Notes under the pieces: model-generated | Database searches by the model: none | Seen by the model: the letters and a program-made list of their open reading frames with translations, nothing else | Told to the model about the DNA's origin: nothing | Source: a virus | Reading direction: 5' to 3' (one strand) | Length of the DNA stretch: 64,000 bases | Virus record (IMG/VR): IMGVR_UViG_3300045988_142718 | Made by a program: the position numbers and the translations under genes | Part shown: piece by piece, positions 1 to 64,000 of the stretch | How positions within the stretch are numbered: position 1 is the first letter of the stretch | Layout: each line of letters begins with the position of its first letter

Positions 1-2
1 AA

Positions 3-344
3 TGTAGTGGAGGTATCTCAGTGGTATCACTTAATTTCCAACCAGTACAAGGTTCCCATAATTACTGTGTAGTTTCTATCCTTAAGTATCCTAACAAAAC
101 AGCAAGGGAAAATTCTAGGGATGAGTATGGGGACTTTACTCCAACCTCTCAATCTACTTGGATAATTCAAAATTCTACAGAGTCTACAGTTATGTCAGTA
201 ACCATATCTGGAGAAGAATGCCTTGGAATTAATCAAACAGCTAGTAGGGCTATTTGGAGGATCGATGGAGTTGCTCAATCAGGTAGGACTGGTACTGTGG
301 ATTGTGATAATGAACTTCATAATATACAATTTAATGGAGGATAA
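3..344 (+). CDS. Hypothetical virion protein, 5'-truncated by the window edge
   Basis: The frame is open from the window start to the stop at 342-344. It is co-oriented with and abuts the tail genes. No motif recognised. Confidence 0.4.
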   Translation, partial: CSGGISVVSLNFQPVQGSHNYCVVSILKYPNKTARENSRDEYGDFTPTSQSTWIIQNSTESTVMSVTISGEECLGINQTASRAIWRIDGVAQSGRTGTVDCDNELHNIQFNGG

Positions 345-349
345 AAAAT

Positions 350-1078
350 ATGAGTATAATAACAAAAGGTGCAAATGGTAGGCTTATCCATGGATGGACT
401 AAGGAACAAGCCGACCAAGAAATAGAAAAAGGGGTATTATCCCAAAGTGATGTGATCTTTTTGGATAGTACCAATCAAATCTATGCTTTCAAAAAATTTT
501 GGGGAAGCTCAGGAGGTACCTCAGAAGGAGGTGAAAATAAATTCCTTGATGTTACAGCTACATTTGACTTTATGGGCCAACAAGGAGGTAACCTTTCCGA
601 TGAAAATGTAGCTGCTGTTAGAAAGGCTTTTCAGGATCATGTTTCCACTGGGTTTATTTCTATTGATGCGTTAGGGTTAACTGGGTATGTACCAATGGAG
701 ATCCTTAAACTTCCAGAGTCAGCTGTTAGTGGTCACGAAACTTACCATATAGTAATATCAACCCTCACTGTAGAGGGGAGTTCCAAGGCTCAACATGAAT
801 TGTCAGGATACGCTGATAGTATAGTTTCTATTGTTTGTGATGCTACTTCTAAGTTGTATGAAGTTACTACTGGAGCAATGGCATTTAAAATCGATGGTAA
901 CGGTAATAAGTATTTAGCTGATGATGGAGTTTATCATGAGATCAATGTTGATACAACTGAGATCACAAATAAACTTAATACATTAACTTCTGATGTTAAC
1001 ACATTAAAAACAGATGTAGCCAATTTAAAAACCGGTGTATCGGCTGCTTTAACAGAATTGGAAGAAGCTTCAAAATAA
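350..1078 (+). CDS. Hypothetical virion protein with C-terminal coiled coil (fibre or whisker-like)
   Basis: 242-aa ORF with a heptad-like C-terminus, NKLNTLTSDVNTLKTDVANLKTGV. A hairpin terminator follows. Confidence 0.5.
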   Translation: MSIITKGANGRLIHGWTKEQADQEIEKGVLSQSDVIFLDSTNQIYAFKKFWGSSGGTSEGGENKFLDVTATFDFMGQQGGNLSDENVAAVRKAFQDHVSTGFISIDALGLTGYVPMEILKLPESAVSGHETYHIVISTLTVEGSSKAQHELSGYADSIVSIVCDATSKLYEVTTGAMAFKIDGNGNKYLADDGVYHEINVDTTEITNKLNTLTSDVNTLKTDVANLKTGVSAALTELEEASK

Positions 1079-1097
1079 ATAATCTTCGATAAGGGTA

Positions 1098-1154
1098 ACC
1101 CAGTAGTAGGTAACGTTACATTAATGTAATATTACAATACTACTGGGTTTTATT
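1098..1154 (+). terminator. Hairpin terminator
   Basis: 12-bp stem aacccagtagta / tactactgggtt followed by ttatt. Confidence 0.65.
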
Positions 1155-1180
1155 ATGTAAACATACTTATTCTAAGGATT

Positions 1181-1735
1181 ATGGCTAGAAAACAACGTAG
1201 TTCCATTAGTGTTTACATGCCTCCCATTCCTAAAATCGAAATCCGAAATAAGGGGAACTGGGTAAAGGTAGAGAATGGATTAACGCATCTTCAGCCTGCT
1301 ATTCAACATGGCTATGATATTGGGGTTGCCAAGTTTTCAGATAAACTCATTAGAATAATCCGAAAGGCAATCCATACACATAAACCCCCAGCAGGTTCTG
1401 GAGTTCAATGGGCTCCATTAAAAAGGAATCATGATGGTGGGATATATTACCTTAAAGGGGATTATTATAAAGCTGTTGGGGTTTATAAATATCGAAACAG
1501 AATCCTGGTTGGTATGCCTTCTGGAACAAAACATTACAGTGGATTAACTTTAAACCAGCTTGCTATCATATTGGAATATGGGAACGAAAATATCCCAGCC
1601 AGACCATTATGGAGACCCTCGCTTAAAAGTGCAGGGGGCTCTAAAGAACTTCGAAACATTTTAATGAAGGAAATCCGAAGATCCATTATGACAAGGACTG
1701 GGTTAAAGGCAAATCAAATCCGAGGCTTATGGTAA
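1181..1735 (+). CDS. Hypothetical tail-completion or neck protein
   Basis: 184-aa ORF just upstream of the sheath module. Function is assigned by position only. Confidence 0.45.
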   Translation: MARKQRSSISVYMPPIPKIEIRNKGNWVKVENGLTHLQPAIQHGYDIGVAKFSDKLIRIIRKAIHTHKPPAGSGVQWAPLKRNHDGGIYYLKGDYYKAVGVYKYRNRILVGMPSGTKHYSGLTLNQLAIILEYGNENIPARPLWRPSLKSAGGSKELRNILMKEIRRSIMTRTGLKANQIRGLW

Positions 1736-2412
1736 CATCACAAGAAATCATTGAGAGGTCATTTTATATGGCCCTTATGGAAAACACTCTAAGATTAGGA
1801 TTAACAGTAGACCCTAATCTCTATGAGAAAACGAAAGAGAGCATGGCTCTTTACCAACAAGCTGTGGAAGAAGTAAAAAAGAACAAAAACAAATTCATTC
1901 AAATCTTTGGTGTAGGTAATAGCCAATCCAAAGGTATGAAAGAAAGCTTTCCCAGAATCGTAGTAGAATCCGAAGGATTCGCTCCCGGAGGTATAGGTTT
2001 AAATCGATTTCACAGAGAGAAACAAGGAAATAAAGGCTATGTAGTTAGTGAAACTCCTTTCGAGGCAATTGACCAATATATAAATGTAAGGTTAGTCTCT
2101 AAAAACTCAGAGGATCAACGATTACTAAACCTTATCATGAATTCTTCAATTCCTCAGAGAGGCTATTTAAAACCCTATATTTATGAGAATGCTCCATTCG
2201 ATGGAAACATTTTTGTAATTGCTTCTAATTTCTATGATAATTCAAACGATGAAAGAGGGATCATAGAAAAGGTATATACTTGGGAAATCCAAGATACCTT
2301 ACTTCAGCCACCAGTTGAAGTTGGTAGTGAAACACCGATTAATGAAATTAACGTTGATATCTTTAATCAGGATACAGAACAACCACTTAAGGATAACATA
2401 CACATTCCATAG
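1729..2412 (+). CDS. Hypothetical tail or neck protein
   Basis: The start overlaps the previous stop (ATGGTAA). A strong terminator follows. Function is assigned by position only. Confidence 0.45.
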   Translation: MVTSQEIIERSFYMALMENTLRLGLTVDPNLYEKTKESMALYQQAVEEVKKNKNKFIQIFGVGNSQSKGMKESFPRIVVESEGFAPGGIGLNRFHREKQGNKGYVVSETPFEAIDQYINVRLVSKNSEDQRLLNLIMNSSIPQRGYLKPYIYENAPFDGNIFVIASNFYDNSNDERGIIEKVYTWEIQDTLLQPPVEVGSETPINEINVDIFNQDTEQPLKDNIHIP

Positions 2413-2429
2413 TCGAAACTCAGATTAGG

Positions 2430-2472
2430 AGGAAGGAGGTGATGAATCATTTCATTTCTCCTTCCTTTTTTT
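2430..2472 (+). terminator. Intrinsic terminator
   Basis: Stem aggaaggag / ctccttcct followed by a T-run. Confidence 0.8.
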
Positions 2473-2514
2473 GTTTATATCGAAACATTCTTTAATCTCT
2501 AATTTATTAACAAT

Positions 2515-4275
2515 ATGCCTACAAGTCCTAAAGTTGACTTCACAGTCATTAACAACAATGTTGCAAGCATTACTCCTAACAATGGTATTGGATTTGTCCT
2601 TGCAAGAACAACTAAGGGCCCATTCTTTGATGCTTCAAAGATAATCAAGAGCCCTGCTCAATTTGCAGAGGTATTTGGTTCCGAGGTAGTTCCCGATGGT
2701 TCCATTTCAAACATTTCTCGTGCATTAAGCATGGGAGGACAACTTCGAATCTGTCGTATTGGTCACTTAAACAGGGGTAAAGTAGATGCAGTAAAGGGTA
2801 CAGTGCTTGCTGGTGAGGTTTCTGGCAATGCCTATATTTCGGATATTGGTGAAACATTGAACCTGGAATTAACCGGATTCGATGCAAAGGTTATCACTAT
2901 CCAGCTCAAACTTGAAACAAAGGAGTATGGAGGGGATATCCAAAGTACTAACGGTAAATTTATGGTTGTGTTTACACAAGTAGGAAATCGAGTAATTTCT
3001 AGCTTGTATAATACGAATGCTAAAGATAACCTTGCTTCTGCATTCCTGGTAAATACCAATCCAGTACTTTCTTACAAGAATGGTGATGGTACTCATCCAA
3101 TCTTTATCGATACAGCTCTTTTCAAGAACTTCTTAACCGCAGACCCATATTTCGATGTAACAATCACAAAAGTATTAGTGGACTCTGATACTTCCCAGGA
3201 TTACTCAACAGTCCAGGATGTGATCAATCTTTTGAATGATGCTCAGAAGGTAAGCAACACTACTCTTGCTATCAAGAGTACTAATACAACTCCAATAACA
3301 TTGGGTGCTGATAGACCATTGTATTACCTTGGTACAGTAGGTAATGCCGGTACTACTCCAGTGGCTACAGACTGGGTTCAGGGATTCGAAGTTATGAAGG
3401 ATTACTCAGACTTCTATATGTTCTTCGCTTCTCACATCCATCAGCATTTACCAGAAGCTCAAGCTGTACATCAGGCTGGGTATTCCGCTGCGGATTTAAC
3501 CAAGAATGCTACCTATGCTATCGAAATCCCAAAAGTAAACACAACCAAGGCTACGATCTTAAAGGCAAAACAGGATATAGGGATCAACTCTGAACATGTT
3601 GCCTATTTCGCTGGAGGTCTGAGATTGTATAACCAGGATGGTATGCTTATGGATTCCGATGTATTGGGTACTGTATTTGGTTTGTCTGCTCAAGCTGCTA
3701 CAGAATGGGGACCTTGGTATTCATTCGCAGGTCAGAATCGAGGAATCGTTGGGGATGGCAATGGGCCAGTAGCTGAAAACTTTGGTAGCCCAGGAAGATA
3801 TGATGATCTCAATGAATTGGCTGCTGAAAGCATTAACATCTTTGTTATCAAGGAAGTTGCTTCTGGGGGTAAAGCTACATTGTTATGGCATAACTTCACT
3901 TCCACGATGCTTTCAAATTCTGAAAGATTCCTGAATGTAGAAAGGTTGATTTACTACATCAAGAAAGTTTTGAGACCAATCATGGAACGTTATCTGGAAG
4001 AACCCAATAACTTCGAAACTTGGAGTAAGATGTATTTGGAAGTAGACCCTTATCTCCAGGATCTTCAGAATCGAAATGGAGTTCATTCATATGAATGGCA
4101 AGGCGATCAATTCGCAACCTCTTTTGATGATTTGCAGGTTAACAACGAAAAGGATGTACGTCAGGGTAAGTATAAAGCTAACCTGGTTATCAAAGAAGTT
4201 GTTGCTTTGCAAGAGATTAACATTGGAATTGTGCTGGATGCTTCTTCTGGTGCAATTAATATCGAACAAGCTTAA
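2515..4275 (+). CDS. Contractile tail sheath protein
   Basis: 586-aa ORF directly upstream of the tube gene, matching P2/Mu sheath-tube-chaperone-TMP order. Size is typical of sheath proteins. Confidence 0.7.
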   Translation: MPTSPKVDFTVINNNVASITPNNGIGFVLARTTKGPFFDASKIIKSPAQFAEVFGSEVVPDGSISNISRALSMGGQLRICRIGHLNRGKVDAVKGTVLAGEVSGNAYISDIGETLNLELTGFDAKVITIQLKLETKEYGGDIQSTNGKFMVVFTQVGNRVISSLYNTNAKDNLASAFLVNTNPVLSYKNGDGTHPIFIDTALFKNFLTADPYFDVTITKVLVDSDTSQDYSTVQDVINLLNDAQKVSNTTLAIKSTNTTPITLGADRPLYYLGTVGNAGTTPVATDWVQGFEVMKDYSDFYMFFASHIHQHLPEAQAVHQAGYSAADLTKNATYAIEIPKVNTTKATILKAKQDIGINSEHVAYFAGGLRLYNQDGMLMDSDVLGTVFGLSAQAATEWGPWYSFAGQNRGIVGDGNGPVAENFGSPGRYDDLNELAAESINIFVIKEVASGGKATLLWHNFTSTMLSNSERFLNVERLIYYIKKVLRPIMERYLEEPNNFETWSKMYLEVDPYLQDLQNRNGVHSYEWQGDQFATSFDDLQVNNEKDVRQGKYKANLVIKEVVALQEINIGIVLDASSGAINIEQA

Positions 4276-4286
4276 ATCAAAAAGAT

Positions 4287-4748
4287 ATGGCAAAAGTTTC
4301 TAATCCCAGAAAAAAGTTTCTTTGGCAAATTACATTCGTAAAACATCCATTGAATCCTTACCTGTTTCAGAATGTTACACTTCCTGAAATCTCTATTGAC
4401 CAGACAGAACATGGGGATATCAATTACAGTGTTAAAACAGGTGGTAGAGTACAAGTAGGTAATCTTACTTGCCAGAAATTGGAATCCACCTCGGGTTCAG
4501 ATGTATGGATGTGGAACTGGCTTATGTCCGTCCAGGATTTGTTAGTAGGTGGAGGTCTTACACCAGATCAGTATAAAGAATCGGTTAAGATTGATGAATT
4601 AGCTGAAGATGGCAGTTCAGTACTTAACTCTTGGATTTGTACTGGAGTTTGGCCTTGCCGGGTAAATGGTCAAAATCTGGACCGTATGAGTTCGGATAAC
4701 ACATTGGAAGATTTGGAATTTTCAGTTGATCAAATCGAGAAAATCTAA
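4287..4748 (+). CDS. Tail tube protein
   Basis: 153 aa, immediately after the sheath gene. The N-terminus FLWQITF...FQNVTLPEISIDQTEHGD resembles gp19/FII-type tube proteins. A terminator follows. Confidence 0.7.
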   Translation: MAKVSNPRKKFLWQITFVKHPLNPYLFQNVTLPEISIDQTEHGDINYSVKTGGRVQVGNLTCQKLESTSGSDVWMWNWLMSVQDLLVGGGLTPDQYKESVKIDELAEDGSSVLNSWICTGVWPCRVNGQNLDRMSSDNTLEDLEFSVDQIEKI

Positions 4749-4768
4749 AGTGTAGAAAACTGAATAGA

Positions 4769-4799
4769 GAACGAGGGGTTGTGAAATCCCTCGTTTTTT
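4769..4799 (+). terminator. Intrinsic terminator
   Basis: Stem gaacgaggg / ccctcgtt followed by tttttt. Confidence 0.85.
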
Positions 4800-4830
4800 C
4801 ATAGTAACAACATATAAAAACAGAAAAGAG

Positions 4831-5595
4831 ATGGAAACATTAGTAAACAGTAATGCTATGAAGGTAAACCTTCCAGATATGAATGCCTATGTTTATATCA
4901 GAGAACAGAATGGTGAGGATGATGATATTTTATCTAATCCCATAAAATCAGAAACACTCTCCAATTTTTCAGAGTTCATCTCAAGGATTGTAGTAGATAC
5001 CAATCTTACTCCAAATAGAAAGCTCACAGAACAACAGGCACATGAATTACCCTGTAACATTAGATATGCAATATTGATTGCCTCTAGAATCTTTTCATTG
5101 GGTCAAGTAATGGAATTCGAATATACCTGGCCAAATGGGGATAAGATTCGGTATGAGCAGGACCTTAAAGAACTTCTCTTCGATGATTATCATCAATCCC
5201 CAACAGAAGAAGAATTAAATGCAAAGCCTTTCGCAGTTCCATATTACCCCTTTGGAAACACAAAGAACTTCACCATAACACTTCAAAGTGGAAAGGAGGT
5301 TTCATATTCTTTGTTAACTGGTAAAGGTGAAGCAATGATGATGAACACTCCAGTTAAAACAAAGAATCTGGAATTAAAAGCCAGGGACCTTAAATTAAAG
5401 GTGGGTGACAAATGGGAAACAGTTCAAAGCTTTGCATTATTTTCACCCAGGGATATGGCAGAAATCAGAAAATCCGTTGCTGAGAATGACCCATATTATA
5501 CTGGGCTTATCGAATTGGAACATCCAACAAAAGGATACAAAGCTGGATTTTCTATTATGGGTACTCCAGATTTTTTTTATATCGCGGGATATTAG
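4831..5595 (+). CDS. Tail assembly chaperone, short form
   Basis: It lies between the tube and tape-measure genes. A T8 slippery run sits 15 nt before its stop. Confidence 0.6.
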   Translation: METLVNSNAMKVNLPDMNAYVYIREQNGEDDDILSNPIKSETLSNFSEFISRIVVDTNLTPNRKLTEQQAHELPCNIRYAILIASRIFSLGQVMEFEYTWPNGDKIRYEQDLKELLFDDYHQSPTEEELNAKPFAVPYYPFGNTKNFTITLQSGKEVSYSLLTGKGEAMMMNTPVKTKNLELKARDLKLKVGDKWETVQSFALFSPRDMAEIRKSVAENDPYYTGLIELEHPTKGYKAGFSIMGTPDFFYIAGY

Positions 5596-5735
5596 AGGAT
5601 GAATTAGCTTACATCAACAGAGCTAAAATCCAAATAGATTATCTCACTCTATACAAACTCCCTCTTTCAAAAAGAAAGAGACTTCTCGAAAATGCTGATC
5701 AGTATTTTGCTCAGCTTAAAAAATTAATGAAATAA
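4831..5735 (+). CDS. Tail assembly chaperone, -1 frameshift-extended form (E/E' or G/GT type)
   Basis: The heptamer T_TTT_TTT at 5571-5577 leads into a -1 frame that stays open for 52 codons to TAA at 5733-5735. That frame has no usable start codon of its own. Confidence 0.5.
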
Positions 5736-5818
5736 TGGTTTCACTTAAACTATAGGAGGACTGCCTTATTTTCACTTCAGGGTCCCCAAATCAGGGACAA
5801 CTACAAATCGGTATTGCT

Positions 5819-7870
5819 TTGGTATTGGAGGATAGATTTTCCAATCAAGCAAGAGAATCCTCCAAAGAAATCCGAAGACTACATCAAGAGGCTAAAAATA
5901 TAACCAATGCTAACCTCAATGCTGTTAATAGAATGGCAACAGCGGGAATGGCAATTGGTAGTGCAGCTGCCTATGGTATAGGTGAAGCTGTGTTACAGGG
6001 AGCAAAATTTATTGATACAATGACCTTTGTAAAAGCAATTGCAAAGGATACAGGTACAGACTTTTCGCTTCTTTCTCAAAGAGCTAAGACTTTAGGTAAA
6101 GATACAATGTTTACCTCACAGGATATTGGCTCCGCGATGCAATATATGGCAATGGCAGGACAGGGAACAACAGAGATATTTAATAATATCACTGCTGCAG
6201 CTGACTTAGCCAATGCTACAATGTCAGAACTCGGTGGAAAAGGGGGAGCTGCAGATATCATGACCAACATCATGAAGATGTTTATGATTGATTCTACAGA
6301 GGCCAATTCTACTCGAGTTTCTGACGTTTTAACAAGAGCAGTAACCAGATCAAATACAAATCTCTATGATTTGGGTGAAGCAATTAAGTATGCTGGTACT
6401 ACTACCACAAACTTAGGGGCTACCCTGGAACAAACTGCTGCTGCAATTGGAGTACTTGGTGATGCTGGTATCCAGGGTTCAATGGCTGGTACTGCATTAG
6501 CTAATGCTTATCGATATTTATCGAAATCCATTGGAGACCCAAATTTCAAAGGTGGGAAAGCTTTAGCTGAATTAGGATTATCAAAATCCGATTTCATAGA
6601 TGCTAATGGCCAGCTCATTGATCTTGGCTTAGCATTACAGAAAATTGCTAATGCAAGTAGAGGACTTGGAGAACTGGATCAGTATAACTTATTGGTTAAT
6701 ATCTTGGGTGTTCGAGGTGAACGAGCTGGTTCTACAATGATCAGAGCATTTCAGAATTATACCAATCTTCTGGATGAATTAAATAACAACTCCCAGGGAG
6801 CTGCTGCTTCTGTTCGTGAGCAAAGAATGGCTTCATTAGCTGGAGCTATAGAAACAGTACAATCAACTTGGGAGAACTTAACAACTTCTTTTGCTGAATC
6901 TTTAGGACCCACTTTAACACCCTGGTTAAGAGGTATAGGTAAAATCCTGGAAGGTGTTCAAGCAATATTTGATTCTCCAATAGGTCCATTTGTTTCAGCA
7001 TTAGTAACTGGTACTGTAGTATTAGGTACAATTAATGCTTCAGTAATTGCATTAAAGTCCTCAATGAGATTGCTTTTCAATGATTCTACAGTTTCATTAA
7101 GGAACATGTTCCTTGTAATGAAACAGGGTTGGAAAGCTTCTACAATCTCTGCAGCGGAGTATGCTGCTATGCAAAGATCAATCATTGCTCAGGGTAAGGC
7201 TGGCTTAGCAGGTAGAGGTGTAGGTAATGCAATGCTCTACCAGGAATGGATGAGATCACATCAAGGCCAATATCTTGGTAAGGTAATGGGCAAAGAAGAT
7301 AAAACTGGTAGGATGAGATATTATGCTCAAACTGCTTCAGGAGGAACCAGAAGAATTTCAGAAGCTGTTGCTACCAGATATGCTCAAAGGTATAATCCAT
7401 TATCCTTGATTGGGGGAGCTGCTGGTGCTGCTGCAGGAGGTGCTGCCCTAAGATTCGGAGCTTCATCAGTAATGAGAGGAGCTTTAGCTTTCTTCGGAGG
7501 ACCCTGGGGATTAGCTCTTTCTGCAGTGATCACATTCCTACCAATGATTATCTCTGCTTTAACAAAGAGTAATGATCAATCATCAGAAACAAATTCTCTT
7601 CTTAAAGCTACCTTGACTTCCAAAGAAGAAAGGCAACAACGAATCGATGCCGCAAACCTTACAACAGCAGAAAGAGAGGTACTCAATACAGATGCTTTGG
7701 TAAAGTTCTACACCTCATTGGATAAATTCAATGCCAATATGGAAAGGAACTTTGCTAATGCTCAACCAGGTACCAAATCAATTAACATCTACTTGGATGG
7801 CAATCTTATTGGTAGCAAAGCTATCAATGAACACAGTCAAAATGAAGTAATTGAGGTAGGAGGAAAGTAA
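5819..7870 (+). CDS. Tail tape measure protein
   Basis: 683 aa with a TP901-type TMP core (MFTSQDIGSAMQYMAMAGQG..., LYDLGEAIKYAGT, GIQGSMAGTALANAY) and a Gly/Ala-rich hydrophobic C-terminal part. The start is uncertain (TTG). Confidence 0.85.
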   Translation: MVLEDRFSNQARESSKEIRRLHQEAKNITNANLNAVNRMATAGMAIGSAAAYGIGEAVLQGAKFIDTMTFVKAIAKDTGTDFSLLSQRAKTLGKDTMFTSQDIGSAMQYMAMAGQGTTEIFNNITAAADLANATMSELGGKGGAADIMTNIMKMFMIDSTEANSTRVSDVLTRAVTRSNTNLYDLGEAIKYAGTTTTNLGATLEQTAAAIGVLGDAGIQGSMAGTALANAYRYLSKSIGDPNFKGGKALAELGLSKSDFIDANGQLIDLGLALQKIANASRGLGELDQYNLLVNILGVRGERAGSTMIRAFQNYTNLLDELNNNSQGAAASVREQRMASLAGAIETVQSTWENLTTSFAESLGPTLTPWLRGIGKILEGVQAIFDSPIGPFVSALVTGTVVLGTINASVIALKSSMRLLFNDSTVSLRNMFLVMKQGWKASTISAAEYAAMQRSIIAQGKAGLAGRGVGNAMLYQEWMRSHQGQYLGKVMGKEDKTGRMRYYAQTASGGTRRISEAVATRYAQRYNPLSLIGGAAGAAAGGAALRFGASSVMRGALAFFGGPWGLALSAVITFLPMIISALTKSNDQSSETNSLLKATLTSKEERQQRIDAANLTTAEREVLNTDALVKFYTSLDKFNANMERNFANAQPGTKSINIYLDGNLIGSKAINEHSQNEVIEVGGK

Positions 7871-7871
7871 C

Positions 7872-8765
7872 ATGGCAAGTGCAATAAATAAAATACATGG
7901 AGTGCTACAAGAGGCACTCCTTAAACCCTTTGATAATTCTACAGTAGGTCAAGCTGCTGTGGGTCCTGCTACTTATCTCTGGAGAGCTAGAATCCTGGCA
8001 AACAGATTAACTTCTCTCAAAGCTCAGAGAATTGTATTACCTACAGAGATTGACCCAGCTAAGAAAAATATTAACACTGGAGTAAGTGCTTTACAAGCTA
8101 CAAAACGAAGAGCATTATTAAAGGTACCTAAGCCTAAACTTAAAGCTACTCCAACAGTTAACACAGTAAAGAATCAGATTATCATTATCAATCCAAATAC
8201 AAATGCTGATGGTAATGGTACATATGAATCCATTGTTATTCAGGGTAAACCTTCCGAAGTAAACATCGAATCGGAGAACAGTTGGGTAGCAGTAAGGACA
8301 AATGGAAGAAACAATCCTTTCTATATGTACACAGGTTCAGAAGATACCATATCTTTCGATATCTCTTGGTATTCTACACAATCAGATAGAAAGGATGTAA
8401 TCAAAAAATGTAGGTTATTAGAATCCTGGTCTAAGGCTGATGCTTATGCAGCTTCTCCCCCTGAACTTTGGATATCTTGGGGTTCAGCAGAGTTATTTAA
8501 GGATTACTCATTTATATTGGTATCCGCACCTTATGTATTGAGTAATTTTCAGAATGCCTGTAGGGCTAACAGAACCTCACCAATTACAGATTTGGGATTA
8601 TTGCCTAATGCTGCTACACAAAAGCTAACATTCAAAAGGGTTACTAAACATAACCTAACTACTGCAGATATACAAAGGGTTCATGGTAATGTTCCTCAAC
8701 CTATGCCAGAAGAACCAATAGCTACTCAAAGTAAACCTAAATATCCAGATAAAGTGGAGGTGTAA
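7872..8765 (+). CDS. Hypothetical tail or baseplate protein
   Basis: 297 aa between the TMP and LysM protein genes. No motif recognised. Confidence 0.5.
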   Translation: MASAINKIHGVLQEALLKPFDNSTVGQAAVGPATYLWRARILANRLTSLKAQRIVLPTEIDPAKKNINTGVSALQATKRRALLKVPKPKLKATPTVNTVKNQIIIINPNTNADGNGTYESIVIQGKPSEVNIESENSWVAVRTNGRNNPFYMYTGSEDTISFDISWYSTQSDRKDVIKKCRLLESWSKADAYAASPPELWISWGSAELFKDYSFILVSAPYVLSNFQNACRANRTSPITDLGLLPNAATQKLTFKRVTKHNLTTADIQRVHGNVPQPMPEEPIATQSKPKYPDKVEV

Positions 8766-8768
8766 GAT

Positions 8769-9038
8769 ATGAAAGAGTCTACAAGAAATCCCTATACTAA
8801 TTCAGTAAGGATTAAATATCCAGATGGTACCAGTACATTAGAAAGGATTCCCAGTACTTTCAGTCTTACAGGGAAAGAAAAAGTTCATACATTATTGGAA
8901 GGTGAAACTTTACAAAGTGTAGCATTCAGATATTATGGTGATTCTGGGTTATGGGCTGACATTGCTGATGCAAATAATATCATTGATCCCTTTACAGAAG
9001 TGTATAGGGGTAAACAATTAATCATACCGAACTCATGA
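8769..9038 (+). CDS. LysM-like tail protein (P2 gpX-like)
   Basis: HTLLEGETLQSVAFRYYGDSGLWADIADANNI...GKQLIIP fits a LysM/tail-X motif. It sits in the syntenic position before the gpD-like gene. Confidence 0.75.
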   Translation: MKESTRNPYTNSVRIKYPDGTSTLERIPSTFSLTGKEKVHTLLEGETLQSVAFRYYGDSGLWADIADANNIIDPFTEVYRGKQLIIPNS

Positions 9039-11005
9039 GTAACGAAAAGTCAATGTTACCCAAGGGGTTCGGTATGCCTTTTGTTAAGGTAACAGATTCA
9101 CAGAATAAACCAATCATAGACCCTTTATCGGGATTACCTATAGGTACTTTTGTTACTGGGTTTGAATATACATACCGAGAAGAAAAAGATGATGAATGCT
9201 TTATCACTATCACAACGGAAAATCCTAACCTAATAGATATACCCCAATTCAGAGAACAGCAATATCTGGGAGTACAATGGGGAATCGTTTACCCGGATAA
9301 ATCCTATGCTCCAAGTGCTCCAAGAAAAGTAATGGTAAGGGATACCAACATAAGGTTCTCCGCTCAGGGTATTATCATTACTTTAAAATGTACAGATGGA
9401 TTTTCAATCCTTAAGTCCCAGCAGCTCAAAAAGAATGCTGATGATAATTTTCTCAAATGGATTGAAGACGAGCTAAAGGGAAAGGTTCAATTTAAATCTT
9501 ATATCTATGATGTTAAGGAATCTAAGGAACTTGCTCCTGGGTATGTTTATACTGGTTATTCCTCTATAACAGGGTTAGCCATTCCAACAACAGATCATGG
9601 ATGGTTCTATGGGATGAAGGAAGTTGGGAATGATAAACTTATAAAACGAAGAACATTCGTTCAAGTAGGTAGGACTCCATATACTGCATTAAAGGATGCG
9701 GCAAAGTATATCCCAAATGGTCCATACCATGTAGATGGAAGAGATGATACAGTATCAATCCATCCTACTAATTTCAATCAAGCTCCAGTAGCTTCATTTA
9801 CATGGCATGAAGAAACAGGAGAAATTGTATCATTTAATGTAACCACCAGAAAAAAGCTTAAGGCTTTAGATGTTGCCAAGAAATCTCAAATCGATGGTGA
9901 AACAAAATCCTTAGATTCTGGAGTAACCCAAACAGATGGCTCTTTGCCGGATAATTCAGTAGATGGTATTACTGGAGAAACCATTCCCTCCAATGCTCCC
10001 AACACTTACGATTCTCGAGTAGATGGTATCACAGGAGCTGCAACTAGACCCAGCACAGACAAATATAAAGATGAAGAAGCAACTAAGAAACTCTTAGAGA
10101 AAGACCCTAATTACCTTAGGAAATATGCTCCCGAGTATCTTGAGAAAGTTGTAAATGAATATAAAGCTGCAGGGAATGACCCTATGAAACTAGCTGCTAT
10201 CTCACTGGATAATTATACAGTAAAGGTAAAGGCTAAGGTAAAGGAAACAGTAAACCCCGAAGATTTCAACCCAAAGAGCTCCAGCCCAGTAAAAGTTCAG
10301 GGTAGGATTTCTGGATGGCAATCATTAGAGAGAGATAAAACAATTCAGATAGTCCCAAAAAGTGATGGGTCAAAATATGAATATTGGGATAACCCAGAAG
10401 TAGTTAGAGAAAAGGAAATCGAATTAAATCTCTCTGCTAAGGACCTTTTAGGGTATGCAGGGGATGCGGATTCTTCCAAGATACTCGCATTCAATCAAGT
10501 AAATGATGCTTTACAAAAACAGGTTGAAGCTACAATGGTTACAATTGGGCAACCAACTCTAATGAGTTCCCAGATGCTCTCTATTCAAAATGTTTCTCAA
10601 AAGTACTCTGGAGATTGGTACATTAAAGAAGCTTCTCATAGAATAGATGCCTCCACTGGGTACCTTACTACATTCGAATTAATTAAGAAAACCATTTCAA
10701 ATGGTACAGTGGTTCAATCGGATATAAAAGTAAATACCCAATCCTTAGCAATGAAGGTTCAGAAAATTGCTAATGACCTTACTCCTGCTGAGATTGCTAA
10801 AGCTGAACAAGTAAAGGCATTCCAGGAAAAGATTCTAAAGGAAACCGAAGATATGGGAGAAGTTACAGTAATCACAGGTACTGATGAACAGGGAAGAGAG
10901 TATACCGAGGTACAAGCAAATCAAGATGCAGTATCTTTAAATAAAGCTACTCAGACTGCCAATATTAATAAGAATGATCAAATCCTAAAAGATAAAACAA
11001 AATGA
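9035..11005 (+). CDS. Baseplate hub / late-control gpD-like tail protein
   Basis: 656 aa upstream of the spike gene. The C-terminus YSGDWYIKEASHRIDASTGYLTTFEL resembles gpD family ends. It also has an internal VDGITG repeat. Confidence 0.6.
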   Translation: MSNEKSMLPKGFGMPFVKVTDSQNKPIIDPLSGLPIGTFVTGFEYTYREEKDDECFITITTENPNLIDIPQFREQQYLGVQWGIVYPDKSYAPSAPRKVMVRDTNIRFSAQGIIITLKCTDGFSILKSQQLKKNADDNFLKWIEDELKGKVQFKSYIYDVKESKELAPGYVYTGYSSITGLAIPTTDHGWFYGMKEVGNDKLIKRRTFVQVGRTPYTALKDAAKYIPNGPYHVDGRDDTVSIHPTNFNQAPVASFTWHEETGEIVSFNVTTRKKLKALDVAKKSQIDGETKSLDSGVTQTDGSLPDNSVDGITGETIPSNAPNTYDSRVDGITGAATRPSTDKYKDEEATKKLLEKDPNYLRKYAPEYLEKVVNEYKAAGNDPMKLAAISLDNYTVKVKAKVKETVNPEDFNPKSSSPVKVQGRISGWQSLERDKTIQIVPKSDGSKYEYWDNPEVVREKEIELNLSAKDLLGYAGDADSSKILAFNQVNDALQKQVEATMVTIGQPTLMSSQMLSIQNVSQKYSGDWYIKEASHRIDASTGYLTTFELIKKTISNGTVVQSDIKVNTQSLAMKVQKIANDLTPAEIAKAEQVKAFQEKILKETEDMGEVTVITGTDEQGREYTEVQANQDAVSLNKATQTANINKNDQILKDKTK

Positions 11006-11772
11006 GCCTGGTATATTTAAGGGAAAATGGTTTAGAAGGAATTGGTCGATTCTATTCTACTTACCGTGGAATAGTAATTAATAACGAGGATCCTTTAAAA
11101 CTTAATCGATTACAAATCGAAGTCCCAGATATAACTCAAACATTGGTTTGGGCTTATCCCAAAGGACAGCCTGGACCCTTGCAATCAGGAGCTAAGTATT
11201 TAACTCCAGAAATCAATGATGTAGTTTTCGTGGAATTCCAATCTGGAGACCCGAATTATCCTCTTTGGTCATACTGTGGATGGGCAAAAACTCAAGTACC
11301 ACCAGAATTAGAAAAGAAGGAAGTAATCGGAATAGTTACTCCAAATGGTAACAAAATATTTCTAGATGATGAAACAAACACTACGAAAATTTTGTTGAAG
11401 GTATCCGAGGATAAATTTCATGAGATTACATTGAGCCCAGAGGGTGTAATTATAAAAACTCCTACACCTATTACTCAAGAAACACAATCCACTTGGGACC
11501 AGACTGCAAAAGAGGATCATAATATCCGAGGAAAACTTGTGATATTCAATGATGGGGAAGTTGGTACAACGATGACAGATAAACTCCTTCAGAGATTAAA
11601 CAAGATTGAGGATGATATCAATAACCTTAAACTCGGATTAACTCAAGCAGCTGCAGTAGCTACTCCAATGGATGGAGGTAAAGCAGCATTCCTTTCTTTA
11701 GCTGGGTATGCTAATACACCATTGGTTAAAACAGTAATGGCTGATATCGAACATCAAACAGTAAAACAATGA
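11002..11772 (+). CDS. Baseplate central spike (gpV / gp5 OB-fold)
   Basis: YRGIVINNEDPLKLNRLQIEVP...NDVVFVEFQSGDPNYPLW matches the Phage_base_V/VgrG N-terminal motif. Confidence 0.8.
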   Translation: MSLVYLRENGLEGIGRFYSTYRGIVINNEDPLKLNRLQIEVPDITQTLVWAYPKGQPGPLQSGAKYLTPEINDVVFVEFQSGDPNYPLWSYCGWAKTQVPPELEKKEVIGIVTPNGNKIFLDDETNTTKILLKVSEDKFHEITLSPEGVIIKTPTPITQETQSTWDQTAKEDHNIRGKLVIFNDGEVGTTMTDKLLQRLNKIEDDINNLKLGLTQAAAVATPMDGGKAAFLSLAGYANTPLVKTVMADIEHQTVKQ

Positions 11773-12161
11773 GCGAAAATATATTGGAAAAGTCAATTGG
11801 TTCAGGGCCAACTTTTCCCATCCAACTAACAAGTGGTTCATGGAAACCCAAAAAAGGTTCATTGGAATTAATCGAAGATAACATTATCTCTATCCTGGTT
11901 TATCAAATCGGATTCAGATTAAGGCAAGAGATATTTGGTACTCGAAATTATGAATGCTTGGAAGAACCAAACATAAATGCAACTCGATTATTAGTATATC
12001 GATTTACTAAAGAAGCTATCGAAGCTTGGGAACCAAGAGTAAAACTTTTGGAAACCCAAATACAATTCACTCCTTCAGAAATACAGATTAGGTTAAGATA
12101 CCAAGTTTTAACTAATCAGATGGTTGGAGAACTTGATTTTTCATATCAAAAATCGGCATAG
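11769..12161 (+). CDS. Baseplate wedge protein gpW / gp25-like
   Basis: 130 aa. GSGPTFPI...IEDNIISIL...EIFGTRNYECLEEP...AIEAWEPRV fits the GPW_gp25 family pattern. Confidence 0.8.
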   Translation: MSENILEKSIGSGPTFPIQLTSGSWKPKKGSLELIEDNIISILVYQIGFRLRQEIFGTRNYECLEEPNINATRLLVYRFTKEAIEAWEPRVKLLETQIQFTPSEIQIRLRYQVLTNQMVGELDFSYQKSA

Positions 12162-12163
12162 TT

Positions 12164-13852
12164 ATGGCAATATTAAAGAATCCCTGGTTAGATGTTTTTT
12201 CGAGATCTTACCAATCAATCAAGAGCCAATTGGTTCAAAACATGAGAACTAAGTTGCCCGAAGTTACTGATTATTCTGAGGGTAACATTTTTATTATCTT
12301 ACTTTCCATGTGGTCTTCAGTAGCAGAAGTAATTCATTACTACTTGGATAACATGGCAAGGGAAACTTTCTTTATCTCAGCAAGAAGGTACTCATCCTTA
12401 GTTAAACATTCGAAGTTGGTGGATTATCACATTAAAGCAGCAATCCCAGCTTCTACTGATGTATTAATCCAAATCAATAATGGAGACATGGCTAAGGAAG
12501 ATTATATCATTCCTATTGGTACAACCTTTAATGGTACAAATGGATTAACATATATCTCCACAAAACAGAAAACTTTCTACAAAGATACCTATGGAGTTTA
12601 TGTCCCAGTAGAACAAAAAACATTGGTACCAGAAAAAGATCTTGGAGTAATCTCAGATCCCAATGCTATCATTTATATTGATGAAACAGATGGGTTCTAT
12701 GTTGAGGGTTCTGCAGTATTAAAACTTGGTGGAATTCTTTGGACTTTAGTAGAAACATTAGGATATTCTGGGCCTAATGATAAGCATTATATGGTAGAAT
12801 TAACTGAGGATCAAAAACCCTACATTGTATTTGGTGATGGGATGTATGGTGAAAAACCTGCAGTGAATTCCCCAATATTACTCAGCTACTTCATCACAAA
12901 AGGTGAAGCGGGTAATGATGCTGAGAATACCATTACCTCAGTAGATGGAGATCTTGGTATCAAGGACATGACTATCACAAATCCGAATAGAATTACTGGT
13001 GGTTCAAATTATGAAAACTTTGATATGCTAAAGGAACATGTTCCTTTAAACATCAGAACACTTGGAGTAGCAATCACCAAACAAGATTACATAGATGTAA
13101 CTAAACTTGCTCCTGGTGTAGATAAAGCATACATCGATTTTAGGTGTGGTAAATTTGTGGATATCTATATTATCCCAGATGGAGGAGGGGTTGCCTCGGA
13201 ATCTTTAAGGGATGCAACTTATCGATATGTTTCAAGTAAGAAAATCATCACTACAAATATCCGAGTATTACCTGCTGGTAGTTCCTATGTAGTTTTGAAC
13301 TTAACAGTAACTGGTATGCCATCATTAAGAAGTAATATTATTTCTGATGATATACTGAGAGCTTTGGTTCAGAATTATGATTACAGTAATTCGGATATCA
13401 ACAAGGTAATCAGATTATCCGATTTATATGCCCTCATCGATAATTTGAGTACAGTGGATTATCTTACTATCGATAGTATTTATACAATCCCTTACCCAAA
13501 CAAATCCGAGGACACAGAAACAGATTTAAATCTGAGTAACTTTAAAGTTAATTCCATAGAAGATGAAGTAAATTATACGATATCTTATTTGGAGAAAGAT
13601 ACCTTTACCATTGCTTCAGAATTTGGAGAAGTTTATTCTACTTTCCTTGGTTCTCCAATCACAATCATCTCAGAAAGTGCGGGAGTAAACTTTACATTCA
13701 CAATTGGTAATCCTTTATCTGGAGCTTACAAAATCGGAGATACTTGGGAAATGAAAGTGATACCAAATGGTAAAGACCAGATTATCAATGATTACTCAGT
13801 ACCAAGAATCATTGCAAGCAATGTACATATTAATGTAATCGAAACATCATGA
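12164..13852 (+). CDS. Baseplate protein J-like (gp6-like)
   Basis: 562 aa directly after gpW, matching the V-W-J-I order. Confidence 0.7.
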   Translation: MAILKNPWLDVFSRSYQSIKSQLVQNMRTKLPEVTDYSEGNIFIILLSMWSSVAEVIHYYLDNMARETFFISARRYSSLVKHSKLVDYHIKAAIPASTDVLIQINNGDMAKEDYIIPIGTTFNGTNGLTYISTKQKTFYKDTYGVYVPVEQKTLVPEKDLGVISDPNAIIYIDETDGFYVEGSAVLKLGGILWTLVETLGYSGPNDKHYMVELTEDQKPYIVFGDGMYGEKPAVNSPILLSYFITKGEAGNDAENTITSVDGDLGIKDMTITNPNRITGGSNYENFDMLKEHVPLNIRTLGVAITKQDYIDVTKLAPGVDKAYIDFRCGKFVDIYIIPDGGGVASESLRDATYRYVSSKKIITTNIRVLPAGSSYVVLNLTVTGMPSLRSNIISDDILRALVQNYDYSNSDINKVIRLSDLYALIDNLSTVDYLTIDSIYTIPYPNKSEDTETDLNLSNFKVNSIEDEVNYTISYLEKDTFTIASEFGEVYSTFLGSPITIISESAGVNFTFTIGNPLSGAYKIGDTWEMKVIPNGKDQIINDYSVPRIIASNVHINVIETS

Positions 13853-14841
13853 TAAACTTTCATGCTTTAATGGATTTACTCCCCTCTTATTTTAAAGCCT
13901 TCGATACTTACAAGGATCAAAATGATAAGGGAGTATTAGAAAGGTTCTTAGAATTAATCGGAGAATCTGTTGTTGATGATACTGATAGGAATTCATCGAT
14001 GTTGCCCAATATAGATAATATCCTTGACATCATCGATGTAGAAACTACCAGAGCGGGATTGCTCGATTATATCTATGATTTTTTAGGGGCTCCTCCACAA
14101 GAATATACTACTCCAGTAACAGAAGGAGAATTTTTACATAATCCTCCATTCTATGTATGGTACTTGGAATACAATGTTCAGTTGGAATATTCTACTAAAC
14201 TGGGATATAAACCAGAGAATGCTCAAAGGGTAGTAAAATACTACTCAGCTATTGACCGAAGGTTGATAAGGTATGTAGTATCCCTATATAAAATCCGAGG
14301 AACAGAAAAGTTCTACAGGGTATTACTTACTGCATATTTTAAACTTAAAGGTTACACATTAGAAGAGGAAAACTTATTAACCACTATCGTTGGTAAAGCA
14401 AGATATGATACATCATTAACATATGATAGCAATTATCAATACGATGGTGATTCCACAGATTGTAAAGCTTGCTCAAGTTACATCATTGATTTAACCTCAG
14501 TAGCCTCAACCCTTAAACCAGAAGAACAAGCTCGATTGGAAAGGGTGCTTGCTAAGTATGCTCCAATTAATGTTCAATTAATGGTTGCTTATGCTTTCTG
14601 TAATATTATCGTAAGTACACAGGGTCCATCCATCGAAGAGGGCATGGTGGTTGTTACTGGTAATACAGATAAAGCAGTAAGAGGATATGATCATACGGTT
14701 AGTATTTATTACGAATCCAATATCATATTCTTGGGCTGGTATGATAACCAAGGAACACTACTCTCTACAAGTTTTTCTTATACATTTAAAGTAACAGAAT
14801 CTACTCAAATCATTGCAAAATATGAAAGAGATGACTTATGA
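13849..14841 (+). CDS. Baseplate/tail protein I-like with a C-terminal B-repeat-like domain
   Basis: It lies after the J-like gene. The C-terminus FLGWYDNQGTLLSTSFSYTFKVTESTQIIAKY matches the repeat unit of the fibre gene. Confidence 0.5.
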   Translation: MINFHALMDLLPSYFKAFDTYKDQNDKGVLERFLELIGESVVDDTDRNSSMLPNIDNILDIIDVETTRAGLLDYIYDFLGAPPQEYTTPVTEGEFLHNPPFYVWYLEYNVQLEYSTKLGYKPENAQRVVKYYSAIDRRLIRYVVSLYKIRGTEKFYRVLLTAYFKLKGYTLEEENLLTTIVGKARYDTSLTYDSNYQYDGDSTDCKACSSYIIDLTSVASTLKPEEQARLERVLAKYAPINVQLMVAYAFCNIIVSTQGPSIEEGMVVVTGNTDKAVRGYDHTVSIYYESNIIFLGWYDNQGTLLSTSFSYTFKVTESTQIIAKYERDDL

Positions 14842-15452
14842 TATTATTACAACAAATTCAGGATATTGATAAACTAACCAAGGTATCTTTAGAACTTGCC
14901 GAAGCAGCATCTAATTATGGAGCATTAAAAATTATCTTTGGTGTCTTCATGGTGATGATGTTATTAATCGTATTGGTATTCGTATCCCAGTCAGTATTTT
15001 TAATCAAAAGGGTTCAAGGGATTTCCGATGTATCCGATAAAATTGATAATTATTTCGAAGGATTATCAGAATCCGATATTGGTAAGGAAGAAGCTAATTC
15101 GATGATTAGGGAAGTTCTAAATCGCAATTCAGTACTTATTAAGTATTATATAATCCGAGTAAGATCCGAGAACCATATTTCTGATAAAGAAAACACAGAA
15201 TTAAAAATTCAAAGGATCCTTAAAAATATCCATTCAGAAACTTCCACATTTTTAAATAAATTTCGATATAAGTCCAAACCTCTGGGAGTATACTTAGATG
15301 TAGAAACGGATACTGAAAATTTATTTAATCTGATGTTAGAGCAAATCTACATACCAAAAGAACATTTTCAATTATCTCAAATGGACCAATCAATCGAATT
15401 ATTTATGCAAGGTTTGAAACTGAATTATGTAACTAAAATAGAAAACTCATGA
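14838..15452 (+). CDS. Single-pass membrane protein (possible lysis accessory)
   Basis: Hydrophobic helix IIFGVFMVMMLLIVLVFVSQSVFLI. The gene overlaps the amidase start. Confidence 0.5.
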   Translation: MILLQQIQDIDKLTKVSLELAEAASNYGALKIIFGVFMVMMLLIVLVFVSQSVFLIKRVQGISDVSDKIDNYFEGLSESDIGKEEANSMIREVLNRNSVLIKYYIIRVRSENHISDKENTELKIQRILKNIHSETSTFLNKFRYKSKPLGVYLDVETDTENLFNLMLEQIYIPKEHFQLSQMDQSIELFMQGLKLNYVTKIENS

Positions 15453-16066
15453 ACACTAAATCATTATGTATTATCTTAGACCCCGCACATGGAAATGATG
15501 TAAAGGGTAAATGCTCTCCAGATGGTACTCACAAAGAATACCTCTGGAGTAGAGAAATTTGTAAAAAACTTGCAAGTAGGTTAGACACAATTGGATACGA
15601 GGTACATTTTACTACCCTAGGTTTAAAAGAACCAGGATTATCTAAACGAAAACTTGAAGCTAACAGTATCCCTACTTCCAATATAAAATTACTTATCTCT
15701 TTACACAATAATGCAGCGGGAGATGGTAGTACTTGGTACACTGCTTCTGGTGTAGAGATTTATACCTCTCCGGGAAAAACTCAATCCGATATCTTCTCTT
15801 CAATGATGTATGGGCAATTAAAAAAGGATTTCCCTAAACTCAAATTTCGATATGGGTCTCCCGATATGCAGGATTGTGATAAGGATGCTAACTTCACAGT
15901 ATTAATGGGAAATTATTATGCCATGCTTATCGAATGGTTATTCCAAGATAACAGAGAAGAGGTAAATATGCTAAAGGATGAAAAGATAAATAATGCCTTC
16001 TGTGAATCCCTGATAAAAGGAATCGAAGATATAAACCAATATGTATATGAACACTTAAAAAAGTAA
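15449..16066 (+). CDS. N-acetylmuramoyl-L-alanine amidase (Amidase_3), endolysin
   Basis: ILDPAHGN, HKEYLWSREI and LLISLHNNA supply the Zn-ligand H/E/H pattern of Amidase_3. Confidence 0.85.
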   Translation: MNTKSLCIILDPAHGNDVKGKCSPDGTHKEYLWSREICKKLASRLDTIGYEVHFTTLGLKEPGLSKRKLEANSIPTSNIKLLISLHNNAAGDGSTWYTASGVEIYTSPGKTQSDIFSSMMYGQLKKDFPKLKFRYGSPDMQDCDKDANFTVLMGNYYAMLIEWLFQDNREEVNMLKDEKINNAFCESLIKGIEDINQYVYEHLKK

Positions 16067-16070
16067 ACCT

Positions 16071-19031
16071 ATGGGACAGATTCGGTATCATGATTACTTA
16101 TCCGAGATCAGGTCTAAGAAAGCTAGTGAAGCTGTTGCTATTCCAATTGGAATTGGACCATTATTTGGATATAATGTAATCTTTTATGATGGAACTACTC
16201 TGTTGATTTCAGCAGACGATACAAAGAATTTCCGTCATAACTTAACAAACGAAAGAAATGTGTTGGTTAATCCCAAATCTGCATGTATCACACCAGATGG
16301 GATTTTAACTTTAGAATCCTCAGAATTGGAGGTACCTCTAAGCTTAGGTAAATTTACTGGAGTAAAAGAGGTAGCTTTAATCGCAACTCATCTCTTCTCC
16401 AAACAAGAAGGTGGTACAATTACATCTTACAGAGTTTATGTAAACCCAGATCAGCAAGATGCTTGGACACCTAAATTAAAACAATCAAGCTCCACAATGG
16501 AAACTTGGCTATCCTTATTAAGCGGTACTCTTAGAAGGAACCAAGAAGTAGTACTTGCAATGTTCTCTGTAGAAGTTGTTGGAGAAGATTACCTTATCAA
16601 GGATATTATGAATCCTTATAATTATATGTGGGGAGAAACAGATTATGTACCCTTATCAAGGTATGAAGCTGATATGGCTAACCTAAATCTGTTAATCCCT
16701 AAATATGATTCAAGGTCAATTGGACTTTCAAACTTTACTCAGAAAGTAAGTAAGCGAAAATATACTAATGGAACACTTACTCGATTTAATAAATCCAACA
16801 TTGTTACTATCGAAGACCCTGGCCTTACACTAAATACTCTGGGTGATGCAGTAAACTTAGTGGGAGGTATCCATTTGGATTTCTCTTCTCTTCAAATGAG
16901 TTTAGAAGATCAATTAGTTGCCGAGCTCTCTGCAACCATGGATTATATAATGCCTACTCCACTCAATGTTAAATTCCAAACTCCAGTAGCTTTTAACTGG
17001 TTAAGGAACAACTCACAAAATGAAGACACTGGAGAAAAAATTCAACAAACCAATTACAGTGTATATGGGCTGTTGAATATGTATGAAAGTAATTTCCAAT
17101 TAGTACTTCAGTTCTACCCAGTTGGAGATCAAGATACCAATCCAAATCTTATTGCTTCGGATGTACATTGTAAGGCAGATTTTACAATGGATATCTCAAG
17201 AATGATATCTTTGGTTGATATGTATGATCTGAACATTGAAGTTGTTTCTGCGGCAGGTACTACTGGTTCAGGTGAAGTAACTGGAGCAGGTAGATATAAA
17301 CGAGGATCTCTTGTAACCATAGTTGCCTCTCCCACCAGTGGTTCTGGATTTGTTGGATGGTATGATGGTGATGCTTTGATCTCCAATGAACAAGTTTATC
17401 GAATAGAAGTTAAAAAGAACACAAACTTAAAGGCAATCTTTAATGGTTCTTCTACAAAGGTAAAAGTTAGTGTTACAGTTAATCCCGCTGGTAAGGCTAC
17501 GATTAGTGGAGAAGGGATGTATTCTATTAATACTCAAGCTACACTTCAGTGTGTACCAGTAACTGGGTATGGATTCGATTATTGGGAAATCGATGGAGTA
17601 AGATACACAATTAATCCTTTAACATTTGGGGTAACTAAAACTACGAATGTTACTTGTAAATTGGTACCACCAAAACGAGATCTAACATTATTGGGTTCTC
17701 CAAGTGGTATCTTCCAATTATCAGGTGCAGGAGCTTATTCTGTAAATGACCCAGTAACAGTAAAGGCAAACCTTCTTTCTCAGGATTATGAATTTGCTGG
17801 ATGGTATAGAGATTCTGTTATACCCTCTAATCTGATATCCACAAATGCTACTCATTCATTCAATATGCCAGATCAGGATTTGGTTCTATATGCTTCAGCT
17901 AACGAAAAGATCGTAGAAAATTATTTCGAAATCAGAGTAAGCTCTGGTGCTGGTGGTACAACATCTCCTGCTGGTGTAAATTCATATAAGGAGGGTACTA
18001 CAATTAGAATTACTGCTCAACCTGCTAGTGGATATTCATTCTTGGAATGGAGAGCTGGAGGACCTAGTGGTATTAAGTTGGATTATCCTGCAAGCTTCCA
18101 GCATACGGTTACTGGAGATTATTATTTCTATGCTCTATTCATGAAAGATGAAGAACCAGAACCAGAACAGGTATTGATTAAAACCAATTCTGATAGAGGT
18201 GGTTTAACTGAACCAATGTCTCAATATTATGCTAAGGGTTCAAGGGTAACCATTACCGCTACTCCGTGGTCAGATTATAATTTCGTTGAATGGAGACTTG
18301 GAGGTAGGGATGGACAAGTAGTATCTAGATCTGCTAGTTATACATTCACTGCTAATTCCAGTGCTACATATTGGGCTGTATTCAAAGAGAAACCAGAAGA
18401 GACATATCCAGTACATATTAAAGTAAGTACTGATGGAAAATGTCAATATGTTCTTTCACATAGCACTGCTTCTGGTGGAAGTCAAGCTCCAGATACTGGA
18501 GTAACATCTGCTACTACAACTAAGGATTGGAATTTGCCTAAGGGTGCTGTAATCCAGGTAGTAGCTCAGGATGGTAGTTCTAAATTCAATAGATGGGAAT
18601 ATACGGTTAATGGAGAGTACACTGGTACTACGGATCATCAAGTTCAATTTGTGGTTCCTGGAGCTCTTAATATCGATATTAAAGCGGTTAGTAAAGAAGA
18701 TCCAGAACCTCCACAACAGACCGTGAAAGTTTCACTGAATCTCACAAAAAATAATACTCCTTCAATTGGAGATATTAATATCTATAGAAATGGTAGTATT
18801 ATGGGGACACATAAACTTTCAAGTTTACCATTATCATTCCCAGCTCAAACTTTTGTTGTAGGGGATAAACTTCATATTGGTTTGCCCGGTGTAGTAGTAA
18901 CTCGAATTAGAACTGCACATCAAGTAAGTGGTGATTACCGAGATTATACTGATTCTGGTAATACTTCTCGGGATATAACCATAGAAGCGGGTTCAACCAT
19001 TATAAGCTGGGCAATAGAAGGTAAAGGTTAA
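16071..19031 (+). CDS. Tail fibre / receptor-binding protein with tandem B-repeat domains
   Basis: 986 aa with six to seven units of about 75 aa, each carrying G(Y/S)xFxxW...(A/L)(I/V/L)F. Confidence 0.7.
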   Translation: MGQIRYHDYLSEIRSKKASEAVAIPIGIGPLFGYNVIFYDGTTLLISADDTKNFRHNLTNERNVLVNPKSACITPDGILTLESSELEVPLSLGKFTGVKEVALIATHLFSKQEGGTITSYRVYVNPDQQDAWTPKLKQSSSTMETWLSLLSGTLRRNQEVVLAMFSVEVVGEDYLIKDIMNPYNYMWGETDYVPLSRYEADMANLNLLIPKYDSRSIGLSNFTQKVSKRKYTNGTLTRFNKSNIVTIEDPGLTLNTLGDAVNLVGGIHLDFSSLQMSLEDQLVAELSATMDYIMPTPLNVKFQTPVAFNWLRNNSQNEDTGEKIQQTNYSVYGLLNMYESNFQLVLQFYPVGDQDTNPNLIASDVHCKADFTMDISRMISLVDMYDLNIEVVSAAGTTGSGEVTGAGRYKRGSLVTIVASPTSGSGFVGWYDGDALISNEQVYRIEVKKNTNLKAIFNGSSTKVKVSVTVNPAGKATISGEGMYSINTQATLQCVPVTGYGFDYWEIDGVRYTINPLTFGVTKTTNVTCKLVPPKRDLTLLGSPSGIFQLSGAGAYSVNDPVTVKANLLSQDYEFAGWYRDSVIPSNLISTNATHSFNMPDQDLVLYASANEKIVENYFEIRVSSGAGGTTSPAGVNSYKEGTTIRITAQPASGYSFLEWRAGGPSGIKLDYPASFQHTVTGDYYFYALFMKDEEPEPEQVLIKTNSDRGGLTEPMSQYYAKGSRVTITATPWSDYNFVEWRLGGRDGQVVSRSASYTFTANSSATYWAVFKEKPEETYPVHIKVSTDGKCQYVLSHSTASGGSQAPDTGVTSATTTKDWNLPKGAVIQVVAQDGSSKFNRWEYTVNGEYTGTTDHQVQFVVPGALNIDIKAVSKEDPEPPQQTVKVSLNLTKNNTPSIGDINIYRNGSIMGTHKLSSLPLSFPAQTFVVGDKLHIGLPGVVVTRIRTAHQVSGDYRDYTDSGNTSRDITIEAGSTIISWAIEGKG
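17235..18689 (+). repeat. Coding tandem array of Listeria-Bacteroides (Flg_new / InlB B-repeat-like) domains
   Basis: Repeat cores are GFVGWYDG, GFDYWEIDG, EFAGWYRD, SFLEWRAGG, NFVEWRLGG and KFNRWEYT. Each lies about 30 aa upstream of a hydrophobic xxF/V end. Confidence 0.65.
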
Positions 19032-19144
19032 TTCTTCTGTTCTTAGGTTTTTTATATGTTGGTGGGAGAGGGTACCTTGTGAAAGGCCTTCTCCTTACTA
19101 TTTTTTAATGTAAATCCTATGTTAAACTAAAATTTCATAACAAA

Positions 19145-19528
19145 ATGTTACTCAAGAAGTTAATTATTATGTTGAACATGCTTTTAATGTTCACAGTGGG
19201 AATCGCTGCTCAAACTGCAATGGGTTTAAGTAAAGAAGTTGTTGAACCTGGGCTTGTAACGGACTTTGCATCTTTTACAGGGATCATGACTTTAATCTCA
19301 TTGGTAGTAACCCAGCTATCAAAATTAATTCCATCCATCGAAGAAAAGAGATGGGCTAAACCATTAGTTTCAATTGTAGTGGGAATTTTATCATGCTTAT
19401 TCGGATGGATACTACAAATTTCTCCAGTATTAGAGGGATTAATCTGGTATATGGTAATTCCATATGGAGTATTTGCTGGGCTTTCTGCTTGCGGATTGTA
19501 TAGTATACTTAAACCATTAATCGAATGA
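19145..19528 (+). CDS. Multi-pass membrane protein, holin candidate
   Basis: 127 aa with three to four hydrophobic segments. It is the last gene of the tail/lysis block. Confidence 0.45.
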   Translation: MLLKKLIIMLNMLLMFTVGIAAQTAMGLSKEVVEPGLVTDFASFTGIMTLISLVVTQLSKLIPSIEEKRWAKPLVSIVVGILSCLFGWILQISPVLEGLIWYMVIPYGVFAGLSACGLYSILKPLIE

Positions 19529-19581
19529 ATCTTTCCTCCCAAACGGGAATAGGTATAACATTATAATAAGATAACACATTT

Positions 19582-19616
19582 AACCCAGACTCTATCAATT
19601 AGGGCCTGGGTTTTTT
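19582..19616. terminator. Hairpin between convergent genes
   Basis: Stem aacccag / ctgggtt followed by a T-run. Confidence 0.55.
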
Positions 19617-19624
19617 GTTGTAGA

Positions 19625-20272
19625 TTATCCCCATGTTTCTTTCATATCTTCGATAGCTTCATGAATTTCCTTGTTAAGCGTAGAGATATATTTAATGTAA
19701 AGCTTAGTCCTGGGCAATTCGAAGAAATCTAATAAAGAGCTAGTTGTAAGCCTGGGTTTAGATTCTTCACTGTAAAAGAAAGGAGGAGGACTCATCTGTA
19801 ATTGAAATAACAGATAAGCATCAGCAGAAAGGTTAGCTCTCATAAATTCATGGATCTCAGATATCCTTTCTTGTTTAACCCTTTCATCTTCTGATAAATC
19901 AGATAAATCTTCTTTTGCTCCTTCAAAGCAATCTTCGAAAGAAGCAATAGCAACATTAAAATCCAAAGATTGTTTGGAATAAGCATTGATTAATAATCGA
20001 GTCTTATATAATTGAAGAGAGCTAATGATGGTAGCCTTAAATTTTTCTGGGTTCTCAGTACTCAGATTATAATACTTCCGAAATACATAAAGTAACTTGT
20101 CATAAAAATATGAGATTATTATATCTCTTGAAACATTGAATCTTCTTGGGTCAATGTTTTTAGCTAACTTCCTAATCAAAGGTGTCATGCTCTTATAATA
20201 AAAATTGAAGAGTTCGACATCATATTCTTCGGGTAATTCTTTCAGCCTATTGATTTCACCTTCTGCAATCAT
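19625..20272 (-). CDS. Hypothetical regulator, weakly sigma-factor-like
   Basis: It is the only minus-strand gene in the first 63 kb and has its own TATATTTGCA promoter. ELFNFYYKSMTPLIRKLAKNI...FKATIISSL loosely fits the sigma region 2 layout. Confidence 0.35.
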   Translation of the reverse strand: MIAEGEINRLKELPEEYDVELFNFYYKSMTPLIRKLAKNIDPRRFNVSRDIIISYFYDKLLYVFRKYYNLSTENPEKFKATIISSLQLYKTRLLINAYSKQSLDFNVAIASFEDCFEGAKEDLSDLSEDERVKQERISEIHEFMRANLSADAYLLFQLQMSPPPFFYSEESKPRLTTSSLLDFFELPRTKLYIKYISTLNKEIHEAIEDMKETWG

Positions 20273-20281
20273 AATTCCGTT

Positions 20282-20309
20282 GTTTTAAATAAATGTTTAT
20301 GCAAATATA
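20282..20309. repeat. Left arm of a 28-bp perfect inverted repeat (partner 21916-21943)
   Basis: gttttaaataaatgtttatgcaaatata is the reverse complement of tatatttgcataaacatttatttaaaac. Confidence 0.9.
20300..20309 (-). promoter_or_regulatory. Bacteroidota-type -7 box TAnnTTTG (TATATTTGCA on the minus strand)
   Basis: tgcaaatata lies 27 nt upstream of the minus-strand ATG at 20272. Confidence 0.65.
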
Positions 20310-20452
20310 TAAATAATATTCTTTTATTATGAGCTCAGGGTAATAAAATTTAACCCTAATCAGGGAAGTAACTGATATATAAGGAGTTATAATTAGGATA
20401 ACCTAAGGAACAATTTACTACTATCAATTTTCAAAACAAACATATAGATAAC

Positions 20453-21904
20453 ATGGCAAAGAAAGATAAGAACAAATTTGCTTTCGGAACAGACTTTCAG
20501 CAAGAGATATTACATTATATCATAAAAGATAAAAATGGTATCCTTGCGTTGAACCAGGTCAAGGATTCCTATTTTACTCTCATCAATCATCAAGTTATTG
20601 CAAAAGCATTAGCTAAGCTTTCCAAAAAGAATAAACGAATCCCTAAAAATGCTTCAGTACTTAATCAGGAGATACAGGATTTACTTTCTGTGAAAGGGAT
20701 TGCAGATTTAGTTACTAAGGATGATTTGGTTGAGATTAAACATACAGTAGAAAAACTTTATTCAGAGCCTTTATTGGATGGAGAGGATATCCGAGAAAAG
20801 GTTTTGAAATTTTCTGTGTTTGTTCAAATGAAGGATTTGAATGATAATTTCGATTTATCGGATTTTAATCAATATGATGAATATTCTAAGCGTATTGCTA
20901 AACTTCTTTCAAGGACAAAGGAAAGAAAAGATCAACCATTATACTTGGTTAAAGATGTGGTAGAACGTCAATTTGTGAGACAATCTGATCCTATGGTATT
21001 ACCTACCCCATTTAGGCAATTGAATCACTTAGCAAATGGTGGAGGATTCCCAAAAGGTTCAATCATTGTTGCATTGGATAAATCGAAAGCAACCAAAACT
21101 TTCACATTGGTTAATGTTGCGAGAAGTTATTTAAAAATGCAAAAGGTTGTTCTTTATATAGATATGGAAAATGGAGCCAGTGAAATTATGACTCGTATGG
21201 AACAATCAACGTTGAACAGAAGTAAAAATGATTTGTTGTCTGGTGATGTGGATAAACTGGAACAAAAACATTTAAGAAAATATCGAAGACTGGGTTCAGA
21301 ATTCATCGTAAAAAAATTACCCGCAAATGTTGGGACAGTTTCTGATATTGCTTCAACAATCGATGAAATATACAATGATACTGGGATGAAGGTTAATGTA
21401 TTGGTAATCGACTTCATGGGGAAGATGGGATCATTAGGAAAACATGAAGATGATTTTAATCGTATATCCAATGTATACATAGAGGTTGGTAACCTTGTAA
21501 TGGAAAAAGATATTGATATCGTATGGACTGCTCAACATGTTACTCGTCAAGGAGAAGTAAGAAGAGAAACAAGGTATGAAGAATCCGATATAGCAAAATG
21601 TATGGACATCTCTCGTACTGCTTCATTTGTTTTTGGGTTAAACTCTACTCAAGAAGAAAGAGAACATGGAGTTCAAAGATGGGAAACAGTAGTTGCAAGG
21701 GATGCTCCTTCTTGGGGAAGGTGTTTATTTAACATTGACCTGGAAAAACAGAGATTCCAGGAATTCACAGTTGCTCAGAGAAAAGCATACGATGAAAAGG
21801 TTGCTCCCAATTTAGACAAGCAACTAAAATCTTCAAACTCATTCAAGAAAAGGGATAAGCCAGTAGCTGACCCAGAAAAAATGAAAAAAGCAAAAGATAT
21901 ATAA
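20453..21904 (+). CDS. dnaB: DnaB-family replicative helicase (atypical P-loop)
   Basis: It has a DnaB-like N-domain. LNHLANGGGFPKGSIIVALDKSKATKTF aligns to the DnaB Walker A region. VLVIDFMG is Walker B-like and TAQHVTRQG is motif H4-like. Confidence 0.65.
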   Translation: MAKKDKNKFAFGTDFQQEILHYIIKDKNGILALNQVKDSYFTLINHQVIAKALAKLSKKNKRIPKNASVLNQEIQDLLSVKGIADLVTKDDLVEIKHTVEKLYSEPLLDGEDIREKVLKFSVFVQMKDLNDNFDLSDFNQYDEYSKRIAKLLSRTKERKDQPLYLVKDVVERQFVRQSDPMVLPTPFRQLNHLANGGGFPKGSIIVALDKSKATKTFTLVNVARSYLKMQKVVLYIDMENGASEIMTRMEQSTLNRSKNDLLSGDVDKLEQKHLRKYRRLGSEFIVKKLPANVGTVSDIASTIDEIYNDTGMKVNVLVIDFMGKMGSLGKHEDDFNRISNVYIEVGNLVMEKDIDIVWTAQHVTRQGEVRRETRYEESDIAKCMDISRTASFVFGLNSTQEEREHGVQRWETVVARDAPSWGRCLFNIDLEKQRFQEFTVAQRKAYDEKVAPNLDKQLKSSNSFKKRDKPVADPEKMKKAKDI

Positions 21905-21915
21905 TATATAATATG

Positions 21916-21925
21916 TATATTTGCA
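21916..21925 (+). promoter_or_regulatory. -7 box TATATTTGCA
   Basis: 33 nt upstream of the ATG at 21959. Confidence 0.65.
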
Positions 21926-21943
21926 TAAACATTTATTTAAAAC
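21916..21943. repeat. Right arm of the 28-bp perfect inverted repeat
   Basis: See 20282-20309. Confidence 0.9.
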
Positions 21944-21958
21944 TTAAAATTTAAAACT

Positions 21959-22330
21959 ATGGTAACAACTTGTTCAATTTGCGGTACTACAGAAGCAGTA
22001 GATCCTGGGGAATTCAATAAATGCCTTTTACGAGATATCATGGAAGAAAGGAAATGTTGCTTTCATTGTGCTTTTTGGATTAATCATCTGGGTTTATATA
22101 AGGATGACCCAAAATGGTTGGTTATTGATGGAGCTTCTTGGATAGTATGTCCTTACGTACCCGCTTCTGAGAGAGGACGTAGTTTCATGGGATGTGGAGG
22201 AAGAGAAATGAAAGCTATCACAGAAGATGGTAGAGAATTTTTCTCCAACAATTGGTGGCATCAGGGAGACATCCCAGAGAGGTTTTTAAAACTCATCGAT
22301 AAATCTCACTTTGCTAAATGGGTTAGGTAA
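21959..22330 (+). CDS. Hypothetical Cys-rich protein
   Basis: CSICGT...CCFHCAFW. A promoter box lies 33 nt upstream and the primase gene follows. Confidence 0.6.
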   Translation: MVTTCSICGTTEAVDPGEFNKCLLRDIMEERKCCFHCAFWINHLGLYKDDPKWLVIDGASWIVCPYVPASERGRSFMGCGGREMKAITEDGREFFSNNWWHQGDIPERFLKLIDKSHFAKWVR

Positions 22331-22332
22331 TC

Positions 22333-23289
22333 ATGTATAATAAAAATTTCAGGTCATTATTGGGTGCTTACTTCTTAGCTCATGGATTTGAAGATTATAG
22401 AAGGGGTTGGTTAAAGGGTCCATACTTTAGCTGCCCCTTCTGTGGTAGAGAGGGTAAGCTTGGAGTAAATCCTTCAACAGATTTCTATCATTGTTTTCGA
22501 TGTAACTCTAAAGGAAATCTCCTCGATTTAGTTTTAATTCTAGAGCGATTAGAAACCTTTAATGAAGGATTAAAAGTATTAGAACAGTATAAGGATTCTG
22601 GATATCGAATAAAGGAAGAAAGGGTAGAGCTAAAGCAATTAGCCCCTATGATTCTCCCAGAAGGTTTCAGATTACTTAATCAAGGAACTTCCCAAATAGC
22701 TAAGTCAGCAAGAGCTTATATAAAGGGTAGAGGATTTGATCCCAACCAATTATCCAAATTAGGTTGGGGATACTCCACAGATGAAAAACATTTCGGATAT
22801 CTGATTATCCCATATTATAAGGATCACAAGATTATATATTATAATGCAAGGAATTTTCTTTCAACTGGACCAAGATATTTAAATCCAGATATCGAAGAAT
22901 CCTCTTTAGGTAAATCACAAATCCTATATAATGAAGAGGCTCTTTATATGTATAAATCTGTTTATCTTTGTGAAGGAGTTTTTAATGCTATTACACTTTC
23001 TCAAAATAGGGGAATCTGTACTGCGGGTAAATTTGTTTCATCCTACCAAGAAAACAAAATTATCAAATCTCCAGTAGAAAGGATTATCCTATGCTTAGAT
23101 GGAGATGCAATAGAACAAGCAATTCAATTAGCACTTAAATTATGCTTATACAAACAAGTCAAGCTAGTTATTTTCCCAAAAGATAAGGATGCTAATGATC
23201 TTGGATTAAGGAAATCTTTGCATCTAATATATAATACAAAATATATGAATTACCAAGAATTAATTCAACTAAAACATGAACTCACATAA
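22333..23289 (+). CDS. dnaG: DNA primase (DnaG-like, zinc finger plus TOPRIM)
   Basis: CHC2 zinc finger CPFCGREGKLGVNPSTDFYHCFRCNSKG. TOPRIM residues in LCEGVFNA and LCLDGDAIE. Confidence 0.85.
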   Translation: MYNKNFRSLLGAYFLAHGFEDYRRGWLKGPYFSCPFCGREGKLGVNPSTDFYHCFRCNSKGNLLDLVLILERLETFNEGLKVLEQYKDSGYRIKEERVELKQLAPMILPEGFRLLNQGTSQIAKSARAYIKGRGFDPNQLSKLGWGYSTDEKHFGYLIIPYYKDHKIIYYNARNFLSTGPRYLNPDIEESSLGKSQILYNEEALYMYKSVYLCEGVFNAITLSQNRGICTAGKFVSSYQENKIIKSPVERIILCLDGDAIEQAIQLALKLCLYKQVKLVIFPKDKDANDLGLRKSLHLIYNTKYMNYQELIQLKHELT

Positions 23290-23290
23290 A

Positions 23291-23449
23291 ATGAATAAAG
23301 GTATGGAAATATTACAGAATCTTTGGAGATGTTTAAAGTCTGACCCTGATACATTATCAGATGAAGATTATTTTACTTATTATGCTCCTGTTGCATGTTT
23401 AGGTATGATTGGATTTATATCGTTTACCATAATATTGCTTATGTTCTAA
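23291..23449 (+). CDS. Small membrane protein (52 aa, absent from the ORF track)
   Basis: MNKGMEILQNLW...ACLGMIGFISFTIILLMF has a C-terminal TM helix. Its stop overlaps the next start (TAATG). Confidence 0.4.
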   Translation: MNKGMEILQNLWRCLKSDPDTLSDEDYFTYYAPVACLGMIGFISFTIILLMF

Positions 23450-24267
23450 TGAGAGATCCAAGTATACACATAAAAGAATCTGACTTAATCGAGCTTCTCA
23501 AGGATTATATCCCTAAAGGTAAAGTCCTTGAGATTACAAAAAAAGCTAAGAAGTATGCTTGCATCAAAAGGTCAATGGTTGCTACAAATCAAAAACAAAG
23601 GAAGGTAGTAAATACATTATTATCTTCGGATAAAGAGGATGCAAGCTTAGTTGCTCAGATTATTCAAATGTTACGAATAAAACAGGGTCATACTGGAGTA
23701 CGAAAGATTAAAGAAAATGGAAGAGAATGGCCTCAGATAAAGGAATTAACGAATGCTTGCAATAGCTTCTGTGAAGTAAATAACCTGGATAAAAAAGAAG
23801 GTTATGTAAAATACTTAGAGATTGCGTTCAAACATATCAAATCCTTTTATGGGTATCTCTCGAAACTTATTAATCTCTATGATAAGGTAATCGAAGAGTA
23901 TAGGGTTACTCAAGAATTATCGAATATAGATACCAATGATGCTATTGAGATGCACTCTGCATATGTTTCAATGATTGCTAGTAAAACGGGATTACAAGAA
24001 ACATATTTGGATGATCCAGTTAAACTTAATTACTTTGCAAAAGCTGCAACAGAAGCAAAAAATTTAGGTTGTGATTATGATACCTGGATAGAAGCTCAAT
24101 TTGATGCTCTATCATTTTGTAATGGGATTCCCTTACCAGAACAACTGTTTGGGATGAAAGCTAAGGAAAGGTTAATGAAATACCTATATAAATATAACAT
24201 ATCATTGGATAATAATCCCAACTCTCAACCTAAGAATTCAGATTGGGATCAAATATTAAACTCATGA
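23449..24267 (+). CDS. Hypothetical protein
   Basis: The start is trimmed to the ATG coupled to the upstream small ORF. The track start was 23395. Confidence 0.55.
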   Translation: MRDPSIHIKESDLIELLKDYIPKGKVLEITKKAKKYACIKRSMVATNQKQRKVVNTLLSSDKEDASLVAQIIQMLRIKQGHTGVRKIKENGREWPQIKELTNACNSFCEVNNLDKKEGYVKYLEIAFKHIKSFYGYLSKLINLYDKVIEEYRVTQELSNIDTNDAIEMHSAYVSMIASKTGLQETYLDDPVKLNYFAKAATEAKNLGCDYDTWIEAQFDALSFCNGIPLPEQLFGMKAKERLMKYLYKYNISLDNNPNSQPKNSDWDQILNS

Positions 24268-25724
24268 ACACAGTTAAAATTACATTGACAGGAAATAAGG
24301 GGACTCTATCTGGGCCCCCTGTTTTGTTGAAAAAGGTCTATGATAGGCTTCGGATCAAACATCCTAATGCTTGGTATTTAATGCAAAGAACCCGGGGTAA
24401 ATGGGATGGGTATGTAAAATACCTCTCAGATTATGGGGACTTCCAAATAGGATTATTAAATCACATCTGTAAGCAATTAAAGGAATTAGATTCATCAGTA
24501 AAAATTATAATTCAAGATAACAGGTTAAAGTTACCAATTAAACCAAAGATGGTAACTAGATTAGGCAATTATCAATTAAGAGATATACAAAAAGATGTAA
24601 TCAAAAGCTTTATTAATAATTCTGTTGAGGGCCATCCTTTTTATATAGGTGTAATCAATGCAGCAACCAATAGCGGAAAAACACTTATCATGTCTGCTAT
24701 ACATGAGTGTTTTCAAAGGAAGTTGAGAACTTTAGTGATTATTAATAATTCCCAAATCTTTGCTCAAGCCAAAAAAGAATACAGGGAATATTTGCCTGGT
24801 GAAGATATTCAATTTATTCAAGGCAAAAATCTGAAATTTGGAAATTTCAATGTTGGGATGGTTCAAACAATGTCTCAGAAAATTAAAGAGATTCGAAATG
24901 AATTATCCAAGATTGATATTGTTTTGGTTGATGAAGCTGATGTTGCTGATAATAAACAATTCAAAACTGTGTTAAGTTATCTCTATAATGTTCGAATAAG
25001 ATTGGGATTATCCGGGAGTATTTATATGTCCAAATTAAAAAAGGACCTTATTCATAATATGAACCTTCGAAGTTTCTTTGGTGATGAGATCCATATTATT
25101 ACCAAACAAGATATGGTAAAGAAAGGATATTCTACACCGGTGATAATTAAGATCACAGAGGGAAACTCACATAATCCTCATTTAGTAGCGGATGGATGGC
25201 TCGATACATTTAAAAAGGCAGTTATAGAAGATCCAGTAGCAAAAAAGAAATCAGCTGAAAGAGTTTTATATAATATTAAATATAATCGACTACCAGCAAT
25301 TGTTGTTACTCGATTTATTGAACATGCGGAAAGTTTATATAAATATTATACTAATCACCCAGAACTCAAGGATTATAATATAAGGGTAATCGATCACACA
25401 TCGAAAAACCGAGAATCCATAATTAACCAATTTGCTCAGGGAAAAATCGATGTATTAATCACCACCTATATTATAAAGCGAGGTATAAATTTACCTTTAG
25501 CTGTTTATTTACAGAATGCAGCTGGCTCAGATTCAGAGGAAGATATTTCCCAAATCTGTGGTCGTATGGAAAGAACATTTAAAGGTAAAAAGAAATCCTA
25601 TCTCGATGATATGTATTATTATGGGCAATATTTAGAACGGCATAGTAAACATCGTATCAATTATTATATAAGGACTGGAATGAAAGTTATTAATCTTAAA
25701 AAGAAACGAAATGGAAAGCTATGA
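24264..25724 (+). CDS. SF2 DEAD/DEAH-box helicase (UvsW / type III Res-like)
   Basis: Motifs AATNSGKT (I), VLVDEADV (II), GLSGS (III) and QICGRMER (VI). The ATGA-coupled start at 24264 is preferred over 24243. Confidence 0.85.
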   Translation: MNTVKITLTGNKGTLSGPPVLLKKVYDRLRIKHPNAWYLMQRTRGKWDGYVKYLSDYGDFQIGLLNHICKQLKELDSSVKIIIQDNRLKLPIKPKMVTRLGNYQLRDIQKDVIKSFINNSVEGHPFYIGVINAATNSGKTLIMSAIHECFQRKLRTLVIINNSQIFAQAKKEYREYLPGEDIQFIQGKNLKFGNFNVGMVQTMSQKIKEIRNELSKIDIVLVDEADVADNKQFKTVLSYLYNVRIRLGLSGSIYMSKLKKDLIHNMNLRSFFGDEIHIITKQDMVKKGYSTPVIIKITEGNSHNPHLVADGWLDTFKKAVIEDPVAKKKSAERVLYNIKYNRLPAIVVTRFIEHAESLYKYYTNHPELKDYNIRVIDHTSKNRESIINQFAQGKIDVLITTYIIKRGINLPLAVYLQNAAGSDSEEDISQICGRMERTFKGKKKSYLDDMYYYGQYLERHSKHRINYYIRTGMKVINLKKKRNGKL

Positions 25725-26024
25725 TTGGGATTGGGAGGATGATGAAGATATCCCAGATTATGAAGAGGATGATTCTTTTGAGATACCTTAATTTTTCTGA
25801 GAAAACTAACTAAGCAAAAAAGCTAAGCTTTAAATAAGTTTAGGTTTTTAGGTTAGTTTTGGGGGGAAGGAAAAGAAGATATAGATAAAGAATATCAGAA
25901 TAGAAAGATAGAAATTCTCAATATAAAGAAAATAGGATATCAAATATCAAGGATTAAGGATATAAGGATATCCTATTATCATTTATAAAGGAAATTACAT
26001 AATGTAATAAAGCATTAAATAAAT

Positions 26025-26498
26025 ATGATACAAACATTAACACTTTCAAGTAGGAATACTGGAGATTATTTTTTATCTTCAGATGGTCTCCAATTATATC
26101 ATCGAGAAAGGGACCTAATTAATTTAAATCTGTATGATGATTGCTTTGGGTGTGTATTTTATATTCCTTCAAATAGGCAATCCTGTTTTAAATGTGAAAA
26201 ACTCCCTGATGTAGAATGTTTAGCTCAATCTAATTTTCAAATGGTTGATGTATATTATTCGTTTATGATTTTATATGAAAACTTAGAATCAGCTGGGTTG
26301 AAGATGTATACCAGTTTGAATGAGATACAAAATATGCTTTCAGAGGATATTCAAAGTCTATTTATATCTGCGTACAATACATTGCTCACTAAAGATATAC
26401 TTAGAATTCTTAAAAAGCCTTTAAATAAGGGATATGAATTAGAGTTATCAGTAAGAAATGATGAATTAATGATTAAATATACATGGAAACAGAATTAG
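26025..26498 (+). CDS. Hypothetical Cys-rich protein
   Basis: Contains DDCFGCVFYIPSNRQSCFKCEK. It shares DDCFG with the ORF at 26823. Confidence 0.55.
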   Translation: MIQTLTLSSRNTGDYFLSSDGLQLYHRERDLINLNLYDDCFGCVFYIPSNRQSCFKCEKLPDVECLAQSNFQMVDVYYSFMILYENLESAGLKMYTSLNEIQNMLSEDIQSLFISAYNTLLTKDILRILKKPLNKGYELELSVRNDELMIKYTWKQN

Positions 26499-26839
26499 AA
26501 AAACTTGAAAAACAGAGAAAAGACCTTTTCAACGAACTGGATTTGTTAAGGGAATTTGAAACAGAATCAATGATTGATTATAATGAGCCTATTGATTGTA
26601 AAGCTGATCAGGAGCTTAGTTTGGTTCCTCGAGGTGCTTGCAAATATTGCACCTTACATTGTGATCAATGCTCTTTGAGATGTAACAGATTCCTTCAATA
26701 TTATAATAGGAATAAGCTTATCTTTTCTAATAATCTGTTCAAGGTTAATCCCAAGTATGAACAGAAGATTAAGGAACAGGTTATTTCTATAGATAAGAAA
26801 ATCAAAATAATCGAATATAACAATGGCAAAGAAGAATAA
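26483..26839 (+). CDS. Hypothetical protein, coiled coil plus Cys cluster
   Basis: Contains CKYCTLHCDQCSLRCNRF. Confidence 0.55.
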   Translation: METELEKLEKQRKDLFNELDLLREFETESMIDYNEPIDCKADQELSLVPRGACKYCTLHCDQCSLRCNRFLQYYNRNKLIFSNNLFKVNPKYEQKIKEQVISIDKKIKIIEYNNGKEE

Positions 26840-27203
26840 ATTACCGGATATTAAAGGAGCTCAGGTTTTAGTTCCCACCAATGTATCAGAGATTATTGGT
26901 ACAAGAGATGATTGCTTTGGCAAAGAATATGACCTCTCTACATCAGAATGTAAAAGATGCGGAGACTCTGAGTTATGTGCAGTATGCTTTGCTCAGTTTA
27001 TGAATAAGACTCGCAAACAGGTAGAAGAAGAAAATACTTTCAAGGATATGGAAAGTATGGTTGATCCTAAACTTGTTGCTAAGTATATGCGGGGATTAAA
27101 AAGAAAAGGGTCAGAGAAAAAAGAAGTAATCCATGCTGCAATGGAAAAGTTTAATCTAGATAAGAAGACTACAAGAACCATTTATAAATCATTAAAGAAG
27201 TAA
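26823..27203 (+). CDS. Hypothetical zinc-ribbon-like protein
   Basis: Contains DDCFGKEYDLSTSECKRCGDSELCAVCF. Confidence 0.55.
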   Translation: MAKKNKLPDIKGAQVLVPTNVSEIIGTRDDCFGKEYDLSTSECKRCGDSELCAVCFAQFMNKTRKQVEEENTFKDMESMVDPKLVAKYMRGLKRKGSEKKEVIHAAMEKFNLDKKTTRTIYKSLKK

Positions 27204-27205
27204 CC

Positions 27206-28036
27206 ATGGATAGTAGAAACATTAAAGAACCTACTCCTCAAATAGAGGGTGGAAAACATTTGGAGAAAATCTATGATCTCCAAAAAGAATTATTGGATTC
27301 TTACATTAAGATCGAAGGATTGCCTTCATATCCCATAGATGTAAATTCCAAAAAGAGCCAGATCATTCTAAAGGATTTTACTGGTAGGGTAATCGAAGAA
27401 CTTGGAGAGGGATATGAATCTATGCTCAAGGTTTTCAATAAGAGATTAGATTACATAAAGGATATGGATAACAAAGAAACATTCCTTTATATTAAAGCTG
27501 AAGCACAAAACCTAAATGAAGAACTAGCTGATGCTTTACACTTCTTCATGGAATTGCTTATCTACACAAATATTCATCCAGAAGATATTTACCAATACTG
27601 TAAAACAACAGCCAAGAATTTAGGGATTCCCTTATATGATTGCTGTTGCTTAAGACAGGTACTCAACTTTTCCAGAAACATGGTAATGGGATCAGAGATT
27701 GACCTACCCAATAAATCCCTTATCAAAATTGTCCATGAAGAAGATGAATGTATCCCAGTGGGATGGGAAACTAGTGAAGACTTTGTTAGAAGATGTGCAA
27801 TCCAATTATGGGATGTGACATATTCTTTATCTATTGCAAGGAATTGCCTTAAAAACAAGCCATGGAAACAATCCGGAGAATTAACAGATGAAAATCTGTA
27901 TCAGAATTTACTTTGTGAATCATTCGTAAAATTATGCGGATTTTACGCATTAATGGGTTATACAGATAAAACCCTATTTGCAGTATACTTCAAGAAAAAC
28001 ATGGTTAATAAATTTCGTATAGCAAGTCGTTATTGA
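27206..28036 (+). CDS. All-alpha NTP pyrophosphohydrolase (MazG / dimeric dUTPase-dCTPase-like)
   Basis: IEELGEGYES and NEELADALHFFMELLIY form an EExxE...EExxD pair. NKPWKQ lies in the C-terminal half. Confidence 0.6.
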   Translation: MDSRNIKEPTPQIEGGKHLEKIYDLQKELLDSYIKIEGLPSYPIDVNSKKSQIILKDFTGRVIEELGEGYESMLKVFNKRLDYIKDMDNKETFLYIKAEAQNLNEELADALHFFMELLIYTNIHPEDIYQYCKTTAKNLGIPLYDCCCLRQVLNFSRNMVMGSEIDLPNKSLIKIVHEEDECIPVGWETSEDFVRRCAIQLWDVTYSLSIARNCLKNKPWKQSGELTDENLYQNLLCESFVKLCGFYALMGYTDKTLFAVYFKKNMVNKFRIASRY

Positions 28037-28037
28037 T

Positions 28038-28931
28038 ATGGATACAATCAATAAGCAATTAAAAGTAAGGCAAGTATTTTATCCTACCTCCCAAGCTGCT
28101 TGGGAGGGTATTAATGAAATATTTATTAAAGGGGATCCAATTCTTTTTACTGAAGGTGAAGGAGGAAGGATCTCCTCCTCTGCGATTTATGCCTATAATG
28201 TTGTTGTTAATATTAGGAAAGCTTGGATGGACCCAGAATTTGATTTTGGTAAGCTTTTCAATTATCAGAAAACCAAATGGAATCTTCTTTTGAATAATTA
28301 TGTAAACTTTAATCAGTTGGACCTAATGAGATCTCAAGTTAGGTCTACTGAATTAAAGAGAAGCCATTACAATTATTCATTCGACTTTGATAATACACAT
28401 TCTAATGGGAAAGGTTGTTTAATAGCAGCTTCTTTTTGTAGAAGAGATGATTTGGATATTCCAATTATAATTGCAAACTTAAGATCTTCGGAGATTACAA
28501 AGAGATTGGCATTTGACCTTTTATTATTACAGAGATTGGGAGAATATGTATATGGAGAGGACCAAACATTTATGATTCAATTAAACTGTAATCAGATGTA
28601 TGCTGCCTTAGAAACCTTAATAATGTATGATACTCATAAATCGATAAAGAAAGTCACCAAGGGACTCGATTCTGTTTGGATTCAAAAGGTCCTTAAGATG
28701 TTGAAGTTCTTTAAAACTTGTGATGAAAAGGATGTAAAATATAAAGTATATCGAAGAACATTAGCTTGCATACAACCAGGAAAAGTTCCCGGAAAGAAAG
28801 AGATAACCCTTTGTGCTAAGGATTTGCTATTAGGATATGACGATATTCCATACCCGGAATCCTGTATTTCATATACAGCTCGTCAGGCATTTAAAAAGAA
28901 ATATTTAAAACAAAAGGAGGATAAGAAATGA
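28038..28931 (+). CDS. Divergent thymidylate-synthase-fold paralog
   Basis: GKGCLIAASF...IIIANLRSSEITKRLAFDLLLLQRL aligns by eye to TS PCHxxxQF...YQRSxDxxLGxPFNIxxYxLL. Confidence 0.45.
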   Translation: MDTINKQLKVRQVFYPTSQAAWEGINEIFIKGDPILFTEGEGGRISSSAIYAYNVVVNIRKAWMDPEFDFGKLFNYQKTKWNLLLNNYVNFNQLDLMRSQVRSTELKRSHYNYSFDFDNTHSNGKGCLIAASFCRRDDLDIPIIIANLRSSEITKRLAFDLLLLQRLGEYVYGEDQTFMIQLNCNQMYAALETLIMYDTHKSIKKVTKGLDSVWIQKVLKMLKFFKTCDEKDVKYKVYRRTLACIQPGKVPGKKEITLCAKDLLLGYDDIPYPESCISYTARQAFKKKYLKQKEDKK

Positions 28932-29722
28932 GAATCTACACTTCAAGTTATGAATTAATGTCGGAGACTATGCGGAACTGTATTGAGATGGGTTCTATAG
29001 TTAGACCCAAATCTTATCAGAACAAAAACATTGAAGGACAAGAGGATTACATTACAAAAGAAGTAATCTGTCATCAGTACTGTTTAACTTCTTTGGGAGA
29101 CCCAAAATGGTTATTCTTAGCTGATAAAAGGAGTAAACAATGGGTAGAAGAGGAATTCAAGGAAAGAATCCATGATCCTTTAGAGAGCCCAGATAAATTC
29201 TCCCATATTAACCCAGGATCAGCATTCCTTATCAGAGAAGATGTTTGGAGACCATTCTTAGTAAATGGGAAATTCGATTATACCTACAATGAAAGATTAA
29301 GATTTGGATGGACTGATTCTAAAGGAATTAATCACCAAGATCGGATTTGGGATGCTTTAAAAGCAGTAAGGGATGAGTTAATTAGGAACCCAGATACTCG
29401 CCAGGCAGTAATCCCAATCTTTCATCCGACAGATGTAAAATATATTGGAGGAGAAAGAAGAGTACCTTGCTCAATGTATTATGACTTCTTAATCCGAGAA
29501 ATAAAAGGTAAAAAGAGATTACACATCTGTTATCACCAAAGGTCATCCGATTTGGTAACTCATTTTGGTAATGATGTATACCTTGCATGGAAACTTATGG
29601 AGTACATGGCTGAGCAAACAGGGAATGAACCAGGATATTTATATCACACTATCGATTCCCTCCATTCATATAAAAAGGACTGGGTATTACTCAAACAATG
29701 TTTGGATGATATCACAGAATGA
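28928..29722 (+). CDS. Thymidylate synthase family enzyme (dUMP/dCMP C5 methylase or hydroxymethylase)
   Basis: RNPDTRQAVIPIFHP, VPCSMYYDF, ICYHQRSSDLVTHFGNDVYLAWKLM and DSLHSY parallel ThyA NPDSRR, PCH, YQRSCD, PFNIASY and DTHLY. Confidence 0.8.
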   Translation: MRIYTSSYELMSETMRNCIEMGSIVRPKSYQNKNIEGQEDYITKEVICHQYCLTSLGDPKWLFLADKRSKQWVEEEFKERIHDPLESPDKFSHINPGSAFLIREDVWRPFLVNGKFDYTYNERLRFGWTDSKGINHQDRIWDALKAVRDELIRNPDTRQAVIPIFHPTDVKYIGGERRVPCSMYYDFLIREIKGKKRLHICYHQRSSDLVTHFGNDVYLAWKLMEYMAEQTGNEPGYLYHTIDSLHSYKKDWVLLKQCLDDITE

Positions 29723-29803
29723 ATGAATAATTGGGAAAAAGAATGGATTAAAACTTTAGCCTCTATCATGATTTGGTAGAGGCTTCTTAATTTATATAAG
29801 AAT

Positions 29804-32800
29804 ATGGGCAAACCAAAAACAAAATATCACATCTTGGAGAACGAGCAACAATTAGATATGTTAATTGATGCTTGTAAGAAAACTGGATATGCTTCGGTAG
29901 ACTTTGAGACTACTGGTAATCGAATATATAATAATGATTTTTATCCTACGATTTTAGGGGTATGCTTCGAACCAGGTAGGGCAGGAGTAATCCCTTTAGG
30001 TCATTTCGATTCGAAATTTAAAAAATCCTGGAAAACAAAGCTTCAGAAATTTGGAGAAGAAGTTATTGCTAACGAAAATATTGTTAAGGTTGCATGGAAT
30101 GCTAAATTTGATATGCAAGTATTTCACAAATATGGTATCTTTCATAAAGGTAGGTTATTTGATGGGATGCTTGCTAAATATGTTTTGGATGAGGCTAAGC
30201 CAAATGATCTAAAGTCCATGGTTAGAAGGTTCCTTCCTAAATTTGGAGATTACGAAGAAGATTACGAGGGATGTAATCTACCCTGGGATCAAAAACCTTT
30301 ATTAGGATTATCCCAGTACTGTGCTATAGATACTGATATGTGTTTAAGATTATTCCTATTCTTCGAAAAGAAGATGATGGATAAGAAATTCTATCATCTA
30401 TTCAGAAATCTTATTATGCCAGCTTCTAACCTATTAACAAAGGTAGAGACAAGAGGACAAAGACTTGATAAAGAATGGCATGGGAAATTAATGGGGGAAT
30501 ATCCAAGAAGGATACTAGAAGCAGAAACCAAGGTAAGAGCCCTTAAAAAGGTAAAGAGATTTGAGAAATCCCTCATCCAACAGAGATTGGATAAAGCAAT
30601 ATCGAAGATAGAAGAAGAGATCAGAGAATCTAAGAAAGTAATAAAAACATCAGATGATTCTCGAAAAATTGCTTCTGCTGAAAGGTCAATTAAAAATAGA
30701 GAAGAAAAGATTGCCAGATTAATGGCTGGAGAATTTAATACTAAATCAGAGAAAGCCATAATAGAACCCATAAATTTTGGGTCAGCTTCACAAATGACAC
30801 AACTCCTTTTCACTGATCCAAAAGGATTCAGATTTCCAGTAGTAAAATATACACAAAAAGATAAAAGGGATACCGATAACCCTTCTTCATCAGAAGCAGT
30901 ATTATTGGAATTACAAAAAACAGATAAAACTGGATTTATTGATACGCTTCTAGAATTAAGGGGACTTAAACAGATTAATAATATGTTTGTAAAGGGATTT
31001 GCAAACTTAGTTCAAGATGATGGCAGATTGCATCCAAAATTTAATATTCATGGTACTCGTACAGGGAGATTATCATCAGCAGACCCAAACAGTCAGCAGC
31101 TCCCCAGGGTTGCAACGGATCCAACAATTAGACGTTGTTTGGTTGCATCTCCAGGTAGACTCTATCTAATGATGGATTATAGCCAATGTATAGATGGGGA
31201 TTCTTATATCTTTTGTAATACCGGAATAAAGAAGTTAAAAGAGATTATTCCTGGGAAAGATAAAATTTGTATGATTGACCCCCAGCATAAAAACAAACAC
31301 CGAGTTCTCAATATAAAGGTTCTTGCAAATAAGGGTAAGGCAGAATGCCTAAGGATTACAACAAATACTGGTAGGCAACTGATATTAACAGAAGAACATC
31401 CAGTAAAAACTAAACAAGGATTTACATTAGCTAAAGACCTTAAATTAAATGGTACATTATATATCGAAAACTTATTCGGTACTAAATCTGTTGGTAGGCT
31501 TCTCATAAATTCAGATGAAGCATACATTGCGGGATTATTCTATGGTGATGGTCATTACCCTAAAGAAAAATCTGGTAAAAGAAAACCAACTGATATGTCC
31601 ATATTCTTTTCAACTGGATCGGACAGAGAGGAATTACAACCTTTACTGGATAATTACTTTGGTTGTGAATTCTATGGGCCAAAAAATACTTCAAGGGGTA
31701 TTAGAGGTCATAGTGATAAGGTTCTCTCTTTTTATAAGAAATACCCAAAGAAGGATTCTCATGAAATGGAAATCCCAAAGAGGATCCTAAAGTCGGACTT
31801 CGAATCCAAGATGAATTTTATTGGAGGTCAAATTGACTCAGATGGTTCTATTGGTAATGGTAGGTTTAGGTATACTTCTGCTTGTGAACCTTATATTCGA
31901 CAATTACAACTACTCTTTCAATCAGTTGGGTTTCATGGTATAATCAGAAGTACAACTACGATTTTAAATGAGAATGAGTATACAGAATATCATTTAATCG
32001 TAAATTATGGGTTATCCAGACTTAAGCCCTACTTGAGACTTAAAAGAAAAAAACAAGAAATTATTGATTGGGAATTGAGCAAACAATATGCCGTCCCTGC
32101 AAATAAAACCTCTCACTGTTCCACACAAAGAATACCTTTAGAAATTTATCAAGATTTGCCCAGAACTTCAGAATTTCATAAAACTTATAGGAATTCTTTA
32201 AGAAAGGGTAGACTTATACACAGTACATTAGAAACATATATTGATGAACTTTCTGAACTTGATTCTAGATGGTTGGATGTACATCATTTTATGTATGAGC
32301 AAATTACTAACATAGAAAAGGTTGGTAAACGAGAAGTATACGATATGGAAGTTGAAAACTTACATGAATTTAATCCCAATGGTATCCGGGTTCATAACTG
32401 TGAACTTAGACTAATGGCTCACCTATCAAAATGTAAAGGTTTGTTGGAAGCATTTGCAAAAGGTTGGGATCCTCACTTATCAGTAGCATGTAAAAAATAT
32501 GGAGTAAATTACGATGATATTTATCCAATATATAAAGATGAACAACATCCAGATTATACCACATGGAAAATTCGAAGAAAGCAAGCTAAGCACATTGTTT
32601 TCGGATGTATCTATCATATTGGTGCAGCTAAACTTGCAGAAGAACTTTCAGACCCAAAAACAGGGTTAGTAGTAACACCAAAAGAATCACAGGGATTCTT
32701 GGATGATTTTTTTAAGGACTTCCCAGAAGTAAAGAAGTTCATGGACAATCAGATGAAGTTTATCCATAAGCATGGATACATAAAAACATTATTCGGTAGA

Positions 32801-33307
32801 AAAAGAAGATGCCCAGAGATCTTTGGTGATAATCAGATGCAAATTGTAGCTGCTGAGAATGCCGCAATCAATACCCCATCACAGTCTGCTGCTTCTGATA
32901 TGGCATTGTTTACATCAATCCTAATTGATGAGCTCATTCAAAAAGGAGAATTTCCAGATTTACAAGAAGTAGGTACTGTCCATGACTCCATATATTTTGA
33001 TACATTACCTCAAGACATCAATCCAAAGACCGTATATCAACTTTGGGACATGGCAAGAAATCCCAGTACAAAAGAATGGTTCGGATTCCAAATCGATGAC
33101 ATAGATATGTCAATGGATTTCGAAGTAGGAAGGTCCCAGGGAGAAGAATTACCCTTTGCAGTGGGATATGATTATAATCGATTATTAAATTTCAAAGGGG
33201 AATGGAAAGGGTCCAAGGAAGAAGAATATTATTTTTCACTGGTAAACAAATGTAAATCAGTAGATATCAAGGACTATCCAAAGGTTTACCCAGAGTATTT
33301 CAAGTGA
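29804..33307 (+). CDS. polA: Family A DNA polymerase with 3'-5' exonuclease, intein-interrupted
   Basis: Exo motifs SVDFETTG, NAKFDMQV and YCAIDTD. Motif A is DYSQ|intein|CELRLMAH, motif B is RRKQAKHIVFGCIYHIG and motif C is TVHDS. Confidence 0.9.
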   Translation: MGKPKTKYHILENEQQLDMLIDACKKTGYASVDFETTGNRIYNNDFYPTILGVCFEPGRAGVIPLGHFDSKFKKSWKTKLQKFGEEVIANENIVKVAWNAKFDMQVFHKYGIFHKGRLFDGMLAKYVLDEAKPNDLKSMVRRFLPKFGDYEEDYEGCNLPWDQKPLLGLSQYCAIDTDMCLRLFLFFEKKMMDKKFYHLFRNLIMPASNLLTKVETRGQRLDKEWHGKLMGEYPRRILEAETKVRALKKVKRFEKSLIQQRLDKAISKIEEEIRESKKVIKTSDDSRKIASAERSIKNREEKIARLMAGEFNTKSEKAIIEPINFGSASQMTQLLFTDPKGFRFPVVKYTQKDKRDTDNPSSSEAVLLELQKTDKTGFIDTLLELRGLKQINNMFVKGFANLVQDDGRLHPKFNIHGTRTGRLSSADPNSQQLPRVATDPTIRRCLVASPGRLYLMMDYSQCIDGDSYIFCNTGIKKLKEIIPGKDKICMIDPQHKNKHRVLNIKVLANKGKAECLRITTNTGRQLILTEEHPVKTKQGFTLAKDLKLNGTLYIENLFGTKSVGRLLINSDEAYIAGLFYGDGHYPKEKSGKRKPTDMSIFFSTGSDREELQPLLDNYFGCEFYGPKNTSRGIRGHSDKVLSFYKKYPKKDSHEMEIPKRILKSDFESKMNFIGGQIDSDGSIGNGRFRYTSACEPYIRQLQLLFQSVGFHGIIRSTTTILNENEYTEYHLIVNYGLSRLKPYLRLKRKKQEIIDWELSKQYAVPANKTSHCSTQRIPLEIYQDLPRTSEFHKTYRNSLRKGRLIHSTLETYIDELSELDSRWLDVHHFMYEQITNIEKVGKREVYDMEVENLHEFNPNGIRVHNCELRLMAHLSKCKGLLEAFAKGWDPHLSVACKKYGVNYDDIYPIYKDEQHPDYTTWKIRRKQAKHIVFGCIYHIGAAKLAEELSDPKTGLVVTPKESQGFLDDFFKDFPEVKKFMDNQMKFIHKHGYIKTLFGRKRRCPEIFGDNQMQIVAAENAAINTPSQSAASDMALFTSILIDELIQKGEFPDLQEVGTVHDSIYFDTLPQDINPKTVYQLWDMARNPSTKEWFGFQIDDIDMSMDFEVGRSQGEELPFAVGYDYNRLLNFKGEWKGSKEEEYYFSLVNKCKSVDIKDYPKVYPEYFK
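31187..32398 (+). mobile_element. Class 1 intein with LAGLIDADG homing endonuclease in Pol A motif A
   Basis: 404 codons. It starts CIDGDSYIF, has block B LILTEEHPV and ends GIRVHN, followed by Cys+1. LAGLIDADG boxes are YIAGLFYGDGHY and FIGGQIDSDGSI. Excision restores DYSQ-CELR. Confidence 0.85.
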
Positions 33308-33341
33308 ACTAATTAAATTAAATTTTAAACATACATATATT

Positions 33342-33575
33342 ATGAAAGATGAAAAACGAGGGATAATCATATCCCTAATAATTTGGGTTTTACTTATGTT
33401 TATGTCCATTACTCGATGGATGGGTGATGGAATCCTAAAAGAGATTGGGGATTACATTGCTATCACATTTGGCGTAATAATTACTCTGTTGGTGGGAATA
33501 GGAACTTGGAGTATGAGATCATTTATTAAACAATATGGAGGAACAGAAGATGAGGATAGTACAAAGAGGAATTAA
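33342..33575 (+). CDS. Small membrane protein (two TM helices)
   Basis: Hydrophobic segments GIIISLIIWVLLMFMSI and IAITFGVIITLLVGIGTW. Confidence 0.55.
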   Translation: MKDEKRGIIISLIIWVLLMFMSITRWMGDGILKEIGDYIAITFGVIITLLVGIGTWSMRSFIKQYGGTEDEDSTKRN

Positions 33576-33837
33576 TCTTAGGGTAACTAAACCTAAGCCC
33601 ATAATTTGCCCCAAATGCGGATGTGCTTTTGAAGTACAGAGTCCCAGGGATGTAATCCATTCAGTTCATCCAGTTAATACAAATTTCGTTGAACAGATGA
33701 TTGTTATATGCCCAAATTCTTCCTGTAGATTTGAACATAGACTTTCTTTTGAAAAGATCAAATCTATAAAACAGAGCTTTCCAGATTATCCATGGGATAA
33801 TGGGTCCAATACATCAATAGACACCATAACTACCTAA
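33535..33837 (+). CDS. Hypothetical zinc-ribbon-like protein
   Basis: Contains CPKCGC...CPNSSC. The gene overlaps the upstream ORF, so the start is uncertain. Confidence 0.5.
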   Translation: MEEQKMRIVQRGINLRVTKPKPIICPKCGCAFEVQSPRDVIHSVHPVNTNFVEQMIVICPNSSCRFEHRLSFEKIKSIKQSFPDYPWDNGSNTSIDTITT

Positions 33838-33842
33838 GATTT

Positions 33843-34289
33843 ATGAGGGATTCCAGTATAAAAGAACTTAAGAGGGAGTCCTCTATAAATCACCTAACAG
33901 TAAGGGTAAGAGGTAAAAAACTCGATATAGACCTATCAAAGGAATTGGCAATTAATGAAACTTCCATTAATAAACTGATCTCAGAAAATCCTTCAAGTTA
34001 CTCCTTAATCTCAATTTTAAAATCCAAGGCAGTAGCCGAGAGGGATCAATTAGAAAGGGAAAAGGATAGGATCTTTTCTCAAGTTTATGTTTCTGTGGTA
34101 GACAGTAATCCTAAAGCTACAAAAGAATACGCAACACATAAAGCAAATGCTAACACAAAATATCAAGTTGCAAATGATAAATTTTTGGAAGCTAAGGAAT
34201 ACGCAGATAAATTAATTTCTATCTGTAAAGCTTTTGAAATGAAAGCTCAACTACTACAAACATTCTCATCCAATATCAGAAAAGAGTGA
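33843..34289 (+). CDS. Hypothetical coiled-coil protein
   Basis: 148-aa ORF in the co-oriented gene string. Confidence 0.5.
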   Translation: MRDSSIKELKRESSINHLTVRVRGKKLDIDLSKELAINETSINKLISENPSSYSLISILKSKAVAERDQLEREKDRIFSQVYVSVVDSNPKATKEYATHKANANTKYQVANDKFLEAKEYADKLISICKAFEMKAQLLQTFSSNIRKE

Positions 34290-34326
34290 ACACTATTTAT
34301 TAATCACATAAAATTATTATCTTATT

Positions 34327-34689
34327 ATGAATGTTATTCAGAACTTACTTACTAAAGAAGCTGCATTAAGAGTATCTCAGAATATTCCAGGTACTCCAAC
34401 TGAAGATCGGATCCTTTTAGCAGTACCTAAAGATGATGCAAGGACTGCCAGTGGTTTAATCATTCCAGGTAAACCAGAAGATTATCCCAGAAAAGGGGTA
34501 ATCGTAAAAATGGGATTAATGGAGCAAGACAGAAAGATCAATAAACATTTAGAAATTGGTCAAATCGTTACTTATGGGAATTACGCTGGAAAGGATATTT
34601 CTTTCGATAATGGATATTCTTTAGAATCCGTTAAATTTGTGGTACTCTCAATTGAAGAGGTTATCTATATAGAACAAAACAATCATTAA
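34327..34689 (+). CDS. groES: Co-chaperonin GroES/Cpn10-like
   Basis: DRILLAVPKDDARTASGLIIPGKPEDYPRKGVIVKMG and IGQIVTYGNYAG...VVLSIEEVIYI parallel GroES DRVIVK..KSAGGIVL..G.V.AVG and VGD.V....Y. Confidence 0.75.
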   Translation: MNVIQNLLTKEAALRVSQNIPGTPTEDRILLAVPKDDARTASGLIIPGKPEDYPRKGVIVKMGLMEQDRKINKHLEIGQIVTYGNYAGKDISFDNGYSLESVKFVVLSIEEVIYIEQNNH

Positions 34690-34703
34690 TATTTTGATAT
34701 ATC

Positions 34704-35483
34704 ATGAAGAAAGTAAAAACAGAAAAGAAAGGTCTTTCCATGAGGGAAAAACTTTTGGCTAGAAAAAAAGAGCTGGAGAAGAAAGGATCCGGTGGTGGAA
34801 TGATTTATCCCAAAGAGGGAACCATTCGCTTCAGAATAAAGGATCCGGGAGAAGATTGCGAACTAGCTATCGAAATTATTCAGTTCTACTTAGGGCCAAA
34901 ATTAGGTGGAGTAATCTCTCCAGCTACCTTCAACGAAGATTGCCCATTCATGGAGAAATACCTGGAACTAAAGGAAAGTAAGGATGAAGATGATAAACTT
35001 CTTGCAAAGAAACTGGTTCCAAAAAGAAAATATGTAATCGCAGTAGTTGCATATAAAGATGAAAAGGGAAAAGAAGTCGATGAACAGAACATTGATAAAC
35101 CAATGTTAATCCCCAAACAAGCTTACCAGGATATCATTGATCTCTACTTGGATGAGGATGAATGGGGAGATATGACTTCCATCAAAAATGGATACGATTT
35201 GAAATTAACCCGTTCTGGTAAAGGTCAAATGGATACCACTTATACCATTTCACCATGTCAGAAAAAACCTCTGGATAAGAAATATGCTAAGCCAGTTAAT
35301 CTTGAGGAAATGGTAAGAAAACATATCCTTCCTTACGATGAACTAGAGGATAAATTAAACGAATTTCTTTGTGGTGGGGTTGATGATGATGATGATGAAG
35401 ATGATACTCCAAAAAAGAAAAAGAAATCCTTAAAGGACAAGGATAAGAAGAAAAAGAAAAAAGCTAAAGGCTCTGATATTTAA
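34704..35483 (+). CDS. Single-stranded DNA-binding protein, gp32-like (putative)
   Basis: It lies adjacent to recA. GTIRFRIKDPGED...EDCPF...RKYVIAVVAY...GYDLKLTRSG resembles the gp32 core, followed by an acidic DDDDDEDD run and a Lys tail. Confidence 0.55.
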   Translation: MKKVKTEKKGLSMREKLLARKKELEKKGSGGGMIYPKEGTIRFRIKDPGEDCELAIEIIQFYLGPKLGGVISPATFNEDCPFMEKYLELKESKDEDDKLLAKKLVPKRKYVIAVVAYKDEKGKEVDEQNIDKPMLIPKQAYQDIIDLYLDEDEWGDMTSIKNGYDLKLTRSGKGQMDTTYTISPCQKKPLDKKYAKPVNLEEMVRKHILPYDELEDKLNEFLCGGVDDDDDEDDTPKKKKKSLKDKDKKKKKKAKGSDI

Positions 35484-35510
35484 AAAATCCATATCACTCG
35501 TAATAAAGTT

Positions 35511-35548
35511 AAAGGGAGTATGCCTTCAATTGGGTTGCTCCCTTTTTT
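35511..35548 (+). terminator. Intrinsic terminator
   Basis: Stem aaagggag / ctcccttt followed by T's. Confidence 0.8.
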
Positions 35549-35573
35549 AATCTAAAACAAATCATCATACACT

Positions 35574-37847
35574 ATGGCAAAGAAAGTAAAGATAGGGATA
35601 AAGGTCCCAACATCCAGCGAGCTTAATAGAAGGTATGGGAATTTATTAATTAATCCCAGTACACAAGAAAGACCCAAGTTATGGTTACCCTCAAGATTCT
35701 TAGCTTTAAATTATCAGTATGGTGGAGGAATCCCTTTTGGTAAGATACTGGAAGTCATGGGCCAAGAATCAAGTGGGAAAGCAGTTCCTTTGGATTCTCC
35801 AGTTTTAACCCCTACTGGATATAAATTAATGGGAGAATTATCTCTATCAGATAAAGTAATGGACCCAGTTTCTGGGGATCCAATCTCCATTATTGGAATA
35901 TACCCTCAAGGGTTAAAACGAGTATACAAGGTTACATTTAGAGATGGTGCTTCAGCAGAATGCTCAGAGGATCATTTATGGGAAGTACAATTCAGATCTC
36001 ACAATCAGTATAAGTCTCAAGTATTAACCCTAAAAGAGATTTTAGAAAAAGGGTACAGAACAAAAAGGGCTTCTGGTAAAGGTAAATTTAAATATAAATA
36101 TAACATACCAAGTACCATACCGTTAAACTTTGAAAAAAAAGAGTTACCCATTCATCCATATATATTGGGATACATATTAGGTGATGGAGGTTTAGGTAGA
36201 GCAAATTATATTATGTTTAATATTGGATTAGAAGATGCTGATTCATTTAAACATAATATTTCTAAGTTCCTTAAAGAAGGGGCTGAATTAGAAGATAAGG
36301 GCATCTATGAAAATCCATTTGGGAAAACTCATAGATTTATCTTAAAGGGGTATTCAAAGGAAATAAGATCCTTATGCTTAGAGGGGAAATTATCCTCAGA
36401 TAAGTTTATCCCGGAAGATTACCTTTGGTCTTCAGTAGAAGATAGGAAGTACTTATTATCGGGATTACTTGATTCTGATGGTACTATTGGTGAACAGCAC
36501 AATCGAGCAAAATACTCCTCACGATTTAAGTTCTCATCCACTTCTTCAAAGATGATAAAACAGTTAGTACAAGTAGTACGATCACTTGGGGGATTTATAA
36601 CAGAACCAAAATCGAAGGTTCGAGAACGTCAGTTCGAGGGTTATGAAAAAAGAATTTCAAAGGAGATTAGAACTGGAGGTAGATTGCCATTTAATCCATT
36701 CATGTTAGAGAGAAAAAGAAAACAGTATCAAGTAAAAATAGAGAACCAAACCAAATCCGCTAATTATAGAAGGTCCATTATCGATATCTCATATATTGGT
36801 AAAAAAGAATGTCAATGTATAAAGGTAAGTTCTGAAAGAGGGTTATTCATGTTGAATGATTTCATTGTTACTCATAATACTCTGGTAGCTTATGACTTTG
36901 CATATTGTACCCAACAATTGGGAGGCCATGTTATTTGGGTTGATGCCGAGCAATCTTGGGATAATTCATGGGCAGAACAAAACGGAATAGAATTGGATAA
37001 AGTTACAATCATCAGTTCAACCGAGATAGAAACAATTTCTGATGCTATTGCCGATTTATCCATTCTATGGAGAAGCAAGTTAACTCATAATGAACCAATC
37101 CTTCTAGTAGTGGATTCTATAGCTGCTATGGACTGTACAGAAAACATTAATATAAAAATGACCGATTGTAAAGCCGAGATGGGGGGCAGAGCTAAGGCAT
37201 TGTATAAAATGTTTAGGATCAGAACAGAACTTCTCTCTAAGCTGGGCATCACTCAAATTTATATCAATCAATTAAGGGTAGCTTTAAATGTGGGATTTGG
37301 TCAAGATAACACTACTTCAACTGGAGGGAAAGCTCTTGGATTCTATGCTTCTATCCGTTCTGCATTTTATGCTGGAAAACAAGTTACTAAAAAGGTAAAG
37401 GGTAAAGAAAGAAAGGTAGGGAAGTTAGTAAGTATACGCCCAATTAAGAACAAGGTATCACCCTTGAGGAATACAATCTCTAAAGCTCCCATATATTTCA
37501 ATCCAAAATACGTTGAATATGTGGGTTTTGATAGATATCATGGATTTGCAGATATTCTGGTTGAAGAAGACGTATTGGAGAAAACCTCTGGAGGCATCTA
37601 TAAGTATAAGGGAAAAACAGTTGCAAGAGGTGAAGAGAAATTTCAATCTGTAGTAGAAGAGGATGATAAGCTTAGAAGAAAATTGATTAAAGCTTGTGGA
37701 ATAAACACTATCAGTGTTACCCAGAGTAAAATTGATGAGCTTGTAGAAAAGGGTATAAACCTCTTCCCAGTAGATGGAAATTTGGATTATGAATCTCAAT
37801 CCGATGATTCAGAAGATGAAGAAGAGGAAGAAGAATTCGAAGATTAA
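35574..37847 (+). CDS. recA: RecA-family recombinase, intein-interrupted
   Basis: GGIPFGKILEVMGQESSGK|intein|TLVAYDF. Other RecA motifs are VDAEQS, LLVVDSIAAM, YINQLR, TTSTGGKALGFYASIR and IKNKVSP. The C-terminal tail is acidic. Confidence 0.9.
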   Translation: MAKKVKIGIKVPTSSELNRRYGNLLINPSTQERPKLWLPSRFLALNYQYGGGIPFGKILEVMGQESSGKAVPLDSPVLTPTGYKLMGELSLSDKVMDPVSGDPISIIGIYPQGLKRVYKVTFRDGASAECSEDHLWEVQFRSHNQYKSQVLTLKEILEKGYRTKRASGKGKFKYKYNIPSTIPLNFEKKELPIHPYILGYILGDGGLGRANYIMFNIGLEDADSFKHNISKFLKEGAELEDKGIYENPFGKTHRFILKGYSKEIRSLCLEGKLSSDKFIPEDYLWSSVEDRKYLLSGLLDSDGTIGEQHNRAKYSSRFKFSSTSSKMIKQLVQVVRSLGGFITEPKSKVRERQFEGYEKRISKEIRTGGRLPFNPFMLERKRKQYQVKIENQTKSANYRRSIIDISYIGKKECQCIKVSSERGLFMLNDFIVTHNTLVAYDFAYCTQQLGGHVIWVDAEQSWDNSWAEQNGIELDKVTIISSTEIETISDAIADLSILWRSKLTHNEPILLVVDSIAAMDCTENINIKMTDCKAEMGGRAKALYKMFRIRTELLSKLGITQIYINQLRVALNVGFGQDNTTSTGGKALGFYASIRSAFYAGKQVTKKVKGKERKVGKLVSIRPIKNKVSPLRNTISKAPIYFNPKYVEYVGFDRYHGFADILVEEDVLEKTSGGIYKYKGKTVARGEEKFQSVVEEDDKLRRKLIKACGINTISVTQSKIDELVEKGINLFPVDGNLDYESQSDDSEDEEEEEEFED
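35781..36878 (+). mobile_element. Intein with LAGLIDADG endonuclease in the RecA Walker A loop, with class 3-like signature
   Basis: 366 codons. It starts AVPLDSPVLTPTG (Ala1), has block B GASAECSEDHLW and block F ECQCIKV, and ends IVTHN with Thr+1. LAGLIDADG boxes are YILGYILGDGGL and LLSGLLDSDGTI. Confidence 0.8.
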
Positions 37848-37975
37848 AGTAGTGGTAGCCATTGTCCCAAAAGGGAGGATGGTACCTTGCTTTCAAGTAG
37901 TATCTGCAGGCTCATTAAATAATCCCAGAGTTATATTTTTATATCAAGAATTACAATGAAAGAAGAAAGGATATT

Positions 37976-38557
37976 ATGAAAAAGAGAGATATTATTATAG
38001 ATAAAGGTATATCTGGTGCTTACTATGCTGATAAGTTTTTACCAGATAACCTACCTGGCTACCCCGGTTATCATATATCCAAGTTCGGCAAAGTTTATAG
38101 TCGATGGGATATCAATGGTAAAGGGGTACTGAGGGTTCGATGGCATTTAAAAAGGCCTCAACCTAACCGGTTAGGTAGGCTATTAGTAGGTATTACGAAT
38201 GGAAAGAAAACTAAGAAATTTCAAGTACATCGATTAGTAGCAATGGTATACATTCCAAATCCCAATAATTATCCAAATGTTTGCCATAAAGATAACAATC
38301 CCCAAAATAATCGTGCAAGTAATCTATATTGGGGAACTCAAAAAATGAACATGAACCAGGCATCACTGGAGGGTAGGATGGTATCCAAGGTAAAGGGGTT
38401 ACCAAAGAAACTTTCTGATTTACAGATCAGTTATATACCAAAATTATTTGAGAGAGGGTTTTCATATAGAGATATCTCTTATATTTTTAACAGAGAAGCT
38501 TCTACTGCTACAATTAAGAGGTGGCATTTTTTGTATATTAAAAAATATGGATTATGA
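37976..38557 (+). mobile_element. Free-standing HNH homing endonuclease gene
   Basis: GYHISKFGKVYS...VHRLVAMVYIPNP...CHKDNNPQNNRASNLYWGTQKMN is HNH_3/NUMOD-type. The gene is inserted between recA and the FEN gene. Confidence 0.85.
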
Positions 38558-39474
38558 TAAAAAGTGAAGACCGGTTGTTATTGGTGGATGGGAATAATGT
38601 TATTTTGAGAGCTTACTTTTCCATGAAGAATAAAGGGTTCTCAAACGGTAAGATTCCAACGGGTGCAGTATATGGGTTCTTTAAAATCCTATACTCAAAC
38701 ATTGTAAGGTTTAAAATCACTTCAGTAGTAGTATGTTTCGACTGTCATAGGTCTAAACTAAGGACTGATATGTACCCAGAGTATAAAGCTCATAGAAAAA
38801 GGATTTCAGAAGATTGGGATCAGATTTTCAAGGTACAGTTTCCCATTATTAAACGTATCTTAAGGAACTTAGGAATTGTTTATGTATGGGATAACAAAAG
38901 GATCAATGAAATGGAAAGTGATGATTATCTTGCATTGCTTTATCAAAAGAATTGCTTATCTCAAGTATACCTATTATCATCAGATGAAGATTTTGTTCAA
39001 CTTCTAGCATTTCCAAATATCAAATTGATAAATCCTTCTAAAGATATGCTAGTAACACCTAAAAATTGTAAAGATGTATATGGGTATACACCAGAACAAG
39101 CAGTGGATATGAAAATCCTATGTGGAGACACATCTGATAACATTTCAGGAATAAAAGGGGTAGGTCCTAAAACTGCTTTAAAATTCTTAGAAGAGTATGG
39201 AAGTATAAGGGAGTTCTTAAAATCTGATCATGGAGATAAGAAATTCCCTAAATCAGAATTAGAACCAATATTCAAACGAAACCAACTGTTGATAGATCTG
39301 TTCTATTATCTAACAAAGGTTAATCCAGAAGTAATCCCATATCATGATAAAAAACATGCAATGGATAAGATTACCTTAAATGAGATATTTGAGAAATATC
39401 AACTCAAATCTTTCATGTCATCAGAATTTATGAAACCATTCAAACAATTAAAAACTTACAAATATGAAGAATAA
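38554..39474 (+). CDS. 5'-3' exonuclease / flap endonuclease (T4 RNase H, T5 D15-like)
   Basis: LLVDGNNVILRAYF at the PIN-like N-terminus and GDTSDNISGIKGVGPKTALKFLEEYGS as the H3TH motif. Confidence 0.85.
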   Translation: MIKSEDRLLLVDGNNVILRAYFSMKNKGFSNGKIPTGAVYGFFKILYSNIVRFKITSVVVCFDCHRSKLRTDMYPEYKAHRKRISEDWDQIFKVQFPIIKRILRNLGIVYVWDNKRINEMESDDYLALLYQKNCLSQVYLLSSDEDFVQLLAFPNIKLINPSKDMLVTPKNCKDVYGYTPEQAVDMKILCGDTSDNISGIKGVGPKTALKFLEEYGSIREFLKSDHGDKKFPKSELEPIFKRNQLLIDLFYYLTKVNPEVIPYHDKKHAMDKITLNEIFEKYQLKSFMSSEFMKPFKQLKTYKYEE

Positions 39475-40174
39475 GAGGATAGTAATCTGTGGTGCAAGTG
39501 GGGTTGGCAAATCAACCATAGCCAGAGCTATTTCAGAGGAGTTTGGAATTAAATATGTTTCTGGGAGTTTATATGATTTAATGCCCAATCTCCCAAAAAA
39601 TCATTATGATTTAAATACCAAGTATGATACCAATGAAAAACACAAAAGGAATTTCCAAATCCTAAACCTAAGGTATCATCAGTATATGGAATTAGAAGGT
39701 AGCTTTGTTACAGATCGTAGTCTGTATGATACTGCGGGTTATGAGATCCAAGAAAATTCCATGGGACTCCCAACCTGTGAAACACATGATTTTATCGAAA
39801 AGATAAATGCTATCAATTATGATCTTATGTTAAAGGAAAAAGAGATAACTCATATTATCTTCATTCCTTACAAAAGAGCTCAATTTGAAAGATGGGAATT
39901 CGAAAACGATGGCAAACGTATTACCAATAAATACTTCCAATACATGGTAAGTGCTTGTCAAACTTTGGTATTCAATGTCATTGGAGTAGAGCAATCTTTT
40001 GGCCAGCTTATCAGAAACATATTCAGTAAAAACAAGGTTGGTACTTTATTTGTACATGATACCGACTGGGAAGTAGAAGACGGATATGATCCAATCGATG
40101 GGATTAAATTCTTAGAATTAAATGAGATGGATCATAATAAACGAATGAAAGCAATTAGAAAGTTTTTAAAATGA
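39464..40174 (+). CDS. P-loop nucleotide kinase (dNMP kinase-like)
   Basis: Walker A in IVICGASGVGKSTIARAI. The size is typical of a small kinase. The substrate cannot be read from the sequence. Confidence 0.5.
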   Translation: MKNKRIVICGASGVGKSTIARAISEEFGIKYVSGSLYDLMPNLPKNHYDLNTKYDTNEKHKRNFQILNLRYHQYMELEGSFVTDRSLYDTAGYEIQENSMGLPTCETHDFIEKINAINYDLMLKEKEITHIIFIPYKRAQFERWEFENDGKRITNKYFQYMVSACQTLVFNVIGVEQSFGQLIRNIFSKNKVGTLFVHDTDWEVEDGYDPIDGIKFLELNEMDHNKRMKAIRKFLK

Positions 40175-41151
40175 AAAAGGAAGTTATAGCATTAGCTTTC
40201 TCGGATATTCATCTAAATAATTGGACCAAGTTCAATCAAAATGGGAGTCGAACAGATTCCCATTTTTTGATTTTAGACAAAATTTTCAGAGAAGCAATAA
40301 AACAAAAGATCCCAGTTTTCTTTTGCGGTGATTTAGTACATACTCCAGAAACAATCAATATGGAGTTATATATTAAGATGTCCAAGTATTTCGATAAATA
40401 TTCAAATGAGCCAAAGCTTCAAGTATTTGGAATCTCTGGTAATCATGAAATACCAAATTTGAACACATATGATCAAAGGTCAGATTCTTTCTTAACAGCT
40501 CTTGATCTTCAATATCATTGGTTTCATTGTATGGATTGGAAAACTATCCAGTGGCCAACATTTGCATTGCATGGCATACCATATCTGGATCATAATGTTG
40601 GTTTAAAGCAAGCATTAAAAGAAACAAAAGTAATTAAGGGTAAAAAGAATATCCTATTACTACATACTGATTATGCTGGAGCCCGAGATACAGATGGTAG
40701 AGAAGTTGGTTCTGTAGAAAACTTCGATAGAACATTACTCAGAAAGTTCGATTTGGTATTATGTGGACACATACATAAATTTCAGAAATTAGAGAAACAT
40801 GTATACATGGTTGGAGCACCTTTACAACAAAGGTTCACAGATGAAGGAAACAAAATGGGTTATCTTAAGATTTATTCTGATATGTCCATTGAGTTTGTTC
40901 ATATTAAAGGATTGCCTAAGTTTAAGACAGTGGGCAGTGTGGAGGAAATTAAAGAGGACGGAAATTATTATAGAGTTCTCAAACCTAAGGCCTCTAATGA
41001 TGAGTTCAGCTCAGAAAGCAAGGTTATACAGAAAAACTATTCGAAAGTTAAAGCAGGTAGACGATATCTTCGAATACAAGGTATCAAAGATCCTGAAAAG
41101 AAGAGACTTCTTATTGAAATACTTGAAAAGGCAGAGGAGGAAGAAGTATGA
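40171..41151 (+). CDS. Mre11/SbcD-like nuclease (gp47-like)
   Basis: Calcineurin-type phosphoesterase motifs SDIHLN, CGDLVH, SGNHE, LLLHTD and CGHIH. Confidence 0.85.
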   Translation: MKKEVIALAFSDIHLNNWTKFNQNGSRTDSHFLILDKIFREAIKQKIPVFFCGDLVHTPETINMELYIKMSKYFDKYSNEPKLQVFGISGNHEIPNLNTYDQRSDSFLTALDLQYHWFHCMDWKTIQWPTFALHGIPYLDHNVGLKQALKETKVIKGKKNILLLHTDYAGARDTDGREVGSVENFDRTLLRKFDLVLCGHIHKFQKLEKHVYMVGAPLQQRFTDEGNKMGYLKIYSDMSIEFVHIKGLPKFKTVGSVEEIKEDGNYYRVLKPKASNDEFSSESKVIQKNYSKVKAGRRYLRIQGIKDPEKKRLLIEILEKAEEEEV

Positions 41152-42869
41152 TTAAATTCATGAATATGGAGATAAAAGGATTCTGTTCTATTCAGGATCT
41201 TAGTATAACATTGGGTACAGAAGGAATCCATCTGGTTAAAGGAAATACGGGTTCGGGGAAAAGCACCTTCTTGAATGCTATCAGTTGGTGTTTATATGGT
41301 AAAACATTAAAAAACATAAAAGATGTAAATACCTTAGAATCCTGGAGACCCAATGATTATAAGGGTACAATGGTAAAAATCTTTTTTGAGAAAGATGGCT
41401 CAATACATCAGATAATACGATGTCAAGAATATAAAGGTAAAGTAGAAGAGGCTAAAGGAGGAAACAGATTACTCTATCTAATCGATGGAGCCCAAGTAAA
41501 AGAAAAATCCAAACCAAAGATTCAAGAACTTATCGAAAAAGATTTGGGTAGTAGCTTTAGGCTTTTCAAAAACACAATCACATTCGGTCAAAGACTCCAG
41601 CGTATAGCTGAATCATCTGGTCCTGATAAAAAGGCTTTGTTCGAAGAAGCTTTCGAAATAGGTTATATTACTGTAGCAAAGAACATTGCTATGGTAATGA
41701 AAAAAGAAACACAACAGAAATATGATGAAGCATACTATCGAGTTAAATCCATAACTGAAAGATATGAAGATGCAAGAAAAAGTTATGAAAAATTCCGAGA
41801 TAGTGAAAGGAATTATAAAAAGATCTTCAGAGAACAGGTTGATCAGATCGAAAATAAAATTACATTGAGACATGAGAAACTTGTTAGATTGGAGAAAAAG
41901 TTCGATGAAAACCTGCTAACTAAGCGCTTAAAAAATTTGGAGCATCTTAAGAGAGAGTTAACCAAACTTAAAAAAGAAGAACTTAATACCAATCAACAAC
42001 TAACCAAAATCACAAGTAAAAAAGGGGTCCTGGAATTTATTGAATCCATCATGGGTTTATTACAGAAAGGGAAATACAAGGTTGCATATAATGACCTTAA
42101 AACCTTATCCTCACATTTCAAATCATCGGAAGAGATTAAGGATAAAAAATTTAAGACCCAGTCAAAAATCTACGATGTAGAATCTTTTTGTAGAGAACAA
42201 GAAGATATTAAAGATGATATTACTACTTTAAAGGGTGAAATTACTAACCTGATAAAAGAAAAGGGAAACTTAAGATTAGAGAGAATAAACATAATCTCAC
42301 CTCAGTATCGAAAACAGAGAAAGGAATTAAAAGCTAAGTTAGAAAAACATCGTAAAAATTGTGAAAATCAGAAAAAGGCATTAGAAAACCTAAATTGGGT
42401 AATCAATGACCCATTAAGTAATTCTGGGATGAAAACTTTTATTTTCGATGCTTCATTAAAATCCTTGAACGATTGTTTGGATGATTACAGTAGTATAATC
42501 GGATTTAATATAAAGTTCACAGTAAACACAGAATCATCAAAAAGGGATTTTGTAACCTTAATCGATAAAGATGGCCAATTGCTTCAATACGAAGAATTAT
42601 CCGGAGGTGAACAACAATTGGTAAATGTGGCTATGGCATTTGCATTACACTCTATCACAAGCGTATCATTGGGAATAAATTTACTTTTCTTGGATGAACT
42701 TTTCGAAAACTTAGATAAGGCAAATATCGAAATCGTAATGGACTTAGTGAAATATATAGGTAATGGGAAAAGCATTTATATAATCACTCACCAAGAGAAT
42801 TTTTCAATCTCAGGTTCTAATACGATTAAGGTAAAAAAAGACAATGGTATTACCACTATAATCCCATAA
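41148..42869 (+). CDS. Rad50/SbcC-like ATPase (gp46-like)
   Basis: Walker A GNTGSGKST, a long central coiled coil, signature LSGGEQQL and Walker B LLFLDE. Confidence 0.85.
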   Translation: MIKFMNMEIKGFCSIQDLSITLGTEGIHLVKGNTGSGKSTFLNAISWCLYGKTLKNIKDVNTLESWRPNDYKGTMVKIFFEKDGSIHQIIRCQEYKGKVEEAKGGNRLLYLIDGAQVKEKSKPKIQELIEKDLGSSFRLFKNTITFGQRLQRIAESSGPDKKALFEEAFEIGYITVAKNIAMVMKKETQQKYDEAYYRVKSITERYEDARKSYEKFRDSERNYKKIFREQVDQIENKITLRHEKLVRLEKKFDENLLTKRLKNLEHLKRELTKLKKEELNTNQQLTKITSKKGVLEFIESIMGLLQKGKYKVAYNDLKTLSSHFKSSEEIKDKKFKTQSKIYDVESFCREQEDIKDDITTLKGEITNLIKEKGNLRLERINIISPQYRKQRKELKAKLEKHRKNCENQKKALENLNWVINDPLSNSGMKTFIFDASLKSLNDCLDDYSSIIGFNIKFTVNTESSKRDFVTLIDKDGQLLQYEELSGGEQQLVNVAMAFALHSITSVSLGINLLFLDELFENLDKANIEIVMDLVKYIGNGKSIYIITHQENFSISGSNTIKVKKDNGITTIIP

Positions 42870-42889
42870 TACTTAAAATTCAATACCAA

Positions 42890-43402
42890 ATGTCAGTGAA
42901 CAGTAAAAATAAAGGATCCAAAGCTGAAAGGGAACTTGCTAAGGTATGGGAAAGATGGACTGGCTATAAATTTTCTCGAACTCCCATGTCAGGAGGTTGG
43001 GCTAAATCTATCGAATCTTTTGGAGATTTAACCTGTACTGATCCGAAACATAGCCACAAATTCCCTTTCAGTGTTGAATGTAAATCCTATAAGGGTATAA
43101 CATTCAATGATATTCTAAAAGGTACAAAATCCGATGTACTTAGGTTTTGGGAACAAGCCTCATATGATGCTAACCGATGTAATAAAATCCCATTATTATT
43201 TATGAGAGAGAATGGGATGGCAAAGCAAACCTATTTTTTAGTATGCGATGTAAAAGTGGGAAAGCTAATCGTAGATTTATCCAAGAAAAGCTTAGACATG
43301 ATTGCTTTGAGCTGTTCATTGGGGGATCTACTGGTGTTCAATTCAAACGACTTAACGGCGATTCCCTATAATGAATTCTATAAAGCAGTAAGGAAATTAT
43401 GA
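42890..43402 (+). CDS. PD-(D/E)xK nuclease, Hjc-like Holliday junction resolvase candidate
   Basis: NKGSKAERELAKVWERWTGY...GDLTC...FSVECKS fits the KGxxxERE...D...ExK layout. Confidence 0.6.
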   Translation: MSVNSKNKGSKAERELAKVWERWTGYKFSRTPMSGGWAKSIESFGDLTCTDPKHSHKFPFSVECKSYKGITFNDILKGTKSDVLRFWEQASYDANRCNKIPLLFMRENGMAKQTYFLVCDVKVGKLIVDLSKKSLDMIALSCSLGDLLVFNSNDLTAIPYNEFYKAVRKL

Positions 43403-44115
43403 AAAAAAGAGAATATGTATGGTGTATATGCCATATAGATAATAAACTTTATGGTTCAATCGAAGCTGAGCTTAAAAAAGCAAAATATGATGATATCAAA
43501 GTATACATTCCAACACTTTCAATATTAAAAAAACGAAGTAAAGGAAAAGATATCTATGAGGATGTACCCATGCTATTCTCTTATGGCTTTATCAGAATGA
43601 GAAAAGAAAAAGCATTCTCAAGGGTATTCCTACATCGATTAAAAAAGGTGATCCCAGGAATCCATTCTTGGGTAAAGTCTCCAGAGACAATGCACCCAAG
43701 GAAAATAAAAGCTCGGATTCAAAATGCCGAAGATTGGGATGACTTCTCTATTGTAGCAACAGTATCCAGAAAAGAAATCAGAAGATTAAAAAGACTCTCC
43801 AAAGAAAACAAGGTTTATTCTAAGTATGATATTGCCCAATTAACAGTGGGAAGTTATATCGTATTAAGAGGGTATCCTTTTGATGGTGTTCAAGCAACAG
43901 TATTAGAGATAAACCTTAACACACAAAATGTAAAGGTAAAATTATTCCCAAATGGGGGTGAAATCGAAATATGGTTACCTTTTGAGAATGTTCTTTACAG
44001 TACATACTTGGATTATGATCCAGATAAATTAGCTTATGATCATGCCGAGGATAATATTAGCAATTCTTATAAATTAACTACAACACAAGAAGAGGACTCA
44101 TTATGGATGGATTAG
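43399..44115 (+). CDS. NusG/UpxY-like transcription elongation factor
   Basis: NGN-like WCICHIDNKLYGSIEAELKK...VYIPTL...VPMLFSYGFIRM. KOW-like LTVGSYIVLRGYPFDGVQATVLEINLNTQNVKVKL. Confidence 0.6.
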   Translation: MKKREYVWCICHIDNKLYGSIEAELKKAKYDDIKVYIPTLSILKKRSKGKDIYEDVPMLFSYGFIRMRKEKAFSRVFLHRLKKVIPGIHSWVKSPETMHPRKIKARIQNAEDWDDFSIVATVSRKEIRRLKRLSKENKVYSKYDIAQLTVGSYIVLRGYPFDGVQATVLEINLNTQNVKVKLFPNGGEIEIWLPFENVLYSTYLDYDPDKLAYDHAEDNISNSYKLTTTQEEDSLWMD

Positions 44116-45089
44116 TAGATAACAAAGCATGGAATTGTCTTACTAAAGAAGAACAACAATCCTTATCTCTTTCAATTTCCTATGGTAAATCCTCCTGGGA
44201 AGTTGGAGAGATAATGGGAATCGTACATTACAAGTACTTGGAATTAAAAGAAAGATCAGAAAGGCTTTTCAGATTGTTTCATGATTTTTTCGAACTTCAT
44301 GATAACATCTTTAAGCCTGTTCGTTGTGTTGATCAAAGATTTGTAGATTATATAGAAGCTTGTATAGAACGAAGAGTTACAAGAAAACAAGCTTCTGACC
44401 CTTTTGGAGATGCTGCAATGTATGTGGCTCCAATTAAAACTCAATTCCTAATAAAACAGATGGCTCTATTAAAAGAGTCTACCGATCCATGGGATATCGA
44501 TACATATAAACTTATCATGGAATTCGATAGATGGAATAATTGGAGAATCCTTCCAAGGAAAATTCAACAGCCATCTGCATATAAAAGAAGGAATAATCGA
44601 AGAGATATCTTTTATATCAAATACATCTGTAGCTTGGATTCTGAGCAAGTTCAAAATCTCATAGATCAATATTGGTATTCAAGGAAGAAACAATGTTATT
44701 ACTTTGTTGTATTCGATTATGATAGGTTCGATGATGGGTATCAGATAGTACCTGTAAAAAAACGAGACAGTACTTTAGAGAAGCTATCTAAACTTTATAT
44801 CTATGTATTTGATGATAAAGACATGGCTGATGTATATGGCTACTTGGTAGTAGAATTCCAATATGGGAATAAGACTGCAAAGAAAGGTCAAGCGTTCTGG
44901 CCAAATTATCGTCAAACAATCGAAAAAGCAGTAAACTACAACAGTGTAAACAATCTAGATTTTTATGCTGAGAAATTAGATTATGCTTATCAGAATAATG
45001 ATAAACAGAAGTTACTGAATTTCGAAAAGAGAGAAAAGAAAAAACGTAAAGGATTACAAAGAGCTAACGAAAACTCATTTTACATATGA
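44103..45089 (+). CDS. Hypothetical protein with N-terminal sigma region 4/LuxR-like HTH
   Basis: LTKEEQQSLSLSISYGKSSWEVGEIMGIVHYKYLELKERSERLF fits LTxxExxxxxLxxxGxSxxEIaxxxgIsxxxV. Confidence 0.4.
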   Translation: MDGLVDNKAWNCLTKEEQQSLSLSISYGKSSWEVGEIMGIVHYKYLELKERSERLFRLFHDFFELHDNIFKPVRCVDQRFVDYIEACIERRVTRKQASDPFGDAAMYVAPIKTQFLIKQMALLKESTDPWDIDTYKLIMEFDRWNNWRILPRKIQQPSAYKRRNNRRDIFYIKYICSLDSEQVQNLIDQYWYSRKKQCYYFVVFDYDRFDDGYQIVPVKKRDSTLEKLSKLYIYVFDDKDMADVYGYLVVEFQYGNKTAKKGQAFWPNYRQTIEKAVNYNSVNNLDFYAEKLDYAYQNNDKQKLLNFEKREKKKRKGLQRANENSFYI

Positions 45090-46189
45090 AAGCATTAGAA
45101 GAAAAGTACAAAGATTACAGAGATTTGTATTACAAATACTTTGTATGGATGGGAGATGCTACAAAACCGGGAACTTACATTCCTTTATCCAGAGTAGACT
45201 TAGTAAACGGTTTAGGTGAAATTGGGGATGGTACCATTAATTTTGCCGAGCTCCTGACATTAGAACACCTTCTTAATAGAAAAGGTACAATGTATGCTAC
45301 TGCCTTTACAAGGTTAGTATATGCTGCCAAGAATTATTTCAAGGGTTCCTTTATTACTAACAAAACCTATGATGGCTTTTTTGTGAGGGATGATATTAAT
45401 CCATTAATGGCCGAAAAATTTAACCTTGAGTATATTGATTCGATGGCTTATAATTCATTGAAACTAACATCTTCAGAAGATCCTTGTTATTCACCTTTTG
45501 TTTCTCAAGATCAAGTATGGAACCTAATGTTGCCTATGTTCTTTACAGATTTTGGTTTACAGAACAGATTAAAATCAATCTTAGATTATATCATTGTAAA
45601 CAAGCATAAGGTATATAATCCCTATCTCTCTGAAATCTTACATTATTATACATTTTTACCTTCAATGAATGAAAAGAGGGTTAAACCCTGGGATAGGATT
45701 TATAACAGGATGAAACATTTCAAACCCAACATCAAGGTAAAAAGGGGAGCTAATAATTGGTATTTCTCTTATGGGTTTAGGGCAGTATACAATAAACTTG
45801 GTGGAGCTCAAGTTAAAACATTCTGGCATAAACTTTGGTACATTCCATTCATTTGGTCAGCCGATAGAGTATATCATCCATATATCTGTAAATGGTTTAA
45901 CATCAGAGTAAAGAGAACTTCTTATTATTCGATGGGATTATTTGCTTGGTATAATAAAGGTTTCGAAAAGAGGTACATAAAGCAATTTAACAAAGCCTTA
46001 GAAAAGGGAGAATTCTTTGAACCTCAAATATTACCTTATATCTCAAAAGAACATCGAAAAAACATAAACTTCGAAAAGTTCAAAGAAGTAATGGAATCCT
46101 ATCCTGAATTGGATACCTCTAAACCAATTGACTCACCAGTACATTTCCTAATTTTGTATAATATTTTAAAGATGGATTATTGCATATAA
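45086..46189 (+). CDS. Hypothetical protein
   Basis: 367-aa ORF translationally coupled to the upstream gene. No motif recognised. Confidence 0.55.
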   Translation: MKALEEKYKDYRDLYYKYFVWMGDATKPGTYIPLSRVDLVNGLGEIGDGTINFAELLTLEHLLNRKGTMYATAFTRLVYAAKNYFKGSFITNKTYDGFFVRDDINPLMAEKFNLEYIDSMAYNSLKLTSSEDPCYSPFVSQDQVWNLMLPMFFTDFGLQNRLKSILDYIIVNKHKVYNPYLSEILHYYTFLPSMNEKRVKPWDRIYNRMKHFKPNIKVKRGANNWYFSYGFRAVYNKLGGAQVKTFWHKLWYIPFIWSADRVYHPYICKWFNIRVKRTSYYSMGLFAWYNKGFEKRYIKQFNKALEKGEFFEPQILPYISKEHRKNINFEKFKEVMESYPELDTSKPIDSPVHFLILYNILKMDYCI

Positions 46190-46202
46190 TATATAATATA
46201 TG

Positions 46203-46212
46203 TATATTTGCA
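46203..46212 (+). promoter_or_regulatory. -7 box TATATTTGCA
   Basis: 25 nt upstream of the ATG at 46238. Confidence 0.65.
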
Positions 46213-46237
46213 TCATAAATTAAAATTCAATAAAAAT

Positions 46238-46966
46238 ATGGCAACAGATAAAAAACAACAAAAACCAGCTCGGTATTGGCATTCAGAATTAAAATACCGA
46301 GACATTAAAAAAATGGCAATCGAAAGAGGGATGCCATTCCCCGAGGTGGTTTCTTCAGATTTTTATTCTCTGGTATCATTCATCGATTCTGAAAGGGCTC
46401 AAAAACCTAATCCAGATTTGGTATTACAATTTGATCTCTGGTTAGAAGGAATCTTAAAAGAAAGAGGTGCTGATTACTTAGTAAAACCCTCTCTCAGATT
46501 ATCATATGTATCTGATGAAATGAGAGAAGGATCTAAGGAAAAACCCGCTAAAGAGAAAAAGGTAAAAGAAAAGAAACCCCCAAGAGAAAGAGATTCTAAT
46601 AATCTTCTCAAGGGAACAAAAAAATCCTATACCTTTGAACTTGCAAAGAAAGGGTATTCATTGGATAGAATCAAACGAAGAGTATTAAAGAAATTCCCAG
46701 AAGCTTCTGAAAAATCCATCATTATCTGGTATAGACAAGCTTTGGGTATTAAACATATAGCTAAACCCAAAGAAGAAAGAAAACCCAGAGTAAAAAAGGA
46801 AAAGACTCCAGAACAGATTAAAGCTTCCAGATTAAGGGCTCGAGAAAGAAAGAAGGAAAGGGCATTATTAAGGAAGCAAGCTAATGAAAGAACAGAAGCT
46901 TACAGAGAGTCACTTAATAAAAAGAAACGAAATGGAAAAAGAAAGAAAAAAGCCAAAGCCATTTAA
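46238..46966 (+). CDS. Hypothetical Lys/Arg-rich protein
   Basis: The start is moved to the first ATG after the promoter box. The track start at 46208 is the TTG inside TATATTTGCA. Confidence 0.6.
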   Translation: MATDKKQQKPARYWHSELKYRDIKKMAIERGMPFPEVVSSDFYSLVSFIDSERAQKPNPDLVLQFDLWLEGILKERGADYLVKPSLRLSYVSDEMREGSKEKPAKEKKVKEKKPPRERDSNNLLKGTKKSYTFELAKKGYSLDRIKRRVLKKFPEASEKSIIIWYRQALGIKHIAKPKEERKPRVKKEKTPEQIKASRLRARERKKERALLRKQANERTEAYRESLNKKKRNGKRKKKAKAI

Positions 46967-47351
46967 AGTAAATGAGGATAGGATTTATGCAAATAAGTTC
47001 TATCCTTATTATTTTACAGAAGATTTAAGAGTAAACGTAGTACCAGTTAAATTCTATACTCGTTACCAAGCAAAGCTCACTTTAAAAGGGCAATTTGGAA
47101 AAGATTGGCATAAATATCTCAAAATTGCCACTGGAAGGATGATCCTTAGTAGAGGCTGGAAATTTGGAAAAAATTCGGTAATGATAGAAGGAAAACACCA
47201 TCAGATTAGAAGGTATTATATCCCTTTAGAATGGAATTATAACAAGAGAAAGAGAAAAGTCTTTAGAAGACTCATGGATAAAACTCTAAAGATTGGAAAA
47301 CGTTCTATGATTAATCAATTCTTAAAAACATATTACATGCAAACATTATGA
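46932..47351 (+). CDS. Hypothetical protein
   Basis: It overlaps the upstream gene. The alternative start is 46884. Confidence 0.45.
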   Translation: MEKERKKPKPFKVNEDRIYANKFYPYYFTEDLRVNVVPVKFYTRYQAKLTLKGQFGKDWHKYLKIATGRMILSRGWKFGKNSVMIEGKHHQIRRYYIPLEWNYNKRKRKVFRRLMDKTLKIGKRSMINQFLKTYYMQTL

Positions 47352-47953
47352 GAAGTAATCCTAAAATATCATCATTCAAAGATCCTTTATTTTTCGAAGG
47401 ATTATTGAAGTATCATGATGCTTCATATTTAAGGTGGAATCGATTAACGGATAAGCAACAAAGGCAATTCAAGGAATATAATTTATTGCCGGATCAATTG
47501 AATCTTGCTTTGAAAGTTTTACATCGATTAAAAACTGAATATCAAACCGAGAGTGTACCATTTGCAATAAACATCGTTTCATTGATCTATGATAAATACA
47601 ATGAATGGTTAACTACTCAAGATATCGAAAGAAAACATTTATCTGAAGACAGGGCTCATAAAGAACTTCTATTCAGAGGATTTGTTTTACTTGATAAATT
47701 TCATGTAAAACCTAAAAGGAGCTATGTGATGACTGCTTTCCCAGTTAAGGGTAAATTTTACATCCATCCTTTCGAAATGGGGAGTAACTATAGGATGACA
47801 AACGGGAAGAGGGAACTTCCTCATCTCTGGGATAACTTTATTAAAATCGGATTATCCGGGTATACCAGAGTTATCTACCCCGAAATGGAACATTTTCCCA
47901 ATCTCTCATCGAAACAATCGAACCAATTAAAAATTGATTGGGATATTGCATAA
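47348..47953 (+). CDS. Hypothetical protein
   Basis: 201-aa ORF with an ATGA-coupled start. Confidence 0.55.
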   Translation: MRSNPKISSFKDPLFFEGLLKYHDASYLRWNRLTDKQQRQFKEYNLLPDQLNLALKVLHRLKTEYQTESVPFAINIVSLIYDKYNEWLTTQDIERKHLSEDRAHKELLFRGFVLLDKFHVKPKRSYVMTAFPVKGKFYIHPFEMGSNYRMTNGKRELPHLWDNFIKIGLSGYTRVIYPEMEHFPNLSSKQSNQLKIDWDIA

Positions 47954-47968
47954 TAAATTTAATGTATA

Positions 47969-47978
47969 TATATTTGCA
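47969..47978 (+). promoter_or_regulatory. -7 box TATATTTGCA
   Basis: 24 nt upstream of the ATG at 48003. Confidence 0.65.
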
Positions 47979-48002
47979 TTGTCAAAATAAAAATAAAAAG
48001 AT

Positions 48003-48254
48003 ATGGAAACAAAAATAACATTACAAAAAAACATATTAACCCAGAATGCTATCAAGGTAGACGAAGTAACCTATCGCTGCAACTGGGCTAATGAAAAGAT
48101 TTTAGAAGATGAGAGAGAAGAAAAAACCTTCAATTCTCTTGAGGAACTAAAATCTTATGTTTCAACTTTCACTCCCCTGAATCAAAGATTATACAGGGAA
48201 GCTAAGAAAAAGAAACTTCCATATTATTTAATGAAACAACTCGAGAACAAATAA
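48003..48254 (+). CDS. Hypothetical protein
   Basis: A promoter box lies 24 nt upstream. Confidence 0.55.
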   Translation: METKITLQKNILTQNAIKVDEVTYRCNWANEKILEDEREEKTFNSLEELKSYVSTFTPLNQRLYREAKKKKLPYYLMKQLENK

Positions 48255-48288
48255 CTATCATTTATCAACAATTTAAAACATTACAATC

Positions 48289-48795
48289 ATGGCTAGAAAA
48301 AAAGAAGCTAAAGTAGAAGTAGTTAACGAAGTAGCAATCAGCAAAACATTGGTATTGGTAACCTATTCAGATGGCACCTCCGAAATCCGATTTAAATTGA
48401 CTTCAGATGAACTTGAGAAATTGGTAGCTGCAGTTTCTCCTGCCGAAGAAGAAGATGAAGAAGAAGATGAAGAAGAAGATGAAGAAGAAGATGAAGAAGA
48501 AGATGAAGATGAAGAAGAAGATGAAGAAGAAGATGATGAGGATGAAGAAGAAGATGATGAGGATGAAGATGATGAGGATGAAGAAGCCGCTGCTCCTTCT
48601 CCCGAAGAATTAGCTGGTATGGACTTCGAAGAACTGGAAGATGTCTGCGATGATCACTCCCTGGATGTAGACCCGGACGATTACGAAGAAGAAGACATCG
48701 AAAAGTTCCGCAAGGCAATCGCCAAGGAATTGGGTATCACTTTACCGAAAGCCAAGAAAGAAACTAAGGCAAAAGGTAAAAAGGGAAAGAAATAA
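48289..48795 (+). CDS. Hypothetical poly-acidic protein with Lys-rich tail
   Basis: It has an uninterrupted Glu/Asp run of about 48 residues encoded by a 12-bp tandem repeat. The C-terminus is KAKKETKAKGKKGKK. Confidence 0.6.
   Translation: MARKKEAKVEVVNEVAISKTLVLVTYSDGTSEIRFKLTSDELEKLVAAVSPAEEEDEEEDEEEDEEEDEEEDEDEEEDEEEDDEDEEEDDEDEDDEDEEAAAPSPEELAGMDFEELEDVCDDHSLDVDPDDYEEEDIEKFRKAIAKELGITLPKAKKETKAKGKKGKK
48445..48585 (+). repeat. In-frame tandem repeat (GAAGAAGAAGAT and variants)
   Basis: The direct read is gaagaagaagat x5, followed by gat/gag variants. Confidence 0.9.
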
Positions 48796-48949
48796 CCCAA
48801 CTATAGGATAAAACAAGGTCTGGGATAAAAATGAACACATTATTCATCATCTCTAATTATCTCGTCTAACAAAAAGTAATCCCAGACCTTGTAAAAAACG
48901 AACACATCTAAATTAACACATATCATTAACAATCAAAAATTAAATTATC

Positions 48950-49360
48950 ATGGCAAAAGCTAAAGAAACTAAGAAGGCTATGTCTGCAGAAGAAAAAGCA
49001 GCAAAGAAAAAAGCTCGTTTGGAAGCTATCAAAAATCGTCCTGAGGGTCAAAGATGCAACAGCAAACAGATTGATGTAATCGGAACAGATAACGGTACAG
49101 TCGAAACTTGGGGTTACCCAGTAGTTGCTGCTCGTAAACACATCGGAGTTCTTACTACCACAATCGTAAAGGATAAAGACGGTAACGTTATCTCTACTGC
49201 TTCAACTTGGGTTCCTGGAGACCTTACCATCAAGGCAAAGAAAGGACATGGTATTATCACTGGAGTAAAACCCAAGAAGGAAAAGGAAGAAGATACTGAT
49301 ACTGAGAAAGATGAAGCTGAAGAAGCTCCCAAGGCAAAGAAATCTAAGAAAAACGATTAA
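48950..49360 (+). CDS. Hypothetical protein with Lys-rich termini
   Basis: MAKAKETKK...KAKKSKKND. A conserved 14-mer lies upstream and a terminator follows. Confidence 0.6.
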   Translation: MAKAKETKKAMSAEEKAAKKKARLEAIKNRPEGQRCNSKQIDVIGTDNGTVETWGYPVVAARKHIGVLTTTIVKDKDGNVISTASTWVPGDLTIKAKKGHGIITGVKPKKEKEEDTDTEKDEAEEAPKAKKSKKND

Positions 49361-49390
49361 GTAAAAATAACCTATATTCGAATTTTTGGG

Positions 49391-49423
49391 AAAAGGGGAT
49401 CCTTAACTGGGTTCCCTTTTTTT
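49391..49423 (+). terminator. Intrinsic terminator
   Basis: Stem aaaaggg / ccctttt followed by a T-run. Confidence 0.6.
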
Positions 49424-49440
49424 CGTATAAACATCTTATC

Positions 49441-49644
49441 ATGGAAGATAAAGAAAAATCAATCATATTCATGGCACTAAGCAATCAAATATTGATTTAT
49501 CAAAGTAAACTAGAAAACCATGAATATGAAGATGAAATAGAAAAAGAGATTTATAAATCTATCATAGAAGAAAGTATGAGCCTTTTAGATAGGTTTATGC
49601 CCAAAGAGCCTTCATCACATCCAATACCCAGACCCACCTTTTAA
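49441..49644 (+). CDS. Hypothetical protein
   Basis: 67-aa ORF after a terminator. Confidence 0.45.
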   Translation: MEDKEKSIIFMALSNQILIYQSKLENHEYEDEIEKEIYKSIIEESMSLLDRFMPKEPSSHPIPRPTF

Positions 49645-49681
49645 AGATAAGGAATTATATTGCAGTATGAAAAATAATATT

Positions 49682-49691
49682 TATATTTGCA
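49682..49691 (+). promoter_or_regulatory. -7 box TATATTTGCA
   Basis: 23 nt upstream of the ATG at 49715. Confidence 0.65.
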
Positions 49692-49714
49692 TAAAGAAAA
49701 AATAATAAAAAAAT

Positions 49715-50080
49715 ATGGTAACTAAACTACAAAGGATCATCGATAACATCGAATTAGTAAGACTCAGAAGAGAAGAATATTACAAAGCTTCCCCAAAAGG
49801 GAAGGCCCTTATTCAAAAAGAGATTAATATCCTTCTCCGAAGAATCCGAGATATGGTACAAGATATTTCAAATGTTGGGAAAGGAGACATTTCGAAAGTT
49901 ACCTATGTTATCAAAAATTCTGAAGGAACTAAAACTTTCGAAGAAGAATTCATAGGATTAGATGAAGAGGAGATTAAGAAACTTTTCGAAGTTAGAAAAT
50001 TCTTTACTGCTTCATCAAACTATGAAATCCTAAGAATCGAAAAATATCATACCCAGATCAGGGAAATATCTACTAATTAA
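49715..50080 (+). CDS. Hypothetical protein
   Basis: A promoter box lies 23 nt upstream. Confidence 0.55.
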   Translation: MVTKLQRIIDNIELVRLRREEYYKASPKGKALIQKEINILLRRIRDMVQDISNVGKGDISKVTYVIKNSEGTKTFEEEFIGLDEEEIKKLFEVRKFFTASSNYEILRIEKYHTQIREISTN

Positions 50081-50115
50081 AAACATATCATTAACACATT
50101 AAAATTCATAAGAAC

Positions 50116-50652
50116 ATGAAGGAAAAAGCAAGCAAAACAAAGAAATCGAAGATCCCAGTTCCAGAAAACCAGGAAGCTTTGGCAAAGGTAAAGGAAGTAA
50201 AAAAGGAAATGGAAGCCTACTACAAGAAAAACAAATTGGATCCCACTAAGGATTACACCAAGGATAAAAAACATGGTGCCATTATCTCCAAATGGATTCA
50301 GGTCTTGGAAGTAAATCGTAAAAAGGTAAAGGATTCCACTCCTCAAGAAATCCATCACAAAAAGTCCGAGGATAAAAACAGAAAGCCTAAAGCTGAAAAG
50401 GCAGTAAAGGTTGCTAAGGATGGTAGAAAGGTAGCTAAATACGATTATCCTTTAGTGGATGGTAGAGAAATGACTTCAGAAGAAAAGAAAAAATATCGCA
50501 TCAAAATGCGAAAAGAATCTAAGGGAGGTGCTTCTAAACCGAAGAAGGAAACTACCAAAGAAACCAAGAAGGTAGAATCTAAAAAGGTTACCAAGGAAAA
50601 AAAGGATAAAAAGGTAAAGGGTAAGGATAAAAAGAAAAAAGCTAACGATTAA
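50116..50652 (+). CDS. Hypothetical Lys-rich protein
   Basis: About one third of residues are Lys by eye, and it ends DKKKKAND. The same 14-mer lies upstream as for the ORF at 48950. A strong terminator follows. Confidence 0.6.
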   Translation: MKEKASKTKKSKIPVPENQEALAKVKEVKKEMEAYYKKNKLDPTKDYTKDKKHGAIISKWIQVLEVNRKKVKDSTPQEIHHKKSEDKNRKPKAEKAVKVAKDGRKVAKYDYPLVDGREMTSEEKKKYRIKMRKESKGGASKPKKETTKETKKVESKKVTKEKKDKKVKGKDKKKKAND

Positions 50653-50678
50653 GTTGGTTGCCATTTTTATATAAACCC

Positions 50679-50722
50679 AAAAGGGGAAGTATCCATATCT
50701 CAATTTGGGTCTTCCCCTTTTT
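50679..50722 (+). terminator. Intrinsic terminator
   Basis: 11-bp stem aaaaggggaag / cttcccctttt. Confidence 0.85.
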
Positions 50723-50743
50723 CATTTTAAAAAACTATCAATC

Positions 50744-51595
50744 ATGGAAGAAAATAAAATCATCATAAAACCCAAGATGAGGATCACCCTATTGGATTCA
50801 GAACTTCGATGTATATCGGATAGATTAGTAGATCAGGCTACTGAATTCATGCAAGGAGCTAAAGTAAAGCATACTGATCCAATTAAGCTGGAAGTAGTAT
50901 TAACTTCTAAAAATGATGTTGAATCACTTAAAACTTATTTAGATCAACTAGTAGGTAATCTACCTATAAAGGTTATTGGAACCAGAGGAAGGCCTGCTTC
51001 TACTTCTTCGAAAGAATTAGAATCTCCAAGAGAGGATATTTATCTCAAGGTTGAAGAGATGAGTAAAACTGAAAGCCAGGATGAGATAATTAAATACCTT
51101 CGTTCATTAGGCTTTGTATTCCTATTAACCGAGGATTTCTTACATTATTTCCCTGACTTTAAATTCAGAGCCAAGGATATTGGGGAAGCTAACAGAAATG
51201 GCCAATACATTAATTCCTATCAATGGCTTGTAAGAAGGATTAAGATGGCCAAAGATCCCAAATCTGATAAATATGATCCTCAGATTATCTTTGGATTCTA
51301 TCTCAATGAAAGAAATCCCAGATTTGTAGGTTATCTCTATAAAGACTTCAAATCTCGAATGAAGGCTTATATTCCGGATAAAACTAAGATTACCTTTGCT
51401 TCATTCGAAATGGCGAAGATGCCCCCATATATGGAAGAAACGGAAAGATTAAAATGGTCTACAGAAATGAGGCAATTAATGCTAGACCCAGAAAAGAAAC
51501 CTTCAAAATTCTTTATCAGATGGGCTCCAGATATTCTTTTACCCGAATCACATAAAGAAAAACTAAAACATCTCGATATCACATTCAAAGGGTAG
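50744..51595 (+). CDS. Hypothetical protein
   Basis: The start is moved to the first ATG after the terminator. The track start at 50705 lies inside the hairpin. Confidence 0.6.
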   Translation: MEENKIIIKPKMRITLLDSELRCISDRLVDQATEFMQGAKVKHTDPIKLEVVLTSKNDVESLKTYLDQLVGNLPIKVIGTRGRPASTSSKELESPREDIYLKVEEMSKTESQDEIIKYLRSLGFVFLLTEDFLHYFPDFKFRAKDIGEANRNGQYINSYQWLVRRIKMAKDPKSDKYDPQIIFGFYLNERNPRFVGYLYKDFKSRMKAYIPDKTKITFASFEMAKMPPYMEETERLKWSTEMRQLMLDPEKKPSKFFIRWAPDILLPESHKEKLKHLDITFKG

Positions 51596-51613
51596 CTTCT
51601 GCTACCCTTTTTC
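51588..51613 (+). terminator. Intrinsic terminator
   Basis: Stem aaagggtagc / gctacccttt followed by T's. It spans the stop codon. Confidence 0.85.
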
Positions 51614-51661
51614 GTACCATATAAAGTATAAAAAAGGTATTTATAATAAGAATAAATTTTA

Positions 51662-51671
51662 TATATTTGCA
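51662..51671 (+). promoter_or_regulatory. -7 box TATATTTGCA
   Basis: 36 nt upstream of the ATG at 51708. Confidence 0.65.
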
Positions 51672-51707
51672 TTGGTATAATTTATTATTAATTTTAAACA
51701 TATAAAA

Positions 51708-51872
51708 ATGGAACAGAACAAAGAAAAGACATTACCAAAAGGACATTATGATTCTTTTGCTGCTCAATTATCCAAGGATATCCAAAGAGCTCAAGAGGAA
51801 ATCTCTAAAAAAGAAGGCTTTGAAAAGGTACATCAATCTGTAAACCCAATTTCACAAAATTACGTAGGATGA
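51708..51872 (+). CDS. Small hypothetical protein (54 aa, absent from the ORF track)
   Basis: MEQNKEKTLPKGHYDSF.... A promoter box lies 36 nt upstream and the stop overlaps the next ATG (ATGA). Confidence 0.45.
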   Translation: MEQNKEKTLPKGHYDSFAAQLSKDIQRAQEEISKKEGFEKVHQSVNPISQNYVG

Positions 51873-52330
51873 AATTAAACATTAGTACAGAGGTAGCGGA
51901 GTTAATCTCTCATATTGCAGATGTACAGATTAAGGCTCTCTTAGATATTCAACAAGGTAATTACCAAATTGATGAAGAGGATCAGGAATTATTAATGCAA
52001 TATCAAGCTACAATTCAAACTGTACAAAGGGAAGCAAAGGTTGTAATCTCTCATTTCCAGGATATGAAAAGGGAACCATTATTAATAGGTATCACTTCAA
52101 ATCAATTCCTATCTATAATGCGGCATATCCTATTTCGAATAGAAGAAGAGTATCCAAATAAACAAGCAGTTATTCAATTATGGGATATCTTCTTCTACAT
52201 AGAAAGGGAAAGAACACCCGAAATCAAATTAATGGTCAAATCGAATAAAAAACAAAACAATGGGAAAAGCATTAGCATCAACAACAATCGAATTAGAAGG
52301 AGCAAAGACAATCCAGTTTCAACCAGATAA
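51869..52330 (+). CDS. Hypothetical protein
   Basis: 153-aa ORF coupled to the upstream small ORF. Confidence 0.55.
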   Translation: MKLNISTEVAELISHIADVQIKALLDIQQGNYQIDEEDQELLMQYQATIQTVQREAKVVISHFQDMKREPLLIGITSNQFLSIMRHILFRIEEEYPNKQAVIQLWDIFFYIERERTPEIKLMVKSNKKQNNGKSISINNNRIRRSKDNPVSTR

Positions 52331-52331
52331 C

Positions 52332-52586
52332 ATGGAAGGAGTAGATTCTTCTAATTTATACAAAATCTGTAAAGGTTATATCCATGATAAAGAAAATCAA
52401 AAGGAAATACCTTATGTAGCAGTAAACTTTAAAAAGAATCCTGGCCTTCTTTATATCTATGAGGGTATTCATCCAAAGGTTTATCAAGAATTCAGAGAAG
52501 CTCCCTCTAAAGGGCAATTCTTAAATCGAGAAATTATTCCTTCTGCGAAATCAACTTATAAAGTTCATGTACCTGGATTAAGATGA
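52332..52586 (+). CDS. Hypothetical protein
   Basis: The non-overlapping ATG at 52332 is preferred. The track start at 52260 overlaps the upstream gene by 71 nt. Confidence 0.45.
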   Translation: MEGVDSSNLYKICKGYIHDKENQKEIPYVAVNFKKNPGLLYIYEGIHPKVYQEFREAPSKGQFLNREIIPSAKSTYKVHVPGLR

Positions 52587-52939
52587 GTAAGAAAACATTC
52601 TTTATATCGTTATCAGTAGTTCTTGGGATTTTATTCCTGGGAACTACTCCCCCAAAGGTTAAAGAGCAACCCAAATGGGAAAAGCCAGAATCTGGGAAAT
52701 GGTGCTTGGGATATGATTATAAAAATCATCGATACAGATATGATACTTCACCAAAAACCAAATCCCAGCCAACTAAAACAGTAATCAAAAAAGCTCATCA
52801 TAGTTTCGAATTATATGAGAATGGGAACTTTACTAAGGAACAAGCAAAAGATCTTGAATATTACATTCAATCCCAGAAAAGTACCCATGATTACTACCCA
52901 GAAGATATCCAAGAATTAATAGAATATTATTTGGATTAA
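52583..52939 (+). CDS. Hypothetical secreted or membrane-anchored protein
   Basis: N-terminal hydrophobic segment FFISLSVVLGILFLG. Confidence 0.55.
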   Translation: MSKKTFFISLSVVLGILFLGTTPPKVKEQPKWEKPESGKWCLGYDYKNHRYRYDTSPKTKSQPTKTVIKKAHHSFELYENGNFTKEQAKDLEYYIQSQKSTHDYYPEDIQELIEYYLD

Positions 52940-52953
52940 ATAAATAATATATG

Positions 52954-52963
52954 TATATTTGCA
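52954..52963 (+). promoter_or_regulatory. -7 box TATATTTGCA
   Basis: 43 nt upstream of the ATG at 53007. Confidence 0.65.
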
Positions 52964-53006
52964 ATAAATAAAAAATCAATTATTAATTAATAAAACATTT
53001 ACAGCT

Positions 53007-53438
53007 ATGACAACGAAATCAACATCTCAGAAAGTAAAAGCAACAAAGGTTGAATCTAAAAAAGTAAAGGCTTTAAATCCTAAGGTAGAAGAAGCTAAAG
53101 CGAAAACTTCTAAAAAGGTAAAGGCAACCAAGATTGAATTGCCTTCAACCAAATTGGAGAAAAAGAAATCCAAGGTAGCTAAGGAAGTTACTCCAGTTAC
53201 CAATACTGCTCTCATGGAACAGGTGGTATCGAAAAGGGAGATCAAATACATCTATCCCGATGATTGCATTGATACCCTTGCCAGAAAACAATTCCGTCAA
53301 AAGGTAAGGAACAAAATACATAAAATGGAGAACCAACTTTTCAAAATGTCGGATAAAACATCTAAGGAATATCTGAAAATTTCCAAAGAACTCAAGGCAT
53401 ATTATTCTGCCAATGTCAAAGAAGGTGCTGCCATATAA
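53007..53438 (+). CDS. Hypothetical protein with Lys-rich N-terminal repeats, paralog of the ORF at 62038
   Basis: KVKATKVESKKVKA...KKVKATK in the N-terminal half, then IYPDDCIDTLARKQFRQKVRNKI. Confidence 0.6.
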   Translation: MTTKSTSQKVKATKVESKKVKALNPKVEEAKAKTSKKVKATKIELPSTKLEKKKSKVAKEVTPVTNTALMEQVVSKREIKYIYPDDCIDTLARKQFRQKVRNKIHKMENQLFKMSDKTSKEYLKISKELKAYYSANVKEGAAI

Positions 53439-53449
53439 TATAAACCAAA

Positions 53450-53478
53450 TTAGGAGGATACTTACTATATCCTCCTAA
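53450..53478 (+). terminator. Hairpin without a T-run
   Basis: 11-bp stem ttaggaggata / tatcctcctaa. Confidence 0.45.
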
Positions 53479-53509
53479 TATGTACAACGAAATTTAAAAG
53501 GTTTATATT

Positions 53510-53797
53510 ATGGCACTTATAATCGGATTACCAGAAAAAGAGATTCAAAAGGTAAACAAAGACCTTTATGAATTACACAAACGAGTTATTCTCAATTACC
53601 TTTTATCAAGGTCTCTCGAATTAAGGTCCAGAAAAAAATTCTTCATAGTATATGGACATTACATTACAGAGAAAAACATTCACGAGTATTTCTATACACC
53701 TATACATATATTCGTTCAACTTTTAATCCGAAACGAATTATGGAGATGCCGAAAATATCACAAAGATACTAACACTAAAAAACGTAAAAGAAAATGA
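53510..53797 (+). CDS. Hypothetical protein
   Basis: 95-aa ORF after a hairpin. Confidence 0.5.
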   Translation: MALIIGLPEKEIQKVNKDLYELHKRVILNYLLSRSLELRSRKKFFIVYGHYITEKNIHEYFYTPIHIFVQLLIRNELWRCRKYHKDTNTKKRKRK

Positions 53798-54027
53798 ATA
53801 CAGAAACATTTTTCGTAACAGGGAGTAATGCCTATAACATCTTAGAGGTATTATTGGATAATGAATTCCTTTGGGACAAAGCCCAGTATAAATGTTATTA
53901 TGGGTATTACATTAATGGTAAAACCAATAAAGTGATTGCCTTTGATAACAGAACTGGGCATTGTAATACCGAAGAATTCGAAACTGTAGAACAAGCTAAA
54001 GAATGGTTAGGGTATGAAGACAATTGA
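53794..54027 (+). CDS. Hypothetical protein
   Basis: ATGA-coupled start. Confidence 0.5.
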   Translation: MNTETFFVTGSNAYNILEVLLDNEFLWDKAQYKCYYGYYINGKTNKVIAFDNRTGHCNTEEFETVEQAKEWLGYEDN

Positions 54028-54343
54028 TCACATCAAAAAGTATGGATTGGATAAAAACAACAAAAGTTTATCCAAGTTAGAAAAGGATGAATTCTTTAAG
54101 GACTTAGAAAAAGAGCTCTTAGAAAGAATTCAAGAGAGGGAGAAAAATTATCCTGGAGATTTGCCCTACAAAATCTTTCAGAATTTGGTTAAACAGGTTA
54201 ATGATAAATTCTGGGCAATCTCAAATAAGAAAAAAGGAATTGCTTTTACCTTCGAATTATGGAATGCCTTTTTTGCAATCAAGGTAATTCCTATTCGAAA
54301 TAAATATTTCCCAGAAATGGAGAAATTTAAACATAAAAAGTAA
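54014..54343 (+). CDS. Hypothetical protein
   Basis: 109-aa ORF followed by a terminator. Confidence 0.5.
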   Translation: MKTIDHIKKYGLDKNNKSLSKLEKDEFFKDLEKELLERIQEREKNYPGDLPYKIFQNLVKQVNDKFWAISNKKKGIAFTFELWNAFFAIKVIPIRNKYFPEMEKFKHKK

Positions 54344-54350
54344 AATTACA

Positions 54351-54388
54351 GCAGAGCTCGAGACTAACCTTGAAGGCTCTGCTTTTTT
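54351..54388 (+). terminator. Intrinsic terminator
   Basis: Stem gcagagc / gctctgc followed by tttttt. Confidence 0.8.
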
Positions 54389-54408
54389 AATCCTTAAATA
54401 TCACAGAT

Positions 54409-54693
54409 ATGAAACTTTCAGGGCAACACATTAATGAGGCTTGGCTATACATTGTTACCAAGACAGTTCTTCTCACTAAAATAGGAGAAAATAAAGAAGT
54501 AAACATGGATGTTCAAATCACTGGTAACAGTTTAATAATTAAAATATTGGACTACAGAGAAATCATTGAACCCAACTACTTCGAAAATCTTAAGGAAGAA
54601 CTTCAAAGATTCAAATCAGAGTATGAAAACCTTCTAATCAGAGAAACTTCGATAGGAAACGAACATAGGTATCTCATAACATTAATCCCATAA
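54409..54693 (+). CDS. Hypothetical protein
   Basis: 94-aa ORF. Confidence 0.5.
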   Translation: MKLSGQHINEAWLYIVTKTVLLTKIGENKEVNMDVQITGNSLIIKILDYREIIEPNYFENLKEELQRFKSEYENLLIRETSIGNEHRYLITLIP

Positions 54694-54697
54694 AATT

Positions 54698-55048
54698 ATG
54701 CAAATAAATGATATATTTACAGACCTTCATGGTAACCAATATGAAATAATGGATTTCCATGTTTTGGGCCCAGATTATCCACTATTCCAGGATAACAGGG
54801 ATGCCATACTCACATCATCTACTCAAGATGAACATATTAACCTTATCATAAGAGGAAATGATCAACTTATCATATATAATGAACATCATAAAGTATATTG
54901 GATGTATGACATCAAGTTTATTCAACATTTTGATAAATTTGACATAAGAAAGGGTTTTTACAATGAAAAGAATACCAAGGGTAACAGGTCTAACCGCAAT
55001 GATGGTAGAATATCATCAAACAGTAAGTCCAGAAATAAAAGACGTTAA
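54698..55048 (+). CDS. Hypothetical protein
   Basis: 116-aa ORF. Its low-complexity tail overlaps the next ORF. Confidence 0.45.
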   Translation: MQINDIFTDLHGNQYEIMDFHVLGPDYPLFQDNRDAILTSSTQDEHINLIIRGNDQLIIYNEHHKVYWMYDIKFIQHFDKFDIRKGFYNEKNTKGNRSNRNDGRISSNSKSRNKRR

Positions 55049-55814
55049 GAAGAAGAACATCATTACCCATGTAGTAAATCAATGGGCACTTAATAATGGA
55101 TTACTTTGTGGAGTAATCCATAATCCTTCATCATTAGCTTCATATCTGGGATGCGATATTGAGGATATCAATATGGTCCTAAGAGAAAGGTTATTAAATA
55201 ATCGAATCTGGGATAAACAAAATCAAGAAGAGATATTAAATGCCATTACTGGTATGTCCATCAGTATGGCAATGGAAGATCGAATGGAAGCTGCTTCTCA
55301 AGTAGAAATATTAAAAAGATCCCAGGGAGATCACTATGTACCTTTCATATCTGCAGAACTTAGACAAGCTTTAGATTTGAAGATGAAAGCTGGAGCACAA
55401 TTATCTTCAATGATTAAGAATATCATGGGTGGTACAACTAATGTCTTCAATATTAACAATCAAAGTTCTGCTGGAGTAATGGAGCAAAACAACTTTGTTA
55501 CTAAAGAAGATGCTCTAAAAATCTTAGAGGAAGAACATACTAAACAGAAAGAATCTTTTAATGAAAAGGATGCTAAATTCTTAGAAGAACATTATGAGTT
55601 AGATGCTTTGCCAGATGTATCTGCTAAGACTCAACAAGGATTGGATGTAACTAAGGAAGGTCTGGATGCAGTAAAGACAGAGCTTATTCAGATTACAGAT
55701 AATTATAAGATACATAGGGAAGAACCTGAAGATGTGGATTTTCATGAGATCCGAAGAGAATTAGAAATGAACATAGATTCAGAAGACGATCCAGAAATGG
55801 ACAACTATAATTAA
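54963..55814 (+). CDS. Hypothetical protein with acidic C-terminus
   Basis: 283-aa ORF. The start is uncertain because of the overlap. Confidence 0.55.
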   Translation: MKRIPRVTGLTAMMVEYHQTVSPEIKDVKKKNIITHVVNQWALNNGLLCGVIHNPSSLASYLGCDIEDINMVLRERLLNNRIWDKQNQEEILNAITGMSISMAMEDRMEAASQVEILKRSQGDHYVPFISAELRQALDLKMKAGAQLSSMIKNIMGGTTNVFNINNQSSAGVMEQNNFVTKEDALKILEEEHTKQKESFNEKDAKFLEEHYELDALPDVSAKTQQGLDVTKEGLDAVKTELIQITDNYKIHREEPEDVDFHEIRRELEMNIDSEDDPEMDNYN

Positions 55815-55959
55815 ATGTTTTACATACATCATTAACAAAAACAAATTTCGTTGTTTTAGCATTTTAGTAATTATGTTATGCGTTCAAGAACAGTAATGTT
55901 AACCTAAATCTTGATGCTCGTTTTATACGTTAATAATCTTATTATTCGACACTGGAACT

Positions 55960-55985
55960 GGGTAGTTGGGAAACTACCCTTTTTC
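55960..55985 (+). terminator. Intrinsic terminator
   Basis: Stem gggtagtt / aactaccc followed by ttttt. Confidence 0.8.
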
Positions 55986-56045
55986 GTAGATATCCAGCTA
56001 CTCTTACCATCCTATTTAAATTTTGCGTATTAAATACAAATAAAG

Positions 56046-56055
56046 TATATTTGCA
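56046..56055 (+). promoter_or_regulatory. -7 box TATATTTGCA
   Basis: 32 nt upstream of the ATG at 56088. Confidence 0.65.
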
Positions 56056-56087
56056 AATAAAATATTAATCATTAAAAAACAAAAACG

Positions 56088-56546
56088 ATGACTTCATCAC
56101 AGATTACATTACTCAAGCAACTGATAGATTCTACAGATTATAGAGTCTATGTAAAACTCAATGGAAAAAGAGAATTAGCTACTCAACTAAGAATTGGATC
56201 AAAGAAATCCCAAGCAATCCTTCAATGTTACAGCTTTTCATGCAATCCATATCAATTAACTACATCAATGGTTGATATCTACAGAGTGAGTAGACCTTTA
56301 GAATTCTTTTCATCTAATGGGAACAACACATTAAACTTTCAAGGATTAACCTGGCTTTGTATTAAACAAAGAGAAGTAAGGCCCGGAGATATCTTACTAG
56401 ATGCAAAGAACTTAAAAGATACCTATTTAGCTACTACAATGGTATCAGAAGTAGATAACACAATCTTTGCTTTTTGCCCTATTCAAAAAGAAATCATCTC
56501 CTTGATATACATTGAAGATGTAGTGGCTATTAGGGCTGTTTTTTAA
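56088..56546 (+). CDS. Hypothetical protein
   Basis: A promoter box lies 32 nt upstream. Confidence 0.55.
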   Translation: MTSSQITLLKQLIDSTDYRVYVKLNGKRELATQLRIGSKKSQAILQCYSFSCNPYQLTTSMVDIYRVSRPLEFFSSNGNNTLNFQGLTWLCIKQREVRPGDILLDAKNLKDTYLATTMVSEVDNTIFAFCPIQKEIISLIYIEDVVAIRAVF

Positions 56547-56566
56547 GCCCAAATTAATAATGTAAA

Positions 56567-56602
56567 TATATTTGTATTTAAAATATAATGTATATATTTG
56601 CA
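56567..56602 (+). promoter_or_regulatory. Tandem -7 boxes (TATATTTG at 56567-56574, TATATTTGCA at 56593-56602)
   Basis: Upstream of the ATG at 56652. The layout matches the tandem boxes at 61957-61992. Confidence 0.6.
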
Positions 56603-56651
56603 TTGTCGAATAAAAATAAAATTTATTAATCATTTAAATGCAATTACAAAT

Positions 56652-56957
56652 ATGGTATCTGAGTATCAATTCAACAGTCAAGAAGTCTGCATATTTCCTA
56701 AAGAAAATGGGCTTTACATTATCTCAGTAATTCGCTATTACTACACAAGGAAAAATCATTCCGAACCTAAACTTACAAGCGAATCAAATTGGAGATGGGA
56801 AACCAATTGCAAGGAACTTGTGCTCAAACTTCAATCTAATAACATTAGAACGAGGGCTTTTACTCAACAGCTAATTGTATTGGCTAAACAATTTGGAATA
56901 TTAACTCATAAAAATTACACAAATCATGCTAAGGATTATATCAAACAGGGATTCTAA
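56652..56957 (+). CDS. Hypothetical protein
   Basis: The start is moved to the first ATG. The track start at 56598 is the TTG of the promoter box. Confidence 0.5.
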   Translation: MVSEYQFNSQEVCIFPKENGLYIISVIRYYYTRKNHSEPKLTSESNWRWETNCKELVLKLQSNNIRTRAFTQQLIVLAKQFGILTHKNYTNHAKDYIKQGF

Positions 56958-57186
56958 TTCAGTTACAGTACAAGCTTTGGATAAAAATGCTCAAGAGATC
57001 CTATTAAGAGCATTCCTGGATGAATCAAGAACAGATTGTACCGGACACTCATGGCATTTCAAGGATGCCTATGTATACTACGAGAATCAAATAGTAACCA
57101 TAGTTTCTTCAAAAGATTCTAGGGATAAGTATCAGAAGAAGCTATTCGTTACTTCATTAGTTAACACAATAATTGAATTCAGATGA
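56926..57186 (+). CDS. Hypothetical protein
   Basis: 86-aa ORF. Confidence 0.45.
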   Translation: MLRIISNRDSNSVTVQALDKNAQEILLRAFLDESRTDCTGHSWHFKDAYVYYENQIVTIVSSKDSRDKYQKKLFVTSLVNTIIEFR

Positions 57187-57683
57187 AAGTAAAACAATTC
57201 ATAGGATTAATGATACTAGCTCTCTCCCCAATGGGAGCTGGTATCCTTTATGCTCTTTATCAAACAGAGTTTAAGCCAAATGCAAATCATGCTCACTACA
57301 CTTGGCCTAATGGAGAAGTAAAAACAGAAAGAGAAGTAACTCTAACGGATGAAGAAAAGAGGCTCATAGTTCAAGATGGCATTTTAAAAGCATATGAATT
57401 ACATACTGAAAGTATCATTACAAGATTAAAGGATGAGATTCAGATAATTAAGGATTCAGGAGAAAATTCTAGCGATATTAAATCTGGAAGACTAGAATAT
57501 TTGCAACATAATCTAATCTATGCCACTAGAATTAAAAAACTTATCGAAAAGATGAGAGATACTGGATTAGATTATACAAAAGAGGTAGAAATCCAGGTAG
57601 AACTTCAAGAGAGAAACCAATATAATTATGAACAAGGTAAATATAAACAATCGAACGTATGCCGAAAAGAAATAAAATGGTGA
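57183..57683 (+). CDS. Hypothetical membrane-anchored protein
   Basis: N-terminal TM helix FIGLMILALSPMGAGILYALY. Confidence 0.55.
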   Translation: MKVKQFIGLMILALSPMGAGILYALYQTEFKPNANHAHYTWPNGEVKTEREVTLTDEEKRLIVQDGILKAYELHTESIITRLKDEIQIIKDSGENSSDIKSGRLEYLQHNLIYATRIKKLIEKMRDTGLDYTKEVEIQVELQERNQYNYEQGKYKQSNVCRKEIKW

Positions 57684-57988
57684 AATTCCTCCAAGAGGTA
57701 AAACCAATCATAGAAGACATCAAAATCATGGGTTATAAGAACTCAACAAAGAACCTAATAGGTAAAATGGAGATTTCTATTAAGGTTGAAAACAAGAATG
57801 ATCTTTTAGATCTCCAGGTTGAACATCTTCCCAATGTGGATAAAGAACATTTCGAATACAAGGGCAACAAGGGCAATGATTTAGTCCTTATCACAATGTA
57901 CTTCAATAATTATGATGAAAGGAATACTTGGTCACAACATTGGAAAGAATACCCTTCAATCGAATCATTCCTAACAGGGCAAGCCTAA
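57659..57988 (+). CDS. Hypothetical protein
   Basis: 109-aa ORF. A terminator hairpin spans its stop codon. Confidence 0.5.
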   Translation: MPKRNKMVKFLQEVKPIIEDIKIMGYKNSTKNLIGKMEISIKVENKNDLLDLQVEHLPNVDKEHFEYKGNKGNDLVLITMYFNNYDERNTWSQHWKEYPSIESFLTGQA

Positions 57989-58003
57989 CAAGCTTGCCTT
58001 TTT
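57978..58003 (+). terminator. Intrinsic terminator
   Basis: Stem ggcaagc / gcttgcc followed by ttttt. Confidence 0.8.
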
Positions 58004-58040
58004 AATTTAATAAAATAGTATGCAGTATTAAAAATAATAT

Positions 58041-58076
58041 TTATATTTGCATTGTAATATTAATCATATAAAAAAT
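58041..58076 (+). repeat. 36-bp promoter-leader cassette, copy 1
   Basis: ttatatttgcattgtaatattaatcatataaaaaat is identical to 61051-61086. Confidence 0.95.
58042..58051 (+). promoter_or_regulatory. -7 box TATATTTGCA
   Basis: 33 nt upstream of the ATG at 58085. Confidence 0.65.
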
Positions 58077-58084
58077 GTAATAAC

Positions 58085-58426
58085 ATGGAACCAAGAGAGC
58101 TTATTTACAACGTTTACAAAAACATTGTCTCTATCAAAAATTCATTTGATGACACAAACCTTTGGTGCAACCCATATAAAATAATCCAGGGATTAACTCC
58201 TATGACTCCGGGATATGTTATTTCAATGGGATATACTCCTCACATTGATATAGAGGAATACCTTTCAGAAGAGTTCATGGAGAAGCTTAAGCTCTGCTTT
58301 CAGAAATATCAGAAAGATGCAATCATTTGGATGGTAAATCATCCAAGTATGTTTCAAGTAAGGGTATACGTATATCCTTTACCAAATTTTCCCAAACAAT
58401 CAACAGTTTTATTATCAAATCAATAA
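58085..58426 (+). CDS. Hypothetical protein
   Basis: A promoter-leader cassette lies 33 nt upstream. Confidence 0.55.
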   Translation: MEPRELIYNVYKNIVSIKNSFDDTNLWCNPYKIIQGLTPMTPGYVISMGYTPHIDIEEYLSEEFMEKLKLCFQKYQKDAIIWMVNHPSMFQVRVYVYPLPNFPKQSTVLLSNQ

Positions 58427-58508
58427 AAACATTCATCATTATGGCAACAACAGCAACTCAAATCTGCGGAGCAACAAATATTATTATTAACGAAAAAGCA
58501 TAAAAGCT

Positions 58509-59141
58509 ATGACAACAAAAGAAATCAAAAACTGGGAATGGATCAAATCAGTAGAGGTCCAATATATGGGATTCTTAACCCAATATTTAGGAACTGCAAC
58601 CGATAGTAAGGGATTTGTTGAACTAATGAAACAACTTAGATTAGATGAAGCAATAGCTTACCTAAAAGATGACCTTGGAAAAGGTAGTTCAGAACCAAGC
58701 TATTACAAATTCCAATTCTATACCAAAACAATGCAGTTCACAAAAGAAGAAGAGTTCTGGGAAGCTATTAGTAAGGGTTCAATACCCGAAATCGAACAAC
58801 TAAAAGGAAAGGAATTACTGGATACTTTAGAAGCTCTAAGAACCATTCTCCATCCAACAGTAAGAGCATTACTAGAATCCTATATAATAGATATGGTAAT
58901 GCCCATACCAGGAATTATTTCCTTCTTATTGATAGTGAAACCCAAACAAGAAATTGAGCCAGGCACAATAATGTTTCGTATCAGATATCTGATGGAAGGA
59001 TGTATAGACCATGAGCCAACACCACTACTCAAGGAATATCATATCCACCTAAACGCTCAACCAAAAGAAGGCCAAGAAAATCCCTTTATAACACAAATCA
59101 TATTAATATCAAAGAAATTAACTACCATCACAATCAAATAA
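58509..59141 (+). CDS. Hypothetical protein
   Basis: 210-aa ORF, the last gene before the 1.9 kb ORF-free region. Confidence 0.55.
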   Translation: MTTKEIKNWEWIKSVEVQYMGFLTQYLGTATDSKGFVELMKQLRLDEAIAYLKDDLGKGSSEPSYYKFQFYTKTMQFTKEEEFWEAISKGSIPEIEQLKGKELLDTLEALRTILHPTVRALLESYIIDMVMPIPGIISFLLIVKPKQEIEPGTIMFRIRYLMEGCIDHEPTPLLKEYHIHLNAQPKEGQENPFITQIILISKKLTTITIK

Positions 59142-59149
59142 TAATCATT

Positions 59150-59760
59150 ATCCTTAACTATGAAAAGGTTTACATTTCCCACCAACAAACACAATTTAAA
59201 TCAAAGCTCATCATACTTCAAGGATAATAAAAGAATCCCTTACACTCATCCAAAAAACAATGATCATAGAATAAGGATTATATAATCACATACATTAGGA
59301 TCCCAAAAAACACAAACAAAAAAGAAATCGAATAAATAAATCCCAGTTCTATGATATAAATAATCCAATAATCCCCATATCACAAGGATTATATACCCAT
59401 AACCCAAAACAACACCTAAAAAAGAAAATCATAAGTCAATGATAATATATAAACCCATTATCACATAAAGCCAATGATCACCTACAACACAAACAAAATA
59501 AAAATCATCATATGAGATATCCTTGATATTATCCTAGATCCCAAAAAACAAACATAATCCTAAAGATAACGCATAAAGGGATATCATATCAATGATAATA
59601 TAATCCCTATCCTTATCACCAAAAACCAAACACATAAAAATAAAATCCCCATTATAACAATGATAAAAGGAATCCTATATATAACCTACATACAAAAAAT
59701 AAAAAATAATAAAGGTATATATAATAGGATTAAATAAAATATGAAATACATATCAAATAC
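59150..59760. repeat. A/C-rich, G-poor array of degenerate units (arm A)
   Basis: CCCAAAAAACA-like cores recur about every 50-100 bp, together with CAATGAT and AAGGATTATATA motifs. There is no ORF. Confidence 0.7.
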
Positions 59761-60010
59761 ACTATCAAATAGAAGCTATATAACATGGGTATAACACGGG
59801 GGCGAAATTTACTCGATAGCACGAACTATACATACGTATCTCTAAACCATAGAGTTTTCAAGTTTTAAGGCCCTAAAATTTGCATACGTGTTGTGTACAT
59901 TTTTTCGAAAAATTAGGTCTGGGATTTGAGGATTTAGGGCCTTTTTTACCCTAAAACGTCAACTTAGCTCACTTTTAGCACTTTTGACTTTTTTAACCCA
60001 TTTTTTACAA

Positions 60011-60032
60011 ACATATCCAAAACATATCCAAA
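60011..60032 (+). repeat. Tandem 11-mer ACATATCCAAA x2
   Basis: Direct read in the core of the non-coding region. Confidence 0.9.
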
Positions 60033-60239
60033 ACTGTACTTTTTTTCGAGCACAAGTTAAAAATAGCCGGCTTTAGAAAAAAATATCAAACTCTCAACTT
60101 CAAGATTTTAGGATAAATTTTAGGGTTATCTATGGATAAATTAAAATCACAATCGAAGCTAAAAACAATGTCTTTTATTTATTAATCTAGAACATAATAG
60201 AGGGTAATCTTTCTAGTTACTTAGAATTAAAGTAAAATT

Positions 60240-61020
60240 TACTAGAGGTATGTTAAATTAAATATTTAATCGAAAGTCTGGGATTATGATAAAATTCGAT
60301 GATTATTATAAAATGATTGCCTTGAATTCGATGATTTTTAATAAATTTGGTTCAATGATTCGATGATTTTATTAAATCCTTGATCTGGGATAATGATTTT
60401 ATTATAACCCTTATTATTATATTATATATAATATATAGGATTATGTTCTGTGTTCTGAGATTATTATAATCCTTGATTCGATGATATGTTATCATATTAT
60501 ATAAGCTTTGTGTTTTCTTTTGTAGGATCTGTTTTCATAGCTCTTATTATATTATTATATAATATAAGGGATATGATTATAATCCTTGATCTGTGATCTG
60601 ATGATGTTTTATATTATATTATATTATTATATATATATGATTATTATTATATATATGATTATTATTAATTTTTTGATAGAAGCTTGTTTTTGGGCTATAT
60701 TGGAGCTATGTTGATTTTTTTAGGGCCTTATTATATATAATATATATTATAATAGGATAATTATAATAGGATAAGGATTTTATTCGATGATCCTATGTAC
60801 ATTGTGTTCAAGGATATTTTTATTTTTCGATGTGTTTTTTGGGCTAACCAAGAAGGTATAGGATTTGGCTCAAGGCTTTAAGTATAATATAATAAGGCCT
60901 TAGATCATTGTGTCCATTTAATTCGATGTAAGGATTCAAGGCCTTATTATATACCATGGATGGCCCTAAGTTTAAATAATCTTTCGAAGTGAGCCTTGAA
61001 TCAGAGCCCAAATTTTATAT
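60240..61020. repeat. T/G-rich array with the complementary unit family (arm C)
   Basis: gtgttttttggg and ttgtttttggg are complements of the arm A core. TTCGATGAT occurs five times and AATCCTTGAT three times. Confidence 0.7.
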
Positions 61021-61050
61021 GCGTATTATATTATATATAATATATAATGA

Positions 61051-61086
61051 TTATATTTGCATTGTAATATTAATCATATAAAAAAT
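61051..61086 (+). repeat. 36-bp promoter-leader cassette, copy 2
   Basis: Identical to 58041-58076. Confidence 0.95.
61052..61061 (+). promoter_or_regulatory. -7 box TATATTTGCA
   Basis: 34 nt upstream of the ATG at 61096. Confidence 0.65.
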
Positions 61087-61095
61087 TATTGCCCT

Positions 61096-61503
61096 ATGAA
61101 CACAACAGATCAGTTATTTAATAACACAATCCTATTCCAGGATACAGAGAACATCGAAGGAACAGTAAAAAATGTTTATCTGAGACAATTCTTTTATGAA
61201 TCCTTAGGAATGGATGATCCTAGAGGTTATAATCTTTGGTCAAGGATTTTTAATCGCTTTTCTAAAGTTGATTCTAGTATGGTTCGAATTTTACCTAATG
61301 ATCCTGAGAAATTAGTTTGGTTCTTAGAATTATCGATTACAGATAACAGAGACCAAATTATATCGGAGAATTATGATAAGGCATTATCCTTCTATAAGGA
61401 AACATTAAATGAAATCCAAGATTACCTTGACCTATCTAATGCCTTTCAATATATAGGATTGGGTAATACGAAATTATATATCACATTCATAGCTGAAATT
61501 TAA
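61096..61503 (+). CDS. Hypothetical protein
   Basis: The start is moved to the first ATG. The track start at 61057 is the TTG of the promoter box. Confidence 0.55.
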   Translation: MNTTDQLFNNTILFQDTENIEGTVKNVYLRQFFYESLGMDDPRGYNLWSRIFNRFSKVDSSMVRILPNDPEKLVWFLELSITDNRDQIISENYDKALSFYKETLNEIQDYLDLSNAFQYIGLGNTKLYITFIAEI

Positions 61504-61596
61504 TGCTAGCCTGTTCGATACATCGAATACTAATTATCTTATGAAAATAAATCTTAATCATACTCAATAGGAATATTACTCTAATCAAATCTGTAT

Positions 61597-61633
61597 AAGG
61601 TAGCTCGCTTGGGATAAGTAGGCTACCTTTTTT
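61597..61633 (+). terminator. Intrinsic terminator
   Basis: Stem aaggtagc / gctacctt followed by tttt. Confidence 0.8.
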
Positions 61634-61660
61634 ATTTGTGTTCTTTTATCTTTACTTTGT

Positions 61661-61837
61661 AAAACCTGCTAGCTAAGGCCTTAATTCTTTGAGCCCATCC
61701 TACTTTCAGGATATCTTTATACGATATATTATATAAAACCTGCTAACCAAGCGTAAGGCCCTGTAAGCCCAAAAGGCCATAATAATCTCCATTGATGGCC
61801 CTAAATAAAGGCCTTCAAAAACCAGCCAACTAAGGCC
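61661..61837 (+). repeat. Three iteron-like direct repeats AAAACCWGCYARC...TAAGGCC
   Basis: Copies at 61661-61680, 61735-61760 and 61817-61837, with about 75-80 bp spacing. Confidence 0.75.
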
Positions 61838-61956
61838 TTGATTTTTTAGGCAGGTAGGTAGGTAATGATGAAGGCAGGGTGATGGTGAGCAATGATATTT
61901 TAATAAATAAAATCTATTTGTTTAATAGAAAAATTCAATAAAAATTTTTCTCAAAA

Positions 61957-61992
61957 TATTTTTGTATTTAAAAAATTCATTGTATATTTGCA
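61957..61992 (+). promoter_or_regulatory. Tandem -7 boxes (TATTTTTG at 61957-61964, TATATTTGCA at 61983-61992)
   Basis: Upstream of the ATG at 62038. Confidence 0.6.
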
Positions 61993-62037
61993 ATACAGAA
62001 AAACAAATAAAACGTATCACTTTAAAAATTAAAAGTC

Positions 62038-62553
62038 ATGAATGCAAATGTAAATGAAAATGTGTTATTAAATGGAGTAAACAACAATGTAGAAGAATCT
62101 GCAAAAGTTGAAAAAAAGAAAACACAAAAAACAACTGCAAAAAAGAGCACAAAAAAAGAAAGTGCAAAAGTAGAAAAAAAAGAAATAGAAAAAATTTCTT
62201 TTTCCAAATTACTCGAAACATTGGACACAACGGGATTGCATACCAATTCAGGTTTAAAGAAAGAGAATCTATATAACTCTTCCATTTATGCGGATTGTTT
62301 AACAGATAAAGATAAAAAGTCTGTTAGACGCAAAATTCGTAATCTTTTGGACAATTTTATAGGAAGCATTATTCGTTCAGAAAAGAATAAAACAATTTGC
62401 GAAAATCATTGCAAACAATTCAAATTATTTTATGAGCAAGTTTATAGAATAAATGATTTTTCCGTAGAAAGTTTAGTTTCTAATAATACAGATGAATTAA
62501 AAAAAGAGAATTTAAAGAAAATGCTTGAAATTGTAAAAAAGAATTTGAAATGA
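62038..62553 (+). CDS. Hypothetical protein with Lys-rich N-terminus, paralog of the ORF at 53007
   Basis: ESAKVEKKKTQKTTAKKSTKKESAKVEKKE in the N-terminal half, then IYADCLTDKDKKSVRRKIRNLL. Confidence 0.6.
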   Translation: MNANVNENVLLNGVNNNVEESAKVEKKKTQKTTAKKSTKKESAKVEKKEIEKISFSKLLETLDTTGLHTNSGLKKENLYNSSIYADCLTDKDKKSVRRKIRNLLDNFIGSIIRSEKNKTICENHCKQFKLFYEQVYRINDFSVESLVSNNTDELKKENLKKMLEIVKKNLK

Positions 62554-62568
62554 AAAAAGAAAAAATAA

Positions 62569-62593
62569 AAGAGTGCATAATATTTGCACTCTT
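62569..62593 (+). terminator. Hairpin
   Basis: 9-bp stem aagagtgca / tgcactctt with a 7-nt loop and a weak T tail. Confidence 0.5.
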
Positions 62594-62603
62594 ATTCCTT
62601 ATA

Positions 62604-62611
62604 TATATTTG
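62604..62611 (+). promoter_or_regulatory. -7 box TATATTTG with no ORF downstream
   Basis: It lies between two terminators. Only about 65 nt separate it from the end of the next terminator. Confidence 0.4.
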
Positions 62612-62642
62612 GTGTTGCTGTAATTCATAAATAATAATAAAG

Positions 62643-62682
62643 AGAGTATATTTTTGTCCCCTATAAAATATACTCTTTTTTT
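62643..62682 (+). terminator. Intrinsic terminator
   Basis: 12-bp stem agagtatatttt / aaaatatactct followed by tttttt. Confidence 0.85.
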
Positions 62683-62689
62683 GCTTTAA

Positions 62690-63015
62690 TGGGCAACCCT
62701 TCCCCTCTCTTATTCATATAAGATTTTTCGATAAAGCCTATAAGGGATTTCCTTCATTTCCCTTCTTCCTTTAGGATTGCCACAACTTTTTTCTGAAAAC
62801 ACAATAAGGGATTTCATTTAAATCTTTGAATTATATTACCCTTACATATCTTTTGTATTCATATTGGATTTTTATGATATGATTATTCGATGAGATGTTA
62901 TCCTTTATTTCATTTGTTTATCCTTTATTGGGATTCAAGGTTTTTTATCCCTTATGCTTTATCACATTAGGATTTTTATTTTTCATTTTATGTTTGTTTG
63001 TTTGGGGACTCTTAC
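62690..63015. repeat. T-rich non-coding block of the same unit family as arm C
   Basis: tttatgtttgtttgtttgggg is the complement of cccaaa(c)aaacaaacataaa, similar to 59539-59558. GGATT and TTCGATGAG motifs are also present. Confidence 0.55.
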
Positions 63016-63053
63016 AATAAAGGCCCAAGATAAAAATACCCCAGGCCTTTATT
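63016..63053 (-). terminator. Hairpin downstream of the minus-strand fibre-like gene
   Basis: 10-bp stem aataaaggcc / ggcctttatt with an 18-nt loop and no clear U-run. Confidence 0.4.
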
Positions 63054-63067
63054 ATTAATCACTAAGG
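63053..63067 (+). repeat. 15-bp direct repeat TATTAATCACTAAGG, copy 1
   Basis: Identical to 63938-63952. Confidence 0.9.
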
Positions 63068-63073
63068 ATTTTT

Positions 63074-63661
63074 TTAATCTACTGGGCTCTTTCCAGCTTT
63101 TAATACGTACCCAGTAAATGAAAAGTTATATCTACCAGTATTAACTGCAGTGATATTTACACTTTCAAGAAATAATACGTTTTCTACCCATGGGTATCCA
63201 TTTTTCATACTGGTTGAACTACCGTATCCCGAAAAGTATGAAAATAAATCTTCTGATAAATTATAAATACATAATCCATTATTGCCATCTATGGGCATAG
63301 CATATGTTACGATTACTACCAGATCACCTTTATGGAAGCTTTCATTGATTTGATTTAAGGCTGATTGGATACTGTCTAAAGTGCAATTTACTTTTATGGA
63401 GACTGTGGATTTATTTGGAGCCATAACCATCTTTCTAGCGGTTTCATTAGTATCCAACTGGGTACTGAAGATAGAACCTTTTCCTATTAATTCTTTGTAC
63501 TTATCTCCAGATGGGATGCTTTCGATTCCCAATCTTAGGGCTTCAAAGGATGGCTGAGATCCTGGGTCTACCCCTTTATTTCTCAGAGCATCCCTTAAAT
63601 TGGTTTTTGCTTGGTTGATGGATGATGTTAATGATTGGATCCTTTCTTTCAATGTAGGCAT
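63074..63661 (-). CDS. Tail-fibre/receptor-binding-like protein (reverse-oriented)
   Basis: The N-terminus LKERIQSLTSSINQAKTNLRDALRNKGVDPGSQPSFEALRLGIESI resembles the common fibre N-terminal module (xAKxxIxxAIxxKGVxV...F...I). Confidence 0.5.
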   Translation of the reverse strand: MPTLKERIQSLTSSINQAKTNLRDALRNKGVDPGSQPSFEALRLGIESIPSGDKYKELIGKGSIFSTQLDTNETARKMVMAPNKSTVSIKVNCTLDSIQSALNQINESFHKGDLVVIVTYAMPIDGNNGLCIYNLSEDLFSYFSGYGSSTSMKNGYPWVENVLFLESVNITAVNTGRYNFSFTGYVLKAGKSPVD

Positions 63662-63734
63662 GATGTGTAGGGATTAAAATTAATGATGAATATTAAAAAG
63701 ATTAATAATGTGTTTATACTATAAACACATTCGA

Positions 63735-63872
63735 TTACATCTCGTTATTGTGAGATGAAGAAGTTTTTTTTTGGTTCTTTATTGATCCTTTATTTAATGA
63801 TATGGATCTCAATAATGTTTTTGCATTACTGATTTGTGTAGTTAGAGCTTCAATTCTTGATTTGAGTGACAT
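63735..63872 (-). pseudogene. 45-codon fragment paralogous to the N-terminus of the ORF at 63074-63661
   Basis: MSLKSRIEALTTQISNAKTLLRSISLNKG compared with MPTLKERIQSLTSSINQAKTNLRDALRNKG. It then runs into low-complexity sequence and a stop. Confidence 0.35.
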
Positions 63873-63883
63873 ATTCGTGATGT

Positions 63884-63943
63884 ATTAAAGTTAATATTAT
63901 AAGATTAAAGTTAATATTATAAGATAGTATCTTATAATATTAA
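63884..63943. promoter_or_regulatory. Operator-like cluster: a 20-bp tandem duplication plus a 33-bp perfect palindrome
   Basis: attaaagttaatattataag occurs twice (63884-63923). ttaatattataagata-g-tatcttataatattaa spans 63911-63943. The cluster lies between divergent paralogous starts. Confidence 0.6.
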
Positions 63944-63952
63944 TCACTAAGG
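63938..63952 (+). repeat. 15-bp direct repeat TATTAATCACTAAGG, copy 2
   Basis: Identical to 63053-63067. Confidence 0.9.
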
Positions 63953-63962
63953 CAATAATACA

Positions 63963-64000
63963 ATGAGTTTAACATCAAGAATTCAGGATCAAAAAGATCA
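63963..64000 (+). CDS. Start of a third paralogous fibre-like gene, truncated by the window end
   Basis: The ATG at 63963 encodes MSLTSRIQDQKD..., the same N-terminal motif on the + strand. Confidence 0.4.
   Translation, partial: MSLTSRIQDQKD

What the first reader, a model, noticed from the sequence alone, without database searches (positions are those of the whole stretch)
63053..63952. Reverse-oriented fibre-like gene cassette bounded by 15-bp direct repeats
TATTAATCACTAAGG occurs at 63053-63067 and 63938-63952. Between the copies, everything is on the minus strand:
- A 195-aa protein with a fibre-type N-terminus (MPTLKERIQSLTSSINQAKTNLRDALRNKGV...).
- A 45-codon fragment with a paralogous N-terminus (MSLKSRIEALTTQISNAKTLLRSISLNKG...).
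- A palindromic control region.

Eleven nt after the right repeat, a + strand gene starts with the same motif (MSLTSRIQDQKD...). Deleting one repeat and the intervening 885 bp would place that + strand gene directly after the hairpin at 63016-63053. The block therefore looks like an inserted, or recombinationally exchangeable, alternative receptor-binding module in inverted orientation, with a decayed extra copy.
Basis: partly seen in the sequence, partly recalled or inferred. Interest (0 to 1): 0.65.

Follow-up and report, generated by a model that had tools for sequence, protein, structure and literature searches.

The report
Variable three-paralog locus in gut phage
The flagged block is not a mobile cassette cut out at its 15-bp repeats: it is part of a fast-evolving, often partly deleted trio of related genes of unknown function, found only in one very common human-gut Bacteroides phage lineage.

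Summary
These are the exact 15-mer at 63053 and 63938, a 195-aa minus-strand gene (P1), a 45-codon fragment, palindromes, and a + strand gene starting at 63963.

The window is a ~80 kb Flandersviridae-like human-gut phage. A contig 100% identical to the window shows the + strand gene (P3) is intact at 398 aa.

P1, P2 and P3 share a ~50-aa heptad-helix N-terminal module joined to unrelated beta-rich C-terminal domains. They have no homologues outside this lineage. The 45-codon ORF is a deletion remnant of P2, which is 183-186 aa and intact in many relatives.

The mobile-cassette reading fails.
- In 29 related genomes, most found through the flanking gene rather than the block, none has an empty site or an inversion.
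- The predicted empty-site junction is absent from IMG/VR and the metagenome collection.
- No recombinase is present.
- Every rearrangement seen breaks inside the N-module homology or at microhomologies, never at the 15-mers.
- The left 15-mer is lost in three genomes.
- The right 15-mer is the P3 promoter/leader and is built into the 33-bp palindrome.
- More distant family members also carry a minus-strand gene block in this slot, with unrelated genes.

P1 evolves fast (dN/dS ~0.57, against 0.12 or less for neighbours). Its function is unproven; modular binding proteins are the best guess. Interest is modest.

The parts
63016..63053 (-). Hairpin terminator of the minus-strand P1 transcript. 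In most relatives it is bidirectional and also ends the + strand early unit.
   Evidence: Minus-strand RNA folds at -25.3 kcal/mol (z -4.7). The + strand fold is only -11.8 (z -0.8) in the window. In relative L001 both strands fold at about -26 to -27 (z about -7).
63053..63067 (+). Left copy of the 15-mer. It lies in the A/T-rich spacer between the hairpin and the P1 stop codon, which is the P1 3' UTR on the minus strand.
   Evidence: Exact match. Present in most relatives, but largely deleted in L004, L029 and L023 and carrying a G>A change in about 6 others.
63074..63661 (-). P1: a 195-aa protein with an N-terminal ~50-aa heptad-helix module and a lineage-specific mixed alpha/beta C-terminal domain.
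   Evidence: ORF. 2639 clusters at 90% identity, all from this lineage. No family hit. dN/dS about 0.57.
63707..63731 (.). 12-1-12 palindrome between the P2 stub and the P1 start. It is specific to the stub allele and may be a hairpin or operator.
   Evidence: I25. Fold -9.5 kcal/mol, z -3.2. Absent from the full-length P2 allele.
63735..63872 (-). P2 stub: a 45-codon remnant of a 183-186 aa paralog. The first 29 codons are the N-module and the rest is read from former downstream DNA.
   Evidence: Alignment with the full-length allele of L020 and with the other deletion alleles. The same stub is in L027, L030 and L033.
63884..63923 (.). Exact 20-bp tandem duplication in the P2/P3 intergenic control region. 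It is specific to the window allele.
   Evidence: D6. Relatives carry a single copy.
63911..63943 (.). Perfect 16-1-16 palindrome carrying mirrored promoter-like hexamers (TTAATA-16-TATAAT) for divergent P2 and P3 transcription.
   Evidence: I6. Promoter scan gives 10 of 12 matches on both strands. No TAnnTTTG early box lies upstream of P1, P2 or P3.
63938..63952 (+). Right copy of the 15-mer. Its first base is the last T of the TATAAT-like hexamer, its first 6 nt are the outer end of the palindrome's right arm, and the rest is the P3 leader.
   Evidence: The 9-mer TATTAATCA lies 22-29 nt upstream of six + strand start codons.
63963..64000 (+). 5' end of P3. It is complete at 398 aa in a contig identical to the window, and consists of the N-module plus an all-beta, possibly propeller-like, domain.
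   Evidence: L010 is 100% identical to the window over 2944 nt and extends it. Only 15 homologous clusters, all at 85% identity or more. AF2 pLDDT 47, with Foldseek hits all beta-propellers but TM below 0.25.

Best explanation
The block is two thirds of a lineage-specific locus of three paralogs. The locus sits in the accessory-gene slot between the ~20-kb block of unknown genes and the methylase/terminase module of a Flandersviridae-like Bacteroides phage.

**Proteins**
- The paralogs are P1 (195 aa, -), P2 (183-186 aa, -; here a 45-codon deletion stub) and P3 (398 aa, +).
- They share a ~50-aa N-terminal module: a 3.5-heptad amphipathic helix, a KGV turn and a short second helix.
- This module is joined to three C-terminal beta-rich domains with no detectable similarity to each other.

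**Transcription (inferred)**
- P2 and P3 are transcribed divergently from a mirrored promoter inside a 33-bp palindrome.
- P1 has its own upstream region and ends at the 63016-63053 hairpin.

**The 15-mers**
- They are not recombination sites today.
- The right copy is the P3 promoter edge and leader, and belongs to a recurrent TATTAATCA leader word.
- The left copy lies in the dispensable spacer between the P1 stop and its terminator.
- It is most simply a relic of an old duplication of promoter-leader DNA. This genome shows such duplications elsewhere.

**Population variation**
- Variation arises by homologous recombination inside the N-module coding DNA, giving P2N-P1C fusions.
- It also arises by several independent microhomology deletions of P2 and P3.

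**Function (inferred, not shown)**
- The paralogs are probably oligomeric modular binding proteins that share one docking or oligomerisation helix and carry different binding domains.
- My odds are about 40% accessory virion-attached binders (fibre or decoration-like), about 35% non-structural host-interaction or counter-defence proteins, and the rest other.
For: **Context and completeness**
- P3 is complete in a contig identical to the window.
- Phage context: PolA and RecA-like genes carrying intein/homing-endonuclease domains, a tape-measure protein, TAnnTTTG promoters and ~80-kb human-gut contigs. This organisation matches the Flandersviridae description (PMC8008677).

**The protein family**
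- N-module paralogy.
- Heptad a/d residues L-I-L-I-A-L-A.
- C-terminal domains show no similarity by profile comparison.
- The N-module occurs only at this locus in the window, in the flanks and in a 115-kb record.

**Allele states in 29 genomes**
- All three paralogs intact: 4
- P1+P2 intact: 10
- P1+P3 intact with P2 stub: 3
- P2N-P1C fusion plus P3: 4
- P1 only: 4
- P2 only: 3
- None intact: 1

**Breakpoints and evolution**
- Breakpoints lie at homology or microhomology.
- P1 and P3 are 88-90% identical between strains, against 96-100% for the immediate neighbours.
- P1 dN/dS is 0.57, against 0.00-0.12 for neighbours.
- The P2 C-terminal domain is about twice as variable as its N-module.

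**Relatives and regulatory elements**
- Relatives with 62-71% TerL identity lack the family and the 15-mer. They hold other minus-strand genes between the conserved 171-aa gene homologue and the methylase.
- Mirrored promoter and terminator.
Against: - Function rests on architecture only. No homologue, no confident structure (pLDDT 34 and 47) and no expression or proteome data.
- P1 vs P3 similarity is not significant pairwise. The HMM that links them was built from all three, so that support is circular.
- High dN/dS together with recurrent loss fits decay of dispensable genes as well as diversifying selection.
- The origin of the left 15-mer is not explained by direct evidence.
- All close relatives are 82% or more identical in DNA, so conservation of the 15-mers says nothing about constraint.
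Confidence: 0.6

Rival explanations
1. The 870-bp P1-P2 block is an inserted or excisable cassette, and the 15-mers are its target-site duplication or recombination sites. Excision would place P3 directly after the terminator.
For: - An exact 15-nt direct repeat (17 of 18 nt) flanks precisely the minus-strand block.
- The whole paralog family is absent from more distant relatives, so it was acquired at some point.
- Given the shared 9-mer, identity over 6 more bases is unlikely by chance (my rough estimate is about 0.02).
Against: - 0 of 29 genomes has an empty site or the opposite orientation.
- The empty-site junction pattern gives no hit in IMG/VR or the metagenome contigs.
- No resolvase was found. 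The only tyrosine recombinases lie in a part of a 115-kb contig with no counterpart in the window.
- None of the 8 or more distinct rearrangements uses the 15-mers.
- The first 6 nt of the right copy complete a perfect palindrome with DNA that would belong to the 'insert'. A passive duplicated target would not be expected to do that.
- The slot carries minus-strand genes across the family.
- 15-nt repeats within 2 kb are expected about 0.9 times per window.
Confidence: 0.08
2. The 15-mer pair is a functional cis/trans RNA element. P1 and P3 are on opposite strands, so the P1 3' UTR carries the exact complement of the P3 5' leader at -25 to -11. P1 mRNA could therefore pair with the P3 leader and block or modulate its translation, coupling expression of the paralogs.
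For: - A perfect 15-bp intermolecular duplex is possible (-17.1 kcal/mol over the 13 bp included in the test; shuffles average -6.5).
- The complement lies mostly unpaired between the stop codon and the terminator stem.
- The common left-copy variant (G>A) would keep a G-U pair.
- I recall that Bacteroidota translation depends on unstructured A/U-rich leaders. This was not checked here.
Against: - The complementarity follows automatically from the direct repeat, so it is not independent evidence.
- The left copy is deleted in L004, which keeps an intact P3.
- Both copies persist unchanged in genomes where P3 is deleted.
- Transcription start sites and 3' ends are unmapped.
Confidence: 0.07
3. 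The 15-mer repeat is pure coincidence of A/T-rich regulatory vocabulary, with no shared history or function.
For: - Simulations give 0.89 such repeats per window.
- Another 16-mer pair of no evident meaning exists at 61540 and 63237.
- TATTAATCA is an over-represented word.
- The 15-mer occurs once each in about 40 unrelated IMG/VR contigs.
Against: - Extension from the 9-mer word to 15 (17 of 18) identical bases is improbable.
- This genome demonstrably duplicates promoter-leader segments: 36 bp around 58057 and 61067 are identical.
Confidence: 0.2

Closest known systems
Modular receptor-binding proteins of lactococcal siphophages (TP901-1 BppL, p2 ORF18), recalled from memory and not tested here
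   Same: Small proteins of about 160-260 aa. A short conserved N-terminal helical stem that oligomerises and docks is joined to interchangeable beta-rich heads. Head swapping occurs by recombination in the conserved 5' part.
   Different: No sequence or reliable structural similarity was found. P1-P3 lie outside the tail module and two are on the opposite strand with their own promoters. The N-module is shared with no virion gene. Virion association is unknown.
Multi-tailspike sets of Ackermannviridae (e.g. CBA120 TSP1-4), recalled from memory. Flandersviridae TerL branches next to this family (PMC8008677)
   Same: Several paralogous binding proteins per genome, with conserved N-terminal docking parts and different C-terminal domains. 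Strain-to-strain presence/absence occurs.
   Different: Tailspikes are 600 to over 1000 aa, encoded in the structural block and carry recognisable domains. P1-P3 are 186-398 aa orphans.
Invertible tail-fibre segments (Mu G / P1 C with Gin/Cin) and shufflons
   Same: Alternative C-terminal modules encoded in opposite orientations.
   Different: Those systems need inverted repeats, a serine invertase and one shared constant part with a single promoter. Here the repeats are direct and no resolvase is present. Each paralog has its own N-module and promoter, and 0 of 29 genomes shows inversion.
Phage morons and hyperplastic regions with repeated promoter/stem-loop cassettes (e.g. PeSLs of T4-type phages), recalled from memory
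   Same: Lineage-specific genes with their own promoter-like sequence and terminator sit between conserved modules. Short regulatory words are repeated at cassette edges. Gain and loss are frequent.
   Different: No evidence that the repeated word mediates recombination here. The function of the genes is unknown.

Membership tests
Mobile or excisable cassette bounded by a target-site duplication or att-like direct repeats | Direct repeats at both ends | tested here: met
   Exact 15-mer at 63053 and 63938.
Mobile or excisable cassette bounded by a target-site duplication or att-like direct repeats | Empty-site alleles with one repeat copy exist in relatives | tested here: not met
   0 of 29 genomes. 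The junction pattern is absent from IMG/VR and the metagenome contigs.
Mobile or excisable cassette bounded by a target-site duplication or att-like direct repeats | A recombinase or transposase is encoded in or near the element | tested here: not met
   The block holds only P1 and the P2 stub. PF00239 is absent. PF00589 hits lie only in contig DNA with no counterpart in the window.
Mobile or excisable cassette bounded by a target-site duplication or att-like direct repeats | The same element is found at other sites or in other genomes | tested here: not met
   The N-module and P1 are found only at this locus of this lineage. Other IMG/VR contigs with the 15-mer carry a single, unrelated copy.
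Invertase-driven tail-fibre switch (Gin/Cin type) | Inverted repeats flank the segment, and a serine invertase is present | tested here: not met
   The repeats are direct and no resolvase-family gene was found.
Invertase-driven tail-fibre switch (Gin/Cin type) | Both orientations are seen in the population | tested here: not met
   P1 and P2 are always on the minus strand and P3 always on the plus strand relative to the flanking gene in 29 assemblies. Read-level testing was not possible.
Phage tail fibre / receptor-binding protein | Homology to a known fibre, spike or RBP domain | tested here: not met
   No hits in Pfam, PHROGs, NCBIfam or PDB sequences. Hits to giant cadherin-repeat proteins and PPR repeats are repeat-summed artefacts.
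Phage tail fibre / receptor-binding protein | The N-terminal anchor is shared with, or fits, other virion proteins, and the gene lies in the tail module | tested here: not met
   The N-module is absent from all other ORFs. The locus is about 3.5 kb upstream of TerL, not in the tail block.
Phage tail fibre / receptor-binding protein | Oligomeric (usually trimeric) coiled-coil or beta-helical stem with a beta-rich distal domain | tested here: inconclusive
   A 3.5-heptad a/d pattern is present. The N-terminal helix is predicted at pLDDT about 80 and the rest of P3 is all-beta at low confidence. Foldseek hits are all beta-propellers but with TM below 0.25.
Phage tail fibre / receptor-binding protein | Presence in purified virions, or an effect on host range | not testable with these tools
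   No proteome or isolate data are available.
Moron-type autonomous accessory transcription unit | Own promoter and terminator, lineage-specific, and variably present | tested here: met
   Promoter-like mirrored hexamers and a strong terminator hairpin are present at sequence level only. The genes are absent from relatives with TerL identity of 71% or less. Presence/absence alleles exist.

The most novel reading that the evidence does not exclude
The direct repeat works at the RNA level. It sits in the 3' UTR of the leftward P1 mRNA and in the 5' leader of the rightward P3 mRNA, so the two messages are perfectly complementary over 15 nt just upstream of the P3 start codon. P1 expression would then silence or time P3 translation. 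That would be a 3'UTR-to-leader antisense switch choosing between alternative modular binding proteins in one of the commonest human-gut phages.
Probability: 0.07. Interest if true: 0.6.

Novelty: new member of a known kind. Interest (0 to 1): 0.3.

Why it matters
Flandersviridae-like phages are among the most prevalent human-gut viruses, and about 20 kb of their genome is unannotated (PMC8008677). This locus is a strain-level diversity hotspot. It holds three orphan proteins with one shared N-terminal helix and different beta-rich domains. They evolve about five or more times faster (dN/dS) than their neighbours and are lost independently many times.

Such genes are prime candidates for host-range, adhesion or counter-defence determinants, and they could serve as strain markers.

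The practical result for this scan is negative. The 15-bp repeats do not mark a mobile cassette.

Tried and rejected
- **Public phage records:** megablast and tblastn against INPHARED phages gave no match for the locus or for P1.
- **Nearest held record:** G001 lacks the region because it is a 61.6-kb fragment.
- **Family libraries:** Pfam, PHROGs, NCBIfam and PADLOC gave nothing for P1-P3 or for the neighbouring 139-, 251-, 68- and 171-aa proteins. The only neighbour hit was the HNH homing endonuclease.
- **phmmer of P1 against 1.8 billion representatives:** it found only its own family plus three giant cadherin-repeat proteins. I rejected those as repeat-summed noise, because a designed PPR repeat protein gives the same kind of hit in the PDB.
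- **N-module search (P2 residues 1-55):** it found only P2 orthologues.
- **AlphaFold2:** P1 from a single sequence gave pLDDT 34. P3 with a 13-sequence alignment gave pLDDT 47. The Foldseek hits are not reliable.
- **Conservation of the 15-mers:** uninformative, because the flanks are equally conserved.
- **P3 dN/dS:** invalid, because indels shifted the unaligned codons. I discarded it.
- **P2-intact vs P3-intact anticorrelation:** not significant (Fisher p=0.12), and the samples are not phylogenetically independent.
- **Rfam and tRNA scans of 61.5-64 kb:** nothing found.
Full report
**1. Observation**

The sequence is as described.
- TATTAATCACTAAGG occurs exactly at 63053-63067 and 63938-63952. 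The only other near-match has 2 mismatches, on the minus strand at 24730. The repeat extends to 17 of 18 nt.
- Between the copies lie a 195-aa minus-strand ORF (P1, 63074-63661) and a 45-codon minus-strand ORF (63735-63872).
- Also between or overlapping them are a 12-1-12 palindrome (63707-63731), a 20-bp exact tandem duplication (63884-63923) and a perfect 16-1-16 palindrome (63911-63943).
- A + strand ORF starts at 63963, which is 10 nt after the repeat, not 11.

**2. Is the repeat more than chance?**

The per-motif shuffle test gives 0 of 100, but it does not correct for having searched the whole window. I simulated windows with the same local second-order composition. On average 0.89 exact direct repeats of 15 nt or more fall within 2 kb, and 61% of simulated windows have at least one. 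The real window contains another pair of no evident meaning, a 16-mer at 61540 and 63237.

Against pure chance, the first 9 nt (TATTAATCA) are an over-represented word: 9 copies against 3.1 expected. Six of those copies lie 22-29 nt upstream of + strand start codons. Six further identical bases are unlikely; my rough estimate is about 0.02. This genome also duplicates promoter-leader DNA elsewhere, with 36 identical bp around 58057 and 61067. I conclude that the two copies probably share ancestry. The repeat by itself says nothing about mobility.

**3. What the genome is**

The window encodes several phage hallmark genes.
- A tape-measure protein.
- A 986-aa Listeria-Bacteroides-repeat protein.
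- PolA interrupted by an intein.
- A RecA-like protein with homing-endonuclease (LAGLIDADG) domains.
- A long run of small + strand genes.

Thirteen of those + strand genes are preceded by the Bacteroidota -7 box TAnnTTTG. Related contigs are human-gut assemblies of about 78-84 kb. The order is structural block, then PolA replication block, then about 20 kb of unknown ORFs, then TerL. This matches the published description of the candidate family Flandersviridae, with predicted Bacteroides/Parabacteroides hosts (PMC8008677). I did not build a tree.

**4. Beyond base 64000**

The exact P1 protein is encoded on a Logan contig (L010) that is 100% identical to the window over 2944 nt and extends it by 9.6 kb. 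There the + strand gene (P3) is complete at 398 aa. It is followed in order by:
- a 139-aa minus-strand gene
- an HNH homing endonuclease
- a DNA methylase
- small genes
- TerL, carrying an intein
- the portal gene

**5. The gene family**

P1, the 45-codon ORF and P3 share an N-terminal module of about 50 aa.
- P1 vs P2 is significant (45% over 47 aa, E=7e-10).
- P2 vs P3 is marginal (E=0.004).
- P1 vs P3 is not significant pairwise.
- P2 and P3 also share a mirrored 16-nt promoter arm, and their first codons are similar at DNA level.

The module has hydrophobic residues in a 4-3-4-3 spacing (L-I-L-I-A-L-A), giving a 3.5-heptad amphipathic helix. This is followed by a KGV turn and a short second helix. 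AF2 predicts the first helix at pLDDT about 80.

The C-terminal parts show no detectable similarity to each other by profile-profile comparison. An HMM of the module finds it nowhere else in the window, in the flanks of relatives or in a complete 115-kb record.

None of the three proteins hits Pfam, PHROGs, NCBIfam, PADLOC or PDB sequences. P1 has 2639 clusters at 90% identity, all near-identical orthologues. P3 has only 15 clusters, all at 85% identity or more. A full phmmer scan of 1.8 billion representatives adds only repeat-summed hits to giant cadherin-repeat proteins. I regard these as noise, because a designed PPR protein scores the same way.

The label 'fibre-type N-terminus' is therefore unverified.

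**6. The 45-codon fragment**

Relatives carry a full-length second minus-strand paralog, P2, of 183-186 aa. The window allele keeps its first 29 codons. It then joins, at an AAAGG microhomology, to DNA that lies downstream of the P2 stop in the full-length allele. 'Decayed extra copy' is correct.

**7. Test of the cassette model**

I sampled relatives two ways: through P1 itself in IMG/VR, and, without bias towards the block, through the conserved 171-aa gene on the left flank.

Counting the window and its identical extension L010 as one genome, 29 genomes cover the locus.

| Allele state | Genomes |
|---|---|
| P1, P2 and P3 all intact | 4 |
| P1+P2 intact, P3 deleted or truncated | 10 |
| P1+P3 intact, P2 stub | 3 |
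| P2N-P1C fusion plus P3 | 4 |
| P1 only | 4 |
| P2 only | 3 |
| None intact | 1 |

None has terminator, single 15-mer and P3. None has the block inverted. A degenerate pattern for the predicted empty-site junction found nothing in IMG/VR or in the metagenome collection.

The rearrangements that do exist use other breakpoints.
- The fusions join window 63610 to 63816, inside the N-module coding homology.
- The common P3 deletion, seen in 15 loci, joins ...AAAGAT|GATAAAG....
- L021, L038, L001, L006, L007 and L009 carry further independent deletions.

The left 15-mer is itself largely deleted in L004, L029 and L023, and carries a G>A change in about six others. The right copy has a 1-nt insertion in L003.

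No resolvase-family gene was found. The two tyrosine recombinases in one 115-kb contig lie in DNA with no counterpart in the window. The 15-mer occurs as single copies in about 40 unrelated IMG/VR contigs, as expected for an A/T-rich 15-mer in a large collection.

There is also a geometric argument. The first 6 nt of the right copy form the outer end of the right arm of the perfect palindrome, and the left arm lies inside the supposed insert. A passively duplicated target would not be expected to do that.

**8. Orientation is not evidence of insertion**

In family members with 62-71% TerL identity, the left-flank gene, the methylase and the 251-aa gene are conserved. The interval between them always contains a block of minus-strand genes unrelated to P1-P3. 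These relatives have no N-module ORF and no 15-mer. The slot is a family-wide accessory region transcribed leftward, and P1-P3 are its occupants in this lineage.

**9. Regulatory anatomy (inferred from sequence)**

- The 33-bp palindrome contains mirrored TTAATA-16-TATAAT hexamers (10 of 12 matches on each strand).
- The right 15-mer begins at the last T of the + strand TATAAT. It would therefore span the start and leader of the P3 mRNA.
- None of P1, P2 or P3 has the TAnnTTTG early box within 75 nt. They are probably not in the same temporal class as the early units.
- The hairpin at 63016-63053 is a strong structure only on the minus-strand RNA in this window (-25.3 kcal/mol, z -4.7, against -11.8, z -0.8). 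It is followed by UUUAUUGU, which makes it the P1 terminator.
- In relatives the hairpin is strong on both strands.
- The left 15-mer is the spacer between the P1 stop codon and this hairpin.

**10. Evolutionary behaviour**

- Between strains, P1 is 88% and P3 90% identical in protein. The immediate neighbours are 96.5-100% identical.
- P1 dN/dS is about 0.57 along its whole length. The 171-, 148- and 139-aa genes and the methylase are at 0.00-0.12.
- The C-terminal domain of P2 is about twice as variable as its N-module and shows many length variants.
- With at least five independent P2 losses and at least three P3 losses, this is either diversifying selection on host-interaction proteins or relaxed constraint on dispensable ones.
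- 28 of 29 genomes keep at least one intact paralog.

**11. Function**

Two AlphaFold2 runs failed to give confident models: P1 at pLDDT 34 and P3 at pLDDT 47. The Foldseek hits of the P3 model are uniformly beta-propellers, but TM-scores are below 0.25. This is only a hint.

The architecture is one shared oligomerisation or docking helix with interchangeable beta-rich domains. That is how small modular receptor-binding proteins are built. Other modular binders share the same plan.

- For a virion role: the position just upstream of the packaging and structural block, the lack of an early promoter box, and retention of at least one copy.
- Against a virion role: the N-module is shared with no virion gene, no homology was found, the slot holds unrelated cargo in sister genera, and gene loss is frequent.

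My odds are about 40% accessory virion-attached binders, about 35% non-structural host-interaction or counter-defence proteins, and 25% other.

**12. Boldest reading not excluded**

P1 and P3 are on opposite strands, so the direct repeat makes the P1 3' UTR exactly complementary to the P3 leader. The duplex is -17.1 kcal/mol over the part tested. This could be an antisense link between paralogs. There is no independent support, and L004 keeps an intact P3 without the left copy. I put it at about 7%.

**13. Verdict**

The N-terminal paralogy and the decayed copy are confirmed. The receptor-binding function remains untested.

What is there is a new orphan protein family in a known kind of locus: a hypervariable accessory slot of a very common gut phage.

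Noticed in passing
window 62554-63015: About 460 nt without a convincing ORF lie between the 171-aa gene's terminator (62569-62593) and the P1 terminator. The stretch holds direct repeats of TTTTTC..ATAAGGGATTTC (62724-62754 and 62788-62818) and recurring TATCCTTTATT and GGATTTTTAT words. No Rfam hit.
   Followed up: partly
window 29804-33307, 35574-37847; L010 2478-4985: PolA carries an intein with a LAGLIDADG domain, and the RecA-like protein has homing-endonuclease (Hom_end/LAGLIDADG) domains. TerL is 835-844 aa with an intein and HNH domain in some strains and 498-501 aa without it in others.
   Followed up: partly
L010 7331-7864 (just beyond the window end): A free-standing HNH homing-endonuclease gene between the 139-aa gene and the methylase is present in only about 6 of the sampled genomes. 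The indel is clean (reference coordinates 1853 to 2618).
   Followed up: partly
window about 58041-58076 and 61051-61086: A 36-bp promoter-leader segment (TATATTTGCATTGTAATATTAATCATATAAAAAAT) is identical upstream of two different genes. The TATTAATCA word lies 22-29 nt upstream of six + strand start codons.
   Followed up: partly
window 61540 and 63237: The exact 16-mer TATGAAAATAAATCTT is repeated 1.7 kb apart, with the second copy inside the P1 coding region. It is probably chance, and it shows how weak a lone 15-16-mer repeat is in this DNA.
   Followed up: no
L024, L031, L032, L022, L001 etc., P3 remnant (about 70-85 nt after the right 15-mer): The A-run in CAAGTAAAAAAAGAT, next to the common P3 deletion junction, varies from 5 to 8 A between genomes. 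It is a slippage-prone homopolymer.
   Followed up: no
IMG/VR contig IMGVR_UViG_3300045988_160889 (G002), 11133-15020: This 115-kb contig is rated 100% complete but is about 35 kb longer than sister genomes. It carries two tyrosine recombinase genes with no counterpart in the window. It may be a chimeric assembly or contain extra non-phage DNA.
   Followed up: partly
relatives L100, L103, L105, L106, L099 (upstream of the methylase): Sister genera carry other genes in the same slot: a conserved minus-strand Cys-rich 160-240 aa protein (CxxC...CxxC), a 124-140 aa protein, and a 171-202 aa + strand gene. From its sequence I guessed the + strand gene is a muramidase-like lysis gene. It was not scanned, and no counterpart was seen in this lineage.
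   Followed up: no
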